Assembly: GCA_963716985.1 (NCBI GenBank)
Contig: OY970323.1
Location: 1,472,001 to 1,536,000, forward strand
Length of the DNA stretch: 64,000 nucleotides
Direction of reading: 5' to 3'
Source of the DNA: an uncultured bacterium
GTDB lineage: Bacteria; Chlamydiota; Chlamydiia; Chlamydiales; SM23-39
Shown in pieces: positions 1 through 64,000 of the stretch. Made by a program: the position numbers and the translations under genes. Numbering within the stretch: position 1 is the stretch's first letter; every line of letters starts with the position of its first letter. Below the pieces are notes generated by a model. It saw nothing but the letters and a program-made list of their open reading frames with translations, ran no database searches and was not told where the DNA came from.

Positions 1-1140
1 CTCCTCTCCGCTGATTTCAAATTCGATCTGTTGGGGAATCGATATTTCTTTCCTATCCAACTGCAGCTTTTTGGACTGTTTTAAAACTTTGAAGGTTTCC
101 TCTTTTACATCCATCTGGACAATCGAAGGAAAGTCTACCGGAGAGGCGGCGATGAAAAAGGCGTGCTCGCTATCCGCAATCAGGCTGCTAAAATAGGTGA
201 ACGGTGTTTTGATTTTCCTATACGCATGAGACTCTACATCCAAAAGCAACAAATGGCCGATCCCCTTTTGGATATAGGAGCAAAGAATTTGATATCCTTT
301 TTCTTTTGGGATCAAAGCATAAGTAGAAAGTCCATCGATCCATTGAGGAACACCAAATTCCGCCTCAAAGGAAAGCATGGGCTCTATTTTCTTGTCCTGA
401 TAGCAATACAGATTCCAAAAACCGCTGATTTCATAGACAAAAAAGAGTTTTCCGTCAGGCGCCCACTGGGGTTGAAAAACCGAAGAGCCCCCTTCTCCCG
501 CAACCACTTCTCCATCTCCCAATGAACCATCCTCTTTGATTGGACAAAGGGTCAGCTGCGCCCCATCCCATGGCATATTGGGATGGTCCCAACAGAGATA
601 GGCCAGTTCAGATCCATTAGGACTTAGAGAAAGAGATGCGTAAAAATCTCTGCCTTGAGCCAACGCCTTTTTTTCTCTTGTCCGAAGATCGATGCTCACG
701 ATCGAATGGCGGCGCTCCCCCTTACCCTCTTCTTGGACGCAGATCAAACGATTTCTTTTTTGATCAAAGAGAATAGCTCCATAGCGAACGCTCTCTTTGT
801 CAGTGAGGCGATGGATTTTTCTTTTAGAATCGATCCTGTAAATACACTGGTCATTTTGATTGCAGAAGAAAATCAGGTCACCTGCAAGACAATAGGACTT
901 TCCTCCATATTCATTGATTTTTGTTCGTGCGCTATAAGAATCCGGCAAAAGATCCTCCTGCCCTTTCCCCGAAAGGGCAACTAGCATCACTTGCCCCTTT
1001 TTTGAAGGGTTCATCTCTTCAAAAAAAAGCTTGTTTCCGTGCAAAGAAAGATGGTTGAGACGAAGGTTATCTTCCACCACGATTTCAGAAGAAATTTTTG
1101 AAGCCCATGAGCCCGCCGGGGCTTCGCTCAGCTCAATCAT
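1..1140 (-). CDS. S9 family (prolyl oligopeptidase-like) peptidase, N-terminal part; runs off the window edge
   Basis: Not in the ORF track. Manual translation from ATG 1140 (RBS AGGAG ~1146-1151) gives MIELSEAPAGSWASKISS...ARTKINEYGG...GRDFYASLSLSPNGSELAYLCWDHPNMPWDG, motifs typical of this family. Confidence 0.85.
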   Translation of the reverse strand, partial: MIELSEAPAGSWASKISSEIVVEDNLRLNHLSLHGNKLFFEEMNPSKKGQVMLVALSGKGQEDLLPDSYSARTKINEYGGKSYCLAGDLIFFCNQNDQCIYRIDSKRKIHRLTDKESVRYGAILFDQKRNRLICVQEEGKGERRHSIVSIDLRTREKKALAQGRDFYASLSLSPNGSELAYLCWDHPNMPWDGAQLTLCPIKEDGSLGDGEVVAGEGGSSVFQPQWAPDGKLFFVYEISGFWNLYCYQDKKIEPMLSFEAEFGVPQWIDGLSTYALIPKEKGYQILCSYIQKGIGHLLLLDVESHAYRKIKTPFTYFSSLIADSEHAFFIAASPVDFPSIVQMDVKEETFKVLKQSKKLQLDRKEISIPQQIEFEISGEE

Positions 1141-1188
1141 GAAAAACTCCTAAAAAAAAATTTAATATCTTAAAAAAATAAAAACTTC

Positions 1189-2943
1189 GCAAGTGCTCAT
1201 AAAACTGAGGTAAAAAACTTTAAGTTTCTTTGAGCCGCGAGGGAGCTCGCGACACGATTACTTGCGACAACCTGGGAATTTTACACAACCCGTTGATTCT
1301 GTCTTCAAGATATCCGAAAAAAGTGATTCCAAGCTTACAGCAAGTCTTTTTTAGGCTTACAAAAGTATCTCGACATTTTTGACCTTCTTCACTACGAGTC
1401 CCTCCGGATACTTTCCGCTTAACCACCATCTCTCGAGCATCGGTTTCGGTTCCATTATTGTGAAGGGGGGTGTCTGGTTTCTCTAATACCCTGAGCAATT
1501 CGTCCTTTTTTTCATAAGTTTTTGCCAGCTGTTTGTTTAGGGTGGGACTGATGGTTTTCTTTTTTGAGAATAAATTGTCAAAATTCTGCTCGAGAATCAA
1601 TTTTAGGCTTTCAGAGGGCGCGAGTTTGTATTCCTGCAGCCCCTTGTATAAATCCCAAATTTCTCCCCGGACTTGCTCGATTGCTTTGCGTGTTGCTTCG
1701 TCAAAGGGAATGAGTTTTCGATAATGCCTCTCCTCATGGATCCAACATAAAGATCGAACGAAGACATTGAATTGCCCTGCATCATCTCCATGCACTCCAA
1801 GATCTCTTGGTATGCCATTTTCTATCAGGCTCGCGAATAGGGCGGCCTCGGTTACAAGTTTTATGTCGCTTTCTGACTTGATGTTTATTGCGAGTAAAAA
1901 TTTCTCCCATTCTATTTGATTCATGGATCGATATCGGGCCTGCAAAAGGAGGTATCCTCCTAACCAACTCGAGGGTTTTAGGGTCTCAATGTAGTCTGCA
2001 GTGTCTTCATTGATAAGATATCGAGGAGCCGTCCCATGCAATATCTTGAGAAAATTTATGCGACTTTTGCTTTCTGTCGACACAATGTAGGTAAAATATT
2101 CGTTCCCTATGATCGTCGAGTAGCCATTATGCCCTCGGTGGCGAGCGCCGGTGTCGTCTACTTTTACTTGTCCTGTAGCTGCTATCCCCGCGGACAATAG
2201 CTCGTTCTTTTCCTGATGGAAGGCTTCCTTTCCTTGGATCAAAATATTGCTCAACTGTCCTTCGGAGATCAATACGCCAATTTCTTTCAACTGTGCAAAC
2301 AGCAGAGGTTCTGTAATACGACAGCCATAATATTGGTGCAAAACGTAGCTGATCAATTGAGGGCCATAATGTCCCTGGATATTTTGCGGCAATTTACCTG
2401 TTAAGTAAGTGCCATCAGGCAATTGCCATCGCTCGAGTTCGTATATGGTATTGTAAGGCTGAAGAATGATGTCCTGTACGGTAAATTTCTGACATCCTTT
2501 GAAGGTAGCTCCTTCGGGAACTGATTCGGGCTTAATGCGACTTCTGGTATGTATCTCAAGTTTTTTGGTTTTTTTACGTCGAGGATGCATCCCCCTGGAG
2601 AGTTTATTTTTGTCGTTTTGCTTATCTTTGCTTTGTTGCCCCTCTAAAGTGCTGGGAGGAATCTTTGGACGGGGCTTTTGTCCCTTGAGAATTGCAATCT
2701 CATCTTTTAGTCGTTGGATTTCTTCGTGCTGAAATGAAATGGTGTTCAAAGCAATGTCGAGGCGATCTCTTAGGCGTCGATCTTCTTCAGCGAGCTGGGT
2801 ATTTTGCTCTAAAATTCGTTGAATGAGGTCATTGTTATTCTGCATAAGCAAGTAAATTTACGATGACGAACGATTAAAGAAAAGATTTATATTTTTTTAG
2901 GATCTAAGAATGAGGTATTTACCTCAACTTTTTGAGCACTTGC
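1189..2943 (-). mobile_element. IS66 family, single-ORF (ISBst12-like) element, copy 1
   Basis: TIRs GCAAGTGCTCATAAAACTGAGGTAAA / GCAAGTGCTCAAAAAGTTGAGGTAAA; 8-bp target duplication AAAACTTC at 1181-1188 and 2944-2951. Confidence 0.92.
1220..2851 (-). CDS. IS66 family transposase (543 aa)
   Basis: N-terminal coiled coil; VDDTG, DDAGQF, LCWIHEERH, PLHNNGTETDAREMVVKRKVSGGTRS motifs. Confidence 0.92.
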   Translation of the reverse strand: MLMQNNNDLIQRILEQNTQLAEEDRRLRDRLDIALNTISFQHEEIQRLKDEIAILKGQKPRPKIPPSTLEGQQSKDKQNDKNKLSRGMHPRRKKTKKLEIHTRSRIKPESVPEGATFKGCQKFTVQDIILQPYNTIYELERWQLPDGTYLTGKLPQNIQGHYGPQLISYVLHQYYGCRITEPLLFAQLKEIGVLISEGQLSNILIQGKEAFHQEKNELLSAGIAATGQVKVDDTGARHRGHNGYSTIIGNEYFTYIVSTESKSRINFLKILHGTAPRYLINEDTADYIETLKPSSWLGGYLLLQARYRSMNQIEWEKFLLAINIKSESDIKLVTEAALFASLIENGIPRDLGVHGDDAGQFNVFVRSLCWIHEERHYRKLIPFDEATRKAIEQVRGEIWDLYKGLQEYKLAPSESLKLILEQNFDNLFSKKKTISPTLNKQLAKTYEKKDELLRVLEKPDTPLHNNGTETDAREMVVKRKVSGGTRSEEGQKCRDTFVSLKKTCCKLGITFFGYLEDRINGLCKIPRLSQVIVSRAPSRLKET

Positions 2944-3015
2944 AAAACTTCTCTTTCGTTGACCTAAATAATTTCACAAAGGTAAAATTTAGTTCTTCTA
3001 AATAAAAGGACCCGC

Positions 3016-3975
3016 ATGTCGGTTTTCTTAATACTTTTTACTTATGCCGCTTGGACAACCATGTTTTCTCTAGCTAAGCAAACACTGCAGCTCTGTCCCC
3101 CCATTTTTCTAACCGGCGTCCGCATGATCTTGGCGGGAGTTCTTCTTTTAGCCTATCTGGCTATTTTTAAAAGAAACCTTTTAAAAATACAAAAGAAAGA
3201 TCTATTGCCCCTCATTCTTTTGGCCCTTTTAAGCATGTACCTGACCAACGTCTTTGAATTTTGGGGACTCCAGCACCTCTCCGCTGCAAAAACATGCTTT
3301 ATCTATAGCCTTTCTCCCTTTTTTGCGGCCTTCTTTTCCTATTTGCACTTCAAAGAAAAAATGAATATGCGCAAATGGATGGGAATGCTCATTGGCTTTT
3401 TCGGAGTGGTCTCTTCCTTCTTTTTTCAGTCAGATTCGGAAAAATCTTTGGGCGGCATCGGCTTTATCTCCTGGCCGGAACTTGCCTTAGTGGCAGCAGC
3501 GCTTTGCTCCGTTTATGGATGGGTACTTTTGCGCATTCTCGTCAAAGACACCGACAATACAAAGAAACCCCTCTCCCCTCTTTTTGTCAATGGGTCCACC
3601 ATGCTCATGGGCGGTTTTTTTGCGCTGATCCACTCTTTTTTTGTCGATTCTTGGAATCCCTCTCCCGTTCCGCAAGAGCACATAGGGGCATTTGTCAAAG
3701 AAATATTACTCATGACCTTTATCTCGAACATACTCTGCTACAATCTCTACGGCCTTCTCTTAAAAAAATTTACAGCTACTATCCTTTCCTTCTTTGGCCT
3801 CTTAAGCCCCTTCTTTACTACCCTGACCAGCTGGTTCATCCTGGGTGAAAAGCCCTCCCTTGCGATCTGTCTTTCCAGTTGCATCGTTCTTTTTGGCCTT
3901 TGGATCGTCTATCGCGAAGAGCTTCGTCTAGGGTATATGCAAAAAATTCCCGAAAAGGAAGAAGTTGCTTCATAA
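3016..3975 (+). CDS. DMT/EamA family transporter
   Basis: 319 aa, ~10 hydrophobic segments in two EamA-like repeats (PPIFLTGVRMILAG; LSPFFTTLTSWFILGE). Confidence 0.85.
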   Translation: MSVFLILFTYAAWTTMFSLAKQTLQLCPPIFLTGVRMILAGVLLLAYLAIFKRNLLKIQKKDLLPLILLALLSMYLTNVFEFWGLQHLSAAKTCFIYSLSPFFAAFFSYLHFKEKMNMRKWMGMLIGFFGVVSSFFFQSDSEKSLGGIGFISWPELALVAAALCSVYGWVLLRILVKDTDNTKKPLSPLFVNGSTMLMGGFFALIHSFFVDSWNPSPVPQEHIGAFVKEILLMTFISNILCYNLYGLLLKKFTATILSFFGLLSPFFTTLTSWFILGEKPSLAICLSSCIVLFGLWIVYREELRLGYMQKIPEKEEVAS

Positions 3976-4201
3976 CTCCAACCGACTGGTTGATTTTTAT
4001 TAAAAATGTTAGTAAAATATGTTAAAAGTTTTAACTTTTGATACAATTTAAAACAAAGTTTATTAAGAACTCTACCGTGTCTGTAAAATTTGAATTTGAC
4101 TCGGGGATCAGTTGGTATACAAAATACCGTGTTCGCCATATGGCTGAAAAAATGCATGTGAAAAGCTGGCGAACATTTCATGTGACTTTGGGCAAACCCT
4201 G

Positions 4202-5919
4202 GTAAGTTCTCAAAAACGTCTGGGAAAAACTAAAAACTTGCCGGCGATGCCTGTGATTTTTGTTCAATAAGATCTTTCATCCGGGGAATTTTTTTTGCAT
4301 TTACAAGCCTGTCTTTCAAATAGTCACAAAAACTGATGCCTAATTTCATGCAGGTTTTCTTGAGACTTGCAAAAGTGTCTCTGGCTTTGCGGCCAGCTTC
4401 GCTTCGTGTGCCTCCAGAGATCTTTCTCCGCTTTGCATATTCACGGATATCTCTTTCGCAGTCATTGTTATGAAGAGGAATAAATGGATACTTAAGGACG
4501 AGCAAGAGCCCGTCTTTTCTTGACCGGGTATTCGCAAGAAGTGAATTTATGGCTGCACTTTTGTATGCTTTGCCGAAAATCTGATCGAATCGATCTTCAA
4601 GAGTTTTCTGCAGGACAAGAGTCGGTTTTTTCTTGTATTCTTTCAGCGCTTCATAAAAATCCCAAATATCTGAACGAACCATTTCAAGCTCTATTTTTTC
4701 AACATCTGATAGAGGAATCAGTTTTCGATAATGACGTTCTTCATGGACCCAACAAAGCCCATTTAGAAAAATTGCAAACTGTCTTGCAGCATCACTTATC
4801 GTAATCAGAAATGGGTTGACTCCTTTTTCCAAAGCCCCGCCTAAAAGAGCCGCTTCAGTAGCAATTCTACGATCTTTTTCAGATTCGATTTTTTGTTTTT
4901 TAAGGAAATTTTCCCAGAAAGCGCTTTCTTGAAATTGTTTACCTTTATGCCTCTCCAGGGCTGCAAGAGATTTTTCTCCAATCCCATGCTCGAAAGCATA
5001 ATTTAAGCTCTCTTCCGTTAGAGCATACAATTCTTCTTTGCCCTGCAAGATTTTTAAAAAATTGATTCGACTTTTAGAACCTGTGCTTTCAAAGTAAGTA
5101 AACAAGGGACTGCCTATGGCCGTGCAGTATCCGTTCTTCCCGTCGTGTCTTGCACCTGTATCATCTGCATTAAGAAATTTACTGAAAACCAGGCCGGCTT
5201 TGAGGATCTCTTCTTTTTCTTGGTGAAAGCTTTCTTTGTTCTGAATCAGAATATTGCTGAGTTGAGCCGGGGAAATGTCGATTCCCATTTCATAAAGCTG
5301 TTCTAACAAAAGAGGCTCTGTCACATGACACTGGTGATACTGCGAGAGGCAATAAGCAATCAGTTCAGCCCCAAAATGACCTTGTTGATATTCCGGGGGA
5401 AGTTCTCCACGAATACGTGACCCGTCAGGACTCAAATAGACGCAAGGCGAAATTGTATTTCAAGAGACTCTATGCGGAGATCTTGAACGTTGTAGGTATC
5501 ATAGCCCTTAAAAATCGATCCGGCAGGAATATTGTTGGGCAAAACTGTCTTTTGCTCTTTTTTTCTTTGTCTGCGAGAAGAAGAACGATGAATATCAGAG
5601 TTTTTGGGAGGCGGCTTATTTTTTGCATCATCAGCAGTTCTTGAAGGGGATAATTTTGGCCGTGGTTTTTGACCTTTAAGTTTTGCAATTTCATCTTTGA
5701 GATGAGCGTTTTCTTCCGTCAATTCCTGAATGATCCTAAGGCAAACCTGAAGCAATTCGACCAACTTGTTGATGGTTGGATCTAGAACAAGATTCTCGGG
5801 AATTTCAGGAATTTGCAGTTTCATTCCTGAAATCATATATGGAAATAGCCTTAAAGACAAAATAAAAATTTAAGTTTACTTGAGGCGTTATGCTTTACCA
5901 AGGGTTTTTGAGAACTTAC
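4202..5919 (-). mobile_element. IS66 family element (second lineage) with frameshifted transposase
   Basis: TIR GTAAGTTCTCAAAAAC at both ends; 8-bp duplication AAACCCTG at 4194-4201 and 5920-5927. Confidence 0.9.
4230..5860 (-). pseudogene. IS66 transposase split by a 1-bp frameshift near 5440
   Basis: ORFs 5432-5860 and 4230-5435 are colinear with the 543-aa transposase (YELERWQLPDG vs FRLA-x-YLSPDG). Confidence 0.85.
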
Positions 5920-5962
5920 AAACCCTGGGGTTACGATCTACTCATTAATCGAATTTACATCC

Positions 5963-6162
5963 CTAGTGCTCTGTCATAGTTAAAATTTAGGATTATAAGT
6001 TTGGCAACGGTCGGCATAAACTCAAGTCAATTTATCCTAAAATTAAAGAATGGCAGAGCACTAGTGCTCTGTCATAGTTAAAATTTAGGATTATAAGTTT
6101 GGCAACGGTCGGCATAAACTCAAGTCAATTTATCCTAAAATTAAAGGGTGACAGAGCACTAG
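5963..6162. mobile_element. Two tandem copies of a 98-bp CTAG-flanked MITE (IS630-like ends)
   Basis: CTAG at 5963, 6061 and 6159; ends TGCTCTGTCA...TG(A/G)CAGAGCA with ~30-bp imperfect IRs; third copy at 53628. Confidence 0.88.
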
Positions 6163-6787
6163 CAACTTTTCTTGGCTTCTTACATTAGCAGGCGATGATT
6201 TTTTCTTGGCTCACGAGTTTTCGCATTGCTAAGACAAAAAACTCAAATGGCTTCAGCTTGGTTATTTGGGAATGATGGGGATGATGGGGGTAGGCATTTG
6301 GCAACGTGATAAAATAAGCCAGATAGACAGCCGGATAGATAAGGCTATTTTGACCATAGCGGGCCCAACCACCCGAGTATTCATGGAGGTGGGTGCTGCA
6401 TTCTGCGCCGGGATGGCTTTTATCCTTGCTGATACAGCTCTTGACCGAAACAGAGAAGGATTTGCAGATAAAAATGCCTTAAAGTATGTATCCACTCTGG
6501 AAAAGGTCAAAGGCATTGTTACCTTCACCTATTTCCAAAAAAAAGGACATGGACTAGGAGGCATGTTATCCACTCACCCATCTCACAAAAAGCGAATCGA
6601 ATGGATTAGAGAAAGCATTGGACGGGAAAATCTATTTCTTCGCGTCTATGCAAAAGTTCTTTTGGGTTTTTTCATGACTGCCTTGCGTATAAAGCTTTTT
6701 TTCGAAAACGCATCATGCTTGCGGCCTGCTGGCCGAGCTGTCGCGCCTTAAAACATTTCTTATTTCCACAATTATTTCCACAAAGCC

Positions 6788-6816
6788 TTGACTTTTATTT
6801 AAAATGTTAGTAAAAT
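6788..6816 (+). promoter_or_regulatory. Sigma66-type promoter
   Basis: TTGACT-17 bp-TAAAAT; a similar copy precedes the paralog near 3990-4018. Confidence 0.6.
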
Positions 6817-6873
6817 ATATTAAACGATTTAGTTTTTAATTTATTTTAAAACATAATTTATAAAAGGATTATT

Positions 6874-7557
6874 ATGTCTGTAAAATTTGAATTTGGTCCG
6901 GGGATCAGTTGGTATACAAAATACCGCGTTCGCCATATGGCTGAAAAAATGCATGTGAAAAGTTCACGGCCCATTCAAGTAATGCTGCGGCATGACTGGA
7001 GTTCTTCACAATCTCTTAATCGGATTTACATTCCCTATAACTTTTTCTGGATCGTAGATGAAGCGGATGATTTCAGCCTCGCTCACGAATTTTCGCACCT
7101 TCAAGATAAAACCATCCTGCCGAAAAGCTTATGGTCTCAAATAGGCGTCTGCTCGTGCGTGCTAGCCATTTTAGGACTAGGTTTCGGTTGGGGATCGGAA
7201 GGTCTATGGAAGGCAAAAGCACTGAAAGCAAGCGCAGTTGTAAGCTGTTTTTGCATAACAAACCTACTGCTCCGCTTATCAACGCTTGCTCATTTTCGAC
7301 GAAAAGAAGAACGTGCGGACAAGAATGCGCTACAATACATATCCACGAAGGAAAAAGTCAAAGCCATCGTTGATTTTTCTTATCTCCAGCGAGACACTCC
7401 TCCTTCAGGGGGCCTATTTTCCACCCACCCCTCCGACGAAAAGCGAATCGAATGGATCAAAGAGAGCATCAGACGGGAACATGTATTTCTTCGCCTCTAT
7501 GCAAAAACTCTTTTGTTTTTCTACATATGCGGATCCGGCTTAAAAGTATCCCTTTGA
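6874..7557 (+). CDS. M48/HtpX-like zinc metalloprotease; stop codon supplied by the TnpB element end
   Basis: LAHEFSH, EERADKNAL and FSTHPSDEKRIEWI motifs with two TM segments. Confidence 0.8.
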   Translation: MSVKFEFGPGISWYTKYRVRHMAEKMHVKSSRPIQVMLRHDWSSSQSLNRIYIPYNFFWIVDEADDFSLAHEFSHLQDKTILPKSLWSQIGVCSCVLAILGLGFGWGSEGLWKAKALKASAVVSCFCITNLLLRLSTLAHFRRKEERADKNALQYISTKEKVKAIVDFSYLQRDTPPSGGLFSTHPSDEKRIEWIKESIRREHVFLRLYAKTLLFFYICGSGLKVSL

Positions 7558-7680
7558 ACCTCCCTCGCCTAAAGGCGAAGGATTCCTGCTTCACAGCTCC
7601 CGGCAACCCGGGCAGCTCCACAGGCTTTAGACCGACGCACCGACAGCCCAATTTTTTATATTGATTGCAGCATTCAAATC
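7554..7680 (-). ncRNA. IS200/IS605 right end / TnpB reRNA (omegaRNA) scaffold; 5' boundary approximate
   Basis: Minus strand ...GCCTGTGGAG...GAAGCAGGAATCCTTCGCCTTTAGGCGAGGGAGGTTCAA directly after the tnpB 3' end. Confidence 0.75.
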
Positions 7681-8019
7681 TCTGTCTATCCTTTGTCCGC
7701 ATGCGCAGATATATTCTCTTTGTCCCAGGTCCATTTTTTGTCTGCGACCACATTTTGAACAAAGACGTGTGCTTCCTAAGAGACTTGAAACTTCGTATAG
7801 TGTTTTGCCATATTCAAGAGCTTTGTTTTTAAGACACTCTAAAAACATTCCCCATCCAACATCAAGGACAAGCTCGTTACTTTGATCAAAGAGAGAGAGC
7901 TGTTTCTCTTCTCTTTTTCCCAAGCCTCTTTTTTTTGAGCCAAACCCCAATTGAAGATCCATCTCTTGGCTCCGGCAAACTGAGCAAAAAAAATCTCACT
8001 CGTTTTTTGGGGCAACAGA
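7627..8019 (-). pseudogene. tnpB: tnpB relic (internal deletion plus frameshift)
   Basis: N-terminal LLPQ...FAGAKRWIFNWGL fragment joined to DVGWGMF..LKNKA..GK, CSKCG/CACG zinc ribbon and DRDLNAAINI. Confidence 0.85.
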
Positions 8020-8051
8020 AGGACTGAAAAATTTCGTGCAATTTCCCTGGG

Positions 8052-8148
8052 AAGTATAAGAAGATGAGAGGACATTTTAGAAGAGCCATATACTGGCTGG
8101 GAAGAATTGCGAAGAGCAATCCTCAGCTGTATGAGCACTGGAGAATGG
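8052..8148 (+). pseudogene. Group II intron RT/maturase C-terminal fragment
   Basis: Translates KYKKMRGHFRRAIYWLGRIAKSNPQLYEHW, resembling the KYK...RA..WL..I...P.LF.HW maturase tail. Confidence 0.6.
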
Positions 8149-8348
8149 TTAAACCTAAAAACGGCAGTTGAACCGCTCCGCACAATCAAAACTTTCGCGA
8201 TTCTCCTCTAAAAATCAATGTTATTGCTCAAATTTATCCACTCACCTATTGGGTGGGCGTGAAAGTTCAAGATAGAATTTATTTCTGAGAGAGAAATTTA
8301 CAATTTTCAGGTCATGCAGAGCGGTTCAACTGCCGTTTTTAGGTTTAA
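8149..8348. mobile_element. 200-bp MITE-like element with perfect 30-bp terminal inverted repeats
   Basis: TTAAACCTAAAAACGGCAGTTGAACCGCTC at 8149-8178 and its reverse complement at 8319-8348. Confidence 0.75.
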
Positions 8349-8379
8349 AAGGGAACAAAAACTCTCGAAGAATCAAGCC

Positions 8380-8411
8380 AAAAAAAAAGCCCGAGGAGTT
8401 CTTCCTCGGGC
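8380..8411 (-). terminator. Intrinsic terminator of the rRNA operon
   Basis: GCCCGAGGA-agaac-TCCTCGGGC followed by a T-run, downstream of 5S. Confidence 0.85.
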
Positions 8412-8422
8412 ATATATTAAAA

Positions 8423-8538
8423 AACTGGCAGCGACCTACTCTCCCATACTCTTGTGCATAGTACCATCGGCGAAAAAAGGCTTAACTTCTGAGTTCGAAA
8501 TGGGTTCAGGTGTTTCCCTCTTTCCATGACCACCAGCA
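8423..8538 (-). rRNA. rrf: 5S rRNA
   Basis: CTGGCAGCGACCTACTCTCCC...GAGTTCGAAATGGG...CACCAG on the plus strand. Confidence 0.95.
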
Positions 8539-8582
8539 AAGCTTTTTCATTGAATCAAGTTGGTGTTTGAGCCGTTAAAAAA

Positions 8583-11528
<2,946 letters not shown>

Positions 11529-11723
11529 TTTACTTTTTCGCCGTCTCAAACACCAGCTCGGTTCAATGAACTTTTATTCTTAAACTTTGCTTTGCTTTGT
11601 TTTGTTTCTATTCTTGCTGATCATTCGACTTTCAAGGTTTTGACAATGGAAGGGAAGAGACGAGAAGAAAGTTTGCATCCCAACCTAGGATCTGGATAAA
11701 CGTGGGTCTATCCATTTCGTCCT

Positions 11724-13279
<1,556 letters not shown>

Positions 13280-13436
13280 ATAAGATCTTTATTTAAACTT
13301 TTTGACGGAGAAGAGAGTTCCCTCTCTTCTCACACAAACTTCACTTTCGTCTCTTCTCTTCCACTGTCAAAAACGCATAAGCAGTCTTGCTGCTCTTTTT
13401 CTTAAAGAAGCTGTTTGCCTTCAAAAGAATAGAGTA

Positions 13437-13466
13437 AACATACTCGGGTCTTTGATTTTCACGCAA
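13437..13466 (-). promoter_or_regulatory. Putative rRNA operon promoter
   Basis: TTGCGT-18 bp-TATGTT about 160 bp upstream of 16S. Confidence 0.45.
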
Positions 13467-13667
13467 GCACTAATGAAAAAAAATCACCAACCCGTCTCGT
13501 TTCCCTATGAAAACATTCTCTCTGCTGCAAACATTTCCCTTTCGATCGCACGCATGCAACAAGCGTTGCCAGAATGCATCAAAAACAATTTATAATTAAA
13601 ATTTTGATTTTTAATTAGCATTTTTGATAGAGATCGAATTAAGGATTAACTTTGGAGGAAATCCAAA

Positions 13668-14051
13668 ATGGCATATTCAATTTTTTTAGGTCAATTTCTT
13701 GGCATAGGCTTCATCATCATGAGCCTGGCTTTTTTACTCAACACAAAGCACCATGAAAAAGCGTGCAATGAGATCGCTGAAAGCTCCACTCTCTGGATAC
13801 TTGTCAGCAGCCTGATGTTTTTCTTCGGGATGATTATCGTCTTCACGCATAATCTTTGGGTTCGCGACTGGCGGGTTTTAACAACCGTGATCGGCTGGGT
13901 ATTTTTGATCTCGGGAGTATTACGCCTGCTCTTCCAAAATCGCACGATGAGCTTGTGCAAAAAAGCAAATATGAAAAAACTCCCCCATCGATTCTGCTGG
14001 ATTACTCTAATCTTAGGAGCAATCCTTCTCTACGCAAGCATCTATTTTTAA
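13668..14051 (+). CDS. Small integral membrane protein (4 TM)
   Basis: RBS GGAGG; hydrophobic 127 aa with HNLW...W..L...IGW motif. Confidence 0.8.
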   Translation: MAYSIFLGQFLGIGFIIMSLAFLLNTKHHEKACNEIAESSTLWILVSSLMFFFGMIIVFTHNLWVRDWRVLTTVIGWVFLISGVLRLLFQNRTMSLCKKANMKKLPHRFCWITLILGAILLYASIYF

Positions 14052-14071
14052 TACGTAAAAGAAAGACAAAC

Positions 14072-14102
14072 GAAAAGCCTGCTTTCTTCAAGTCGGCTTT
14101 TC
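14072..14102. terminator. Probable bidirectional terminator
   Basis: GAAAAGCC...GGCTTTTC hairpin between convergent genes. Confidence 0.55.
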
Positions 14103-14104
14103 GC

Positions 14105-15337
14105 TTATTCGTCTCTTTCTTCTTCGATATGCAACGCTTTTCTCACATCTTTCATGATAAAAAAACTGCCGCAAACTAAAAGAAGTTCTTTTTTCTGAGA
14201 AGAAAGGGAAAAACCATTGCGAACGCCTTCCGTCAAATTTTTTTCGACGGAAATCTCTTCAAAAGCAGACTTTTTGAGCAATTGTGCAATGTCTTTTGGA
14301 AAAGCTAGGCGCTTGTGATCCGCTCTTACAAGATGAACGTGAGATGCCATTTTTGCAAGCACTTGCATGCATCGGTCGATATCTTTGTCTTTTGACATTC
14401 CACAGATCACCCGCGGCTTTTGGTCCGAGTAGAAATAACGCCACGTTTTCAAAAGAGATCGAAACCCATCGGGATTATGGGCCACATCAAAAACGATCGC
14501 TTTGGGAAAGTGGGGGAAATTTTTCGCAAAAGGCGCGCTTTCATTTACAACCTCAAAACGGCATTTCGGCCGCATGTTCAGGCCGCTTTGGATATGCTCC
14601 TCTTCAAGGGAAAAGCGCTTTTGCAACTCTTTGAGAGCCGACAGAGCAATCCGTCTGTCTTCTTCATCAAAATAAGGGCCCTCTTCAGAAACGAAAATCA
14701 TTGGGCTTTCGAGCCTCTGCGCCTGTTTCCGGATAATCTTCTGATGGGCTTTAGGCCCTAAAATCAAGGGAACTCTTCGCTTGATAATGCCCGCTTTTTC
14801 CTTGGCAATTTGATCGATTCGATTGCCTAAAAGCTCCGTATGATCCAAGCGCACGGAAGTAATTACGCTCAAAATCGGAAAGATCACGTTGGTCGCATCC
14901 AACCTTCCTCCCAATCCCACCTCGATTACGGCAACATCCACCTTCACTCGTGCGAAATATTCGAAGCAAAGAAGAGTCATGAGTTCAAAAAAAGAAAGGG
15001 TTAGCCCAAGACTTTTCGAAAGAGAGAGCAATTTTTCCATCCCCAAAACCATCTCTTCCTTTGCAATCATTGCGCCATCGACGCAAATCCTTTCTCTAAA
15101 AGACGAGACATGGGGAGAAGTATAAAGCCCCGTGCACAGACCGGACAAACGCAGCGCCTCTGCAATTTTCGTTGCCACAGATCCCTTCCCATTGGTTCCG
15201 GCAACGTGAACAGATAAAAAAGAGCGATCGGGGAAACCCAGTGCTTTTTGCAGCAGCTGCATGTTCCGAAGATGATATTTTTCCCGAATGGGGGGATGGT
15301 CAACCAACTCTTTCAAAAGCTCATGATAGCGATCCAT
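14105..15337 (-). CDS. folC: Folylpolyglutamate synthase/dihydrofolate synthase
   Basis: HVAGTNGKGS, YTSPH, EVGLGGRLDATN, DVAHNPDG. Confidence 0.95.
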   Translation of the reverse strand: MDRYHELLKELVDHPPIREKYHLRNMQLLQKALGFPDRSFLSVHVAGTNGKGSVATKIAEALRLSGLCTGLYTSPHVSSFRERICVDGAMIAKEEMVLGMEKLLSLSKSLGLTLSFFELMTLLCFEYFARVKVDVAVIEVGLGGRLDATNVIFPILSVITSVRLDHTELLGNRIDQIAKEKAGIIKRRVPLILGPKAHQKIIRKQAQRLESPMIFVSEEGPYFDEEDRRIALSALKELQKRFSLEEEHIQSGLNMRPKCRFEVVNESAPFAKNFPHFPKAIVFDVAHNPDGFRSLLKTWRYFYSDQKPRVICGMSKDKDIDRCMQVLAKMASHVHLVRADHKRLAFPKDIAQLLKKSAFEEISVEKNLTEGVRNGFSLSSQKKELLLVCGSFFIMKDVRKALHIEEERDE

Positions 15338-16163
15338 GTTTTAACCTGTCGAAAACATCTTTAGCCACCCAGGCGCTTCCGAGAGAATGAGAAGTTCTTT
15401 CAGGACCATGAAAATCCGATCCCCCTGTCACAACCCACCCCTTTTGTTTCGAAAGAGAGTTCCACTTCTTTTCATCTTGAGGCAAAAGCCGCGGATAGCG
15501 CCCCTCAATTCCGTCAAATGGGAGCTCAAACAAGCTATGTAATACGCTTTTATGAACGATCTGATAGGGATGTGCAATGATCGCCCTTCCATTGCTTTCA
15601 TGAATTTTTTGAATCACTTCTAAGGAAGAATACTTTTCCGCCTGCACATAGCAGCTGCCGCCATCTTTTAAATAAAGCTGAAAGGCCTGCATGTAAGAGG
15701 TGACATATCCCTTTTGCAGTAAAAGGGCGGCGATGTGGGGCCGTCCGATCGATGATAGGCGCCCCCGATTGCATTTCTGAGCAAAATCCACAAGCTCTTC
15801 TTTCTGTAGCAGCATTCCCTTTTGGCCAAGCTTTTTTACAATTTCCAGATTCCTTTTCCAGCGTCTTTGTTGAATGTCCGCTAAAAAACTCCTCAGCCAT
15901 TTCGAGTCGAGGGCAAATCCATAGCCCAAGATATGCACATTCTCTTCTCTCCATTGAGATGAAATTTCCACTCCGGCAAGAAGTTCGATTTCCAAAGATT
16001 TGGCCAGGGCAAACAACTCATCCGAATAGCCATCAATCGTATCATGGTCCGTAATCGAAATGCCCTGCAGTCCGATTTCTTTCGCCAAATGAAGAATCTC
16101 TTCCGGGGCCAATGTTCCGTCAGAATAGCTGCTATGGCAATGCAAATCAGCACGAAAGCTCAT
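15321..16163 (-). CDS. PHP-domain phosphoesterase
   Basis: DLHCHSSYSDG, ITDHD, GRPHIA, AHP, TGGSDFHG; ATG 16163 overlaps the murB stop. Confidence 0.92.
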   Translation of the reverse strand: MSFRADLHCHSSYSDGTLAPEEILHLAKEIGLQGISITDHDTIDGYSDELFALAKSLEIELLAGVEISSQWREENVHILGYGFALDSKWLRSFLADIQQRRWKRNLEIVKKLGQKGMLLQKEELVDFAQKCNRGRLSSIGRPHIAALLLQKGYVTSYMQAFQLYLKDGGSCYVQAEKYSSLEVIQKIHESNGRAIIAHPYQIVHKSVLHSLFELPFDGIEGRYPRLLPQDEKKWNSLSKQKGWVVTGGSDFHGPERTSHSLGSAWVAKDVFDRLKHGSLS

Positions 16164-17038
16164 TGGGTATCTCCGTAAGGAAGGAAGCGAACCTCTTTTT
16201 CTAAGCGAATGCCAAATTTTTCCCAAACGCGCGATTGGATCAGCGAAATAAGTTCCAAAACGTCCCTGCAGGTAGCTCCCCCTTCATTCACAATGAAATT
16301 TGCATGAAGATCGGAAACCTTGGCGCCCCCCAACACAAATCCTTTCAGACCGCTCTTTTCGATCAAAGCGCCTGCGGAAATCTCCCCGCTTGGGTTGCGA
16401 AAGATGCAACCTGCGCTTTTTTTATCCAAAGGTTGCGTTTTTTTCCGATAGGCTAAATAAAATTTTTCCCTTTCCCTCGCTTCTTGGGATGAATGCAAAG
16501 AGAAAAGAGCGCTCGCAATCGCACCCTTCATCTCTTGAAAAGGAGAATATCGATATCCAAATCTTAATTCGGAAGAGAGAAAATTCTTCTCCTCCCCCCG
16601 GTCAGTAATGAAAAGCACTTCTTTTAGAACGAATGCGATCTCCTTCCCGTGCGCTGAAGCATTCATATAAATCGCGCCGCCCACGGTTCCCGGGATGCCG
16701 GAGGCAAATTCCAACCCGGCAAGGGAGTTGCGAACACTCCATGCGCCCAATTGGGAAAAACCCGCACCGCTCCCCACTCGTATCGTCTCTTTTTCATGTG
16801 CGAAAAAATCAATCTGATTGTGAATCACCAAACCCCGGTATCCCTGATCGTCAAAAAGACAATTGGAGCCCTTCCCGAGGATAAAAAAAGGAAGTTGCTT
16901 CAAGGCAGCAAATTGAAGAGCTTCTTTCATCTCTTCCCTATCTCTTACTGCAAGGTAATAGGAAGCACTGCCTCCGACTCCCATCGTTGAAAGCGTTTTT
17001 AAGGAGCGGTTTGTCTCGATTCTCTCTTGGATTTGCAT
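16160..17038 (-). CDS. murB: UDP-N-acetylenolpyruvoylglucosamine reductase
   Basis: GKGSNCLF, GIPGTVGGAIYMNA, SAGCIFRNP, HANFIVN. Confidence 0.95.
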   Translation of the reverse strand: MQIQERIETNRSLKTLSTMGVGGSASYYLAVRDREEMKEALQFAALKQLPFFILGKGSNCLFDDQGYRGLVIHNQIDFFAHEKETIRVGSGAGFSQLGAWSVRNSLAGLEFASGIPGTVGGAIYMNASAHGKEIAFVLKEVLFITDRGEEKNFLSSELRFGYRYSPFQEMKGAIASALFSLHSSQEAREREKFYLAYRKKTQPLDKKSAGCIFRNPSGEISAGALIEKSGLKGFVLGGAKVSDLHANFIVNEGGATCRDVLELISLIQSRVWEKFGIRLEKEVRFLPYGDTQ

Positions 17039-17463
17039 GATGAACCGATCGTTAAAGCCTCATCTTTTTTAAACAAAGTGCTTAAAAGCGCATTGATAAA
17101 ACGTGCACTTTCGGGAGTCCCAAACTTCCGGCAAAGACGTATTCCTTCCGCAAAAACAACTTTTGTCGGAACCTCTTTGACAAAAAAAAGCTCAAAAATC
17201 GCAAGCCGCAAGACATTGAGCTCCACGGGAGAAATTCGATCAAATTCATAAGCAACAGAAAGTTCCTTAATCTTTTGATCTAAAAACTCCTTCTTTTCAC
17301 AGATCGCATGAACGAAATCGTAGGCTTCTTTCGCTTTTCTCTTAGTTGTTTTGATCTGCTCCATAGCAAATTCTAAGACAGGCCCCTCTTCGCCGCAAGA
17401 GAAATCCTCACCGTAAAGAAGTTGCACAATGAGCTCACGAAACTTCTGCTTAGGCAATGCCAT
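16999..17463 (-). CDS. nusB: Transcription antitermination factor NusB
   Basis: QKFRELIVQLLY, VELNVLRLAIFE, SARFINALL. Confidence 0.92.
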   Translation of the reverse strand: MALPKQKFRELIVQLLYGEDFSCGEEGPVLEFAMEQIKTTKRKAKEAYDFVHAICEKKEFLDQKIKELSVAYEFDRISPVELNVLRLAIFELFFVKEVPTKVVFAEGIRLCRKFGTPESARFINALLSTLFKKDEALTIGSSCKSKRESRQTAP

Positions 17464-17773
17464 AAATAATACCTATTTGTTTTAAGCCTCTTTCCGGAGG
17501 AACCCCACCCACTTTCGAGACAACTTGTTGCAAGATAGCAACTATCGCACAGCGAAAAAACACTTTAAACCATTCCAACTTTTACAAGAAGGAATTCTTT
17601 GCTTCCACTCGCTTACTTATGCTTAATGGAAGGGAAAAGATTTTTTTAGAAATTTCCACATCCGCCTATCAATCAATAAGTTGTGTTTTTTTAAAAAAAA
17701 ATTTATCAATTCCTTCTTGCGAAAATTCCAAAGTTCGGTATCTTTTTCTATCTGGACACACGAGATGTTGCCC

Positions 17774-18397
17774 ATGTTTGGAATTTTTTTAGATTCGGAA
17801 ACCAATGGACTGAACCCTAAAAATCATAGGCTTTTGGAAATTGCTTATAAAATCGTTGATCTTTCCTCCGGAAAGCTAACGGAAAGCTATCATGCCATTC
17901 TCCTACAGCCAGCGGAGGTTTGGCAGAAGAGCGACCCTTCCAGCCTTCAAATTAATGGTTTTACTCAAGAGCTCCTTCAACAGAGGGGAAGTGCCGAAGA
18001 GAACGTAAAAAAGGAGATCCTTCGCTCCTTTCAAAAGATTCCCATCGGCCGAAAAAATGCCGTTTTCATCTGCCAAAACCCCTCTTTTGACCGTGCCTTT
18101 TTCTCCCAACTGATCGATCCGGATCTTCAAGAAAGCCTTTCCTGGCCCTATCATTGGCTGGATTTGGCTTCGATGTTTTGGGCCATTCGGATGGCTCGAG
18201 TCAAAAGAGACAAAAAAGAAAAATATCCCTGGGACATCGGTCTTTCTAAAGATCAAATTGCTACCTTTTACCATCTTCCCAAAGAAGCCTCTCCCCACCG
18301 CGCCATGAATGGCGTCGATCATCTGTTGTCTTGCTACCTGGCAATTGTTGGGTTTCCGGATCTCCCGGATAGACTGCAATCTTTCAAATCAACATAA
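17774..18397 (+). CDS. DEDDh 3'-5' exonuclease
   Basis: FLDSETNGL, QNPSFDRAF, HRAMNGV. Confidence 0.85.
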   Translation: MFGIFLDSETNGLNPKNHRLLEIAYKIVDLSSGKLTESYHAILLQPAEVWQKSDPSSLQINGFTQELLQQRGSAEENVKKEILRSFQKIPIGRKNAVFICQNPSFDRAFFSQLIDPDLQESLSWPYHWLDLASMFWAIRMARVKRDKKEKYPWDIGLSKDQIATFYHLPKEASPHRAMNGVDHLLSCYLAIVGFPDLPDRLQSFKST

Positions 18398-18576
18398 GAA
18401 GCGGCCGCCTCCTCTTCCCTCTAATGGATTTCTGCGCTGTCAATAAAGTGGGAGGTTCTCTTTTGCCGCTCCATAAATTCCCATTGGCTCTCATGGGAAG
18501 AGCGAAAAAGAAAAAGCGATCCTTTGCATTAAAGTTTCTCTATTTATATGATAGGATGAGAAATGAGTAATTTTTC

Positions 18577-19383
18577 ATGAGCTTTTTTCAACTAATCGTT
18601 CCCTTTATAGAAATTGCGATTATCTCTATTGCCTTGAACTATCTATTGTCTTTTTTTTGGCATACCAAGTCAATGGATCTCGTTTGGGGATTTTTTGCCT
18701 TCATCCTACTTTTTGCCCTCTCCGGATGGCTCCACTTGCCCGTTCTGCATAAGATCATGTTTTTAATTGCCAACACGGCAATGATTGCCGTGCTTATCAT
18801 CTTTCAGCCCGAACTCCGCGTTGCCCTCTCTAAGCTTTCCTTGAAAGGCAAACGCTACAAAGAAATCACCGAGTTTGACAAATTTCTCGATAGCCTTGCC
18901 AACTCTACTTATCGTTTGGCTGAAAAAAAAACCGGAGCATTGATTGTTCTAGAAAATGAAGACTCCTTAGAAGAATATGCGCAAAAAGCAGTGATGCTTC
19001 ATGCGGTTTTTTCTTCGGAATTATTAGAAACTATCTTTGCCTCCAACACTCCTCTCCATGACGGAGCTTTGATCATCCGAGAAAACATGGTTTTAGCTGC
19101 GGCTGTCATTCTGCCCCTGGCAGAAGATAGTTCACAGCTAAGCAAATCCATGGGCACACGCCATCGGGCAGCGCTGGGATTGAGCCATGCGACCGATGCT
19201 CTCGTGATCGTCATCTCCGAAGAAACGGGAAAGGTATCGATCGCACGCGACGGAATTATAACTCGGGGTATAAAAATCGATCGATTTAAAGGCATTATTC
19301 GCAGCATTTTCAATCCACCGAATCGCGTACAAACAAAATTTCATTTGCGTGAATGGTTTCAACAGTCAACCGCCCCTCCCTAA
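18577..19383 (+). CDS. dacA: Diadenylate cyclase DacA/CdaA; last codons (STAPP*) derive from the inserted element
   Basis: 3 TM segments, PLHDGA and GTRHRAALG motifs. Confidence 0.95.
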   Translation: MSFFQLIVPFIEIAIISIALNYLLSFFWHTKSMDLVWGFFAFILLFALSGWLHLPVLHKIMFLIANTAMIAVLIIFQPELRVALSKLSLKGKRYKEITEFDKFLDSLANSTYRLAEKKTGALIVLENEDSLEEYAQKAVMLHAVFSSELLETIFASNTPLHDGALIIRENMVLAAAVILPLAEDSSQLSKSMGTRHRAALGLSHATDALVIVISEETGKVSIARDGIITRGIKIDRFKGIIRSIFNPPNRVQTKFHLREWFQQSTAPP

Positions 19384-19620
19384 AGGGAGAGGTAGAATTA
19401 AGCCTGAAGTTGACCAGCTTTAGTCTTAAGGCAACTTGAGACTACGTTAGGAGCGAATAGAATATATAGGCACCTTGGAATGCCGCCTCAGTTCCAAGCT
19501 CTGCGGTTAGCAGTTAAACCAAGCGTACAGGTTAAACCAGTGCTGTTAACATGGTAAACCGCTCCATAACTTTGGCGAGGGGAACGTTACCCGGGAAACC
19601 GGAGATTGCAGGTAACTGGT
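19365..19620 (+). ncRNA. IscB omegaRNA / HEARO RNA scaffold
   Basis: Ordered motifs GTCAAC..hairpin..GTTGACCAG, ACTACGTT, GGCACCTTGGAATG..CCTCAGTTCCAAGCTCTGCGG, GTTAAAC, CAGTG, AAACC..TAACTTTGGCGAGG..ACGTTACC. Confidence 0.85.
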
Positions 19621-19717
19621 AGGGGGGAGCAATCCCCCCGCTTTTAAGTTTAACAATAAAGGAGCAGCGCTTCCCCCCACCCCTAAAGGGATGGGTTTTT
19701 CGCGCTGTTAAAATAGG
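19365..19717 (+). mobile_element. Non-autonomous IS200/IS605 (IscB-type) element without a protein gene
   Basis: Starts GTCAAC; subterminal CCCTAAAGGGA hairpins at both ends; no target duplication; removal recreates CAA CAA TGA overlapping the ybbR ATG. Confidence 0.85.
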
Positions 19718-20932
19718 ATGAAAGATCTTCTCAAAAGAGTCTTTTTTGAACATTGGCAAAGGAAAACCATTTCTCTCTTCTTGGCTGTGATTACGTGGTT
19801 TCTCGTCCATCATTCTATGACATCGACCAAAACATTGACCGAGATCCAGGTGAAAGTCATCAATCTGCCCCCAAACAAAACAATTGAAGGGCTGAGCCAA
19901 AGTAATATCATGAACAATCGCATCTCCCTCACCTTGATGGGCAGCAAAAATGCGATCGATGAACTAACTGCCAAGGATCTGGAGGTCATTATTGACGCTT
20001 CGAATAAAGGAGAAGAATGGATTGCGTCCATCTCTAAGAAAAATCTCATTTGCTTCAATCCCGATATTGACATCATGCAGAGTATTCATCGAGTGGACCA
20101 TGAAGATTTCTTCATCAAACTCTCGCCGCTCGCAACATCTAAGATCCCCGTCTATCTCACACCGCCAGAAGGAGAACCACCGCTGGGATATGAATTTTTG
20201 AATGTTTGGCCAAACGAGCTCTTTATCACCCTTAGCGGTCCGGAAAAAACCATCCAAGAACTAAAAAATCTAGGGATTTCTTTGGCCTTCAATTTGGATA
20301 ATGTGTCCAGGCAAGAATTGAACGCTCTTCGCAAGGATAATCCCCACGAAGTCATCAGCTATTCGGTCCCCGCTTCCTGGAAACTTATCGATATCCATTC
20401 CATTTCACCGACCCCCCTCCCAATCGACGATCCCAATAGCTCGCAACTTCGCATCAATTTTGTTCAAAAGGAGATGTTTCCCCTTGGCGTTCCTCTTCCG
20501 ATCCATCTTTTTTGCGCCGCCACAACTCTTTCTTCTTCCGATTCCCCCATAAATCTTAGCGAAAACAAAGGCGTGGTCGAAGAAAAAAATGGTGTCTTTT
20601 TCTACACCGCTCCACTTTTTGTCCGCGGCGTGAACCGTTCTCTTCTCGAGTTCATTAAAAATCGACTCGAACTTATTATTTTTCCCTCCTCCGGAACGTT
20701 TCGTTGGAGCATCGAACTGCAAGGCATCGAAGAGCTTGCGGAAGAGTATGCCGGGCAAGAAGAAAAAAAGCAGCTCCCTAACAATGCCTGTCCGGAAGAG
20801 TATTATATAGACCAATTTCAAAAATATTTGCGCCTGATCCGCTTCTACCAATCCGATGAGGAAGAATTACAACTGCGAATCGAATGCAAAGACAAAAAGA
20901 TTCTCGTCACTCCTAAAAAAGCACATTCCTAA
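19718..20932 (+). CDS. ybbR: YbbR/CdaR-like regulator of diadenylate cyclase
   Basis: N-terminal W.RK.ISL.LA...W anchor; directly downstream of dacA as in other chlamydiae. Confidence 0.85.
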   Translation: MKDLLKRVFFEHWQRKTISLFLAVITWFLVHHSMTSTKTLTEIQVKVINLPPNKTIEGLSQSNIMNNRISLTLMGSKNAIDELTAKDLEVIIDASNKGEEWIASISKKNLICFNPDIDIMQSIHRVDHEDFFIKLSPLATSKIPVYLTPPEGEPPLGYEFLNVWPNELFITLSGPEKTIQELKNLGISLAFNLDNVSRQELNALRKDNPHEVISYSVPASWKLIDIHSISPTPLPIDDPNSSQLRINFVQKEMFPLGVPLPIHLFCAATTLSSSDSPINLSENKGVVEEKNGVFFYTAPLFVRGVNRSLLEFIKNRLELIIFPSSGTFRWSIELQGIEELAEEYAGQEEKKQLPNNACPEEYYIDQFQKYLRLIRFYQSDEEELQLRIECKDKKILVTPKKAHS

Positions 20933-22075
20933 ATGGCCAATCATATTGTTCTTTTAAAGAGCAACTTTCACAAAAAAGGCGGACTCGAAAAATATTCTTG
21001 GAGAACTGCCAAAGCCTTTGCGGCAAAAGGAATGATTGTCGACATTCTCACCACAGGGAAGAAAGAAGAATTTCCTTCGGATGAGCAGATCTCCTTCCAT
21101 GCCTTTCAAACATGCCGCTGGCCGGGGTTTCGGCGCATAGAACAATATGATCGATTTTGCAAGAAATGGATTCATGACCACCCCTCCTCTCTGATCTTTG
21201 GCATGGACCGCAACCGCATGCAAACCCATCTGCGGGCCGGCAATGGAGTGCACATCTCCTATCTCCGCCATCGATACCAGTTTGAAGGTCCTTGGAAAAA
21301 GCTAAGCATCTCCTTAAATCCTTTGCATAGAACCATTTTAAAAATTGAAAAAGAGTCTTTTGAAAACCCGTGCCTACAAAAACTCATTACGAACTCTTCC
21401 ATGGTGAAGGAAGAGATCTTACGCTATTATTCTATCGACGAAAAAAAAATCTTCGTCATTCATAACGGAGTGGAATGGCTTGAGAAAGAGAAGGATTTTC
21501 TTCAGTGGCCAGACAAAAAAAAACTCGTAGCCCAAAAGCTGCAACTCGACCCGGATGTCTTTCATTTTCTATTCATCGGCCACGGATATCTTCGAAAAGG
21601 ATTAAAACCGCTCCTCCTCGCTCTTTCTCTACTGCCTCGACGGGATTTTCATTTATCCATCATCGGGAAAGAAAAAAAAATAAAGGATTTCATTGCGCTT
21701 GCAAAAAAACTCCATCTGGAAAAAAACGTGAGTTTTTTTGGTCCGTTAGAAGAAATTCTGCCTTTTTATCAGCTCGCCGACTGTCTGATAATCCCTTCTT
21801 TTTATGATCCTTTTGCCAACGTCACCGTGGAAGCTCTTTCTATGGGAATATTCGTCGTCTCCTCTAAAACCAACGGAGGCCATGAAATCCTGACTCCAGA
21901 AAATGGCATCGTTATCGACGACAATTTCGACCCATACTCCATAAAAAAATCTCTTCTTTTAGCAATGGATCGTCCAAAAACGCAAAAGAGGGCTGCAGAC
22001 ATTCGCTTGTCAATCCAACACCTCGATTTTTCAAAACAGCTCGAACTTTTGATACAAACGACGCTAACTTCATGA
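20933..22075 (+). CDS. GT4 glycosyltransferase (WaaG/RfaG-like)
   Basis: GGLEKY, RKGL, PSFYDPFANVTVEALSMG. Confidence 0.9.
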   Translation: MANHIVLLKSNFHKKGGLEKYSWRTAKAFAAKGMIVDILTTGKKEEFPSDEQISFHAFQTCRWPGFRRIEQYDRFCKKWIHDHPSSLIFGMDRNRMQTHLRAGNGVHISYLRHRYQFEGPWKKLSISLNPLHRTILKIEKESFENPCLQKLITNSSMVKEEILRYYSIDEKKIFVIHNGVEWLEKEKDFLQWPDKKKLVAQKLQLDPDVFHFLFIGHGYLRKGLKPLLLALSLLPRRDFHLSIIGKEKKIKDFIALAKKLHLEKNVSFFGPLEEILPFYQLADCLIIPSFYDPFANVTVEALSMGIFVVSSKTNGGHEILTPENGIVIDDNFDPYSIKKSLLLAMDRPKTQKRAADIRLSIQHLDFSKQLELLIQTTLTS

Positions 22076-23382
22076 ACCGAGACCTTTTTTTCTATTCTCT
22101 CACTCGCATTCTTACGTTCCCCATTCGATGGATGCCCTACTCCTTCATCCATCTTCTCGGCAGGTGGGTAGGAATGCTTGCCTTTTACTTTCTTAAGAGC
22201 TATCGGAAACGTGCGCTTAGCAATCTTGCTCTGGCCACCGATCTTCATTTGAAAACAGAGGAGCTATTTTCTATTGCAAAAGGATCCTTTCAAAATCTGG
22301 CGATCAACGTTCTTGAATATCCCCGCTTGGCAAGAGAAAAAAAATTTTCTCGGATCGTTCAATGTGAAAATCCGCATATGGCCGACGATCTTTATCGAAA
22401 GGGGCAGGGCATCATTTTTTTCTGCGGACATCAATCTAATTGGGAAGTTCTTTTTTTAGACGGGACGACGCGAATGAAGGGAATTGCCATCGGAAAACCC
22501 ATCAAAAACAAAAAGCTTTATCAATGGATCGTGGATATTCGCGAAAAGAACGGCGGAAGGATCATCGTTCCCCGCAATGCACTGCGCGAAGGGCTTCGCT
22601 CTCTCAGAAAGGGAATTTTTATGGGCATTGTCGGAGATCAGGGAATGCCCGACAGCGGATACTCTTTCCCTTTCTTGGGAAGAAGAGCCTGGACCTCTAC
22701 CGCACCGGCGCTTCTTTCCTATAAAACAAACTCCCCTATTATCGTTGCAACTACCCGCAGAACTAAGGAGGGCTATCGCATCAATTACAGCAACCCCATC
22801 TTTCCGGAGCTCTCGGTGCCTATGGAAGAAGAGATCATCCGTCTCATGAATCATTCCCTCTCTCTCTTGCAAGAAAGCATCAAAAAAAGCCCTGAAGAAT
22901 GGCTCTGGCAACACAATCGCTGGAAACAGCAGACCCCCAAAATCCTTTATAAAAAATTTCGCCATGATTGTATCGCAATGATCCTTCCTCCTCAAAAAGA
23001 GGATGTAGAAAAGATCTTGCCCCATCTAAAAACCCTGAAAAAAATCTATCCGCAAGATTTTATCTTCCTCATGATTCCGGAGTCGCTCAAAAACACTCCC
23101 TTGATCGAAGCAGATGAAACCTTTACCTATCGCGACATCGAAGAGACGCTGCGTTTTGACTATCGCTTCAAGATGGTTTTCAATTTCACCTCTTACAAAA
23201 AAGTGAAAAAGCATTATAAAAAGCTCAGTGCGTTTGAAGTGCTCTCTTTAGAAGATTTTCAAAGGCTCGCTCGCCCCTATTTAGGAGCAGAAAAACCCTT
23301 TGATCTTTCGGAGGTTTTTATCTATGCCCTATGCCGTCCGGCCGCGATCCCGATATTGAAGGAATCTCTTTATGCCCCATGA
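22072..23382 (+). CDS. htrB: Lipid A acyltransferase (HtrB/LpxL family) with C-terminal extension
   Basis: GHQSNWE, VGDQ, PEEWLWQHNRWK. Confidence 0.9.
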   Translation: MNRDLFFYSLTRILTFPIRWMPYSFIHLLGRWVGMLAFYFLKSYRKRALSNLALATDLHLKTEELFSIAKGSFQNLAINVLEYPRLAREKKFSRIVQCENPHMADDLYRKGQGIIFFCGHQSNWEVLFLDGTTRMKGIAIGKPIKNKKLYQWIVDIREKNGGRIIVPRNALREGLRSLRKGIFMGIVGDQGMPDSGYSFPFLGRRAWTSTAPALLSYKTNSPIIVATTRRTKEGYRINYSNPIFPELSVPMEEEIIRLMNHSLSLLQESIKKSPEEWLWQHNRWKQQTPKILYKKFRHDCIAMILPPQKEDVEKILPHLKTLKKIYPQDFIFLMIPESLKNTPLIEADETFTYRDIEETLRFDYRFKMVFNFTSYKKVKKHYKKLSAFEVLSLEDFQRLARPYLGAEKPFDLSEVFIYALCRPAAIPILKESLYAP

Positions 23383-24091
23383 TCGTTTTTTTTCCGAAGA
23401 GAGTCTCAGGGTCCACCAAACGATCACCCTATCCGGCAGCGAGCTGCACCATCTGCAGCATGTCATGAGAAAAAAAACAAACGACCTGGTTGAAATGATC
23501 AACGGAAGAGGAGAGCTTGCGAAAGCCAAGGTGCGCTCCATTGCATCCAAAGAAGCCCTTTTAGACATACTCGATGTTGCAACTGAGCAAAAGCCGCCCC
23601 CATCTCTTTATCTGGCCCAAAGCTGGATCCACCCGACAAGGCTCGATTGGGTCTTGGAAAAGGGATGCGAGCTTGGGGTCACAGCGTTTTTCCTCCTCTC
23701 CACCGACAATTCCACAGCGCCTCATCTGAATGAATCCAAACAAGAACGCATGAGAACTCTTCTCATCTCCGCACTCAAACAATGCGGACGGCTTGATCTG
23801 CCCCGAATTTCCATTCAAACAAACCTATCTTTTCTCTCTTCTCTGTCAGCCACCCTTCTCTTTGGAGATATTCGAGAAAATGCCCATCTTTTGAAGGATT
23901 ACCTCTCCTCCCACCCCTTAGAAAGACCGCCCTGTCTCCTCATCGGCCCCGAAAAGGGCTTTTCATCCAATGAGATCGCCTTATTAGAAGAAAAGATGCA
24001 TGCAACCGGCGTCCGCCTTCACTCCAACATTCTTCGCAGTGAAACGGCTGCCCTTATGGGCCTTTCTCTACTCGCACACCAGCTCGCTTAA
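23372..24091 (+). CDS. rsmE: 16S rRNA m3U1498 methyltransferase
   Basis: HLQHVMR, EKGCELGV, ALKQCGR, IGPEKGFS, ILRSETA. Confidence 0.93.
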   Translation: MPHDRFFSEESLRVHQTITLSGSELHHLQHVMRKKTNDLVEMINGRGELAKAKVRSIASKEALLDILDVATEQKPPPSLYLAQSWIHPTRLDWVLEKGCELGVTAFFLLSTDNSTAPHLNESKQERMRTLLISALKQCGRLDLPRISIQTNLSFLSSLSATLLFGDIRENAHLLKDYLSSHPLERPPCLLIGPEKGFSSNEIALLEEKMHATGVRLHSNILRSETAALMGLSLLAHQLA

Positions 24092-24154
24092 GAATTCTTT
24101 ATCTCGGCAAGACGTGATTAGAGATTCCTTAAGAACTTGGGTCAGCCAAAAGGA

Positions 24155-25261
24155 TTAAAAATCAAACCCCAAGCCGAAATTTGCTCCGTAAAGAATCCAG
24201 GCTTCAGAGAAAATAGAACCAGCCCCGAAAGCGCCTGCCAACCCATCATCCGTCTGATCCCACCAATAATTTGCTTCCCAAGAGACGTCCAAAGAAACGG
24301 CTCTTTTGTCATGATCAAACCATTTCTTCCACTGAAGGCCCAAAAGCAGCTGCAAAGAAGTTTTGAGATCGTAGAAAGCATCTCTGAATTCAAAATTGAA
24401 GGCAGGGCCTGTTTGGGTAGTAGAGAAAGTGACGTTTTGACCCACGTCCTGCTTCAAACTCACTCTTCCACATAAAAGCGATGCGGCAAGAGTGCCAAAC
24501 AGATCAAGGCCGCTTTTTCCCAATCGAAAATAGGCAGTCGATCCGACAAGAGGACCCAAACCCCAAAAATGATGGTGAATCACATTGGTAGCATCGGGAG
24601 AAATTCCGCTCATTCCAACAGGCAAACCGCCGTCCAAGTGATTTCGGTATCCATTTCTGAGCAGCAGGCATCGAGCTGCTATAAAAGGCTTGTATGTGAA
24701 GTAATTGAGCAGGCTGAGATTGGTTGAGAGCTCCAGATCCAAAGTGTTGTAATTGATATGGGACGCAGAAGAATAGGTTGTGCCGAAAAGGTCAAAAAAC
24801 GGATCTTCTATCCCTGCCTGCTTTGCAATGGCAGAGGTTGATCTGTTATGATAATAGGTCCACAGAAAACTTATGTTCCAATCCAAAGGAGTTGAAAATC
24901 CCACTTCCATGCGGATGCCGGGTTTCCATTTAGGTTCCCCTCGAACTCCCTTAATTCCCACATTTCTTGGATTCGACATGATATCGTCTACACCAGCAAA
25001 TCCCCAATCATTGCCTTGCCCTCTCCAACAGAGAAAGTCTACGTTCAAATAGCCGCAATGAGAGTTTCTCGTTCCTCGACTCTTTTTCAATTCTTGAATC
25101 GCGTCTTCCGCCTTTCGAAGACGCGTTGAAGTAGAAAGCGTCATTCCAAGCGATGCTTTTTCATCGGATTGGAACATCGAAATTTCCCTCATCTCTTCCG
25201 AGGAAAAAAGTTCTCCCGACAAACTCAAAGCAATCAGTAATAAACATGCAAAAAACTTCAT
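24155..25261 (-). CDS. MOMP-like (Lpg1974-type) outer-membrane porin
   Basis: Signal peptide; DFLCW, WKPGIRMEVG, FWGLGP, WEANYWW; C-terminal GFDF. Confidence 0.75.
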   Translation of the reverse strand: MKFFACLLLIALSLSGELFSSEEMREISMFQSDEKASLGMTLSTSTRLRKAEDAIQELKKSRGTRNSHCGYLNVDFLCWRGQGNDWGFAGVDDIMSNPRNVGIKGVRGEPKWKPGIRMEVGFSTPLDWNISFLWTYYHNRSTSAIAKQAGIEDPFFDLFGTTYSSASHINYNTLDLELSTNLSLLNYFTYKPFIAARCLLLRNGYRNHLDGGLPVGMSGISPDATNVIHHHFWGLGPLVGSTAYFRLGKSGLDLFGTLAASLLCGRVSLKQDVGQNVTFSTTQTGPAFNFEFRDAFYDLKTSLQLLLGLQWKKWFDHDKRAVSLDVSWEANYWWDQTDDGLAGAFGAGSIFSEAWILYGANFGLGFDF

Positions 25262-25507
25262 AGAATTTTTCCTTCAGTTTTAGGAATCCGCATTTTTCAA
25301 ATAACTCTTTCACTTCATACATCCAAAAACAAGATAAAATCTACAAAAAAAAAGATCCGCTTCAAAAACATGCTGCCATGAACACGAGTGAAAAACCTGA
25401 TCATTTTGCTGCACAAGTTTTCAACCATTTAATGTTGGGACACGTAACAAAAATGTGGGTAACGATCAGGCGAAAAACAGTGCGATATGGCCCATTATGT
25501 TTGGAAG

Positions 25508-27159
25508 TGTTAGCGTTTTATTGAAATGTCCTCTTTTTGCGTTTTATTGAAATGTCCGCATTTAGAGGAATAGCAACATTGTTACTTCTTTATAAGAATA
25601 ATTTTAACATTTCTTTATTAAAAAATCCAGGTCTTTTCAAGGGGAGAGCGCGAGAGGGTTTCCCTCTCGCCTCCCTCTTTAAATGATTATCTAGAGCCCA
25701 ACCGAAGGGCGGGAGCAAAGGTGCTCGGCAATTTCCCCTCCTCCCTTATTCAAACTGAGGGACTCTTTTAGCAAGCGAGCTTATGTTTATTTGAAAAGCC
25801 TCTGGGTCCTCGCTTCCAAGGATGTCGACGACTTGGGCGATAACGGCAGCGCTCTTTTCGTTCAGCCAACTTCACTATCAATTCTTTTGCACTAACCACT
25901 TCTGTTTGTGCTTGCATTTTGTGGTGTGGTACTGCTGTGAGTTGTTTACCTCGATATTCGATGAAAACAACTCCGTCTTTTGTCTCCAAAACGGTAACCT
26001 CGGCATTTCTCAGAACGTATTCGTGACAAGGTGCTATCACTTGATAAATCACATTGTCGTATTGTAGAGTTAGATTTTTGGACAATCTGCGATTGGCCTT
26101 GAGGCAAAATATCTTGTCTAGGTTGTATGAGGGTAATAAGGGTTTATGCGCGTTGCTCGGATCTTTCGGTGCTTTGGCGAATTTTTGATTAAACTTGAGT
26201 AGAAATGATGGTAAAAATGCATTTGCAGCCTCGATGTCGCAGATCTTGGCTATACGCATCGCTTTGATCAATCGATTCTGAAAGTCCCGATTGCGCCTTT
26301 CAACGCGCCCTTTTGCCTGTGGTGAATTGGCGCAGATCAGTGTTATGTCCAGCTCTTCCATGGCTCTGCCGAATTGAGTTCTTCCATCTCCAGTTAAAGC
26401 GCCTTCATGGTTCACTCGAAAAACACTATGTTTGTCCGGATAAAACGCCTCTGGTCTACCATGCTTTTCAATGTATTCTCGGGTTGCCTGGAAGTAGTCA
26501 AATGTATTTTCAGATTTCACAAATTTCAAATGCATTGTCTTACTCGTTGCATCATCGATGAATACCAGGAGAGTGCATCGCGGTCCCCGGCCTTCGAACC
26601 AGTCGTGCTCCGAGCCGTCGAGCTGAATGAGCTCGCCCATTTTTGATCGTCTCTGTCTCAATGGATGTACTTTCAATTCCCGGATTTCATTTGGATGCCA
26701 CAGGCCATTTTCGATCATCACTCTACGCACTGCGCTAACCGAAAATTTCGCCGCTCCGCTTTCAATCAAATACTCATGGGCCAGGGTGGGACCAAAATCG
26801 CGATGGTCTTCCTGCTTGAAGAACTCTAAAATTTGAGCCTTTTTTTCTTGAGAAAGCCGGCGATTGCCTGGAACTCCCACTTTCCTGGAAACGATCCCTT
26901 TTGGGCCTTCAACCCTCAATCTCTTCAATAAACGCCTAAACTGCCTGGGACTTATTCCTAAACTCCGGGCGCCTTTTGATTGCTTTAACCGGCCTTCTTT
27001 GACAGCTGTAAAAACTTCTAATCTCGTTAATTCCCTGAAACTCATTGACATACGCTCCTCCATTTGATCGCCTCCTCATTGGTAATCAACAACTTGTGAT
27101 TACCAGAAAGAGGACATTTCTAAAAAACGGAAAGCGGACATTTTAAAAAAACGCTAATA
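25508..27159 (-). mobile_element. IS1202-type (ISNCY, IS481-related) insertion sequence
   Basis: Ends TGTTAGCGTTTT / TATTAGCGTTTT with doubled ..AAATGTCC subterminal repeats; 15-bp duplication CATTATGTTTGGAAG at 25493-25507 and 27160-27174. Confidence 0.88.
25768..27063 (-). CDS. ISNCY/IS1202 DDE transposase
   Basis: FGPTLAHEYL, GELIQLDGSEHDWFE, IDDAT, YPDKHSVF, SPQAKGRVER, HPW tail. Confidence 0.93.
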   Translation of the reverse strand: MEERMSMSFRELTRLEVFTAVKEGRLKQSKGARSLGISPRQFRRLLKRLRVEGPKGIVSRKVGVPGNRRLSQEKKAQILEFFKQEDHRDFGPTLAHEYLIESGAAKFSVSAVRRVMIENGLWHPNEIRELKVHPLRQRRSKMGELIQLDGSEHDWFEGRGPRCTLLVFIDDATSKTMHLKFVKSENTFDYFQATREYIEKHGRPEAFYPDKHSVFRVNHEGALTGDGRTQFGRAMEELDITLICANSPQAKGRVERRNRDFQNRLIKAMRIAKICDIEAANAFLPSFLLKFNQKFAKAPKDPSNAHKPLLPSYNLDKIFCLKANRRLSKNLTLQYDNVIYQVIAPCHEYVLRNAEVTVLETKDGVVFIEYRGKQLTAVPHHKMQAQTEVVSAKELIVKLAERKERCRYRPSRRHPWKRGPRGFSNKHKLAC

Positions 27160-27226
27160 CATTATGTTTGGAAGTGACAAGAAATCAAAAAAAAAGTTAT
27201 ACGGGAAAGAGATCGCGAAGTTGCTT

Positions 27227-30200
27227 ATGATAAAAAAGCTCCCGGGAATTTTTATATTCTTTCTCCTTATCACGCGCCCATTTCAACTCCATGCTATTAT
27301 ACCTAATACAGACTGGATAGGGACATCATGCGACCTAATCTTTCCTACAAACTGGACCTCTGGCGTTCCAGACTCCGGCACCAACGCCAATTTTGGCACT
27401 TCCTCTTGCTATGGCCCCTCCGGAGGTGCTTTTCCCATTAGTGCTTATTCTTTGACTTTTACCGGAAACAACAATTATACCTTCGGTATTACTAACGCGT
27501 TCGATGTGTATGCGGGAGGTATCGTTATCGTTCCTCCCCTCCCTCCCAATATAATTTTCAACATTTCTGGCGTACTAAATTTTCATAATTGTTCTTTGGA
27601 TGCAATCGAAATTCAGGTCCATTCTTCTGGGACTCTTCGGGGAACAATGGGCGGAAGTAATGCTACGGTCTCCCTAGGCCTAAGCGGCAACGGCAACCTC
27701 ATACTTGATGGAGAGTCAACTTTTGGCTTCTTATCGAGCGGTTCTGTCGGTGACTCAATAAAGTTAAATGGGAATCTGATCGCTGTGGGATACCTTGGCT
27801 TTGCCTCAACAATCCTTGGAACTATTTCTGACGGGACAGTAGCGGGAGGCCAATTTGTCAAAGTTGGGAATGGAACGTTAACTCTTGCGGGTACGAATAC
27901 TTATACCGGAGATACAACTATCTCTGGAGGAACCCTTCAAGTTGTAGCTACTGGCAACATACCCGACTCTGGATTCATCAGCTTCGTAGGAGGGGATGTT
28001 CTAGATACAACAACGGGCGTTACCATTCCAAATTTCATATTTTTATACACAAACGGAACAATCAATGTGGAGAGCGGCACAACAACCTTGAGCAAACCCA
28101 TCGCGGACGGAGGGGATAACTCTTCTCTTAGCAAAACAGGAGATGGAACTTTGGTTCTTTCTAATTCCAATACTTATAGCGGAGGCACCAACTTCCTTGG
28201 CGGGATCATCAAGGTTTCGGCTGCTAACAATATACCGAATAGAGGAACGATCACATTCAATGGCGGACAAGTACTGAATACGACAACAGGTGGTTTTATA
28301 ATTCCTAATCACATCACTTTAACTACGATCGGAAGGATCCAGGTGGATAGCGGCACAACAACTTTGAGCGGGACAATCGATGGACCCAGTGCTTTGGAAA
28401 AAACGGGAAACGGAACCTTGGCTCTTTCCGGTACGAATAGTTATGGTGGAGGTACCGGTATCTTTGCAGGAAACCTGCAAGTCTCCGCTGTGAACAACAT
28501 AGCGCCCTCCGGAGTCATCGTTTTCAGCTTCGGGAATATCCTGGATACTACGACAGGTGATTTTACTATTCCTAACGATATGTCAGGAACAAATGTCACT
28601 ATTAATGTGAATAGCAACACAACAACTTTAAGCGGGCAAATCACCGGGACTGGCTTTTCTCTTACAAAAACGGGAAATGGAACTTTGGCGCTTTCCAATA
28701 ACTCGAATAACTATACCGGGGGCACAAATATCAACGGAGGAACCCTGCAGGTCTCAGCTGCCGGTATTATCCCAAGTGGTAGCGGAACCATCACATTCAC
28801 CGGCCCATCGACCCTGGCCCTAGATACAAGGTTGGGCGGCTTTACCATTCCTAACGCGATCACTTTAACTGCGAATGGATCGGTCGATGGGAATACCGCC
28901 AACGTAGGAATTTTGAGCGGGCAAATCACCGGAGTTGGCTTTTCTCTTACAAAAACGGGAAGTGGAACTTTGGCGCTTTCCAATAACACGAATAGCTATA
29001 ACGGAGGCACAAATATCAACGGGGGAGCCCTGCAAGTCTCCGCTAATAACGTTATTCCAAATATTGGAATTGGAACAACGATTACCTTTACCGGCCCATC
29101 GACACTGGCCCTAGATACAGGGTTGGTCGGCCTTAACATTCCTAACGCTATCACTTTAACTGCGAATGGATCGGTCAATGTAAATAGCACCAACAACATA
29201 GCAACTTTGAGCGGAGCAATCGGTGGAGCCGGCTCTCTTACAAAAACGGAAAGTGGAACTTTGTTACTTACCCATTCGAATAGTTATGGCGGGGGCACAA
29301 ATATCAATGGCGGAACCCTGCAGGTCTCGAGTGGCGGCAGAATACCCATCACTGGAAACATCACTTTCACGAGCCCATCGACTCTGGATACACTGTCAGG
29401 TAATTTTGATATTCCTAATGACATAACTTTAACTGCGAGCGGAACATTTAATGTAAATAACAATTCAGTAGATTTGAACGGAAATATCTCTGGAGCAGGA
29501 GCTCTTACAAAAACGGGACTTGCGTCTTTGTCTCTTTCTGGCTCAAATACCTATCTTGGGGGCACAAGTATCAATGGCGGAATCCTTGAGGTTTCATCTG
29601 ACGGCAACATATCGCCCTTTGGAATCATCACTTTTAATGGCGGGCAAAAGCTGGATACAACGACAGGTAACCTTGCTATTCCCAATGATATAGATTTAAT
29701 TACGAGCGGAATTGTCAACGTGGATAGCAACACAACAACTTTGGGAGGGTCTATCACCGGAGCCGGAGCTCTTACAAAAACGGGAAATGGAACTTTGACA
29801 CTTTCCGGTGCAAATAGTTATTTGGGAGACACTATCGTATCGGCAGGAACTTTGCAGGGAGATTCTTCCAGTTTGCAGGGCGCAATTTTAAATAATGCCT
29901 CTGTTGTTTTCAACCAGACAACCCCTGGCTCCTATACAGGCAATATGTCGGGAAACGGATCTCTTACAAAAACGGGAAATGGAACTTTGACACTTTCCAA
30001 TAACACGAATAGCTATAACGGAGGCACAAATATCAACGGGGGAACCCTGCAAGTCCCAGGTGCTAACGTTATTCCAAATACCGGAACGATCACGTTCACC
30101 GGCCCATCGACCCTGGCCCTAGATACAAGGTTGGGCGGCTTTACCATTCCTAACGCGATCACTTTAACTGCGAATGGATCGGTCGATGGGAATACCGCCA

Positions 30201-32917
30201 ACGTAGGAATTTTGAGCGGGCAAATCACCGGAGTTGGCTTTTCTCTTACAAAAACGGGAAGCGGAACTTTGGCCCTTTCCAATAACACGAATAGCTATAA
30301 CGGGGGCACAAATATCAACGGGGGAACCCTGCAAGTCCCAGCTGCTAACGTTATTCCAAATATTGGAATTGGAACAACGATTACCTTTACCGGCCCATCG
30401 ACACTGGCCCTAGATACAGGGTTGGGCGGCTTTACCATTCCTAACGCTATCACTTTTACTGCGAATGGGTCGGTCGATGTGAATACCGGCAACGTAGGAA
30501 TTTTGAGTGGGCAAATCACCGGAGGCGGCTTTTCTCTTACAAAAACGGGAAACGGCACTTTGGCCCTTTCCAATAACACGAATAGCTATAACGGGGGCAC
30601 AAATATCAACGGGGGAACCCTGCAAGTCCCAGCTGCTAACGTTATTCCAAATACCGGAACGATCACGTTCACCGGCCCATCGACCCTGGCCCTAGATACA
30701 GGGTTGGGCGGCTTTGCCATTCCTAACGCGATCACTTTAACTGCGAATGGATCGGTCAATGTGAATACCGGCAACGCAGGAATTTTGAGTGGGCAAATCA
30801 CCGGAGTTGGCTTTTCTCTTACAAAAACGGGAAGCGGAACTTTGGCCCTTTCCAATAACACGAATAGCTATAACGGGGGCACAAATATCATCGGAGGAAT
30901 CCTGCAAGTCTCTGCATCTAACATCATTCCGACAAGCGGAACCATCACCCTTAGTGCGCCCGGCCCTAATGAACTGGATACCCAAAATGGGGGGATTTTG
31001 ATTCCTAATCCCATTGTATTATCCTTGGGAGCAACCGTGAACGTGAATGCAAATACAACAACTCTTAGCGGAGCGATTAATGGCGGCGGCGGTCTCCTAG
31101 TCACCGGAGGCGGTAAGCTGGTACTTTCGGGGACAAACAGTTATTCCGGGGGAACGACAATATCCGGTGTTTCTACCCTTGAGGGAACTACCTCGAGTTT
31201 ACAGGGAGCAATTACCGATAATGGCGAACTTTTTTTTAATCAGTCTACTTCCGGTACCTTCAACGGTACTGTTTCAGGACTCGGTTTTTTTGAAAAATTT
31301 GGCAGTGGGACGGTTACCCTTACAGGAGCCAATAGCTCGGGGTTTGCCATTATATTCAATGGTGGACTCAAGGTAAATGGGACTTTCTCTTCTACGACTA
31401 CTTTCGATGTCGAAGCGGGAACAACTCTAAGTGGTGTGGGAACCATCACGGCAAATCCCATTCTTATCAATGGAAATTTGCAGCCCGGAAATTCTATAGG
31501 GACAATGAACATGGCGGGGCCCGTTACTTTGGGCTCGTCTTCCAATTATCTGGTGGAATTCAATGGAACCAATTGCGATCTTTTAAACGTTACAGGAAGC
31601 GTTACGATTCAACCGGGCGCCTCTGTTACACTGCAAGTTGATCAAATTGTTGCCAATAGTACTGTTTACCCGATTATTACGGCAACAAGCCCCATCTCGG
31701 GCACATTTACGACGTTCAATAACCCCTCTCATTTTTTAAATGCACAGCTCTCTTACTCCGCCAACCAGGTACTTTTATTGTTAAGCAGAAAGAGCTTTGC
31801 ATCTATTCTTCCTAATAATGCTCCATCTAATGCGATTGCTGTAGGCCTTGCCTTAGAGCAGGTAAATCCTTCAGGCGGCAGCGATCTTGACAATATCGTA
31901 AATCTTTTGATGATGTCGACAAGTTCAGATGTGATCATCCACGATCTTTTGCAGATGCAACCCTCCCAGCTCAAAGCCCTTGGCGTTTCCGCAACCAATA
32001 CAACAATGCAAATGCATTCGATGATTGCAGACCATGCAAACTCCTATTTAAAAACGCGCTGTTCGTTGTGGGGTAGAAAAAAGTGGGAAGTTTGGACCGA
32101 TGTGTTTGGAAACTTCTCTCATCAATCAAAGCTGAGAGGAGAGATGGGATTTCATGATGAGACAGGGGGCTTTTTAATCGGGATCGATGCCTGTCCTGTA
32201 AAAAATCTGTGTGTTGGCATCGCTACCGCCTATACCCTCACCCATCTGGCATGGAACGAAAATCCCTCCAAAGCAAATATCCAAAATGGCTATGGCATTC
32301 TTTATGCCAGCTGGTATTCTAGCCATTTCTTTGTGACATCTTCACTCACTGCCGCCTATGACCACACCCAAGCAAATCGCAGTATTATCCTGTTCACAAG
32401 CGATCTCAACCGCACGGCCAAAAGCTCTTTTTCCGGCATAGAAGCGAGCAGCTTTATAGAGATGGACGGCATCTTCCAACAAGGCAGTTTTCAATTCCTC
32501 CCTTTTGCCTCTCTCCATTATTGCTACTTGCATCAAAACCATTTTAACGAAAAAGGAGCAATAGGCCTCAACTTGAAAGTGGACGAGGCAAATGCAGACC
32601 TTCTTCGCAGCGAGGCGGGATTAAAAGTTTCTTATTGCCACAGGATCAAAGACCGCGAATGGATCCCAAAGCTTGGCATTTCAGTGGTTGAGGAAAACCG
32701 TTTTAAAGGCAAATATTATCACGCGGAATTTTTAGAAAATCCCGGCGTCTTTTTTACCGTCAAGGGTCTGCGTCCCAACCATACACTTGTCTCTCCAAAG
32801 GCAAGTGTCCAGCTAAAGAAGGGAGAGCACCTTTCCTGGGTTTTGGCATATGAAGGGGAATTTGGATGGAAATACCATAATAACAGAGCCCATTTTTTCA
32901 TGAATTATTCCTTCTAG
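27227..32917 (+). CDS. Large autotransporter with beta-strand passenger repeats (open frame begins 27164)
   Basis: Signal-like MIKKLPGIFIFFLL; many LTKTGxGTLxLS.N.Y.GGT.I.GGTLQV repeats; C-terminal beta-barrel ending YSF. Confidence 0.9.
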   Translation: MIKKLPGIFIFFLLITRPFQLHAIIPNTDWIGTSCDLIFPTNWTSGVPDSGTNANFGTSSCYGPSGGAFPISAYSLTFTGNNNYTFGITNAFDVYAGGIVIVPPLPPNIIFNISGVLNFHNCSLDAIEIQVHSSGTLRGTMGGSNATVSLGLSGNGNLILDGESTFGFLSSGSVGDSIKLNGNLIAVGYLGFASTILGTISDGTVAGGQFVKVGNGTLTLAGTNTYTGDTTISGGTLQVVATGNIPDSGFISFVGGDVLDTTTGVTIPNFIFLYTNGTINVESGTTTLSKPIADGGDNSSLSKTGDGTLVLSNSNTYSGGTNFLGGIIKVSAANNIPNRGTITFNGGQVLNTTTGGFIIPNHITLTTIGRIQVDSGTTTLSGTIDGPSALEKTGNGTLALSGTNSYGGGTGIFAGNLQVSAVNNIAPSGVIVFSFGNILDTTTGDFTIPNDMSGTNVTINVNSNTTTLSGQITGTGFSLTKTGNGTLALSNNSNNYTGGTNINGGTLQVSAAGIIPSGSGTITFTGPSTLALDTRLGGFTIPNAITLTANGSVDGNTANVGILSGQITGVGFSLTKTGSGTLALSNNTNSYNGGTNINGGALQVSANNVIPNIGIGTTITFTGPSTLALDTGLVGLNIPNAITLTANGSVNVNSTNNIATLSGAIGGAGSLTKTESGTLLLTHSNSYGGGTNINGGTLQVSSGGRIPITGNITFTSPSTLDTLSGNFDIPNDITLTASGTFNVNNNSVDLNGNISGAGALTKTGLASLSLSGSNTYLGGTSINGGILEVSSDGNISPFGIITFNGGQKLDTTTGNLAIPNDIDLITSGIVNVDSNTTTLGGSITGAGALTKTGNGTLTLSGANSYLGDTIVSAGTLQGDSSSLQGAILNNASVVFNQTTPGSYTGNMSGNGSLTKTGNGTLTLSNNTNSYNGGTNINGGTLQVPGANVIPNTGTITFTGPSTLALDTRLGGFTIPNAITLTANGSVDGNTANVGILSGQITGVGFSLTKTGSGTLALSNNTNSYNGGTNINGGTLQVPAANVIPNIGIGTTITFTGPSTLALDTGLGGFTIPNAITFTANGSVDVNTGNVGILSGQITGGGFSLTKTGNGTLALSNNTNSYNGGTNINGGTLQVPAANVIPNTGTITFTGPSTLALDTGLGGFAIPNAITLTANGSVNVNTGNAGILSGQITGVGFSLTKTGSGTLALSNNTNSYNGGTNIIGGILQVSASNIIPTSGTITLSAPGPNELDTQNGGILIPNPIVLSLGATVNVNANTTTLSGAINGGGGLLVTGGGKLVLSGTNSYSGGTTISGVSTLEGTTSSLQGAITDNGELFFNQSTSGTFNGTVSGLGFFEKFGSGTVTLTGANSSGFAIIFNGGLKVNGTFSSTTTFDVEAGTTLSGVGTITANPILINGNLQPGNSIGTMNMAGPVTLGSSSNYLVEFNGTNCDLLNVTGSVTIQPGASVTLQVDQIVANSTVYPIITATSPISGTFTTFNNPSHFLNAQLSYSANQVLLLLSRKSFASILPNNAPSNAIAVGLALEQVNPSGGSDLDNIVNLLMMSTSSDVIIHDLLQMQPSQLKALGVSATNTTMQMHSMIADHANSYLKTRCSLWGRKKWEVWTDVFGNFSHQSKLRGEMGFHDETGGFLIGIDACPVKNLCVGIATAYTLTHLAWNENPSKANIQNGYGILYASWYSSHFFVTSSLTAAYDHTQANRSIILFTSDLNRTAKSSFSGIEASSFIEMDGIFQQGSFQFLPFASLHYCYLHQNHFNEKGAIGLNLKVDEANADLLRSEAGLKVSYCHRIKDREWIPKLGISVVEENRFKGKYYHAEFLENPGVFFTVKGLRPNHTLVSPKASVQLKKGEHLSWVLAYEGEFGWKYHNNRAHFFMNYSF
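28650..30900 (+). repeat. Near-identical intragenic repeats, ~282-291 bp units
   Basis: CTTACAAAAACGGGAA.TGGAACTTTGGC.CTTTCCAATAAC..GAATA.CTATA recurs near 28661, 28946, 29963, 30245, 30536 and 30818. Confidence 0.85.
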
Positions 32918-33195
32918 TGTTCCAGAAAGTATCAGAGATCTTTTCTTCCGCTCGCAACCGCGGCTCCTGAAAAATCTTTCTTTTCTGATCATTAGTGAAT
33001 CCGCCATTCTTGCCGCTTCAAGCGTGAGACAACTATTACGCCGGGTAAAAAATATTTTTTACATTATCGGAAACAAACCTCCTCATGTTTTATAAAATTA
33101 TAATTTTACAAGCGCTCTATTGCAAAATACTTGTTTCTCTTGATAAGATCACTTAATTTAATAAAGAATTTTAAGCAAACAGCAGGGTTTTTAAA

Positions 33196-33936
33196 ATGAC
33201 TACAGCAACTCGTCCCTTCGAAAGTTCTATAAGATGCCGATATGCGGAAATGGAGGCCATGTCCGACAAGAAGCCCCCATTGTTCAAATTACTCGGAAGA
33301 TCTCATGAATTTTTCGTCGAGCCGTCTCCCGAAAGACAAAAAAACTTCATGGTCGCAGAAGAAATCCGACAACATGTGAAGAGCTTAGAGATTTTTTCTG
33401 AAAATTTCCCGGCAAGATATTATGCCGAACATGAGTATTCTTTTCCGGACTTTCTAGACAGGTTTTCAAACCCGCATTGGTATCTTGCAGCCAATCAACG
33501 TGCAAAATGTTGGATTTTATTTAAGGGAAATTCAAGCGCAGCAATACCTGATTTTGAAGATCTGGCAAAGACTGTTGAGGCTGCCCGATGCGGAAATTGT
33601 TTTGAAATGAGCATTGTAAGCTATCTTTATGCATTGAAACAATATGGGGAAAGCTTTCATTTCTCCCTAACGGGTCTTGGAAATCATGTTTTCCTAATTG
33701 TCGGCTCTCCCAGAAAAGAGGCAGCTACAGCGATCCTGCGGGACGATGACTTCATTTGCGACACCTGGGCAGGATCTATCTTTCCTGCGTCTAATCCTGA
33801 GTATTTGATGGATTTTGTGGGTAATATAACCTCTCAATCCATCGACCTTTTCAAGCTGACCTTTGTAACGCATTGGACAAATCCCTTTGTTTTCCGCGGC
33901 TCGAAATATCAAGAGCTTCCCGCGCAGCGGACTTAA
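33196..33936 (+). CDS. Putative Cys-His-Asp (papain/transglutaminase-like) effector, paralog 1
   Basis: CGNCFEMS, NHVFLIVG, ICDTWAG. Confidence 0.7.
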   Translation: MTTATRPFESSIRCRYAEMEAMSDKKPPLFKLLGRSHEFFVEPSPERQKNFMVAEEIRQHVKSLEIFSENFPARYYAEHEYSFPDFLDRFSNPHWYLAANQRAKCWILFKGNSSAAIPDFEDLAKTVEAARCGNCFEMSIVSYLYALKQYGESFHFSLTGLGNHVFLIVGSPRKEAATAILRDDDFICDTWAGSIFPASNPEYLMDFVGNITSQSIDLFKLTFVTHWTNPFVFRGSKYQELPAQRT

Positions 33937-33976
33937 AACATCTCTGCGAAAAGGTATAAAAACTCACAGAAAAAAG

Positions 33977-34180
33977 ATGACACAGACAATGCAAATACCC
34001 GGTGTTATCGATCCGGGTAGCCGAACAACGGGAATAGCCATCGTGCGAGAAAATGGAGAGAAGCAAATAGTCCTTTCTTTGATGAAATTGATCCATCGCG
34101 CATCCGGCTACTTTAACATTCAAATGGCTTTTGAGGTTGTACAGGGCGTTCACTTCAAAGATCATTTCCCTTTCTTTTAA
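33977..34180 (+). pseudogene. iscB: iscB relic: RuvC-I segment fused to the C-terminal segment
   Basis: IDPGSRTTGIAIVRE...KLIHR joined to RASGYFNIQ...VVQGV. Confidence 0.7.
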
Positions 34181-34491
34181 TACCACCGCAAGGCCAAAAC
34201 ATTTCCAACCAAACAGAGGAGATGAGTTCCCGGGAGATTGCCAAGGATTACGTTCTCTAACAAAAAAAATTAAAAGTCCTTGATTAACAGTGACTTGGCC
34301 TTTTCCTTGGGAAACTTGCGCTTCATTTATTACCTTCTGGTAATTAAAATATTTAATTACAAAAGGTGGGTATTTTAAAAAACGTCAACAATCTAAATAT
34401 TTTAATTGAATTAATACATTATTTATTATATAATAATATAAAATAAAGTTTCCGGTTAATTAAAATCAAAAATAACCAATAGGAGAAAAAA

Positions 34492-35247
34492 ATGACTACA
34501 GCAATTCGCCCTTTCGAGAGCTCTATAAGTTGCCGATATGCGGAAATGGTGGATGAAAAGGATTTTGCGTCCAAAAGCAAGAATCCGGTGTTCAGCTTAC
34601 TCGGGAGCTCTTGTGAATTTTCCGTCGAGGCGTCTCCTGAAAGACAAAAAAACTTCATGGTCGCAGAAAACATTCGACAACATGTGAAGAGCTTAGGGAT
34701 TTTTTCTCCAAATTTCCCGGCAAGATATTATGTCGATCATGGTTGTTGTTATTCTCTTGAGGATTTTTATGAAAGATGTTTGAATCCGTTTTGGGATCGT
34801 ACAGCTGACCTAATTGTAAAATGTTTGGGTTTATTTAAGGGAAATTCAGGAGCAGCAATACCTGATTTTGAAGATCTGGCAAAGGCTGTTGAGGCTGCCC
34901 GATGCGGAGATTGTTTTGGAATGAGCATTGCAAGCTATATTTATGCATTGAAACAATATGGGGAAAGCTTTCATTTTTCCATAACAGGCCTTAGAAATCA
35001 TTTTTTCCTAATTGTCGGCGCGCCCAGAAAAGAGGCGGACACAGCGGCCCTGCAAGACGATGACTTCATTTGCGACACCTGGGCAGGATCTATTTTTCCT
35101 GCGTCTCATCCTGAGCATTTGATGGATTTTATGGGTACACAATTCTGTCAATCCTTCTCCTATATGCGGACCTTTGTAACGCCTTGGACAAACTCCTTTG
35201 TTTTCCACGGCTCGAAACATCAAGATCTTCCCGCGCAGCGGACTTAA
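34492..35247 (+). CDS. Putative Cys-His-Asp effector, paralog 2
   Basis: RBS AGGAG; CGDCFGMS, NHFFLIVG, ICDTWAG; long DNA identity with paralog 1. Confidence 0.7.
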   Translation: MTTAIRPFESSISCRYAEMVDEKDFASKSKNPVFSLLGSSCEFSVEASPERQKNFMVAENIRQHVKSLGIFSPNFPARYYVDHGCCYSLEDFYERCLNPFWDRTADLIVKCLGLFKGNSGAAIPDFEDLAKAVEAARCGDCFGMSIASYIYALKQYGESFHFSITGLRNHFFLIVGAPRKEADTAALQDDDFICDTWAGSIFPASHPEHLMDFMGTQFCQSFSYMRTFVTPWTNSFVFHGSKHQDLPAQRT

Positions 35248-35271
35248 AACATCTCTGCGAAAAGGGAGGCC

Positions 35272-35991
35272 TTGATTTGCCCCGGCAGGAACGATCACCT
35301 GTTCCATTTATTAGGAACTTCTGTCTCTTGCGGTTTCGAGTATGCGCAGGAAAGACATGCAATCTTAAGCGTTGCCAAAAGCATTCAAGAGTATATCAAC
35401 AGCTTGCACATTCTTTCCGGGAATTTTCCTGCAAGGTTTTATTCCCATCGGTCCTTCTCCGCAAAGGATTTCAACGCCAGACTTTCAGCTCCGGGTGCCA
35501 TTATTGCCTGCATAGAGTTTAAAAAATGTTATGTTTTCATTCGATCGAAGGAAACGTCAGATCCTGCAGATTTTATCAATCTGGCCGATGCCGTTGAAAG
35601 ATACCGATTTGGGAACTGCTTTGCCATGAGCGCACTGAGCTATATTTATGCGCTGAAACAATATGGGGAAAGCTTTTATTTCACTATTAAATACTTGAAT
35701 AATCATGCCTTTTTAATTGTCGGCGCGCCGAGAAAAGAGGATCGGGCACCTCTTCTCAAGGATGATGTTATCTGCGATACTTGGGCAGGATCGGTTTTTC
35801 CTGCTGCATTTGCACGGCAAAAGTTGACGGATTTTTCCGGCCTTGAACCATCGCAGCCCAAACTATGCCAACGCCTACCGCATACGATTGTAAAAGAATG
35901 GGTGGATTCATTCGTTTATTCTGATGCCAAACAGATCCCCCAGCAACTTCCCCCTCAATCCGATGCAATCGTAGAAGAGTTTTCTTTTTAG
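35272..35991 (+). CDS. Putative Cys-His-Asp effector, paralog 3 (divergent, possibly 5'-truncated)
   Basis: FGNCFAMS, NHAFLIVG, ICDTWAG. Confidence 0.65.
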   Translation: MICPGRNDHLFHLLGTSVSCGFEYAQERHAILSVAKSIQEYINSLHILSGNFPARFYSHRSFSAKDFNARLSAPGAIIACIEFKKCYVFIRSKETSDPADFINLADAVERYRFGNCFAMSALSYIYALKQYGESFYFTIKYLNNHAFLIVGAPRKEDRAPLLKDDVICDTWAGSVFPAAFARQKLTDFSGLEPSQPKLCQRLPHTIVKEWVDSFVYSDAKQIPQQLPPQSDAIVEEFSF

Positions 35992-36437
35992 TGACGATCC
36001 TTAAGAACCTTCCCTTCGAAAAATTAGACTGTAGCAGCGGCAGTACTGAACGGTTTCCAAAGACGCGTAGCATCGGTTCCTCGGAGAGTAGCCATCCCTC
36101 CCGCCAATTTCCGCCCATCCTTCCATAGATGGTTTAGGAGATCTACACCTTTCGGTTCTTGGTCGGATTGGAGGTGTTTTGGACATGAGATTTAATGTTG
36201 CATAGAGCCCATAAGAAGTCATTTCAACTTCTTTTTTCAAAGACGAGACCGGAAAAGCCCAAGGATTCAGCCATGGATTATCCCTAATGATCGAGTGCAT
36301 GGAGAGCTGATTGTTGATTCATGTCGAAAAGATTATCATCCACTTGCAGCATTATGTCAATGAAATTGATTTTTTGCTTATATCGCATCTTAAAATAATT
36401 AAGTTTGTTTTTTATATAAAAAAAATCTCAAAAAGCA

Positions 36438-38192
36438 GCAAGTGCTCATAAAACTGAGGTAAAAAACTTTAAGTTTCTTTGAGCCGCGAGGGAGCTCGCG
36501 ACACGATTACTTGCGACAACCTGGGAATTTTACACAACCCGTTGATTCTGTCTTCAAGATATCCGAAAAAAGTGATTCCAAGCTTACAGCAAGTCTTTTT
36601 TAGGCTTACAAAAGTATCTCGACATTTTTGACCTTCTTCACTACGAGTCCCTCCGGATACTTTCCGCTTAACCACCATCTCTCGAGCATCGGTTTCGGTT
36701 CCATTATTGTGAAGGGGGGTGTCTGGTTTCTCTAATACCCTGAGCAATTCGTCCTTTTTTTCATAAGTTTTTGCCAGCTGTTTGTTTAGGGTGGGACTGA
36801 TGGTTTTCTTTTTTGAGAATAAATTGTCAAAATTCTGCTCGAGAATCAATTTTAGGCTTTCAGAGGGCGCGAGTTTGTATTCCTGCAGCCCCTTGTATAA
36901 ATCCCAAATTTCTCCCCGGACTTGCTCGATTGCTTTGCGTGTTGCTTCGTCAAAGGGAATGAGTTTTCGATAATGCCTCTCCTCATGGATCCAACATAAA
37001 GATCGAACGAAGACATTGAATTGCCCTGCATCATCTCCATGCACTCCAAGATCTCTTGGTATGCCATTTTCTATCAGGCTCGCGAATAGGGCGGCCTCGG
37101 TTACAAGTTTTATGTCGCTTTCTGACTTGATGTTTATTGCGAGTAAAAATTTCTCCCATTCTATTTGATTCATGGATCGATATCGGGCCTGCAAAAGGAG
37201 GTATCCTCCTAACCAACTCGAGGGTTTTAGGGTCTCAATGTAGTCTGCAGTGTCTTCATTGATAAGATATCGAGGAGCCGTCCCATGCAATATCTTGAGA
37301 AAATTTATGCGACTTTTGCTTTCTGTCGACACAATGTAGGTAAAATATTCGTTCCCTATGATCGTCGAGTAGCCATTATGCCCTCGGTGGCGAGCGCCGG
37401 TGTCGTCTACTTTTACTTGTCCTGTAGCTGCTATCCCCGCGGACAATAGCTCGTTCTTTTCCTGATGGAAGGCTTCCTTTCCTTGGATCAAAATATTGCT
37501 CAACTGTCCTTCGGAGATCAATACGCCAATTTCTTTCAACTGTGCAAACAGCAGAGGTTCTGTAATACGACAGCCATAATATTGGTGCAAAACGTAGCTG
37601 ATCAATTGAGGGCCATAATGTCCCTGGATATTTTGCGGCAATTTACCTGTTAAGTAAGTGCCATCAGGCAATTGCCATCGCTCGAGTTCGTATATGGTAT
37701 TGTAAGGCTGAAGAATGATGTCCTGTACGGTAAATTTCTGACATCCTTTGAAGGTAGCTCCTTCGGGAACTGATTCGGGCTTAATGCGACTTCTGGTATG
37801 TATCTCAAGTTTTTTGGTTTTTTTACGTCGAGGATGCATCCCCCTGGAGAGTTTATTTTTGTCGTTTTGCTTATCTTTGCTTTGTTGCCCCTCTAAAGTG
37901 CTGGGAGGAATCTTTGGACGGGGCTTTTGTCCCTTGAGAATTGCAATCTCATCTTTTAGTCGTTGGATTTCTTCGTGCTGAAATGAAATGGTGTTCAAAG
38001 CAATGTCGAGGCGATCTCTTAGGCGTCGATCTTCTTCAGCGAGCTGGGTATTTTGCTCTAAAATTCGTTGAATGAGGTCATTGTTATTCTGCATAAGCAA
38101 GTAAATTTACGATGACGAACGATTAAAGAAAAGATTTATATTTTTTTAGGATCTAAGAATGAGGTATTTACCTCAACTTTTTGAGCACTTGC
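36438..38192 (-). mobile_element. IS66 family element, copy 2 (matches 1189-2943)
   Basis: Same TIRs; different 8-bp duplication AAAAAGCA at 36430-36437 and 38193-38200. Confidence 0.92.
36469..38100 (-). CDS. IS66 family transposase (543 aa)
   Basis: Protein identical to 1220-2851. Confidence 0.92.
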   Translation of the reverse strand: MLMQNNNDLIQRILEQNTQLAEEDRRLRDRLDIALNTISFQHEEIQRLKDEIAILKGQKPRPKIPPSTLEGQQSKDKQNDKNKLSRGMHPRRKKTKKLEIHTRSRIKPESVPEGATFKGCQKFTVQDIILQPYNTIYELERWQLPDGTYLTGKLPQNIQGHYGPQLISYVLHQYYGCRITEPLLFAQLKEIGVLISEGQLSNILIQGKEAFHQEKNELLSAGIAATGQVKVDDTGARHRGHNGYSTIIGNEYFTYIVSTESKSRINFLKILHGTAPRYLINEDTADYIETLKPSSWLGGYLLLQARYRSMNQIEWEKFLLAINIKSESDIKLVTEAALFASLIENGIPRDLGVHGDDAGQFNVFVRSLCWIHEERHYRKLIPFDEATRKAIEQVRGEIWDLYKGLQEYKLAPSESLKLILEQNFDNLFSKKKTISPTLNKQLAKTYEKKDELLRVLEKPDTPLHNNGTETDAREMVVKRKVSGGTRSEEGQKCRDTFVSLKKTCCKLGITFFGYLEDRINGLCKIPRLSQVIVSRAPSRLKET

Positions 38193-38552
38193 AAAAAGCA
38201 GACAAACATTAAACATTCTTGTCTAGCAAATCTTCTTGTACATTAGCCGAGGCATCTTATGAAAAACAGAAACTAAATAATCAGCTCTGAGAATGTCTAT
38301 GGAGGAAAATTTTTGATCCCAATCATACTCAAAAAAGAATTCCTCCACCGAATTTTCTGACCCGAAAAAAGATCTAGCGAGAATGAAAAAAACAGCAAAA
38401 TCGCAATTTAATGAAATTTTTAATATACTAACCACATTAATAAAAACATATTTATTTGTTAATATAAATGTATTTCATTGATTTTTAACATCTATTGTTA
38501 TAAGCTTTATACAGACAAACAAGATATCAAAAAAACACTACAAGAAAACAAC

Positions 38553-39479
38553 ATGATTCATTTATTCGGCCGCTCGCGCCAACCCGCTTCTTTCTTTCCT
38601 GCTTGGGTTTCACCTTTTAAGGCGTGCTCGATCGTCAACAGATCCGCTCGAACCATTTTTTCAGGAATTGGCCACCTCTTCCAACTCTCCTCCAAGGGAG
38701 TCTTTAAAATCCTGAAAGACTGCGTTCATCGCCCCAGTGGTTTTTTTTATACCCTCGTAAAAATCGCCGCCGGTTCCTGGCTTTGCCACTTATGCGTTAC
38801 CAGTCCACAATTCCACGAACTGAATCTTGGGGCCCAAACGGGAATGTTTATCGCCGGATGGATCTCCTATCTTGTCATCGACGCCGTTCTCCATTGGTCA
38901 AAAGATACTTTGGGCATTAAAAACCTTCTGCAAAGCGAAAAAAAACCTCTGACAAGGGCCTTTCTTTCCCTTGCGGCGAACGGCTCTATCATGTACGCCC
39001 TACAGATGCCGGGGGGAAATTATGCTTCGATGCTCTTTCAAGGGATCTATACCTATCTACAGACGGCCAACCTTTCCGAAACCTTCATGCAAATGATCGA
39101 CAAAGCAAGATCGACCAACGACATGTTAACGCCCATTACCACACTGCTGCACCACCCATTAACGTTTTTCTGCACGCTTGGCAATTTTATGAAAGATACG
39201 ATCATCAATCCTAAGAGAGCGGCTCTCAATTTCCATCAAGGATTAAGCGCGCTTTTTGAAAAATTCATCAATGCCTACAAAGATAGAAATTGGCGGGAAC
39301 TCTTGGCAAGGGCCATGGCCATTCTCCTGCCCACCATTCTGGCGGCTTCCATCATCCTTTCGATGGCGCTCACCGCAGGCATCTCGACCGCAATGATTAT
39401 TGTAGCCGCTACTTTGGGCCTTTTATGCGCCTATATTTTAACGCAAGCGTGTAACGAACATTGGCCGCGGGATGATTAA
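38553..39479 (+). CDS. Hypothetical membrane protein, possibly inclusion-membrane (Inc-like)
   Basis: Long ORF with a ~45-aa bilobed hydrophobic stretch near the C-terminus; start uncertain. Confidence 0.6.
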   Translation: MIHLFGRSRQPASFFPAWVSPFKACSIVNRSARTIFSGIGHLFQLSSKGVFKILKDCVHRPSGFFYTLVKIAAGSWLCHLCVTSPQFHELNLGAQTGMFIAGWISYLVIDAVLHWSKDTLGIKNLLQSEKKPLTRAFLSLAANGSIMYALQMPGGNYASMLFQGIYTYLQTANLSETFMQMIDKARSTNDMLTPITTLLHHPLTFFCTLGNFMKDTIINPKRAALNFHQGLSALFEKFINAYKDRNWRELLARAMAILLPTILAASIILSMALTAGISTAMIIVAATLGLLCAYILTQACNEHWPRDD

Positions 39480-41263
39480 GTTTTCTCTCCCACGCATTCT
39501 TTGTAGCTAGCATCTGCTTTATAAACGAGTCCCTTTTCCGGATCCAGAATCACAAACTCTTTCTCTTTGAGAAGGCTCATCGCATGGTCCGCGCGTACGA
39601 TCAGGGAAATATGCAAACTTTTCGCCGCTGCAAGGGCATATTTTTCCGAAGAGGTATCTCCCATATGGTTCTGTAAGATCACGCCGCTTGCGCTGCACAT
39701 TAAGGGAACATAACTTTCATCGCATCGGGGAATGACGAGTATTTTCCCACTGACGTTTTTCACGCTTTTCTTTTCTGCAAATCCACACATGGCCACTCTT
39801 CCCTTCACAGGAGTGCCCACTCCCAAGTAGCCGCGCACGAGAACATGCCCAATGCTCTCCACCATCATCAAATTCGTCGATCCTTTTTTATTAAAAGGAA
39901 CGCCTGCGGTCATCACCACGAGATCGCCAAAAGAGACCAATCCTTTTTGCAAAGCAAACTGGCTCATCAAAGCAAACGCCTCATCGGCATTCTTGCATTT
40001 TTTAGAGAGAAGAGAGCTCACTCCCCATAAATAGGAAAGCTGATGGTAGATCTTTGCGCTCGTCGTGAGCGCGATGATGGGAACTTGCGGGCGGAAACGA
40101 GAAACAAGCCGGGCAGTAAAGCCGCTATGGGTAAAAACAAAGATCGCTTTTGCCCGCGAGCTATAGGCCGTTTTTACCGCAGCGATCGCAACGGAGGAAG
40201 AGACGTCATAATAATCTCCTTTCGCTTCCCTTTCAAAAAAGGAGAGGTAGTCGAAATCCCCTTCCGTTTCCTGAATGATTTTTCGCATCTGAAGAACGGA
40301 CTCAACAGGATATTTGCCCACCGAAGTTTCCGCAGAAAGCATGACCGAAGAGGCGCTATCGTAGATCGCATTGGCAACATCGGAAGCTTCGGCGCGGGTG
40401 GGCCTTGGATTTTGAATCATCGATTCGAGCATCTGGGTAGCGATCACTACGGGCTTGCAGCCCATCGTACTCTTTCGAATCATCATCTTTTGAAGTTTCG
40501 GAACAAGGCTCAAATCAATCTCCACGCCAAGATCCCCTCGGGCCACCATGATCCCATCCGCCACCTCGACAATGGAATCAAAATTTTTGATTCCTTCTTT
40601 ATTTTCGATTTTGGCAATCACGGGAATTTCGTAAGAACACTCCTTTTCGAGAAAATTTTTAATCATCAGAACATGTTCTGCCGAACGCACGAAAGACGCG
40701 GCCACTAAGTCAATGCCGTGTTTACATCCAAATTTAAGATCTTCCATGTCTTTTTCCGACAGGGCCGGCAGATTCAAAATAGCATCGGGAATATTGACCT
40801 TTTTTCCGCTTTTGAGCGCTCCCGGATTTTTGATTTCGACAACAACGCCCCTCTTTGTTTTTTCAACGACGTGCGATTGAATATATCCATCGTCAAACAG
40901 AATGTTCATCCCTTCTTCCACACAGGATAAAACGGAAAAGGGGTCGATCATCGCCTCATCTGCTTTTCCCGAAAACTTCTCCACAAGAATCAAGCGATCC
41001 TTTGGCTTTAGTCGAATCAAATCCTTCTTCACCTTACGGATGCGAATTTCAGGACCCTTTGTATCCAAAAGAATGGCCACGGGCTTTTTGTTCTTTTCAC
41101 GTGCCTTCTTGAGCCTGTTGATGATCTGCAGATGCCAATCATAACTCCCATGGCTAAAGTTCAATCGAGCCACATTCATTCCCGCGTCAATCAACGCGAT
41201 CATCTTCTCCTTGCTGCTGGTCTGAGGGCCCATCGTGCAAATGATCTTTGTGCGTAAAAACAT
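39476..41263 (-). CDS. pyk: Pyruvate kinase with C-terminal extension
   Basis: RTKIICTMGP, ARLNFSHG, DTKGPEIR, MVARGDLGVE, ATQMLESM. Confidence 0.97.
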   Translation of the reverse strand: MFLRTKIICTMGPQTSSKEKMIALIDAGMNVARLNFSHGSYDWHLQIINRLKKAREKNKKPVAILLDTKGPEIRIRKVKKDLIRLKPKDRLILVEKFSGKADEAMIDPFSVLSCVEEGMNILFDDGYIQSHVVEKTKRGVVVEIKNPGALKSGKKVNIPDAILNLPALSEKDMEDLKFGCKHGIDLVAASFVRSAEHVLMIKNFLEKECSYEIPVIAKIENKEGIKNFDSIVEVADGIMVARGDLGVEIDLSLVPKLQKMMIRKSTMGCKPVVIATQMLESMIQNPRPTRAEASDVANAIYDSASSVMLSAETSVGKYPVESVLQMRKIIQETEGDFDYLSFFEREAKGDYYDVSSSVAIAAVKTAYSSRAKAIFVFTHSGFTARLVSRFRPQVPIIALTTSAKIYHQLSYLWGVSSLLSKKCKNADEAFALMSQFALQKGLVSFGDLVVMTAGVPFNKKGSTNLMMVESIGHVLVRGYLGVGTPVKGRVAMCGFAEKKSVKNVSGKILVIPRCDESYVPLMCSASGVILQNHMGDTSSEKYALAAAKSLHISLIVRADHAMSLLKEKEFVILDPEKGLVYKADASYKECVGEKT

Positions 41264-41454
41264 CCGGTCTTTCTCCTCTTTTTGGCCTTGGATAAGAACA
41301 TCCTCTTTAAGGAATATTTTATTGTATATCACCTCAGGAGATTTTTTTTTAAAAATTCTCTCTCATTTTCTTTTTTACGTCAGATCGGGGAAGAAAATTG
41401 ATGAGAAATCGCCCGTAGGAATATGATAGTTGTGAAATCAAACATTTTCTTTTT

Positions 41455-44400
41455 GTGTCCCGGCAGCCCATCATTTTAAAAAAAGTAAAAGTTCACAACC
41501 TCAAAGAGGTGTCGCTTCAATTAGATTCCAGAAAGCTCATCGTCTTCACGGGAGTCTCCGGATCGGGAAAATCTTCTTTGGCATTCGACACCATCTTTGT
41601 TGAAGGGCAAAGACGCTATATCGAATCTCTCTCCCACCATGCACGCCGCTTCTTAAAAGAAATGAACAAGCCCGATGCCGAGCTCATCTCCGGCCTTTCC
41701 CCTACCCTTGCCATCGAACAAAAGGGCATACAGAAAAATCCAAGGTCCACAGTGGGCACAATTACGACGATCTATGATTATCTCCGCGTTCTTTATGCCA
41801 GAATCGGCACTCCCCACTGTCCGATAAGCGGAGAGGTGGTCATGCCGCAAAGCCGGGAGAAGATCTTGCAAAAGATCGAAAAAAACTTTTGGCATAAAAA
41901 AATCTATCTCCTCTGCCCGCTTGCGCGAAAAAAAAAGGGCTCCTTTCAAGACGAGTTTGCCGATCTCATCAAACGCGGCTTTACCCGAGTAAGAATCGAC
42001 GGATCGCTCGCCGATCTTACGGAAAAAATAGAGCTCAATAAAAGCTTTTTTCACGACATCGATCTTGTCATCGACCGACTCTACATCGAGGAGAGTTCGA
42101 AAAGCCGGTTTGCAGAATCCACCTTTCTTGCTCTCGAAATGGGGGGCGGCTCCCTCTCTGTTCTCGATATTGAAAAAGAAGAGGAGGTCTCTTTTTCCGA
42201 GCATGCTTTTTCGCAAAAATCCCAACTCTCCTATGGACCATTAGAGCCACAAAATTTTTCCTTCAACCATCCCTTTGGCGCTTGCACGAACTGCCAGGGT
42301 CTTGGAGAAACCTATGAATTTATCTTAGAAAAAATCATCGACCCCAACCTGAGCATTGCCCAAGATTGCTGCATCATCGCCAGCCCCTATCAAACGGTTC
42401 GTTTCGGAAACATCTATCGCAACTTAGGGCAGCTTTATGATTTCGACGTCCATACACCCTGGAAAAATCTCTCGGAAGAGGCAAAAAAGGTATTCCTTTA
42501 TGGCACGGGAAAAAAATGGACCCGGATGATCTTCATCCATCCGGTGACAAAAAAACGGTGGCACCAGTTTGTCTCTTGGAAGGGAGTGGTCCACGAAGCA
42601 TTGCTCCGTTTTTCAGAAGCGAAAAGCGAACTATTTCGAAAAAGGATGCAAGAATTCATGGGCCATGGCCTTTGCCCCTCATGCAAAGGAAGCCGTTTAG
42701 AGACCTATCCTTCGGCAACGACAATCGGAGGGAAAAAGATCCATGAGATCACCGCTCTTTCTTTGGAAGAGGCAAAGCAATTCTTCGAAAATCTTTTCCT
42801 AGACGAGGAAGAAACAATCATCGCAGGCGATCTGATTCGAGAAATACAAAAAAGAATTGCGCTTCTCATCGATGTCGGTCTCTCCTACCTTTCTTTAGAC
42901 CGCTCTTCCCTCTCTTTGAGCGGAGGAGAGGCGCAGAGAGTCAAGCTCTCGGCACAGATTGGATCGGGCCTGATCGGGACTACCTATGTTTTGGACGAGC
43001 CCTCCATCGGGCTTCATCCTGCCGACCACCATCAATTAATCCAGACACTCTTCACCATGAGAGACAAGGGAAATACCATCCTTGTCGTCGAACATGATCG
43101 CGAAACGATCGAAAGCGCCGATATCATTGTAGACGTAGGGCCGCTGGCGGGTAAAAATGGAGGAGAGATCCTCTCCTGCGGATCTCTTCAAGAATTGATC
43201 GAAAATCCCCGATCATTAACGGGCGCCTACCTTTCCGGAAAAAAGAAGTTCACTCCCCCCAAAAAGAGAAAAAAGCCTCCGAAAGAAGCCCTTTGTCTTT
43301 ATGGGGCCTCCCTTCATAATCTAAAAAACGTAAATATTCGTATACCCTTGCAACTCTTCACCTGCGTCACAGGCGTGTCCGGCTCCGGGAAATCCTCCCT
43401 CATCTCCGACACCCTTTTTCCCGCTCTTGCAAACCGACTCCATCAGAGCCATCTTCCTTGCGGGAATTTTCAAAAAATCGAAGGACTCGAGCAGATTGAA
43501 AAAGTCATCTTCGTCGATCAATCTCCGATTGGGAAAAACATTCGGTCCAATCCCGCAACCTATATCAAACTATTCGATGAGATCCGCGATCTTTTTTCCT
43601 CTCTTCCCTCAAGTCAAATCCACGGTTTTGGGGCCGGTCATTTCAGTTTCAACATTCTCGAAGGATCCTGCCCCTATTGCAAAGGGCTTGGGGCTGTCAA
43701 AATCGATATGGACTTCATGGAAGATGTCCTTTCCGAATGCATCCAGTGCAAAGGGAAACGCTTCGAAAAAGAGATCCTTTCGGTCGAATATAAGGGCAAA
43801 AACATCTTCGACATACTCGAGATGGAGGTCGATACCGCCTTGGAGTTTTTCGAAGCGATACCCGGCATTCGAAAAAAGCTATCGCTTCTTCAAGAGGTGG
43901 GGCTCGGATATCTGCGCTTGAGCCAAAGCTCTCCCACTCTCTCCGGCGGCGAGGCGCAGCGCATCAAACTGGCCAAAGAACTCTCTCGTCCTTCCCACGG
44001 AAAAACCCTCTATATCTTTGACGAGCCCACAACAGGCCTGCATTTCTATGATATGGAAAAACTCCTTTCGATCTTTCAAAAGCTTCAGGAAAAGGGAAAT
44101 ACCATTCTCGTCGTCGAGCACAACATGGAACTGGTCCAGATGGCCGATTGGATCATTGAAATGGGGCCCGGCGCGAGCCGCTTGGGAGGATCCGTCATCT
44201 TTGAAGGAAATCCCGAGAAGCTCGCGCAAACAGACACGCCGACCGGGAAAGCCCTTGCCCGCCTCTTCCAAAACAAGAAATTTCAAAAGCCGCCACAAGA
44301 AAAACCGGCACTTCCTATCGAGAATATTTCCATTGTCCATGCACAAACCAACAATCTGCAGCAGATCAATCTTGAAATTCCCCATAACAAAATGACCGTG

Positions 44401-47100
44401 ATCACGGGCCCTTCCGGCTGCGGAAAAAGCTCTTTGGCATTTGATACAATTTATGCCGAAGGGCAAAGACGCTACATCGAGGCGCTGCCTCTCTATATCA
44501 GACAATCTGTCAAACAGATGCAGAAGCCAAAAGTAGAAAAAATCGAAGGGCTCACCCCTTGTATCGCCATTGAACAGAAAAGCCATGGGATCAACCCAAG
44601 AAGCACGGCGGGAACATTAACGGAAACCTACGATCTTTTGCGCCTTCTCTTTGCCCATTTAGGGATCGCTTTTTGTCCCGAGACCAAAGAAAAGATCCAA
44701 ACAATCTCGAAAGAATTTGTCGCTAAAAAAATTCTCGCCTTCCCGCTAAAGACAAAGATCCAAATACTCGCCCCTTTAAAAATTTCTAGAGAAGAGAGTT
44801 TTGAAGAGTTTCAAGAACGTTTGAAAAAAGAGGGTTTTGTACGCGTTCGTTTGAACAAGACCTACTTTGAGCTCGACGACAAAATCCCCTACCAAAAAAA
44901 TCTCAAAAATGAACTCTTTCTCGTCATTGACCGACTCATCGTCCAGGAAAAAATCGAAGCAAGAGTTCTTGAAGCGCTCCAGATGGCCGTAAAGATTTCG
45001 GGAGGAACTCTTTTAATCGACCATGAGGGCGAAGACCTCTTTTTCAACCTCTCCTTTGCTGTGGAAAGCACGGGAAAATCCTATCCTTTAATCACCTCGC
45101 AAACCTTCTCTTTCAATTCTGAGCAGGGAATGTGCACGGAGTGTCAAGGCATCGGAACCATCTATGGGAGCATACTTGCCGCGTCCGAAGAATTCACAAG
45201 CCTTTCTCTCGATGAGATTTTCGCCACATTCTTTGATTTGCCGCCACTGGCGCAAAAACTTGCAAAAGAATATTTTTCCGCTTTTAAGATCGATCTTTTC
45301 ACTCCTTTGTCACAGCTTCCCTCTGAAAAAGTGCAGATCATTCTCAACGGATCTTTTGCGGATTATCCCTACAAAAAGCAGAACATTCAATTTCGCTGGC
45401 AAGGTCTTGAGGTCATACTGTCCCACATGGCCAAACATGGAAAGAAAATCTATCGAGAAGCGCTTGTGCCGCTTATGACGGAAAAAACATGTCCCGTCTG
45501 CGAGGGAGCTCGCCTGAACCCCTTGGCATGTAACGTCCTGATCGAAAATTTTTCCCTCCCCGATCTTTGTTCCCTTTCGATTCAAGAAACTCTTCTCTTT
45601 TTTCAAAAACTCTCCCTCCCAAAAGAGAAGGCCTACCTGCATGAAACCCTGCAACAGCTCATCTTGCATCTGGAATTTCTCTCTGACATTGGTCTTGACT
45701 ATCTTTCTTTGAACCGATCGGCCCCTTCCTTGAGCGGCGGAGAGCTGCAGCGCATCCATATTGCAAGACAGCTCTCTTCCGGCCTGACCTCTTGCACCTA
45801 CATTCTCGATGAACCGACCAGAGGCCTCCATCCGGCCGATAATAGCCTCCTTAATCAGGCGTTGAAAAAACTTAAAAACCTTGAAAACACCATCCTTCTT
45901 GTCGAACATGACCCTCTCACGGTTCAAGAAGCAGATCGAATCGTCGACCTTGGGCCCTATGCCGGAAAAGAGGGGGGAAAAATCATGGCGATCGGATCTT
46001 TAGAAGAAATCAAAAAAGATCCGCACTCTTTGACGGGCGCCTATCTTTCCGGAAGAAAAAAAATTCCTCTGCCAAAACAAAGAAGAAAGGCCACTTCCTT
46101 CATCGAAATCAAACGCGCCACCCTCCATAATCTGAAGAACATCTCCCTTTCCCTCCCCAAAGGAGTGATCACCTGCATCACCGGAGTTTCGGGCTGCGGA
46201 AAGTCCACGCTAATCGAAGACATCTTAAAAAAATCTGCGCTCGAATCTCTGCAAAAGAAAACCGACTCTCTCTCCTATGCTTATGCAGAGATTTCAGGCC
46301 TTTCTTCTTTCGACAGCGTGATTTCTCTCGATCAAACGTCGAGCCACCTTTCCGTCCGCTCCGACGTCGCCTCTTTTAGCGAAATACTCCCTCTCATCCG
46401 CTCCCACTATGCCTCATTAAAACTTGCTCAGGCCAAAGGATTAAAACCCGGCCATTTCAGTTATAACCATCCTCGAGGCGCTTGCAGGGCTTGTTTTGGA
46501 CTGGGGGTTAAAACCACCCATCTGCAATTTTTACCGCCCGTGCAAACCACTTGCGAGCTTTGCCATGGATATAAACTCAACCCCTTAAGCCTTGAAATAG
46601 AGTATCTCGGAAAACATTTGGGACAAGCGCTCGAAATGAGCGTTGCTACAGCGGCAGAATTTTTCTCAAAAATTCCCCGTATTTTTAAAAGAATCAACAT
46701 TCTTTTATCCACAGGACTTGGCTATCTAAAGCTCGGTCAAGAGCTCCCCTCCCTTTCCGGAGGAGAGGTCCAGCGATTGCGCCTGGCCCGCGAGCTCATG
46801 AAATCGACCAAAGGCAAAGCCCTTTATCTCTTTGACGAGCCGACCATCGGTCTTCACAGTGAAGATATTTTGCACCTCCTTCCCATCTTCCATCGGTTGG
46901 CCGACAAGGGCCATACGGTGATCATCATCGAACACAACCTGGATATGATTGCCCAGGCAGACTTTGTAATCGACCTTGGCCCCAAGGGCGGTCTTCATGG
47001 AGGAGAAGTCGTAGCCATCGGCACTCCGGAAGAGCTCGCACAAAGCCCAAATTCCAAAACGGGCCGATACTTAGCACCTCTCTTCTCCTTGCCAAAATAA
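41455..47100 (+). CDS. uvrA: Excinuclease ABC subunit A, chlamydial double-length form
   Basis: Four Walker A motifs and four LSGGE motifs; two UvrA units in 1881 aa. Confidence 0.96.
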   Translation: MSRQPIILKKVKVHNLKEVSLQLDSRKLIVFTGVSGSGKSSLAFDTIFVEGQRRYIESLSHHARRFLKEMNKPDAELISGLSPTLAIEQKGIQKNPRSTVGTITTIYDYLRVLYARIGTPHCPISGEVVMPQSREKILQKIEKNFWHKKIYLLCPLARKKKGSFQDEFADLIKRGFTRVRIDGSLADLTEKIELNKSFFHDIDLVIDRLYIEESSKSRFAESTFLALEMGGGSLSVLDIEKEEEVSFSEHAFSQKSQLSYGPLEPQNFSFNHPFGACTNCQGLGETYEFILEKIIDPNLSIAQDCCIIASPYQTVRFGNIYRNLGQLYDFDVHTPWKNLSEEAKKVFLYGTGKKWTRMIFIHPVTKKRWHQFVSWKGVVHEALLRFSEAKSELFRKRMQEFMGHGLCPSCKGSRLETYPSATTIGGKKIHEITALSLEEAKQFFENLFLDEEETIIAGDLIREIQKRIALLIDVGLSYLSLDRSSLSLSGGEAQRVKLSAQIGSGLIGTTYVLDEPSIGLHPADHHQLIQTLFTMRDKGNTILVVEHDRETIESADIIVDVGPLAGKNGGEILSCGSLQELIENPRSLTGAYLSGKKKFTPPKKRKKPPKEALCLYGASLHNLKNVNIRIPLQLFTCVTGVSGSGKSSLISDTLFPALANRLHQSHLPCGNFQKIEGLEQIEKVIFVDQSPIGKNIRSNPATYIKLFDEIRDLFSSLPSSQIHGFGAGHFSFNILEGSCPYCKGLGAVKIDMDFMEDVLSECIQCKGKRFEKEILSVEYKGKNIFDILEMEVDTALEFFEAIPGIRKKLSLLQEVGLGYLRLSQSSPTLSGGEAQRIKLAKELSRPSHGKTLYIFDEPTTGLHFYDMEKLLSIFQKLQEKGNTILVVEHNMELVQMADWIIEMGPGASRLGGSVIFEGNPEKLAQTDTPTGKALARLFQNKKFQKPPQEKPALPIENISIVHAQTNNLQQINLEIPHNKMTVITGPSGCGKSSLAFDTIYAEGQRRYIEALPLYIRQSVKQMQKPKVEKIEGLTPCIAIEQKSHGINPRSTAGTLTETYDLLRLLFAHLGIAFCPETKEKIQTISKEFVAKKILAFPLKTKIQILAPLKISREESFEEFQERLKKEGFVRVRLNKTYFELDDKIPYQKNLKNELFLVIDRLIVQEKIEARVLEALQMAVKISGGTLLIDHEGEDLFFNLSFAVESTGKSYPLITSQTFSFNSEQGMCTECQGIGTIYGSILAASEEFTSLSLDEIFATFFDLPPLAQKLAKEYFSAFKIDLFTPLSQLPSEKVQIILNGSFADYPYKKQNIQFRWQGLEVILSHMAKHGKKIYREALVPLMTEKTCPVCEGARLNPLACNVLIENFSLPDLCSLSIQETLLFFQKLSLPKEKAYLHETLQQLILHLEFLSDIGLDYLSLNRSAPSLSGGELQRIHIARQLSSGLTSCTYILDEPTRGLHPADNSLLNQALKKLKNLENTILLVEHDPLTVQEADRIVDLGPYAGKEGGKIMAIGSLEEIKKDPHSLTGAYLSGRKKIPLPKQRRKATSFIEIKRATLHNLKNISLSLPKGVITCITGVSGCGKSTLIEDILKKSALESLQKKTDSLSYAYAEISGLSSFDSVISLDQTSSHLSVRSDVASFSEILPLIRSHYASLKLAQAKGLKPGHFSYNHPRGACRACFGLGVKTTHLQFLPPVQTTCELCHGYKLNPLSLEIEYLGKHLGQALEMSVATAAEFFSKIPRIFKRINILLSTGLGYLKLGQELPSLSGGEVQRLRLARELMKSTKGKALYLFDEPTIGLHSEDILHLLPIFHRLADKGHTVIIIEHNLDMIAQADFVIDLGPKGGLHGGEVVAIGTPEELAQSPNSKTGRYLAPLFSLPK

Positions 47101-47136
47101 AAAATATTCTTACAATGGCAAAAAAGGAGTTTTTTT

Positions 47137-47451
47137 ATGACGCCTCCCCTGCCCCAAAAAAAAGCCCGGGCCTATTCCCTTGCTTTTATGCTTCTCATTC
47201 TCGCCATCATTACCTATTGGAATGTTTGGTGGCCGGGCGTACTTCTTGCCATCGGCCTTCCTTCCGCCTTAAAACAAGGCTTGATGAAGAAATACGCCGA
47301 TATGAGCGTTTCTCTCATCGTCTTCGTCGGAAGCTTCATCGCGGTGCAGTTTGGCATGGGCGGAAAAATCATTGCCGCCATCCTGCTGTTTTCCGGCTCT
47401 CTTTACGTTTTTATTAAAGAGCTGATGGCAGAAAAGAAAAAAGAGCTTTAA
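47137..47451 (+). CDS. Small membrane protein
   Basis: RBS AAGGAG; hydrophobic 104 aa with WWPG motif. Confidence 0.75.
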   Translation: MTPPLPQKKARAYSLAFMLLILAIITYWNVWWPGVLLAIGLPSALKQGLMKKYADMSVSLIVFVGSFIAVQFGMGGKIIAAILLFSGSLYVFIKELMAEKKKEL

Positions 47452-47492
47452 GACTTCCCAAAAAGAGAAGGTCGCAATCCCCCTCTCTTTTT

Positions 47493-48812
47493 TCATCCCA
47501 ACATGTTTTTCACCAAATGGTCTATGGCATGCACCAAATAGAATGGAACGGATAAAATTCGATTGTGAAAGGATAGGGGCATTTCAGAAATGCGAATGCC
47601 TAAAGGAGCTTTTTTGGCATCCAAAAAGCTTTGCAGCGAACAAAGCCTTCCCGTCGATCCTGCTTTCACTTCTATAGGGATCATTTGCGAATCTACAGTG
47701 ACTACAAAATCAACCTCAGCTTCCGATTTTTCCTTTTCCCAAAAAAGGAGTGAGCGATTTTGATAAGGTTTTGCATAAGCCAAAAGCTCTTGTCCGACAA
47801 ACTGTTCTGCCAAACTACCGGCATTGATTTGGTTGATATCTTTTTCCCAAATATCTTGCGCATCGATTTGGCTAGCCGTTTGTAAAAGGCCAACATCAAG
47901 AAAAAGAAGTTTAAAACGATTTTCTTTCATGTGCGCATGCAAAGGTATGCCGCTTGCCGTTGTGGCAAAAACTTGATGGATAATTCCTGCTTTTGTCAAA
48001 AGTTCAAGAGCAGGTTTTAGATCGCGGGATCTAGACTCTTTGTCAATTTGGACATATTTGACAATTTTTCCCACAAGCGCTGGCGCTTTTTGAAAAAGCA
48101 AATACAAATATTTATGCAGAACCTCTGCAGAATATTTTCCAAAATCACTCGAATAAGCTTGTAAAATCCTCTCGTGAACTTTTTGGCACTCTAAAAATGA
48201 TTCTTTCAATAAATAGCTTGCAATGGCATCCGGCATCCCTCCAATAAAGAAAAACCGTCTTACCCATTTGAGCATCTCTTCATGCTCGAGTGTTGAAAGG
48301 GGTTTTTCCATTGTTGCAGAAGAAATCCGTTCATAGGAAATAGGGGCGGTTGTTTGTAAAAACTCCATAAGAGAAAAAGGGCGCAAATAAAAAAATTCTA
48401 CCCTTCCTACAGGAAAAGAGTAACGCTCATCGTGAAGAAAAAACTCCATGAGCGATCCCGCAGCAATCACATGAAGTTGTGGCATCAATTCTTTAAAATA
48501 TCGCAGACTCGTCAAAGCTTCGGGACATTCTTGAATTTCATCAAGAAATAAAAGAGTTTTTCCCGGAACGATTTTTTTTTGTAGAGCCATCTCGATTTTT
48601 TGTGCTATTTCTTTGGCATCCGGAGTGACAAAACATTTTTTTAGATGTGGATATCTTTCAAAATCGATGATGAGAACTTCATCGAAAAAAGTTTTCCCAA
48701 AGGATTCGATGAGATAACTTTTCCCTACCTGACGAGCTCCTCTAAGAATAAGAGGCAAATGCTCTGGGCTCTTTTTCCAGGCGATGAGATCTTTTTCTAA
48801 AAATCGCTTCAT
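47493..48812 (-). CDS. AAA+ ATPase with DUF4143-type C-terminus
   Basis: GARQVGKS, LFLDEIQ, GGMP, EVDFV..IPIEVK. Confidence 0.9.
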   Translation of the reverse strand: MKRFLEKDLIAWKKSPEHLPLILRGARQVGKSYLIESFGKTFFDEVLIIDFERYPHLKKCFVTPDAKEIAQKIEMALQKKIVPGKTLLFLDEIQECPEALTSLRYFKELMPQLHVIAAGSLMEFFLHDERYSFPVGRVEFFYLRPFSLMEFLQTTAPISYERISSATMEKPLSTLEHEEMLKWVRRFFFIGGMPDAIASYLLKESFLECQKVHERILQAYSSDFGKYSAEVLHKYLYLLFQKAPALVGKIVKYVQIDKESRSRDLKPALELLTKAGIIHQVFATTASGIPLHAHMKENRFKLLFLDVGLLQTASQIDAQDIWEKDINQINAGSLAEQFVGQELLAYAKPYQNRSLLFWEKEKSEAEVDFVVTVDSQMIPIEVKAGSTGRLCSLQSFLDAKKAPLGIRISEMPLSFHNRILSVPFYLVHAIDHLVKNMLG

Positions 48813-49052
48813 GTCTTAAAATTACCATTTTTTGGCTATTTTAACTACCTATTTCAGCCAAATTTTGGCGAAAATAGGTATGCTTTTCAGCCAAATTTCA
48901 AGACATTAAAGAGATAGGTACCTTATATTTAGCATTTTGCGACGAAATGCAAAAAATTTTTATGATGACGAGCGAGAACACCACCAGCCTCGCGCCGGTG
49001 GATGAAAGCTCGCCATCTCACGAAATCTTCCGTTAAAAGTTCCTTTCTCTCT

Positions 49053-49724
49053 TTAAAAATGTTTTCCAAAACCCATCCCTGCCTTTAACCCACCCGCTTG
49101 GCTTGCGCAGTTTTCATTTCCATGAAGCGGAAGGTAGAGATAGTCAGCAAAAAAATCCAGATAAAGAGAATGGTAGAAAAACCATTGGAATTGGGATTTA
49201 AAAACCCCTCCCCATCGTCGGTAGCGCGTGTGCTTATTGGCAGATTCGCAAGAACTCTGATCGGCAACGTTTAAAAAATAATAGGTGGGCCCTAATCCTA
49301 AAGATAGTTTCAAACAGCGGTTCAGTCGAAATTGATACTTTAGGCCCATGCTCAGAGGAATCAAATGAATTTTCGAGTGGTGGTCTTGGTCGATCGCGCC
49401 TTTTTTGGGAAACCAGCTGATATTGGCCCAAAGATAAAAATTTCGGTGTAGTTTTTGTGCGCTTTCGATTTCATAATCAAGCCGCGCACCTCGATAAATT
49501 TTACGGAAAATAGGAGCGCGCGGATAAAAATAAGCGATACGCAATTCGGTCTCATTGCCAAAATCGCGAATGCGCTTTGAGGGCATTGAAGAGGAGGCCT
49601 TTTCACAAGAAGATTTTGATATAGCGCAAGCGTCCTTCGAATCATTAAAGGAGAAAAAGAGCAGCGCTATGCAGATATTGGCGATGAGAAAAAAGGGGCT
49701 CTTCCGGTTCGAATATTTTTTCAT
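49053..49724 (-). CDS. Putative outer-membrane beta-barrel protein
   Basis: Signal/anchor segment, alternating aromatic strands, terminal GFGKHF. Confidence 0.7.
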   Translation of the reverse strand: MKKYSNRKSPFFLIANICIALLFFSFNDSKDACAISKSSCEKASSSMPSKRIRDFGNETELRIAYFYPRAPIFRKIYRGARLDYEIESAQKLHRNFYLWANISWFPKKGAIDQDHHSKIHLIPLSMGLKYQFRLNRCLKLSLGLGPTYYFLNVADQSSCESANKHTRYRRWGGVFKSQFQWFFYHSLYLDFFADYLYLPLHGNENCASQAGGLKAGMGFGKHF

Positions 49725-49750
49725 TTTCTAGTTCCTTTTATTTTTTTAGA

Positions 49751-51709
49751 TCATATCGAAACTTTTGCAAAACCACTTGAAATAGTTCCTCCGCTACCTA
49801 TAGAAAAAAGATAGTATGTGTGATGTTTTTTTGGTTCGCAAATAGAGAAACACAAAGGGCCATCGGCGGCGATTTGTGCGACAAAATGAGTTCTTTCTTC
49901 ATCCTGATAAATCAGATAACCAACGGGCGGGATGCCGGACAAAGGGGGCGAAAAACAGATTTTATTATAAAAGCAATCTTGCGTTAAAAATTGTTTGCAA
50001 GTTTGTGAAATCTGGATATTTATGGGCGGTAAAAGAGAAGAAACGGTCAACTGCAACGATTGCATTGCTTGAGGACCGCCGTTGTTATAAGTCATTTGCC
50101 CAAAATAGGTTTGATTGAGCGATGTTCCTGCGCTATTGATAACGGTAAGCGTAACAGTGTAAGGTTGCGATCTTGGAACATATGTATGAGGAGCCGGCCG
50201 AGGAGATGTGGTTGTCAACAAAAGGCTTCCGTCGCCAAAATCCCAAATGTATTTGCTAACGGTTCCTGTCGGCGATAAAGAATCAGAAGCATCAAATTGA
50301 ACAGTTGTGTCATTCAAAAACGAAAAAGACATATAAGCGACGGGCGCCTGGTCGGGTGTGATGCCGGGATTTGTGATTTCGTTTCCAATCGTTTGGGAAG
50401 TTGTTTTTAGGGTGGTGGTGTCAAAAATGATGATCTTTTCCGGAGAAGATCCATTCCCCGCAAAACCTCGAAGACCATCCGGAGTGAGAGAAATGCCATT
50501 GACCAGTTTTGGCGTGGGAATATTTTCCGGCAGCAAAACGGGAGTCGGTCCTGTTAGGTCAATGCGAGAAATGTTTCCACTTTGAGTGTTTGTGACATAA
50601 GCGATGGTGGAATCGGGGGAGGGCAAAATTTGCGGAAAGAAATTTTCCTGGTTCAAGGCAAAACCTGCAAGAGAAACGGGAATTTCGGGGCCCGGAGGAA
50701 CCAAACGAGAGTAAAAAAGAGCTTTGCCGAGAGTATTGTCAAGCACCATGGCGCCAGAGTCATTTGTATTTTGAATGAAAAGATCTTCCCGAGAAAGCTT
50801 TGTGCTTGTATTTGTCGTGGTAAATGCGATCCAAGAAGGATTTTGAAGAGTCTGATCCGTATAATCCCCGATGACAGCCTTCTTAATCGGATCGATGACC
50901 GTGATCGATTTTGAACCAAAGTTGGTGGTGAAAGCCGTCAGCGTTTGAGCGTTGGGCAAAAAGGCAACAGCCACCGGATTTAGCCCACTTTTATATGTCG
51001 ACACATAGCGAGGATTTTCACGATCGGTGATGTCCAATTGAATAATACTGTTGGCTCTATAGTCGCTGATTAAGAGAATATGGCCATCTCCGGGAGAGAT
51101 CGCAAGAGCGATAGGATTTGTTGCCAGCTCTGCAAGTGAAAAGGAAATTGTAGAGTCTTCCGTATTCAAAGCAGTGTTCATAATGGAGAGAGTGCGGCTG
51201 GAGTAATTGACGCAAAATGCAAACTTCCCGTCAGGGGTGACGCTAACAGCCTCGCTTCCGCTGCCGGTGCTGATGGCGGCAATCTTTTCGTCAGTTTTTG
51301 CTTTGAATACATAGACATTACCCTTTCCTCCCCCATTAAAATCAGGAACGAAAGCAAGCCACTCATCTTGGTAAGTGAAGTAGTCGAAAGGATGGTTGGG
51401 CAAAGAGGTTTCATCAGCGGTAACGGTAACACAGACAGTTTCTGGAGAAGAGGGAGGAAGCGCGGTTGCTTTCACCGTGATGGAAGTATCGCCATTTACG
51501 ATAAAATCTTTTGAAGGAACGGAAAAACTTCCAAAATGCACATCCGTTGCTTTGAGAAATGCAGTTCCGGTGATTGTGATCTCAGGGCTCAGAGCTGTTC
51601 TTGAAGGACCAAACGCTTTTGGAGAGATTTTTGTAATGGTGGGCAGTGCCATGATCTGGGTAGATAAAAACAGGCTTGCACAAAAAAACAAAAGTTTCCA
51701 TTTTTCCAT
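49751..51709 (-). CDS. Secreted IPT/TIG + YVTN beta-propeller + PKD domain protein
   Basis: Signal peptide; PTITKISP..ITITGTAF; VSVTPDGK repeats; FDASDS..YIWDFGDG..YTVTLTV. Confidence 0.82.
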   Translation of the reverse strand: MEKWKLLFFCASLFLSTQIMALPTITKISPKAFGPSRTALSPEITITGTAFLKATDVHFGSFSVPSKDFIVNGDTSITVKATALPPSSPETVCVTVTADETSLPNHPFDYFTYQDEWLAFVPDFNGGGKGNVYVFKAKTDEKIAAISTGSGSEAVSVTPDGKFAFCVNYSSRTLSIMNTALNTEDSTISFSLAELATNPIALAISPGDGHILLISDYRANSIIQLDITDRENPRYVSTYKSGLNPVAVAFLPNAQTLTAFTTNFGSKSITVIDPIKKAVIGDYTDQTLQNPSWIAFTTTNTSTKLSREDLFIQNTNDSGAMVLDNTLGKALFYSRLVPPGPEIPVSLAGFALNQENFFPQILPSPDSTIAYVTNTQSGNISRIDLTGPTPVLLPENIPTPKLVNGISLTPDGLRGFAGNGSSPEKIIIFDTTTLKTTSQTIGNEITNPGITPDQAPVAYMSFSFLNDTTVQFDASDSLSPTGTVSKYIWDFGDGSLLLTTTSPRPAPHTYVPRSQPYTVTLTVINSAGTSLNQTYFGQMTYNNGGPQAMQSLQLTVSSLLPPINIQISQTCKQFLTQDCFYNKICFSPPLSGIPPVGYLIYQDEERTHFVAQIAADGPLCFSICEPKKHHTYYLFSIGSGGTISSGFAKVSI

Positions 51710-51920
51710 AAATACCCCGGGTAAAAGACGCTTCCTTAAAAGAACAAATTTTTTAGCATATTCGCAAAAATCTTATACAGAACAAATTTAAAGAAAAATA
51801 ATAATTTTAGAAAAAACTTACGGCCGACAACTTCTTCCGAAAAAAGTCGATCTCTCGCATCTTCCCTTATCTTCAAACTTTTTTCTCATCTTCACAAAGC
51901 CCCAAGCGAGCTCAGGATCT

Positions 51921-53141
51921 CTATCTCTTTCCAAAAATCGCAAGAGCATGAAAATCTGCCAATAATTGCAAAGCAATCAGAATCAGCCCGGTCAAAAAGA
52001 TCACTCCCAAAAGAAGGTTTCCTCCCCTTACCCGATAAGGCGACTCAATCTTTTTCTTTCTGAGACGAAAGACCATCCAAGCGGGCAACACTACATGGGA
52101 AAAGGCCACGCAAATCGCTGCTTTGCCAAGCGCTAAAATGAAACCCTTTGGATAGAAGAAAGCAAATAGAGCCGGAGGAACAAAGGTAAAAAAAGCAATC
52201 GATCCCCTTCCCGAAAGTCTTTTTTGCTTCTTAAAAAAATCAGCTAAAAAATTAAAAAGACCTAAACTGACCCCCAGAAAACAGGTGGTCACTGTGATGT
52301 TGGCAAAGCCGTGAATAGCACTTTCAATCCACTTGTTTTTCAAAAAGGAAGAAAACATGAGCACAAACTCTCCCACAGATCCTTTTTGCAAAGCGAGTTG
52401 CAAAAAACCATCCAGGGGCACAACGCCCATCGTGACTGCCAGCCAAAAAAGATAGAGGACCAGCGTCAAAAAACTACCCCAAAAAAGCACGAATTTTAAC
52501 TGCTTTTTTTCATAATGCAAATACTGGCCCAGCACAGGAATTAAAATGTGGTAGCCAAAAGCACAAAGAAAAATGGGAGCCGCCGCCCACAGATACTTGC
52601 TCGAATGATTGGAAAACGTTAACAGATGTACGTCCACTTTCTGCAAAGAAAGGCCAATGAACAAAATCAAAAGCAGTCCCTTCAAACTAAAGAAAAAGCG
52701 ATTTAAATAATCCACCGCTTGAATTCCATGAAAAACGACAAGCCCAAAGAGGGCGACAAAGAGCAAACTACAGGATTCGCTCGACAGATGGATCTGCATC
52801 TGTTGGAATAATTCATTCAATAAAGACCCTCCCGCAGAAACATACGCGGCAACTAAAGCATAGAGAAGAATCAGATAGCTCAGTACAGTTGCCACCTTTC
52901 CTGGATTTCCCAGCGTTAGAAATGCCATGGAAGAAAAATTGGTTTTGGAAAAGGGAAATGCTAAATTCACTTCTAAAAAAAGAAAACCCGTGATCAGCAT
53001 CAAAAGCCACATAAAGATAAGCAAACAGGAGGCAGCGAAAAAACTTACTCCCGCACTGACCAGAGGAATTGCTAATATCCCTCCTCCTATCAGTGTGCCC
53101 ATGAGAAGAAATACACTTCCGATCATTTTACCGAATTGCAT
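51921..53141 (-). CDS. Aromatic amino acid permease (TyrP/Mtr family)
   Basis: GTLIGGGILAIP, AFGYH, TTCFLGVSLGL; ~11 TM segments. Confidence 0.9.
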   Translation of the reverse strand: MQFGKMIGSVFLLMGTLIGGGILAIPLVSAGVSFFAASCLLIFMWLLMLITGFLFLEVNLAFPFSKTNFSSMAFLTLGNPGKVATVLSYLILLYALVAAYVSAGGSLLNELFQQMQIHLSSESCSLLFVALFGLVVFHGIQAVDYLNRFFFSLKGLLLILFIGLSLQKVDVHLLTFSNHSSKYLWAAAPIFLCAFGYHILIPVLGQYLHYEKKQLKFVLFWGSFLTLVLYLFWLAVTMGVVPLDGFLQLALQKGSVGEFVLMFSSFLKNKWIESAIHGFANITVTTCFLGVSLGLFNFLADFFKKQKRLSGRGSIAFFTFVPPALFAFFYPKGFILALGKAAICVAFSHVVLPAWMVFRLRKKKIESPYRVRGGNLLLGVIFLTGLILIALQLLADFHALAIFGKR

Positions 53142-53203
53142 AGAACCTCAGTTTTTTGTTTTTTCAACTTCAGATTAAAAATAGTAAATAAAAAATGATG
53201 GCT

Positions 53204-53338
53204 TCAAGGAGAGTACTGGCTCAAGCGCCAGTAATAATGAGAAAAACAAAGAGAACGGAACCTATGCCCACAAGAATGGGGCAGGTGTTCAACGAGATGG
53301 TGTGTAAATTCTAATGATTCAGAATGGATCATCAACAT
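53204..53338 (-). CDS. Possible leader peptide (44 aa) upstream of the permease
   Basis: MLMIHSESLEFTHHLVEHLPHSCGHRFRSLCFSHYYWRLSQYSP; YYWR overlaps hairpin TACTGGC/GCCAGTA. Confidence 0.35.
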   Translation of the reverse strand: MLMIHSESLEFTHHLVEHLPHSCGHRFRSLCFSHYYWRLSQYSP

Positions 53339-53404
53339 ATCTTACGACTTTTTGCAACTGCTTCTAAATAAGTTCACATGTGGGTCTCCTGTCCATGGTT
53401 ACAC

Positions 53405-53580
53405 AAACTTTCTTTAAACTTGCTCATCACTCTATACTGCGCACTCTTCTAAAACGGGATGATCGTCGGTCTTACGACAAACGATCTCACCAATGATGTT
53501 ATCGGTGATGATGCAGACCAAGCTCATAATCGGGCGTTTAGCACCAATGCATTTCCGGCCTTTAAAGTCGTTGAAAGTTT
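53405..53580 (-). ncRNA. Putative IS110 bridge/seek RNA (~176 nt)
   Basis: Closing stem AAACTTTC..CTTTAAA / TTTAAAGAAAGTTT, two internal hairpins, and guide-like CCCGA-TTATGAGC (target) and CCCGT-TTTAGAAG (own end). Confidence 0.7.
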
Positions 53581-53627
53581 GCTTGATTACCTGTAAGTTT
53601 TAGTTGATTTTTGTTTTTAGCAAGCTA

Positions 53628-53729
53628 CTAGTGCTCTGTCATAGTTAAAATTTAGGATTATAAGTTTGGCAACGGTCGGCATAAACTCAAGTCAATTTAT
53701 CCTAAAATTAAAGGGTGACAGAGCACTAG
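53628..53729. mobile_element. 98-bp CTAG MITE, third copy, in the 3' end of the IS110 recombinase gene
   Basis: Matches 6061-6162; CTAG at 53628 and 53726. Confidence 0.9.
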
Positions 53730-55124
53730 CCCATATCCTAGTTCTCGTGCTCGTTTCTGCAATGACAATAGCTGTCTTTCTTTATATGCCTGTTCGTATG
53801 CAGCTTGTCCAACTTCTGTAAAATTTTTGCGCTCTTTCAGCATCGTATACAGAATTTTTGCAAGTTTATGTGCTGCCGCTGTGATCGCTTTTGGAGCACC
53901 GAGTCTTGCTCGCATCCTACGAAAATAGGCGCCAAGGGCTGTTTTGGAGCGGTAAAGGGCATTGGCTGCTAAGCGTAATGCTTGTGCTGCCCTGTTGGCA
54001 GTTGGCTTGGTCTTGCCGCTCAAAATCTTGCCACCGGAAATCTTGTTGCCGGGACAAAGCCCAAGCCAAGAAGCGAAATGTTTCGCACTCGGCCATTTGG
54101 ACATATCCATGCCAATCTCTCCTAGAATTTTTATAATCCCATTCACGTCCAGTCCGGGAATGTCAGTCAAGTTGACGTGAAGAATTCTTTCGAGAGAACC
54201 TTCTGCTTCAAAGTGATATGGACTGAGGTTGTATTTCGTCTTTTTCTGTGTTCCTCGCCCATTTTTACTTGAATGTTCTGCAGGAGTCGATCTTGGAGCC
54301 GGCATATTTTTTTTCGGTTGCGCTTCTTCCCATTTCTTCAGTACTTGCTCTATAGCCTCTTCGCACTCCAAAGCCTGTTGATGGAAAAAATCATAAGCTG
54401 CAAGAGCGTGTTTCAGCGCCAGTAGATGTTCCTCTCGATAGTTGCCATCGAGAGCTTTTGCAATTTCTTTTTCATCTTTTTTGCATCGAGGATCTCGATA
54501 TTTTGCTAAGACTAAGGGAGATCGTTCTCCAGAGACAATCGCTCGTATAATATTCATGCCTGTAGCGCCCGTAATGTCACTCACTACGTGATTGAGTTGG
54601 AGATTCATTTGCACGAGGGCTTTGTGCATCAATTGCACCTGCTGAGAGGCCAATTCAAATAAACGGCTTCTCTGCCTCACATATCCGCGAAGTATGACTC
54701 CTTCATCATCGGGACGAAATGATCCTCTAAGTAATCCGTAGGCGTGTAATTGTTGGATCCATTGGCAATCTTTTACATCGGTTTTTCTACCCGGGACTGT
54801 TTTGAGGTAATATGCATTTACCAATATGACATCTATCCCTGCCTGAGCCAAGATATCGTAAACCGGAATCCAGTATACTCCGGTAGATTCCATTGCTACG
54901 CTCCGGATCTCATTCTGTTGGATCCAGGACAGCATGTTCTTGAGATCCTCTGTGAAGGTTAAATACTCGCGTATTTCTTGGTGCCCATCGGGAAAACCGA
55001 TACAAATGAATACAGAGCTGGCTCCAATGTCTATACCGGCAACACACGGATTTATGGGAGCCAATCTAAAATTAGATGCAGATGCAGGTTGAGTTTTTGG
55101 ATATTTTTTGGTATTTTTTTTCAT
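53697..55124 (-). CDS. IS110 family DEDD recombinase (transposase)
   Basis: AGIDIG, MESTGVYW, GRKTDVKD, SWLGLCPGNKISGGK, AAAHKLAK; ATG 55124 with RBS AGAGG. Confidence 0.95.
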   Translation of the reverse strand: MKKNTKKYPKTQPASASNFRLAPINPCVAGIDIGASSVFICIGFPDGHQEIREYLTFTEDLKNMLSWIQQNEIRSVAMESTGVYWIPVYDILAQAGIDVILVNAYYLKTVPGRKTDVKDCQWIQQLHAYGLLRGSFRPDDEGVILRGYVRQRSRLFELASQQVQLMHKALVQMNLQLNHVVSDITGATGMNIIRAIVSGERSPLVLAKYRDPRCKKDEKEIAKALDGNYREEHLLALKHALAAYDFFHQQALECEEAIEQVLKKWEEAQPKKNMPAPRSTPAEHSSKNGRGTQKKTKYNLSPYHFEAEGSLERILHVNLTDIPGLDVNGIIKILGEIGMDMSKWPSAKHFASWLGLCPGNKISGGKILSGKTKPTANRAAQALRLAANALYRSKTALGAYFRRMRARLGAPKAITAAAHKLAKILYTMLKERKNFTEVGQAAYEQAYKERQLLSLQKRARELGYGLVLCHPLILG

Positions 55125-55464
55125 GACAAACCTCTTTAGTTGATGTTGTTTCAAATAATCGCGTCGATCATTCTACAGAGGTTTGTCATTTTTTGGGGGT
55201 TTTACCGTATTCTTGTGACCTCACTTATTTTTAGATGTTGCCAGAGACACAGTCCCGGTGAGGAGCTCATAAAGTTGAGGTAAATCCCAATTTTTGGGCT
55301 TTAAGCAACGGTTTATCCATAGAGGACGGAAGCGTTCAAAAAAAGTTTACGCCTCAACTTTATGAGCAGTTGCACTTTTTAGGTATTTTACTCTAAAGTG
55401 AAAAAAAAACAAGGCAGAAAAAAAGAACTCGAACATTTTGATCACTCAATTTGAACGGAGTCAA

Positions 55465-55835
55465 TCAGATCCGGTTTGTGGAATAAATAGCTCCTGGATT
55501 CTCAATAAATTTAGAAACCATTGTAAACTCCCCTTCTCCCTCCTGGGTTAAAGTAACGACCACTTTCTTTGGATAAGAAATAGCTGAAATATGAGTGCCT
55601 CCACAGGGGATTATTGCTTTTCTTCCATCGGGAAATGCGCAATGCCATTCCCTTTTTTCGTGCATATATGCCGTATCAGGAACTACAGATATTTTTATTC
55701 CCTTAGGATGAGCACACCAGTCTAGAAGCTGTTGATTGATATTTGCTTCAACTTGCTTGAATTCAGATTCGCTAAAAAATGCAATACCGTCAAATCCCTC
55801 CTTCCTAAGAGATTTTCCGCATCGATAACGATAGA
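55465..55835 (-). pseudogene. C-terminal fragment of an alanyl-tRNA-editing-like metal-dependent hydrolase
   Basis: YRCGKSLRKEGFD...INQQLLDW...REWHC...IPCGGTH; in-frame stop just upstream, N-terminus absent. Confidence 0.6.
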
Positions 55836-55904
55836 ATACCCATGTTGCATAACCTTAAAAACTTCGCAGCCGCGAGCTTTTCAGTCTTTTTAAAAAGTCT
55901 GTTT

Positions 55905-56927
<1,023 letters not shown>

Positions 56928-57102
56928 TCAAAAGACGTTAATGCTAAAAAAATAATATAAAAAAGAGATAAAAACAAGGAGAAGATGGGCAAAGAAAAAT
57001 GGATAAAAAAACTTTGATCTTTTCTTTTTGCCTGCGGCATTAAAATCCTTGATAACTTTCTTGTCTTATGCGAGAAATAGAGCCAAAATCCATTTTTTTT
57101 TC

Positions 57103-59925
57103 ATGGAAAAAGAAACGATTTCTATAGGCTCTTGGACGCTCGGCCCCTACCTGCTGATCAAAACGCTTGGCAAAGGAGGAATGGGAGAGGTCTTTTTAGC
57201 CTTCGACCCGATCTGCAAACGATCGGTTGCCATCAAAAAAATTCGAGATGAGCTTCTGGACAAGCCCAACATCCACGAGCGGTTTTTAAGAGAGGCCAGG
57301 ATCGCGGGCCGGCTAACGCACCCTTCCATCATCCCCATTTTTTCCATCTATTCGGATCCTTCAATGAGCTATTATACAATGCCCCATGTCGAAGGAAAAA
57401 CGCTCAAGGAGCTATTACAAAAATGCAAACAAAAAACAAATAGCAGAGAGCCTCTTTCTCAGGAGGAGTCTCTTCCGGCCCTTGTAAACATTTTTCTTAA
57501 GATCTGCCAGGCCATTGGATATAGCCACTCGAAGGGCATATTGCATCGCGACTTAAAACCCGATAATGTCATCGTCGGAAAATTTGGAGAAGTTCTTCTT
57601 TTTGACTGGGGAATTGCCAAGTCGGTCGACGACAAGGAAAAAGAAGAGCATTGCGAAGATTTTTCCCATACAGAGCCCCTCACAAAACCCGGGAAAATCG
57701 CAGGAACCATCACCTATTTGGCTCCCGAACAGGCTTTTGGACATCCCTCCTCTTATCAAACCGATATCTATGCTCTGGGAGTCATGCTCTATCAGCTATT
57801 AACGCTCAGCTCTCCCTTTCGGAGGACAACCGTTGCCGACCTTCGAAAAAACGCACACAAGGAAAAACTCATCCCTCCCAAAGAGAGAGCTCCCGCTCGA
57901 GAAATCCCTCAGCAACTATCCGAAATTGCCCTCCGATGCCTCGCTTTTCGCAAAGAGAGCCGCTATCAAAAAGTCGAAGATCTCATGATGGATCTGAAAA
58001 AATACATTGAGGGGCAATCCTCTTGGGTCCTCATGACGCATCTGGAGGTCGCAAATGAAAAAGATTGGGGTGTTCATGAAAATATCTTGCTCGCCAAACA
58101 TATTGCACTCACCCGATCCACCGAAATTGCCGAATGGGCCAGTCTGATGGTTTCAAAGGCCTCCTTTACGCCCAACATCAAAATCGAGGCGGAAATCGAA
58201 ATCCAAGAGGAGAGCGAGGGAATCGGTTTTCTGTTAGGGATACCGGAAGAAGGACAAAGAAGAAGCCTGGAAGAGGGCTATTGCCTCTGGTGCGGACCTG
58301 AAAAAAACAAACACTCTTTTCTCTTGCGCTCACAGGTGCTCGTGAAAGAAATTCCGGAACTTTGTCTCTATCCAAAGGCAAAACATCTCGTTTCTATTGA
58401 GCGCATGGACAATCAGATCCAGATTTTCTTCGATGGCGCTTTGATCTCTTCTTACGCAAGCCTTCTTCCCTTAACGGGAACACACGTGGGCCTCTTATGC
58501 AAAGATACGGACTTCCTCCTCCATTCTTTGAAAATTTATTCTGCAAGCGGACCGCTCAAAGTGCATTGCTTGGCCATACCGGACGCCTTTTTCGTGAAAG
58601 GACATTTCGACATCGCCTGCAGCGAATATCGGCGCATTTCCCTCTCTTTTTCCGGACGGGCCGAAGCAAAAGACGCCACCTTTCGCGCAGGTCTTTGCCT
58701 TTTAGAGAGGGCAAAGCGCGCAAAAAGCAAAAGAAAACGCTCCTTTTTTTTCTCTCAAGCTCTCGATGAATTCGAGCATCTGCACGAAACCGCCGAAGCG
58801 CCTCTCAAATATTTAGGAGACTCCATGGTTTACGCCGCCATGAAGGATACGGACGAAGAGGCAAAATGTTTAGAGTTGGCCATTCGGAGATTCGAGAAGC
58901 ATCCTCGCCTGGCGCTTCTTCAAGAACATCTCGCTTTTCGCTGCCATGAAAGCTCCCTTCAAGAAAGAAAAGCTGCCTATCGTTTGATCCTCATCGGCTT
59001 GCAGAACATCCCCCATTTTGCCGAATCCAGAGAAACGAAAAAACTTCTGCAAAGTTTGCAAAACCACTGGGAGGAGCTCTCCTTTTTTGATCCGCTCTCT
59101 TCCACAGAACTCTTTCAAAAAGAATCCTTGATCGTTCGCCTCTCTTTCCGCCTTGCGAAAAAAGAAACGCTCCTCGAACTCATCGAATCGCTGATGCTTT
59201 TTCAAGAAAAATCCTCCCTTTTAGAAGATGCTCTGTTTGGACTTGTCGAGCTTAAGGTTGTAAAAGAGGTGCACAACCTCATTCCCACTCTTTTCTCTCT
59301 TTTCCCAAAACATGACTGGTCCTACCTCTCCAAAATCGTCACATTCCACCTCTCCCCTCAAAGTTTCTCCCCGATCTCTCTGTTTACCAATAACTGGACG
59401 GAAAAAAAAGAGGCCAGACGGGCCTGCATTCATGTCATCGAGGAGCTCTTGATCCGCCAAAACGCAGATTCTTTATCCTTTTTGCTCCCCGCTCTATCTT
59501 CCTCAAATCTTTCCAAGCAAGATCATCCTCTCTTTGACTCCTTTCGCTTGATGTATCTTTTTCTTCAAAAGGATTGGGAAAGCGCGCGAGAAATTTTCCG
59601 CTCTTATCCGACAGAACTACTGAGCGAAGAGAGCTCCCCGTTGCATTTCCTCTATGGCATCTGGCTCTATCGCATCGAAGGGCCAAAGAGCGCCGAGGCG
59701 CACTTTTCCGCAGTGATGGACACTCCCTATCCGAGATCCTCCTCGCTCTTAAGCCATTTTCTTTTGAAAAAAATTTCCTTGAATACCTGGGGCAAAGAGG
59801 CGTTTTTCTGGGAAAAAAGAAAGCTCTTTTGCCAGCTTGCCCTCTTTTATCGATGCATCGAAGATACAAAGAAAGCGCTCCGCTTTCAAAAGCTCTCCCT
59901 CCAGCTTCCGAAAACCACCTTTTGA
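57103..59925 (+). CDS. pknD: Ser/Thr protein kinase PknD
   Basis: GKGGMGEV, VAIKK, HRDLKPDN, DWG, APE; adjacent to valS as in Chlamydia. Confidence 0.9.
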   Translation: MEKETISIGSWTLGPYLLIKTLGKGGMGEVFLAFDPICKRSVAIKKIRDELLDKPNIHERFLREARIAGRLTHPSIIPIFSIYSDPSMSYYTMPHVEGKTLKELLQKCKQKTNSREPLSQEESLPALVNIFLKICQAIGYSHSKGILHRDLKPDNVIVGKFGEVLLFDWGIAKSVDDKEKEEHCEDFSHTEPLTKPGKIAGTITYLAPEQAFGHPSSYQTDIYALGVMLYQLLTLSSPFRRTTVADLRKNAHKEKLIPPKERAPAREIPQQLSEIALRCLAFRKESRYQKVEDLMMDLKKYIEGQSSWVLMTHLEVANEKDWGVHENILLAKHIALTRSTEIAEWASLMVSKASFTPNIKIEAEIEIQEESEGIGFLLGIPEEGQRRSLEEGYCLWCGPEKNKHSFLLRSQVLVKEIPELCLYPKAKHLVSIERMDNQIQIFFDGALISSYASLLPLTGTHVGLLCKDTDFLLHSLKIYSASGPLKVHCLAIPDAFFVKGHFDIACSEYRRISLSFSGRAEAKDATFRAGLCLLERAKRAKSKRKRSFFFSQALDEFEHLHETAEAPLKYLGDSMVYAAMKDTDEEAKCLELAIRRFEKHPRLALLQEHLAFRCHESSLQERKAAYRLILIGLQNIPHFAESRETKKLLQSLQNHWEELSFFDPLSSTELFQKESLIVRLSFRLAKKETLLELIESLMLFQEKSSLLEDALFGLVELKVVKEVHNLIPTLFSLFPKHDWSYLSKIVTFHLSPQSFSPISLFTNNWTEKKEARRACIHVIEELLIRQNADSLSFLLPALSSSNLSKQDHPLFDSFRLMYLFLQKDWESAREIFRSYPTELLSEESSPLHFLYGIWLYRIEGPKSAEAHFSAVMDTPYPRSSSLLSHFLLKKISLNTWGKEAFFWEKRKLFCQLALFYRCIEDTKKALRFQKLSLQLPKTTF

Positions 59926-59982
59926 CTTCCGCTGCTTTTTTTGCTATTTTTATAAGCGCTCTTTTTTAAAGAAAAAAAAACA

Positions 59983-62838
59983 ATGAAAGAACAAACGAAA
60001 GCCTATATTCCTAAAGAAGTAGAAGAGAAGTGGTACTCTTTTTGGAAAAAAAGTGGATTTTTTCATGCCGATGAAAACTCTTCGAAAAAGAGTTTTTCCA
60101 TCGTTATGCCGCCTCCGAACGTCACCGGCGTTCTCCATATGGGCCATGCATTGGACGATACCATTCAAGACATGCTCATCCGCTATAAAAGAATGAAGGG
60201 GGTTGAAACGCTTTGGATTCCGGGAACCGACCATGCGGGAATCTCCACGCAAACCGTTGTGGAAAAACATCTGTATGCAACGCAAGGCAAAAAACGCAGG
60301 GATTTTTCTCGAGAAGAGTTCCTCTCCCTTATCTGGAAATGGAAAGAAGAAAAACAGGGGCAGATCCTCTCTCAAATTCAAAAATTGGGGGCTTCCTGCG
60401 ACTGGGATCGTCTTCGCTTCACGATGGATGAAAAAAGCAATAAAGCCGTTCGCACAATCTTCAAAAAACTCTTTGACGATGGGTTGATTTATCGCGGCGA
60501 TTATCTCGTCAACTGGGACCCCGTCACTCAGACCGCCCTTTCCGATGATGAGGTAGAGCATGAAGAAAGAGAGTCGCATCTCTGGTATTTCCGCTACCCT
60601 CTCGCAAGCCAAAAAGAAACGATTGTCGTCGCCACGACACGGCCAGAAACCATGCTGGGCGACACGGCCGTCGCCGTCTCTCCCAAAGACCCGCGATACG
60701 CCTCTTTCATCGGCAAGGAAATCCTCCTTCCTCTTACGCAAAGGACCATTCCGATCATCGCCGATCCTGCGGTTGATCCGGAGTTTGGCTCCGGCGCCGT
60801 TAAAATCACTCCGGCCCATGATTTCAATGATTATGAAATGGGAATGCGCCACCATCTTCCCTTGATCAACGTCATGACTCCCGACGGCCGTATTAATGAA
60901 AACGGAAAAGAGTTTTCCGGCCTCACCCTTAGCGCAGCAAGAGTTGCTGTGGTCCAAAAAATGAAGGAGCTGCATCTTCTTGAAAAAATAGAGCCCTATA
61001 AGCTGCGCGTTGGCGTCTCCTATCGGTCCAAAGCAGTGATTGAGCCCTATCTTTCGAAACAATGGTTTGTCAAAATGACGGCTTTTAAGCAGACTCTGAT
61101 CGATGCCGTCAAAAAGAAGGAGGTCACTCTCATTCCTTCCTATTGGGAAGAGACCTATTTTTATTGGATTGAAAACATCCGCGACTGGTGCATCTCTCGG
61201 CAGATCTGGTGGGGCCATCGCATTCCCATCTGGTATTCCAAAAAAGATCCTACAAAAATGATCTGCTATGATGGCGATGACCTTCCCAAAGAGGTAAAAA
61301 AAGATCCCTCCGGCTGGTCCCAAGAGGAAGATGTTCTGGACACCTGGTTTTCTTCCGCTCTTTGGCCCTTTAGCACTCTCGGCTGGCCCGACAAGACAAA
61401 AGAGATCAAACGATTTTATCCCACCTCGGTTCTCGTGACCGGGCATGACATTCTCTTTTTTTGGGTCGCCCGCATGATTTTAATGGGAGAATACGCGTTA
61501 AAAAAGGTTCCCTTCCACAAGGTTTTCATCCATGGGCTCATCTATGGAAAATCCTATTGGCGGCAAGATCCGGACGGCTCCGTCACCTATCTCAAATCCG
61601 AAGAAAAAAAACGTTATGATCAGGGAGAAACGCTCCCCTCCGATGTCTCTTATCGCTGGGAAAAAATGTCCAAATCGAAGGGCAATGTCATCGATCCGAT
61701 CGAAGTCATTCAAGATTATGGGACCGATGCCATGCGTCTTGCGCTTGCGCGCAGTCTGACCCATTCCAGGCAAATCGATCTCGATTACAGGCGTTTTGAG
61801 GAGCACAAAAATTTTGCCAATAAAATTTGGAATGGCGCCAAGTTCGTTCTCATGAACCTCACGTCCTCCGAAAATCCCTCTCTGCCTCCCCTATCCAAAG
61901 AAGCCTTTGCCGAAGGACTCGATCCCTCTCTTTTTACTCTTGACGATCGCTGGATTCTCTCGCTTTTAAGCCGCATGATCCAAGAGATGAATCAATGTTT
62001 TGACGACTTTACCTTCGACCGTGCAACGCAGCTCGTTTACGATTTTTTCTGGAATGATTTCTGCTCCCATTATCTAGAGCTCGTAAAGCCCTTTCTTTTT
62101 GGCAAAATAGGATCTGCAGATGTACGCAAAAACAAGCAAAAGCTAACGCTTATTCTTCTATCCGATTATCTTCGCTCTCTTCATCCCATTGCCCCCTTCA
62201 TTACGGAAGAGATTTTCTCTCTCATCAAAGAACATTTTTCCGCCGCTGTCGTTCATTCCAATGCCGACAAGCGTACGAAAAACACCATCCTTGCGCTCAA
62301 CGCTCCATCGCTTATGATGGCGTCCTATCCCCGGATACTATCTAAAAAAGAAATCAATCCAAAGGCCGAAGAGTCATTTACTTTTCTCTTAAAAATTGTG
62401 TACGCCATTCGCAATATTCGCGCCGAGATGCAGATTCCCCTTGGAGACCGAAGCGACATCCTTCTTTTTGGCAAGACCAAAGATCCCGGTTTTGCCCTCA
62501 TAGAAAAAGAGGAGCACCTCATTGCAGCTCTTGTCAAGATCAACAAGATACAGTTCACGCACGATTCGAGTGCCATTCCGGAAAATGGAGCCATTGCCCT
62601 CATCGATGAACTGAAAATCTATCTGCCCCTTTCGCAAGATCTTCTGAAAAAAGAAAAAGAGCGTCTTCTCAAAGAAAGAGAAAAGGTGCAAAAAGCGCTC
62701 ACCGCTTCCTCTCAGAAATTAAGCTCCAAAGATTTTGTCGACAGGGCTCCTGCCGCCATTGTTCAGAAAGAAAAAGAGCAGTTCAAACTCCTCGAGGAAA
62801 AATACAACGAAATCCAAAAGAAGCTCTCTTCTTTCTAA
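59983..62838 (+). CDS. valS: Valyl-tRNA synthetase
   Basis: PPPNVTGVLHMGH, DWCISRQIWWGH, KMSKS. Confidence 0.98.
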   Translation: MKEQTKAYIPKEVEEKWYSFWKKSGFFHADENSSKKSFSIVMPPPNVTGVLHMGHALDDTIQDMLIRYKRMKGVETLWIPGTDHAGISTQTVVEKHLYATQGKKRRDFSREEFLSLIWKWKEEKQGQILSQIQKLGASCDWDRLRFTMDEKSNKAVRTIFKKLFDDGLIYRGDYLVNWDPVTQTALSDDEVEHEERESHLWYFRYPLASQKETIVVATTRPETMLGDTAVAVSPKDPRYASFIGKEILLPLTQRTIPIIADPAVDPEFGSGAVKITPAHDFNDYEMGMRHHLPLINVMTPDGRINENGKEFSGLTLSAARVAVVQKMKELHLLEKIEPYKLRVGVSYRSKAVIEPYLSKQWFVKMTAFKQTLIDAVKKKEVTLIPSYWEETYFYWIENIRDWCISRQIWWGHRIPIWYSKKDPTKMICYDGDDLPKEVKKDPSGWSQEEDVLDTWFSSALWPFSTLGWPDKTKEIKRFYPTSVLVTGHDILFFWVARMILMGEYALKKVPFHKVFIHGLIYGKSYWRQDPDGSVTYLKSEEKKRYDQGETLPSDVSYRWEKMSKSKGNVIDPIEVIQDYGTDAMRLALARSLTHSRQIDLDYRRFEEHKNFANKIWNGAKFVLMNLTSSENPSLPPLSKEAFAEGLDPSLFTLDDRWILSLLSRMIQEMNQCFDDFTFDRATQLVYDFFWNDFCSHYLELVKPFLFGKIGSADVRKNKQKLTLILLSDYLRSLHPIAPFITEEIFSLIKEHFSAAVVHSNADKRTKNTILALNAPSLMMASYPRILSKKEINPKAEESFTFLLKIVYAIRNIRAEMQIPLGDRSDILLFGKTKDPGFALIEKEEHLIAALVKINKIQFTHDSSAIPENGAIALIDELKIYLPLSQDLLKKEKERLLKEREKVQKALTASSQKLSSKDFVDRAPAAIVQKEKEQFKLLEEKYNEIQKKLSSF

Positions 62839-63060
62839 CCCAATCGAACAGGTTTTGGCCTAAAAATAGAAACGCCTTCTTCCGATGGAACTTCTTATCT
62901 CTGAGCAATCCCCAAAAGCTGCCGCGCCAAAAGTTTGCATCTCCCCTTCATATGATCATCGGAAAGATGCAATTTTCTATTGAGGGCCTCCATCTGAGAT
63001 CGAACAAGTTTCCTGGAGTTTGGACTAATTTCACTCGCTGATGCTCGTAAAATCAGCTCA

Positions 63061-63112
63061 AGCCGGGTAGCCCAAAGGAACTTCCCCTTTAGCCTCCCAC
63101 GGATTTGTGTAC
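63061..63112 (-). other. Group II intron 3'-end relic (part of domain V, domain VI)
   Basis: Minus strand GTACACAAATCCGTGGGAGGCTAAAGGGGAAGTTCCTTTGGGCTACCCGGCT. Confidence 0.55.
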
Positions 63113-63142
63113 AGGGAAACCGCTTCTTTTGCTAAAAGACCC

Positions 63143-63172
63143 TTGACATTTTGATATCAACAATGATATCAT
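63143..63172 (+). promoter_or_regulatory. hicAB promoter with two palindromic operators
   Basis: TTGACA-18 bp-TATCAT with extended TG; TGATATCA at 63152-63159 and 63164-63171. Confidence 0.7.
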
Positions 63173-63178
63173 ATGAAT

Positions 63179-63408
63179 ATGAGCAAGTGGCAAAAGCTGA
63201 TACAGAAGATCTTGGAGGGAAAAACACCTCCTACGAAGAAGCCGAAAGCGCCCTTTTTCAACTAGGATTTGAGTTACAAATTAGAGGCTCACATCACATA
63301 TTTCGAAAAAAGGGCTATGCCAAGAACGTGTCGATTAAACGCCGCAGCCAACTGTTGCCCTATCAGATGAGGGACTTAAAGGAGGTATTGAGGGATCATG
63401 AATACTAA
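63179..63408 (+). pseudogene. hicA: HicA toxin with a -1 frameshift near 63217-63224
   Basis: ATG 63179 gives MSKWQKLIQKILEG; the GSHHIF domain continues in the -1 frame. Confidence 0.75.
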
Positions 63409-63781
63409 GAAGAAGTTAGGTTATTATCTCAATCTTGATTGGACATATACCATTGAAACGGAAACGTCTAATGGACATCGATATTTCATTATTAGAGTGA
63501 ATGAACTTCCCGGCGTTTGCACTGATGCGGAAAGCGTCGAAAAAGGCATGCAACTTATCAAAGAAGCAATAGAGGGCGCTGTTGCATTATACCTTAAAAA
63601 TGGAGAACCTGTTCCGGAGCCCATCAAAAAAGCAGACTTCAGGGGAAACATCGCATATCGCACAACAAGCGAGCGTCATTATAGTGTTGCAAAAATGGCA
63701 AAGGAAATGCACAAATCCATAAGCAAAACAATCGATGAACTTGTTGATATTGGCTTAGAAAAAGGGCATTTTGTTTCTTAA
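63398..63781 (+). CDS. hicB: HicB antitoxin
   Basis: ELPGVCTDAES...EPVPEP and RHH-like tail FRGNIAYR. Confidence 0.88.
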   Translation: MNTKKKLGYYLNLDWTYTIETETSNGHRYFIIRVNELPGVCTDAESVEKGMQLIKEAIEGAVALYLKNGEPVPEPIKKADFRGNIAYRTTSERHYSVAKMAKEMHKSISKTIDELVDIGLEKGHFVS

Positions 63782-64000
63782 AATAGGCCTTTTTGAAGCA
63801 AAAAAACAATACCTGCCTTAAATTTGCCCTATAGAGGGCCCCCAGAGGCAGTTCTATAGCTTTAGACTATCTCTTGCCTGTCTATAGCTAAGATCCTCGA
63901 AGTTTTCGACATCTTTTTTCACCAAAAAACCCGCCACAACTGTGTTTATTCTATTTGCAAATGGTCCAATAGCTGAAAAAAGAATTCTGAAGACCAAATA

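Follow-up and report, generated by a model that had tools for sequence, protein, structure and literature searches.

What separates dacA from ybbR in this chlamydial genome, and how can two genes that overlap in most relatives both be read with 353 bp between them? The window, that is, the whole stretch of 64,000 nucleotides analysed here, contains dacA (cdaA; 18577..19383, + strand), which encodes a diadenylate cyclase of 268 aa (TIGR00159 (CdaA), 193.4 bits; cut-off 188.8). It is followed by an intact ybbR (cdaR; 19718..20932, + strand), which encodes 404 aa, matches PF07949 and is 62% identical to its orthologue in a same-genus relative (genome G001; the genome under study is G000). The DNA between them probably derives from an IscB transposon, of which it would be a non-autonomous mini form with a short terminator-like hairpin in place of iscB. 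In line with the mechanism of the family, a Y1 TnpA acting in trans would have inserted the single-stranded DNA beside TTCAT (ATGAA in the sense direction).

Identity and structure of the element

An earlier note on this DNA described a stand-alone IscB omegaRNA element, and the segment 19365..19717 (+ strand, 353 bp, inserted at N|ATGA) has been confirmed as a gene-less element of the IscB type (ISC, IS200/IS605). Its scaffold at 19365..19590 (+ strand) matches the full Rfam model RF02033 (HEARO, 1–211) with 119.6 bits, above the gathering score of 83 (E 3.9e-24), and the covariance-model check thus bore out the note's identification. No open reading frame of at least 60 aa was found on the sense strand within 19365–19717 and iscB is absent from it; therefore, the element was classed as a gene-less (PATE-like) derivative and not as a full ISC. 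Subterminal hairpins with a CCCTAAAGGGA core are present at both ends, as is one copy each of a 24-nt repeat (19370–19393 and 19673–19696, 79% identity), and terminal inverted repeats are absent. The boundaries that the note had drawn are exact. The first base of the scaffold is also that of the element, and the ATG of ybbR (19718) directly follows the element's last base.

In the preprint account of Meers et al. (bioRxiv 10.1101/2023.03.14.532601), the guide is external to the element and the TAM of GstIscB is TTCAT. By this rule, the predicted guide segment (19344..19364, + strand) is host sequence, namely the 3' end of dacA lying 5' of the scaffold. The subterminal hairpin of the IS right end, which is the omegaRNA 5' end (19373..19392, + strand), contains the TAA that ends dacA. 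A GC-rich hairpin with a GCAA loop and a short T run (19622..19645, + strand) is terminator-like and stands at the place of iscB in intact elements. The ATGAA behind the element (19718..19722, + strand) is at once the TnpA target (TTCAT on the transposed strand), the predicted IscB TAM and the start codon of ybbR.

ISC transposons insert at N|ATGA without target duplication according to the main text of Kapitonov, Makarova and Koonin (2016, PMC4810608). The ISC1-1_MA, ISC2-1_HM and ISC2-1_MS elements of that text resemble the window element in their 5'-GTCA end, subterminal hairpins, insertion 5' of ATGA without duplication and mobilisation in trans; unlike them, the window element has no iscB and carries the terminator-like hairpin instead. 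ISGst5 and the PATE-like minis of Geobacillus stearothermophilus, as the preprint presents them, share TTCAT/ATGAA, the outside guide, the dependence on host transcription and gene-less minis served in trans, whereas the window element has a chlamydial host, a mutated right-end guide and no intact cognate TnpA that could be found. The stand-alone form of RF02033, as treated in part of Hirano et al. (2022, PMC9581776), also gives a full-length model match without an adjoining nuclease gene; in the window, however, the second stem of the scaffold is shortened, and the terminator-like hairpin and a complete IS left end follow. The element may accordingly be seen as an ordinary member of a described transposon family, notable in that most copies in the genome lie on start codons and perhaps carry their own ribosome-binding site. 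It extends the set of stand-alone omegaRNA mini transposons by one from a chlamydial lineage, and is directly testable, since guide and TAM can be inferred and a compact IscB matches it. The primary paper on the stand-alone omegaRNA form is reportedly that of Altae-Tran in 2021.

Inside the omegaRNA, a promoter-like TTGAGA-16-TAGAAT (19436–19463, + strand) was also observed, with TATAAT at the same place in one iscB-bearing copy. It could drive iscB and is not above chance in the promoter scan.

The empty site at the dacA-ybbR junction

Among 41 genomes searched, dacA was located in 38, and 30 loci were taken for comparison of the junctions. Of the 29 loci from relatives, 24 have a ybbR start codon (18 ATG, 6 GTG) that overlaps the stop of dacA, and in 4 the start is offset from that overlap by -15 to +11 nt. 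The junction parse covered 28 of the 29 relatives (L043 was left out); no long dacA-ybbR spacer occurs among these 28, and the element is thus absent from all of them. The locus of G001 represents the empty site: both flanks match and are joined directly, and dacA ends in WFKQ* with its TGA overlapping the ybbR ATG. Comparison of the filled locus with it revealed no target duplication, indicating that the insertion took the place of an ATGA overlap. The empty site reconstructed in the earlier note is thus supported by G001, and the overlap that it had expected at the junctions of relatives by 24 of the 29.

The target motif at this locus was the overlap of dacA stop and ybbR start, and both reading frames survive the insertion. 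The dacA product now ends in WFQQSTAPP*, its last five codons (STAPP) and its stop, the TAA at 19381–19383 inside the 5' hairpin, being supplied by the element as had been proposed; dacA of the relatives stops five codons earlier. The five extra residues fall well beyond the catalytic domain of DacA (110–226). The locus would represent a natural uncoupling of dacA from ybbR.

That a repeat copy was mis-joined into the operon during assembly is scarcely credible. The element is a multi-copy repeat, and one contig that bridges a junction differs at 10 positions inside it. Nevertheless, the N|ATGA junctions are exact and the window copy carries private mutations against every sibling. Besides, the left junction is bridged by one public-run contig (19253–19403, 0 differences) and the right junction by another (19569–19772, the contig with the 10 differences), both from low-depth runs of two studies, one run of which may be the assembly's own source. 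The joint of an empty allele was not found in the contigs of 4 of the 12 public runs (depth about 2–5), a sample from which absence does not follow.

Upstream of dacA, the stop of an exonuclease gene is overlapped by another 3' end of this element family, in decayed form (18391–18447, + strand; E 1.7e-5). This end is followed by GTGGG instead of ATGA, and G001 has unrelated sequence there.

Accumulation of copies on start codons

A profile of the last 70 nt of the element gave 24 matches in the genome, of which 23 were kept (one partial match, E 0.87, was dropped). These 3' ends are followed by ATGA in 22 of 23 cases and by ATGAA in 19, although nine of them, chosen because ATGA follows, had served as seeds of the profile. 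The motif is therefore tested by the remaining 14 alone, of which 13 precede ATGA and 10 ATGAA. The search for sibling elements followed by ATGAA was thus productive, and the earlier reading of ATGAA as target and TAM fits these ends as well as the published N|ATGA target of ISC and the TTCAT TAM of GstIscB.

An open reading frame of at least 75 codons is opened by 18 of the 19 ATGAA-followed ends, in keeping with the claim that start codons are tolerated landing sites. Start-like sites make up 523 of all 7252 genomic ATGAA sites, 593 of the 1660 outside genes (binomial p 1e-7 for the element ends) and 384 of the 654 between co-oriented genes (p 6e-4 for the element ends); the gene starts were taken from a simple purpose-made caller (1690 genes and 83% coding), with which the number of intergenic sites is probably too high. 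Pfam families are matched by 15 of the 19 downstream proteins, including S6, adenylate kinase and RuvC, and the match runs from the first residues in S6, RuvC, a short-chain dehydrogenase and a glycosyltransferase.

Outside this genome, landing follows the same trend more loosely. ATGA follows all 16 ends in family relatives, where eight open long reading frames, three run off the contig and five open short ones, and in other families of the order ATGAA follows 6 of 6 ends, with long frames at 3. In other phyla, long frames occur at 21 of 29 hand-anchored ends (80 loci) compared with 130 of 706 flank ATGA sites, the anchors having been picked after viewing and the kin among them not being independent. 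L090 and L099, both unique anchors, and the duplicate L113 were dropped for matching an iscB start and not an element end, and L085 was too short to score.

This pattern fits better with filtering by selection than with true targeting of start codons. Copies would gather there because the target contains ATG, insertions within genes would be purged and the element would need transcription by the host. A bias for co-oriented upstream genes, and PATE-like elements encoding omegaRNAs, are both described in the preprint of Meers et al. The words 'start codon' have 0 occurrences in the main text of PMC4810608, and no statement on start-codon landing or a built-in initiation signal was found in the main texts covered, including PMC4810608, PMC13565253, PMC9755519 and the Meers preprint, so an earlier description is possible.

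Rescue of the stop codon as an adaptation was rejected: in 8 of 13 5' ends, the frame required at an ATGA overlap reaches a stop after 5 codons, which is weak because the copies are related and, of any three frames, one has to stop first. Remnants with a 3' end only (11 of 22 aligned ends) outnumber those with a 5' end only (about 4) in G000, an excess that would be expected if the ATG-side end were kept by selection.

A candidate split ribosome-binding site for ybbR

Since the insertion removes the overlap of dacA stop and ybbR start, translational coupling would have been lost. The Shine-Dalgarno sequence at the empty site is only weak, as expected under coupling, and an SD-like word stands in the displaced host sequence of 4 of 9 two-ended copies. 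In none of these nine was a canonical Shine-Dalgarno sequence found within the last 16 nt of the element. Initiation of ybbR now probably depends on element sequence, most likely on AAGGAG (19659..19664, + strand), a candidate Shine-Dalgarno word which the outer stem would bring near the ATG. This word lies at the 5' foot of the outer stem of the IS left end (19664..19708, + strand), a stem of 7 bp (19664–19670 / 19702–19708) that surrounds the TnpA hairpin (19676–19695), and the ATG stands 9 nt beyond the 3' foot of this stem.

Across 44 ends, GGAG lies at least 40 nt upstream in 39, and the distance from stem to ATG is 7–10 nt. Column by column, GGAG is conserved in 42, 40, 42 and 43 of the 44, and the stem beside it covaries through compensatory changes; one copy without the inner TnpA hairpin still has both GGAG and outer stem. 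In a sister IS605 (target ATAAA), the GGAG word is absent from three ends, a control which consists of a single family. Other IS605 left ends were searched in 300 genomes of the order, yielding only two more copies, both in this genome, and five weak matches elsewhere. Taken together, the arrangement of GGAG, stem and ATG suggests a split ribosome-binding site. Against this, other unpaired columns are equally conserved, and part of GGAG is able to pair with the 3' arm of the stem. In the split sites of phage T4 genes 25 and 38, as they appear in part of PMC3014915, a stem likewise brings an SD-like word and AUG within about 10 nt; unlike in T4, the stem of the window element is a transposon end that encloses about 45 nt, and its function is that of a candidate only.

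If the split site is real, it explains how a transposon may be seated cheaply between the leader and the start codon of housekeeping genes. The end that binds the transposase would then double as a translation signal, providing a route for mobile DNA to rewrite bacterial leaders. A wider reading, to which we give somewhat less than even weight, is that ATGA-targeting IscB elements are start-codon parasites shaped for gene starts, with a stop in the 5' hairpin for an overlapping upstream gene, a guide taken from the host leader and a portable split ribosome-binding site at the 3' end, and that leftover 3' ends are kept by the host. Were this so, leftover 3' ends would be the initiation regions of about 1% of genes, those of ribosomal protein S6, adenylate kinase and ybbR among them.

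In Moorena, IscB elements (L057, L064, L068–L071, L076, L081, L086, L087 and L089) carry GGAGG seven bases before the target ATG. This is the canonical Shine-Dalgarno spacing, yet the word is able to pair within the terminal stem. The downstream frames include what we take to be glutaredoxin-like and catalase-like starts.

The terminator-like hairpin and c-di-AMP

Derivation from an IscB transposon does not account for the presence of a terminator-like hairpin on the sense strand before ybbR. The same hairpin precedes the S6 gene, and therefore read-through or an unrecognised promoter is likely for ybbR. The promoter scan found three promoter-like sites where 1.7 were expected, and none downstream of the hairpin. 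A promoter for ybbR inside the element was considered and rejected; its sole match in the element (19436–19463) lies upstream of the hairpin, and the count is near chance.

An effect of the insertion on c-di-AMP is conceivable by analogy with Chlamydia trachomatis, and the sense-strand hairpin is the part most likely to cause any such effect. Passages of PMC12422730 describe dacA-ybbR of C. trachomatis as an operon, and its authors suggest there that YbbR is limiting and that the balance matters. On these grounds, together with the removal of an overlap kept in 24 of 29 relatives and the addition of a terminator-like hairpin, the insertion could have been domesticated as a regulator, kept for uncoupling YbbR from DacA or lowering it relative to DacA and thereby retuning c-di-AMP and development. 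We find this highly improbable. About 20 unrelated genes have an element of the same type in front of them, which makes a special link to the operon unnecessary, and all 28 parsed relatives do without the insertion. The evolution of ybbR is also at odds with such a role, as its lineage-specific excess of changes is at most slight and non-significant (e.g. 38 vs 33). More of these changes fall in G000 with 18 of 25 outgroups, which are non-independent. Relaxed selection on ybbR gave no clear signal in lineage-specific changes, and the gene is of full length.

IscB in trans and mobility of the window copy

Eleven HEARO matches, 9 of them above the cut-off, are found in the 2.07-Mb genome. Two precede intact iscB genes of 442 aa (NF040563, 434.5 and 437.7 bits; cut-off 175), whose nearest relative, in a Rhabdochlamydiaceae assembly, is 69% identical. 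Taken with the gene content, this relative suggests that the host is an environmental chlamydia. Both IscBs retain the words PLMP, IDPG, VETVRFD, IDHI and HWIDA, which we assign to the PLMP, RuvC and HNH motifs. Aligned with those of the two intact elements, the omegaRNA in the window is identical at 248 of 257 positions in one case and 240 of 252 in the other (about 95%). The proposal that IscB is available in trans is borne out by these two genes; the wider search for iscB and tnpA advised by the earlier note succeeded for iscB, whereas related tnpA was found only in split form. At the DNA level, 15 of 103 family genomes contain matches to the element. Within its own genome, the window copy is one of a subfamily of minis, about 350 bp long, that carry the GC-rich hairpin and T run in place of iscB. 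Covariation of the hairpin extends over 8 ends here and 4 in two other genomes, and the one iscB-bearing end examined has no such hairpin; rows L001 and L003, in the wrong orientation, were left out of the sibling alignment.

With two intact IscBs and omegaRNAs that are about 95% identical, it is plausible, as judged from the sequences, that the window omegaRNA acts in trans with the genome's IscB. Transcription from the dacA promoter would yield an RNA with the dacA 3' end as guide; either IscB, once loaded with it, could cleave an empty allele and thereby bring the insertion back. Whether the copy is today an active selfish unit, still excised by TnpA and restored by IscB with its own omegaRNA, is a different matter, and we hold this to be unlikely. 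Stand-alone omegaRNAs working with IscB are cited in part of PMC9581776, and the covarying hairpin kept in the minis suggests selection on a discrete RNA, as would befit such a unit. Nevertheless, no site of guide plus ATGAA was found in the genome at 12 nt with 1 mismatch, 16 nt with 3 or 20 nt with 5, and the ends and the transposase tell against it as well.

In IS608, each hairpin is preceded on its 5' side by a DNA guide of four bases that pairs with the site of cleavage, as described in part of PMC5934647. The family end consensus fits this pattern, with CAAG for TGAC and GAAA for TCAT, but the window copy has TCTA at the right-end TnpA DNA guide position (19393..19396, - strand) and a longer A run at the left end. 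Of 13 sibling 5' ends, 8 carry CAAG, among them those of both iscB elements, as does the related IS605 of the genome. The right-end change also shortens the second omegaRNA stem, a 4-nt loss. Of four PF01797 (Y1 TnpA) matches in the genome, two are pieces of one tnpA split over two frames, in an IS605 with related ends, and the other two are copies of an element with different end hairpins; no intact compatible Y1 TnpA was found in the genome. Because its right-end guide is mutated and the only related TnpA found is split, the window copy is probably immobile. Loss of mobility is not certain, since right-end TEM changes were tolerated in the experiments that the Meers preprint reports. In the IscB-derivative reading that we prefer, the cycle of excision and restoration is probably idle now and the copy is probably a fixed passenger.

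Other transposon remains were observed in the genome. The IS605 at G000:C1:54980-56584 (L177) combines a TnpB frame (about 380 aa) with a split tnpA. In architecture and right-end motifs (TTGAC, CAAG), its ends agree with those of the IscB elements, its target being TTTAT, and its family is the likely former mobiliser of IscB elements. Two identical Y1 tnpA copies are located at G000:C1:757416 and 1970077 (L014, L015), and their 5' part abuts what is presumably the 3' end of a group II intron. Within the window, an isolated left end of the IS605/TnpB family with a TTTAT target (48957–49014) has no adjoining transposase ORF, and a fragmented tnpB remnant (7627–8119, - strand; PF07282 match at 7657–7854) lies beside a 5S rRNA gene. 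A transposase-like ORF of 431 aa with HTH domains (25768–27063, - strand) shares its N-terminus with an ORF at G000:C1:1017353.

Follow-up and report, generated by a model that had tools for sequence, protein, structure and literature searches.

We wanted to understand why an IS110-family element in an environmental Chlamydiae-like genome lies inside the terminal repeat of another mobile element and whether an RNA encoded by the element itself could have directed it there. The initial annotation of the window (the whole stretch of 64,000 nucleotides that was analyzed) had described a three-level nesting in which an IS110 element is programmed against the ends of an IS66 family and immobilizes it. 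We note that the nesting is real and that targeting of the repeat by an RNA is well supported by sequence comparison, and we weigh below how far the target reflects a dedicated attack on the IS66-like family.

Anatomy of the nested locus

The features of the locus, in coordinates of the window, are as follows.

53347 to 53353, no strand: ACTTTTT, left copy of the duplication flanking a 115-bp MITE, 7 bp shared with the right copy
53354 to 53362, plus strand: GCAACTGCT, the outer 9 bp of the 115-bp MITE's left terminal repeat, which is split here; the final CT of these 9 bp is the recombination core
53363 to 55267, minus strand: IS110-family element, 1905 bp, with its transposase on the minus strand
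53363 to 53627, minus strand: right-end noncoding region, 3' of the transposase gene, encoding the putative bridge RNA; terminus ...TTATTTAGA in the transposase sense
53628 to 53725, no strand: inner 98-bp MITE with 31-nt inverted arms, at the transposase stop codon; position ambiguous by a few nucleotides
53697 to 55124, minus strand: transposase gene, 475 aa from ATG, with DEDD_Tnp_IS110 and Transposase_20 domains
55125 to 55267, minus strand: left-end noncoding region, beginning AGCTCCTCACCGGG in the transposase sense
55268 to 55373, plus strand: remainder of the 115-bp MITE (13 bp of inner split repeat, a 71-bp interior, and the right repeat, which is intact)
55352 to 55373: intact right terminal repeat of the 115-bp MITE, a predicted target, unoccupied
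55374 to 55380, no strand: ACTTTTT, right copy of the flanking duplication
1189 to 2943, minus strand: IS66-like element with a single ORF, 1755 bp, 543-aa transposase, 8-bp duplication AAAACTTC
1189 to 1210: end of this IS66-like element, predicted target present, unoccupied
36438 to 38192, minus strand: second IS66-like copy, identical to the first, with a predicted target in its end at 36438 to 36459, unoccupied

As the initial annotation had proposed, removal of 53363-55267 joins GCAACTGCT to CATAAAGTTGAGG (55268-55280), and the joint is the exact inverse of 55352-55373; the IS110 element splits a 22-bp terminal repeat 9 bp inside it, which would presumably disable that end of the MITE. 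The 115-bp MITE and its ACTTTTT flanks can be read directly, and two uninterrupted copies, both 100% identical and with 8-bp duplications, lie at other places in this genome (G000:C1:1911929-1912043 and 1943670-1943784). At 7 bp, the duplication around the interrupted MITE is shorter than the 8 bp at its other copies and at those of the IS66-like element. The proposed kinship between the MITE ends and the IS66-like ends at 1189 and 36438 was also borne out, in that a degenerate repeat pattern has six matches in the window (at 1189, 2922, 8121 with three mismatches, 36438, 38171, and 55352) against 0.01 expected from shuffles. The innermost level is equally clear: exactly those 98 bp are absent from two sibling IS110 copies, and blast returns 32 matches to the inner MITE in the genome (29 near full length and three fragments). 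Its insertion altered the transposase C terminus from ...LVAC to ...LVLCHPLILG. We also observed that it sits between the transposase gene and the bridge RNA region.

The genome holds four copies of the IS110 element, the window copy and three that we call c2, c3, and c4; c3 is free of the inner MITE. The window copy is 100% identical over 1905 bp to c2 (G000:C1:414416-416320), and sibling copies within the genome share 94-99% protein and 97-99% DNA identity. A CT core (plus strand of the window) is found at both junctions in all four copies; as CT or GCT is present on both sides, the boundary is ambiguous by 2-3 nt. The transposase matches Pfam DEDD_Tnp_IS110 (PF01548, the N-terminal RuvC-like DEDD domain; E 3.7e-18, 66 bits against a cutoff of 29), Pfam Transposase_20 (PF02371, C-terminal; E 1.3e-11), and NCBIfam NF033542, “IS110 family RNA-guided transposase” (245.8 bits, cutoff 140). 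Asp-32, Glu-79, Asp-116, and Asp-119 are invariant in 17 relatives, and we take them, by pattern, to be the DEDD tetrad. Gly-355, Pro-358, Ser-363, and Gly-364, invariant in the same comparison, form in the PF02371 domain the G..P....SG motif given for the C-terminal domain in PMC11187229. Judged from these sequence features, the element is an autonomous insertion sequence of the IS110 family. Among the inverted repeats listed (25 of 45 pairs), none was a terminal inverted repeat of the element.

Relatives of the transposase were found in only one other of 40 related genomes searched (best identity, 51%), and the left junction (repeat plus IS start, with up to one mismatch) was not found in 400 genomes of the same order, many of which are incomplete. 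Two one-mismatch matches to the left junction were discarded as chance, with no IS left end after them and no RNA scaffold. Metagenome contigs from four runs of four studies contain the flanks of c2, c3, and c4 and the form of the element that lacks the 98 bp; the contig loose ends listed from these runs include no new insertion site (nine more lie beyond those listed). The 1905 bp are skipped by a single contig of one run; as its shorter side spans only 40 nt, this contig may derive from the two intact MITEs elsewhere and is not assignable to the present locus.

The transposase of the IS66-like elements scores 56.4 bits with Pfam DDE_Tnp_IS66 (PF03050; cutoff 23.1), over profile positions 148-282 only, and 96 bits with the NCBIfam IS66 model, below the cutoff of 180. 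The accessory tnpA and tnpB of canonical IS66 are absent, there being one 543-aa ORF in 1755 bp; the IS66 family includes a single-ORF subgroup (ISBst12-like). The 8-bp duplication is perfect in five of the six full-length copies, and the intron-interrupted sixth retains 7/8. Five copies are intact and 99.8-100% identical to each other, which indicates recent activity. Elsewhere, the genome also has a canonical IS66 of the multi-ORF kind, whose repeats differ (GTAAGCG...).

The putative bridge RNA and its guides

Alignments of relatives and a consensus structure delimit the parts of a bridge RNA in the right-end noncoding region, namely a target loop, two hairpins, and a donor guide. The guides are located as follows.

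53548 to 53554, minus strand: target loop, 5' side (RNA sequence AAAUGCA), complementary to the right flank together with the core G, with four of five positions matching for the MITE repeat
53522 to 53529, minus strand: target loop, 3' side (RNA sequence UUAUGAGC), identical to the left flank's final 5 nt followed by AG(C); the GCTCATAA of the initial annotation
53446 to 53453, minus strand: donor guide, UUUAGAAG in the RNA, identical to the right-end terminus TTTAGA plus the core AG

The consensus structure contains 27 pairs, eight of which show compensatory changes. Several of the pairs are G-U and invariant throughout the alignment; as these can form in the transposase sense only, the RNA strand is that of the transposase. 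Among relatives, the donor guide and the right end vary together, with four variants (TTTAGAAG, TTTAGGAG, TTTGAAAG, and TTTGGAAG). Two candidates for a right-donor guide were rejected, GGUGAG, which is complementary to CTCACC in the left end, and GAGCA, because no covariation of either with the left end is seen in relatives. An offset “TGCA” pairing between the 5' loop and the flank was dropped, as it is absent in c2. An Rfam scan of 52500-56500 (E up to 1) gave no match in the bridge RNA region; a mir-255 match (E 0.52) to a hairpin upstream of the start codon is attributed to chance. Minimum free energy folding of the noncoding region as a single sequence was no better than that of shuffles on either strand (z -0.37).

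We consider it very probable that this autonomous element carries, downstream of its gene and in the same sense, a bridge (seeker) RNA that directs insertion into a matching repeat. Presumably, this RNA is produced and the transposase binds it. The target loop would read, with its 3' side (UUAUGAG), the 5 nt to the left of the insertion point together with the AG core, the 5' side (AAAUGC) would pair with the core G and the next right-hand nucleotides, and the second guide, UUUAGAAG, would read the right end of the element itself. In the window copy, the two target guides would jointly specify ..TTATG-AG-CA.TT.., a predicted site nearly confined in the genome to the 115-bp MITE repeats and to one end per IS66-like element. 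Transposition probably proceeds via a circle, in which the junction of the abutted ends would read ...TTATTTAGA-AG-CTCCTCACC. A right-end/left-end junction does occur in one element, L123, but the two copies flanking it differ by 1 nt, which makes it a tandem and no proof of a circle.

Guides, flanks, and the choice of target

The guides of the four copies can be compared directly with their insertion sites. The window copy and c2 combine the 3'-loop guide TTATGAGC with the left flank cTTTATG/AGC, c3 combines TTATAAGC with cCTTATA/AGC, and c4 combines TTCAGAGC with aTTTCAG/AGC; TTATGAG, TTATAAG, and TTCAGAG are each the last 5 nt of the copy's own left flank followed by the AG core. The initial annotation had expected all copies to be flanked by GCTCATAA and had named copies in unrelated sequence as refuting its proposal. 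The window copy and c2 indeed lie in MITE repeats, but the sites of c3 and c4 are unique, non-IS, nonpalindromic DNA without GCTCATAA, literally the situation named. Because the guide changes of c3 and c4 match their own flanks, however, these copies strengthen the case for RNA guidance, and their sites imply that specificity drifts and is not tied to IS66. Siblings whose guides had drifted by 1-3 nt would thus have inserted at unique sites fitting the changed guide.

The rule for the left flank extends beyond this genome. All five variable guide nucleotides equal the left flank in L041, L121, L122, L124, L131, L132, L134, and L137, and the rule is kept in 12/12 informative close elements with 10 different guides, a count that leaves out L123, the left flank of which is the right end of another copy. 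Further, when each element's own-guide 7-mer was sought up to 400 nt upstream of the RNA scaffold, 65 of 111 distinct elements gave 70 matches, 62 of them clustered at 70-119 nt, compared with 3.5 matches per shuffle when guides were shuffled among elements. For the right flank, the 5' loop agrees at the two core-adjacent positions in fractions of 0.56 and 0.41 of 32 elements (shuffled control, 0.25), a noisy score for relatives with the RNA upstream, since the donor guide served to guess their right ends, several of which are plainly wrong; a hand tally of 15 downstream-type rows gives 13/15 and 9/15. In c3 and c4, the 5' loop matches the right flank at only 2/5 positions. The right-flank guide is weaker than the left-flank guide, with a short and loose 5'-loop pairing. 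Together with the profile scores, the covariation of guide and flank upholds the earlier reading of the element as an RNA-guided member of the IS110 family.

We also considered that the transposase might recognize the palindromic MITE directly, as a hairpin or cruciform, with the guide match a coincidence. The targets of the window copy, c2, L122, and L041 all lie in inverted repeats, as this would predict, and a recent preprint reportedly puts forward, in its title, a dual match of sequence and structure as the logic of another IS110 element. The nonpalindromic sites of c3 and c4, and a covariation that holds in every informative close element and stands far above the control in the 111 relatives, make this explanation improbable.

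How, then, would the guides single out the repeat? GCTCATAA occurs within the element (53522-53529) and at the three predicted targets, and it is a genuine guide, being the 3' side of the target loop, matched to the MITE repeat and to one end per IS66-like copy. The unoccupied sites that had been predicted at ~1195, ~36444, and ~55365 do carry the full predicted target. The GCTCATAA 8-mer alone is not rare (5 in the window versus 2.0 expected), and, as the TTATGAGC 8-mer is found in the genome at chance frequency (76 occurrences versus 75 expected), specificity for the repeat must rest on the second guide of 5-6 nt, which has one mismatch in the window copy. Read by eye, the genome site list places the combined pattern TTATGAGCA.TT almost exclusively in these terminal repeats. 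With a target so nearly confined to such repeats, the element would have entered 9 bp inside one of them, and twice independently.

The two insertions are indeed separate, since the window copy and c2 are placed identically within the repeat but, as oriented by the MITE interior, in opposite repeats of two different MITEs with different flanking duplications (8 bp, TGGTATTG, around c2). That the IS110 element entered one MITE only once and that the IS66-like transposase then carried the composite to a second locus might be suspected from the 100% identity of the two copies over 1905 bp, each within a 115-bp MITE with its own flanking duplication. We regard this as highly unlikely, because a moved composite would keep its arrangement, whereas the element is in the left repeat at one locus and in the right repeat at the other. 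A further insertion is that of L122, on a metagenome contig and with an 87% identical transposase, in the same repeat sequence (CTCAACTTTATG/AG/CAGTTGCAC); its loops, AACTGC and TTATGAG, match its own site in full.

That three independent insertions, those of the window copy, c2, and L122, share one position in one repeat sequence raises the question of whether the lineage is maintained to attack and immobilize the IS66-like family, with the guide tracking the repeats over time. L122 has diverged by 13% in protein yet has kept the target with a better guide fit, the combined guide pattern is almost confined to these repeats, L041 (from a Chlamydiae MAG) also lies within one arm of a long palindromic repeat, and IS4321 and IS5075 in Tn21-family repeats provide a precedent. 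The claim that a proliferating IS66 family is immobilized nevertheless finds no support in occupancy: none of the seven matching IS66-like ends is occupied, compared with two of the eight MITE repeats, although with two insertions only these statistics are weak. Five of the IS66-like copies are intact and recently active, and the nonautonomous MITE alone has been struck. Further, two of the four IS110 copies left the target after 1-3 guide changes, other members of the clade have unrelated targets, and a safe-harbor habit explains repeat targeting equally well. We therefore think a dedicated attack of this kind unlikely, and we retain the reading of an autonomous element whose RNA probably directs it to whichever site its guides match.

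Relation to known elements and significance

In 2003, Partridge and Hall reportedly described IS4321 and IS5075, of the IS1111 group, as targeting the 38-bp terminal repeats of Tn21-family transposons. The parallel drawn with these elements in the initial annotation holds for insertion inside the terminal inverted repeat of another element, at a fixed position and orientation and with splitting of the repeat, but not for the subgroup, as the present element is not of the IS1111 type. The target here is an IS66-like MITE in an environmental Chlamydiae-like genome, theirs a Tn3-family transposon on enterobacterial plasmids. ISPpu9, ISPpu10, and other IS110-family elements are said (PMC12288879 and a 2026 preprint) to insert into REP sequences, and they share the preference for short, repeated, palindromic, noncoding landing sites; their repeat is a host REP, whereas in the present case a mobile element (MITE and IS66-like) has the repeat as its functional end.

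With regard to subgroup, PMC11187229 gives subterminal inverted repeats of ~11-13 bp for IS1111 elements, and no inverted pair between the two ends of 53363-55267 was present among the 25 of 45 pairs listed. The transposase, at 475 aa, is longer than the 330-350 aa of the IS1111 subgroup (a comparison by length). The long RNA-bearing noncoding region downstream of the gene is an IS1111-subgroup feature, and the nearest relatives in the range of 45-52% identity have the RNA upstream of the gene, as in the IS110 group; PMC11187229 states that a minority of IS110-type elements have a downstream noncoding region, as here. With IS621 and the IS110 group, as described in passages of Durrant et al. 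(2024, PMC11208160), the element shares a DEDD transposase with a PF02371 C-terminal domain, a structured RNA in which a target loop pairs with opposite strands around a core dinucleotide and a second guide set serves the element's own ends, a CT core along the guides, and the lack of terminal inverted repeats and of a classical target duplication. It differs from IS621 in that the RNA lies downstream of the gene rather than in the left end (same passages), in its transposase of ~475 aa, in its short right-flank guide (2-5 nt plus the core G), and in that the side of the loop matching the left flank is the 3' side in the transposase sense; the present element is known from sequence alone. The seekRNA elements ISEc11/ISXne4 and ISEc21/ISMch6, in the portion of Siddiquee et al. 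(2024, PMC11187229) that concerns them, share targets that are naturally redirected between related elements when the target-matching parts of the RNA change, and the IS1111-type order, with the top-strand complement 5' of the bottom-strand complement. The elements compared there are ~72% identical, whereas here copies of 94-99% protein identity in one genome are redirected by changes of 1-3 nt.

A broader history is possible, and we offer it tentatively. The ancestral specificity might have been the IS66-like terminal repeat, retained in two or more hosts or strains (this genome and the 87% identical metagenomic relative with its perfect guide) as a lasting parasitism of transposon on transposon; single-nucleotide drift in the loop might release siblings to new unique sites, and the clade might have moved its donor junction such that the RNA lies behind the gene, where the relatives at 45-52% identity keep it in front.

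Overall, we conclude that the locus is a well-supported further example of a known habit, comparable to that of IS4321 and IS5075 in Tn21 repeats, and it leaves knowledge of the IS110 family unchanged. It provides a natural illustration of programmable RNA-guided transposition, with three guide variants in one genome, each at the site predicted from its own guide and one aimed at the end of another mobile element. The 475-aa transposase and its RNA of ~200 nt, with natural targets and near-targets known, also make a compact test system, which could address how many right-flank pairs this subfamily needs and whether splitting of the repeat silences the MITE.

The split repeat and the elements that share it

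Direct reading of the window bore out the layout proposed in the initial annotation for 53347-55380, in which an IS110 element splits the left 22-bp terminal repeat of a 115-bp miniature inverted-repeat transposable element (MITE).

Features of the split MITE
53347-53353, left copy of the flanking duplication, ACTTTTT
53354-53362, outer part of the split repeat, GCAACTGCT
53363-55267, minus-strand transposase, inserted element of 1905 bp, between GCAACTGCT and CATAAAGTTGAGG
Directly after 55267, inner part of the split repeat, CATAAAGTTGAGG, then 71 bp of interior
55352-55373, exact inverse repeat, then the second ACTTTTT

The terminal-repeat pattern matched the window six times against 0.01 expected, and four of the six matches were both ends of two 1755-bp elements (1189-2943 and 36438-38192), each with a single ORF of 543 amino acids and a Pfam IS66 DDE domain. 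Because this transposase scores under the NCBIfam IS66 cut-off, "IS66-like" is the safe name for these elements. The uninterrupted 115-bp MITE that the initial annotation had reconstructed exists elsewhere in the genome as two intact, identical copies, each with 8-bp duplications. Read by eye, 27 of the first 30 nucleotides agree between the MITE end and the IS66-like right end, and MITE and IS66-like element alike make 8-bp duplications; the MITE is thus plausibly mobilised by the IS66-like transposase. A further IS66-like copy (1121411-1125080, outside the window) is broken at its position 1252-1254 by ~1.9 kb (G000:C1:1122664-1124577, on the genome contig) encoding a 486-amino acid reverse-transcriptase-like ORF, probably a group II intron.

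The inserted element and its genomic copies

The 475-amino acid protein on the minus strand contains the DEDD_Tnp_IS110 and Transposase_20 domains and passes the NCBIfam model "IS110 family RNA-guided transposase", and its DEDD-type residues and G..P....SG motif are unchanged across 17 relatives. We conclude that the element belongs to the IS110 family but, since no subterminal repeats appear among the inverted pairs listed and the protein has 475 amino acids, lies outside the IS1111 subgroup.

The genome, a single contig of 2.07 Mb, has four IS110 copies: the window copy, c2, c3, and c4. The window copy and c2 are 100% identical across 1905 bp, including a 98-bp MITE, and each interrupts a 115-bp MITE at one common position. 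They occupy opposite repeats relative to the MITE interior and their flanking duplications differ, indicating two insertions; movement of a single composite to a second locus is very unlikely on the same grounds. c3, which is without the inner 98-bp MITE, is inserted inside a small flavodoxin-like ORF or immediately upstream of it. c4 (locus G000:C1:853672-856536, outside the window) occupies unique intergenic DNA and is interrupted by a canonical IS66 (multi-ORF, 520-amino acid transposase, repeats GTAACCGTCTAATCTA / GTAAGCGTCTAATCTA). An IS66-family element has therefore inserted into IS110 too; close to one of its ends, this IS66 has a copy of the 98-bp MITE.

At the c2 locus (G000:C1:413500-416900, outside the window), the 115-bp MITE sits within the N-terminal codons of another IS110-family transposase gene (35% identical), with a canonical IS66 end downstream of the remaining coding part; counting the 98-bp MITE, the nesting has four to five levels. 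A lone 60-nt IS110 right end (G000:C1:1579719-1579777, outside the window; 95% identical, then AGGGTATTCG) is the relic of a deleted fifth copy. The 98-bp MITE gave 32 BLAST hits genome-wide (29 near full length, three fragments), several of them paired like the two neighbouring, overlapping copies at 5963-6163 in the window. In the IS110 element, it is inserted at the transposase stop codon and alters the last residues of the protein.

Guides of the predicted bridge RNA

The region downstream of the transposase gene is near-identical between the four copies. Among the few positions that differ are those of the target-loop guide, read in transposase sense at GCTCATAA, the stretch singled out in the initial annotation.

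Guides and left flanks of the four copies
Window copy and c2: guide TTATGAGC, left flank ending TTATG
c3: guide TTATAAGC, left flank ending TTATA
c4: guide TTCAGAGC, left flank ending TTCAG

In all copies tabulated, AGC, the start of the element, directly follows the left flank. Alignment of the RNA region with relatives drawn from genome and metagenome collections revealed a fixed scaffold, aggccgg-7 nt-ttggtgc..gcccg.-8 nt-ttggtc, in which the 7-nt and 8-nt stretches vary. Within the 8-nt stretch, the five nucleotides that vary equal the last five of the left flank in the relatives' loci L041, L121, L122, L124, L131, L132, L134, and L137, so that guide and left flank agree in 12/12 informative elements (these eight and the four local copies) with 10 different guides; locus L123 was not counted, since a second copy's right end forms its left flank. 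For a broader control, we collected by regular expression 111 distinct elements with the scaffold and sought the own 7-mer of each in the 400 nt upstream: 65 elements gave a total of 70 hits, with 62 hits falling at 70-119 nt, against 3.5 hits per shuffle when guides were shuffled among elements.

A second conserved stretch, TTTAGAAG, corresponds to the right terminus plus AG; in four variants, stretch and terminus change in step. The 7-nt stretch has complementarity to the core G and to the initial right-flank nucleotides; at the two nearest right-flank positions it matched at 0.56 and 0.41 against 0.25 in the control (32 elements scored), and a hand tally of 15 downstream-type rows gave 13/15 and 9/15. 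Copy by copy, right-flank matches were 4/5 for the window copy, 5/5 for L122, and only 2/5 for c3 and c4.

Single-sequence folding of the non-coding region was uninformative, and no Rfam model fitted it. RNAalifold on 17 sequences gave 27 pairs, eight of them with compensatory changes, arranged as the stem that closes the loop and three hairpins, one of them inner. Several consensus pairs are G-U in 17/17 sequences and would be A-C mismatches on the opposite strand, which places the RNA in transposase sense. The IS621 bridge RNA (PMC11208160) has a corresponding layout, in which the two loop sides pair with different strands, both taking in the core; the RNA of the window element also fits the order of IS1111-type seekRNAs described by Siddiquee et al. 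(PMC11187229). Relatives with 45-52% identity (L042-L120, L140-L200) have the scaffold upstream of the transposase gene, and in the clade at ≥53% (L041, L121-L139), which includes the window element, it is downstream, suggesting that a single protein family has seen the donor junction switch sides of the RNA gene. L045 and L053 have two scaffolds each, ~1611 nt apart.

Probable aim at the repeat and its possible consequences

Alone, TTATGAGC has 76 genomic sites against 75 expected. Both guides combined give the pattern TTATGAGCA.TT, whose unoccupied sites, on reading the list by eye, were six intact MITE repeats, seven IS66-like ends of the CATAAAAC type, and two or three others; at the opposite end of the IS66-like element, the 5-nt guide part meets one mismatch. 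The guides do not tell MITE repeats from IS66-like ends, and the occupancies of 2/8 and 0/7, respectively, reflect two events only, so that their difference means nothing. Locus L122 (a 1953-bp metagenome contig; transposase 87% identical) is inserted at CTCAACTTTATG-AG-CAGTTGCAC, and both its loops match this site perfectly. To judge from these matches, L122 is independent support for an aim at this repeat. When 400 genomes of the same order were searched for the junction, just two hits came up, both by chance. Contigs of four metagenome runs contained the known c2, c3, and c4 flanks and, among the loose ends listed, no new insertion site.

Further, we note that L041 (L041:950-2900), a relative at 87% identity from a Chlamydiae MAG, interrupts one arm of a ~170-bp palindromic element with arms TATACCCAAACAACTTCAAAAGTTGGCCAA. 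A repeated coding sequence with CTCTTATGAGCACAGATCC (~15 sites in G000:C1, e.g. 73295 and 503713, all unoccupied) fits all of the 3' guide and 2/5 positions of the 5' guide, the level of c3's site. In L123:1-2334, two copies differing by 1 nt adjoin head to tail (...GAACTTATTTAGA-AGCTCCTCACC); the target guide of this element, CTAGAAG, and its right end, TTAGAAG, differ by a single base, a possible explanation of tandem insertion.

The initial annotation further proposed that IS110 parasitises and immobilises a proliferating IS66 family. Restraint of the IS66-like family is not supported; its five intact copies, 99.8-100% identical, are untouched. It is a reasonable inference that a split 9 bp from the repeat tip would disable that end, by analogy with the IS110-family elements IS4321/IS5075, which reportedly insert in Tn21 repeats. 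Natural redirection and repeat-targeting are already published for the IS110 family; a limited literature search, which is not proof of absence, found no title in which IS66-type repeats are the target of an IS110-family element.

Overall, guide-flank covariation, independent insertions, and L122 give good support to insertion that is RNA-programmed and aimed at the terminal repeat of the IS66-like MITE. Copies in unrelated sequence had been expected to speak against it, and c3 and c4 literally lie in such sequence, but their guides fit their own flanks, confirming RNA guidance. As read from these guides and flanks, the guide drifts, and two sibling copies have left the MITE-repeat target.

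Follow-up and report, generated by a model that had tools for sequence, protein, structure and literature searches.

RNA-guided recombinases of the IS110 and IS1111 groups, whose bridge or seek RNA systems have been known since 2024, are intensely studied as programmable genome-editing tools. In the IS110 group the bridge RNA is reported to be located in the left end of the element, and it has been proposed that the RNA moved between the two ends once (PMC11208160); the order in which the guide for the bottom strand lies 5' of the guide for the top strand is described as that of this group (PMC11187229). Members of the IS1111 group are described as having a non-coding region downstream of the transposase gene, an RNA in which the top-strand match is 5' of the bottom-strand match, subterminal repeats 11-13 bp in length that are extended by 7 bp on the left and by 3 bp on the right, and transposases of 330-350 aa (PMC11187229).

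The locus described here, which lies in a 64,000-nt stretch of DNA from an uncultured member of the Chlamydiales (the window), adds a member to these systems. In the literature searched, the term 'bridge RNA' was found together with 'chlamydia' only in a review. An initial annotation had read the region 3' of a recombinase gene as a programmable guide RNA encoded by an IS110-family element, and this main reading holds on the basis of covariation, fold, an intact enzyme and exact element ends, with use of the RNA taken by analogy from known systems. Judged from sequence, we place at about 0.88 the probability that the flagged stretch is the gene for a bridge/seek RNA, the guide RNA of an RNA-guided DEDD/Ser insertion sequence from the IS110 family. 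That the RNA would be transcribed, bound by the recombinase and needed, and that strands would be exchanged by the chemistry of these enzymes, we infer from IS621 and ISEc11.

The element, its target and its ends

The source genome, a single contig of 2.07 Mb, contains four copies of the element (A to D) plus a solitary right end (fragment E), and copy C shows the native form of 1807 bp (Table 1). When the filled sites are compared with the empty site TTATGAGCAGTTGC, insertion is seen to be site-specific, to proceed without target duplication and to leave a core AG, which is found at both junctions (55267-55266 and 53362-53361) and provides the sole bases common to both junctions across all copies. 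The insertion point is exact because the genome holds four copies of the target repeat and six intact sites TTATGAGCAGTTGC. A core of AGC had been proposed earlier; its AG stands and its C does not, since copy D, fragment E and the wider family share AG only, and AGC is apparent only because the right flank happens to begin with C at the window site.

Copies A and B are each placed in one arm of a palindromic repeat. In the window the element sits between TTATGAG and CAGTTGC, the latter being the last seven bases of the repeat, which resume after the element at 53360-53354. The repeat is 115 bp long with perfect 22-bp terminal inverted repeats, and its four genome copies comprise three near 414.3k, 1911.9k and 1943.7k of C1 besides that in the window. 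L108, a relative from metagenomic data, occupies this very position in an identical target sequence. Copy D has decayed, with a stop codon and an insertion of ~2.9 kb that ends beside another copy of the miniature element (MITE) described below; its altered guides still fit its own flanks.

Table 1. Positions of the features discussed, in window coordinates unless prefixed C1, and copies of the element in the source genome.
Feature	Position	Strand	Remarks
Whole IS110-family element	53361..55265	-	1905 bp including nested 98-102-bp MITE; four copies with different flanks, 6 empty sites
Transposase ORF	53697..55124	-	475 aa here
Nested palindromic MITE	53628..53729	.	~100 bp, CTAG site, 31-nt inverted arms
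Bridge/seek RNA gene (probable)	53404..53581	-	covariance-model match 53572-53412; closing stem P1 extends to 53581-53404
Target-binding loop (predicted)	53516..53560	-	outer stem GGCCGG 53560-53555 with UUGGUC 53521-53516; inner hairpin GG(U)GC 53545-53541 with GCCC 53535-53532
Right-target guide	53549..53554	-	5' strand of target loop; AAAUG pairs RT5..RT1 of top strand; C 53549 pairs core G
Left-target guide	53521..53529	-	3' strand of target loop; UUAUG 53529-53525, core AG 53524-53523, then CU 53522-53521
Donor-binding loop (predicted)	53422..53514	-	long-range outer helix 53514-53504 with 53431-53422; inner stem GGUGA-GAUCG 53491-53482 with CGAUC-A-UCCC 53465-53456
Donor-loop 5'-strand segment AACAUC	53495..53500	-	no complement to first bases of left end; same sense as LE +27..+32 (55239-55234), beside left repeat
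Donor guide (right end)	53446..53453	-	3' strand of donor loop; UUUAGA + core AG; identical to last 8 bases of element
Insertion target	55266..55373	-	left 108 of ~115 bp of palindromic repeat with 22-bp terminal inverted repeats
Left-end features	55223..55265	-	first bases CTCCTCA 55265-55259; GC-rich hairpin 55258-55241; AACATC 55239-55234
Right end	53361..53373	-	right inverted repeat ACTTATTTAGA, then core AG
Copy A			window copy; left flank (before LE) TTATGAG, right flank (after AG) CAGTTGC
Copy B			identical to A across entire 1905-bp element, at another site; left flank TTATGAG, right flank CAGTTGC
Copy C			99-100% identical; without MITE; left flank TTATAAG, right flank CAAAACA
Copy D	C1:852665-857356		97-98% identical; stop codon; split by ~2.9 kb; left flank TTCAGAG, right flank GCAATCG
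Fragment E	C1:1579719-1579779		solitary right end, 64 nt; no left flank, right flank GGTATTC

The left end (LE) begins CTCCTCACC and the right end (RE) terminates TTTAGA-AG. The two are linked by an imperfect inverted repeat, of 11 bases at the right (ACTTATTTAGA, composed of a conserved 5-nt subterminal motif plus donor bases) and 13 at the left (TCTAAAAATAAGT, 55235-55223, with two extra A), the right copy of which stops 2 bp from the end while the left copy begins at +31, ~30 nt inside the element. This repeat was revealed only by comparing ends across relatives, and is absent from the top 25 pairs returned by an inverted-repeat finder for the whole element. The previous statement that the element has no clear IS1111-type subterminal repeats misses this displaced inverted repeat, the geometry of which differs from that of IS1111. 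The GC-rich hairpin of the left end was judged by eye across relatives.

The transposase and the nested MITE

The protein has an N-terminal DEDD_Tnp_IS110 domain (PF01548, 3.6e-18) and a C-terminal Transposase_20 domain (PF02371, 1.2e-11), and scores 245.8 bits against the NCBIfam model NF033542, 'IS110 family RNA-guided transposase', whose cut-off is 140. Its alignment to IS621 (8wt6) is weak, with an E value of 8.9e-10 over two short stretches, in which GIDIG, MESTG and KISGG align to D11, E60 and S241 of IS621; a TDVKD motif, read from the sequence outside the aligned stretch, sits where the other two Asp residues are expected. The catalytic D, E, D..D and the Ser of a GL-P----SG motif are therefore all represented.

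The native end of the open reading frame can be read from copy C because this copy is without the MITE; there the transposase has 469 aa, ending ...GYGLVAC, and the region from its stop to the right end is 256 nt. In copies A and B the MITE replaces the last transposase codons and shifts the RNA gene 98 bp farther from the open reading frame. At least 27 further full-length copies of the MITE are found in the genome among the matches listed, several of them arranged in tandem pairs, and insertion is at TA/CTAG.

It is conceivable that the RNA gene is genuine and the window copy disabled, the MITE having altered the C-terminus of the transposase and split the RNA from its transcript. The MITE does lie between the body of the open reading frame and the RNA, the last residues differ from those of copy C, and a promoter scan, which found 3 promoter-like sites in the region vs 4.0 expected from shuffles, placed none on the RNA strand inside the element. 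We nevertheless regard a disabled copy as rather improbable, because the MITE-bearing copies A and B are identical over 1905 bp at two different sites, which indicates that this form moved recently, possibly with help in trans from copy C.

The leader of the transposase gene contains a 17-nt hairpin with 94% complementarity (55123-55139 with 55173-55189), in which the ribosome-binding site and start codon are paired to an upstream segment. This hairpin probably holds down translation, and it is the source of a weak 'mir-255' match to Rfam.

A predicted conserved, branched RNA downstream of the gene

The region downstream of the transposase gene is predicted to encode a structured RNA. A covariance model of it (R1) scores 176.9 bits at the window locus, the fold z-score of the region is -2.66, and relatives drawn from genome and metagenome collections provided 17 loci in which the 3' region could be aligned by BLAST. 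In the fold model on 16 sequences, 90.4% of cells are paired and 12 pairs show compensatory changes, a value reached by 0/500 shuffles. With 63 distinct sequences, in an alignment that was fitted to the covariance model and so favours that model, 87.9% of cells are paired vs 61.6% when shuffled, 31/34 pairs are compensatory, and the covariation score is 0.657 vs at most 0.13 for slid partners. A search of Rfam over 53200-55400 at a permissive threshold returned 7 weak matches, all far below their gathering scores, and no family that covers the RNA.

The long closing stem noted earlier is real and consists of two parts, P1 (53581-53573 with 53412-53404) and P2 (53569-53565 with 53421-53417). 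The flanks that form P1 pair better than at least 95% of shuffles in 13/16 homologs, and P2 has changes on both sides in 5/5 pairs. Within this stem lie two paralogous units, each of which is a large internal loop in the frame CAUUGGUG-hairpin-CCCG-guide; the target loop reads CAUUGGUGC-UAAAC-GCCCGA-guide and the donor loop CAUUGGUGA-hairpin-UCCCGU-guide. In the 17-locus alignment, the invariant frames GCCCG...AGCUUGGUC and AUCCCG...AG-AGUG enclose hypervariable bases at the guide positions. The pair types in the inner hairpin of the target loop include GC:47 with AU:16 and CG:33 with UA:26, and the long-range outer helix of the donor loop has compensatory changes in 6/10 pairs among 16 sequences and in 10/10 among 63.

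Of the two inner hairpins that had been proposed previously, GATCG/CGATC is supported by compensatory changes in 5/5 pairs. The other, TCACCGAT/ATTGGTGA, can form, yet 0/8 of its pairs are compensatory and its arms are part of two other helices that do covary. RNAalifold, run on 16 sequences, had chosen this hairpin together with a stem 78-82/152-156, and the long-range helix was preferred over that choice on the basis of compensatory changes. The same unsupported hairpin is the sole terminator-like match on the RNA strand.

The guides of the target loop

Guides for both target and donor can be read in the RNA in the same strand sense, as had been claimed, and the initial annotation had also suggested comparing the guide columns of a covariance model of homologs with the flanks and ends of each element. 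When this is done, the guides covary with flanks and right ends. For the left side of the target, the match of CCCGA-TTATGAGC at 53529-53522 to the left flank is confirmed; an 8-mer match in a 260-nt region on two strands has a chance expectation of ~0.008, although covariation is the more telling test. Copy C carries UUAUAAG and copy D UUCAGAG at the place of the guide, each fitting its own left flank. Between copies D and A, 9/190 aligned RNA positions differ, and 4 of these fall in the 12 guide positions (Fisher p 0.001).

Among close relatives and genome copies, which together have 10 distinct guides, the guide 7-mer is found exactly against the left end, at 7/7 positions, in 15/18 sites. 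The remaining 3/18 match at 6/7, two of them with an RNA G at a top-strand A, which is a G:T wobble on the bottom strand; in the third (L114) the left flank is the right end of another copy. Family-wide, elements have their own target guide at the left junction region in 41/63 loci vs 1.4% for foreign guides, a permutation statistic that, like the others used here, ignores the shared ancestry of the sequences. The own guide was not found in the search region in the other 22/63 loci, where some contigs are truncated and others may have imperfect sites.

The L114 locus (140-190, 2050-2100) is on a metagenome contig in which a right end is joined directly to a left end (RE-AG-LE) before a full copy, which could reflect either a circle junction captured in the assembly or two copies in tandem. 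The target guide at this locus, CTAGAAG, is similar to the right end of the element itself.

The two bases that follow the core in the left-target guide of the window, CU at 53522-53521, equal the first two bases of the left end, and this correspondence extends to the family (0.93 vs 0.47 and 0.72 vs 0.33, n=40). Six different dinucleotides occur at the extension; in L023, of the close clade, the RNA has CA and the left end CACC. The extension is not merely a longer core, because the first base of the right flank equals the first base of the left end in only 10/34 elements. In its position 3' of the 3'-strand guide, the extension resembles the handshake guide described for IS621 (PMC11208158).

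A guide for the right side of the target emerged when all RNA columns were compared with all right-flank positions, the best pair being G 53550, the last variable base in the 5' strand of the loop, with the first base right of the core (0.57 vs 0.25, z 5.8, n=56). At least 4 contiguous Watson-Crick pairs to the core G plus right flank are present in 26/54 elements vs 12.6% with foreign flanks, and these pairing runs start mostly at the core G. The support is weaker than that for the left-target guide. In the window, AAAUG-C matches CAGTT at 4/5 positions, with one mismatch to its own site; the guide of L108, AACUG-C, is perfect to the target; that of copy D has changed from UG to CC, fitting the first base G of its flank; and at the site of copy C only 2 bases plus the core match. 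The CTGC or TGCT segment that had been put forward as target guide is replaced by this assignment (53554-53549), since L108, which has the same target, carries CCGC. With a seven-base match on the left and a short one on the right, specificity therefore appears to lie mainly in the left seven bases, the right side being shorter and looser.

The donor guide and recognition of the left end

The previously noted identity of CCCGT-TTTAGAAG at 53453-53446 (in RNA, CCCGU-UUUAGAAG) to the right end at 53368-53361 was borne out by relatives. The donor guide tracks the right end, with TTTAGAAG in most, TTTAGGAG in L021 and L109, and TTAAAAG in L101, and family-wide an element's own donor guide is found at its right end in 57/62 cases vs 3.6% for foreign guides.

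The segment earlier taken as the left-end guide, GTGATGAGC (in RNA, GUGAUGAGC), forms the 3' arm of the long-range helix. Among relatives its changes do not track the left end; they are matched by changes in the 5' arm of that helix (CUACC/GGUAG, AGCGUUACC/GGUAACGCU and AUAAUCGCC/GGCGAUUAU). The guide map of the initial annotation as a whole, in which CTGC would read the right target, GTGATGAGC the left end, and TCACCGAT/ATTGGTGA would be a structural hairpin, is thus very improbable. It does account for a fit of GTGATGAGC to 8/9 bases of the left-end reverse complement, for the complementarity of CTGC to GCAG at the window site, and for the pairing of 97.7% of the hairpin across 16 sequences; these fits are outweighed by the variant CCGC at an identical target, by the presence of GTGATATGC or GTGATTTGC at the place of GTGATGAGC in relatives whose left end is CTCCCCACC, by the covariation of the GTGATGAGC segment with 53514-53504, and by the absence of compensatory change in the hairpin.

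In the revised map, no RNA complement of the first bases of the left end was found by k-mer matches, by column covariation or as longest complementary runs in five RNA segments. For the 5' strand of the donor loop against the left end, the mean was 2.83 with own ends vs 2.93 with foreign ends, so one of the four expected guides was not found by these comparisons. This strand does match the left end in a different way. In the window its segment AACAUC recurs inside the left end (Table 1), and with other sequences, matches of at least 5 nt occur at LE +16..+34 in 19/40 relatives; own matches of at least 6 nt to the left end are seen in 20/40 vs 21% with foreign ends. Neither the abstract of a study of ISPpu9 (PMC12288879) nor that of a preprint on two pathways (10.1101/2025.10.25.684509) explains this left-end match.

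The RNA gene on either side of the transposase gene

Searches with a covariance model trained on 16 sequences gave 54 matches in 80 loci and 76 in 79 loci. In the alignment of 64 loci with known gene position (A3), the RNA is downstream of the gene for the transposase in 15 and upstream in 49. Except for L138, the downstream loci have protein identities of at least 57%, and more distant relatives (36-50% protein identity) carry the homologous RNA upstream, as do two plasmid elements at 46-49% identity. Upstream RNAs are on the same strand as the gene, lie 70-110 nt from the left end, end shortly before the open reading frame, and keep the same frame and guide positions; the left search region contains the element's own target guide in 30/48 of these forms, and the right end contains its own donor guide in 44/48. 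A keyword search of a preprint on Nop5 and IS110 yielded nothing about where the RNA is located.

In a quick maximum-likelihood tree of 60 transposases made with IQ-TREE, from which duplicates and five rows with stops or short length had been removed, 13 downstream forms make up one clade (SH-aLRT 100) nested among upstream forms, and L138 is a separate long branch. Because the downstream clade is nested in this way, the RNA gene appears to have changed sides within the lineage. Both forms share their ends, with the 5-nt motif plus a 7-mer guide match at the right, and a GC-rich hairpin plus an inverted copy of the right-end motif at ~+30 at the left. One conceivable route of this switch, a plain circular permutation by way of a re-aimed donor loop, is unlikely, given that neither the hairpin and repeat of the left end nor the motif of the right end differs in place between the two forms.

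These comparisons also bear on whether the conserved 3' region might act as DNA only, as a transposase-binding end or a single-stranded DNA guide, without any RNA. Such a role would suit a region that is within 220 bp of the right end and includes the right inverted repeat; it is hard to reconcile with compensatory changes that preserve a branched fold of ~160 nt, with the presence of the same unit at the other side of the gene in 49 relatives, or with reports that the homologous IS621, ISEc11 and ISEc21 use RNA (PMC11208160, PMC11187229), and we give it very little weight. An RNA gene therefore remains the preferred reading.

Flanking sequences of relatives have features of their own. In many relatives with the upstream RNA (L152, L146, L139, L148, L031, L034, L150, L144, L153, L033 and L156) the guide-matching heptamer of the left flank recurs in the right flank: in L152, TCGGTAG is on both sides of the insertion sequence, in L139, L148 and L031 there is an offset of 1, and some flanks are tandem heptamer arrays. 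These repeated heptamers could mean either that the targets consist of repeats or that the mechanism leaves such a footprint. In L123, L028, L128, L027, L168, L030, L160, L173 and L086, the left flank is GTCA plus the guide heptamer, like the layout of the family's right end (motif plus 7-mer), as if these relatives had been inserted next to end-like sequences.

Comparison with known systems and a proposed mechanism

The window element could be an ordinary member of the IS1111 group with a seekRNA downstream of the transposase gene. It resembles ISEc11, ISPa11 and ISKpn4 in the downstream RNA, in having the guide complementary to the top strand 5' and that for the bottom strand 3', as reported for IS1111 members, and in guides that overlap at the crossover (PMC11187229, PMC11208160), and further in inverted repeats that link the regions near its ends and in a repeated palindromic target. 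However, it is set apart by the length of its transposase, which at 469 aa in the native form exceeds the reported IS1111 range by ~120-140 aa, and by the repeat geometry, its left repeat being ~30 nt rather than the reported 7 nt inside (PMC11187229); in addition, distant relatives have the RNA upstream, as do 49/64 related loci in all, with the 13 downstream forms in one nested clade. We therefore think it fairly unlikely that the element is simply an IS1111 member.

Its likeness to IS621 (PMC11208158; PDB 8wt6) includes two internal loops, guides that end in a 2-nt core common to target and donor, a two-base, handshake-like extension of the 3'-strand target guide, and the DEDD and Ser residues. 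Read on the opposite strand, the gene-strand core AG becomes CT, the core reported for IS621 (PMC11208158). The upstream position of the RNA in most relatives of the lineage is also as in IS621, whereas the window element departs from the IS110-group type in its downstream RNA and in the reversed strand order of its guides (an order seen in the upstream-type relatives too). A guide for the other half of the donor was not found. The published split, in which IS110 has the RNA upstream with one guide order and IS1111 has it downstream with the reverse order, fails as a strict rule, since members of one RNA family are found on both sides of the gene and always with the IS1111-like order. A move of the RNA between sides is seen again in the lineage of the window element, as far as sequences tell, and here the homology of the RNAs is still detectable.

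In the mechanism that we propose, the RNA would consist of a closing stem bearing two paralogous stem-loops, which serve the target and the donor, respectively. On the target side, the loop's 3' strand would read the core AG and the five bases that lie to the left of the insertion point, being identical to the top strand and pairing with the bottom strand, and would continue into the first two bases of the element's left end; the 5' strand of this loop would pair with the core G and with as many as five top-strand bases to the right of the insertion point. The right end of the element would be read, together with AG, by the 3' strand of the donor loop. If IS621 and ISEc11 are a guide, a complex of recombinase and RNA would bring the joined ends of an excised circle to DNA matching the target loop, and strands would be exchanged at AG.

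A further proposal, which we offer tentatively and consider doubtful at present, is that this lineage may be a third architectural type. Such a type would combine IS1111-like polarity, a core AG on the gene strand, an RNA gene on either side of the transposase gene (with one clade having gone from upstream to downstream while the end features stayed fixed), a handshake extension, and a donor loop that reads only the right end near the crossover, while its other strand would address a site that lies ~27 nt into the element from the left end, past a conserved DNA hairpin and next to the displaced repeat. If true, this would imply a mode of donor recognition not seen in IS621.

Implications

The points of interest at this locus are the re-aiming of guides within one genome and the side-switch of the RNA gene. 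Natural redirection is reported for ISMch6 relative to ISEc21, where, as here, the bottom-strand guide and the target flank have a few base changes in common (PMC11187229); at the present locus there are three guide/target pairs in one genome, in copies that are 97-100% identical, and copy D has changed the other guide too. These three near-identical elements amount to a natural experiment, in which the guides differ at one to four bases and the insertion sites likewise. In this lineage, the RNA positions that set specificity would be, on the left, AG and five further bases and, on the right, some one to five bases. Since genetic manipulation of chlamydiae is difficult, it is of interest that these bacteria have a native element of this type that was mobile recently.
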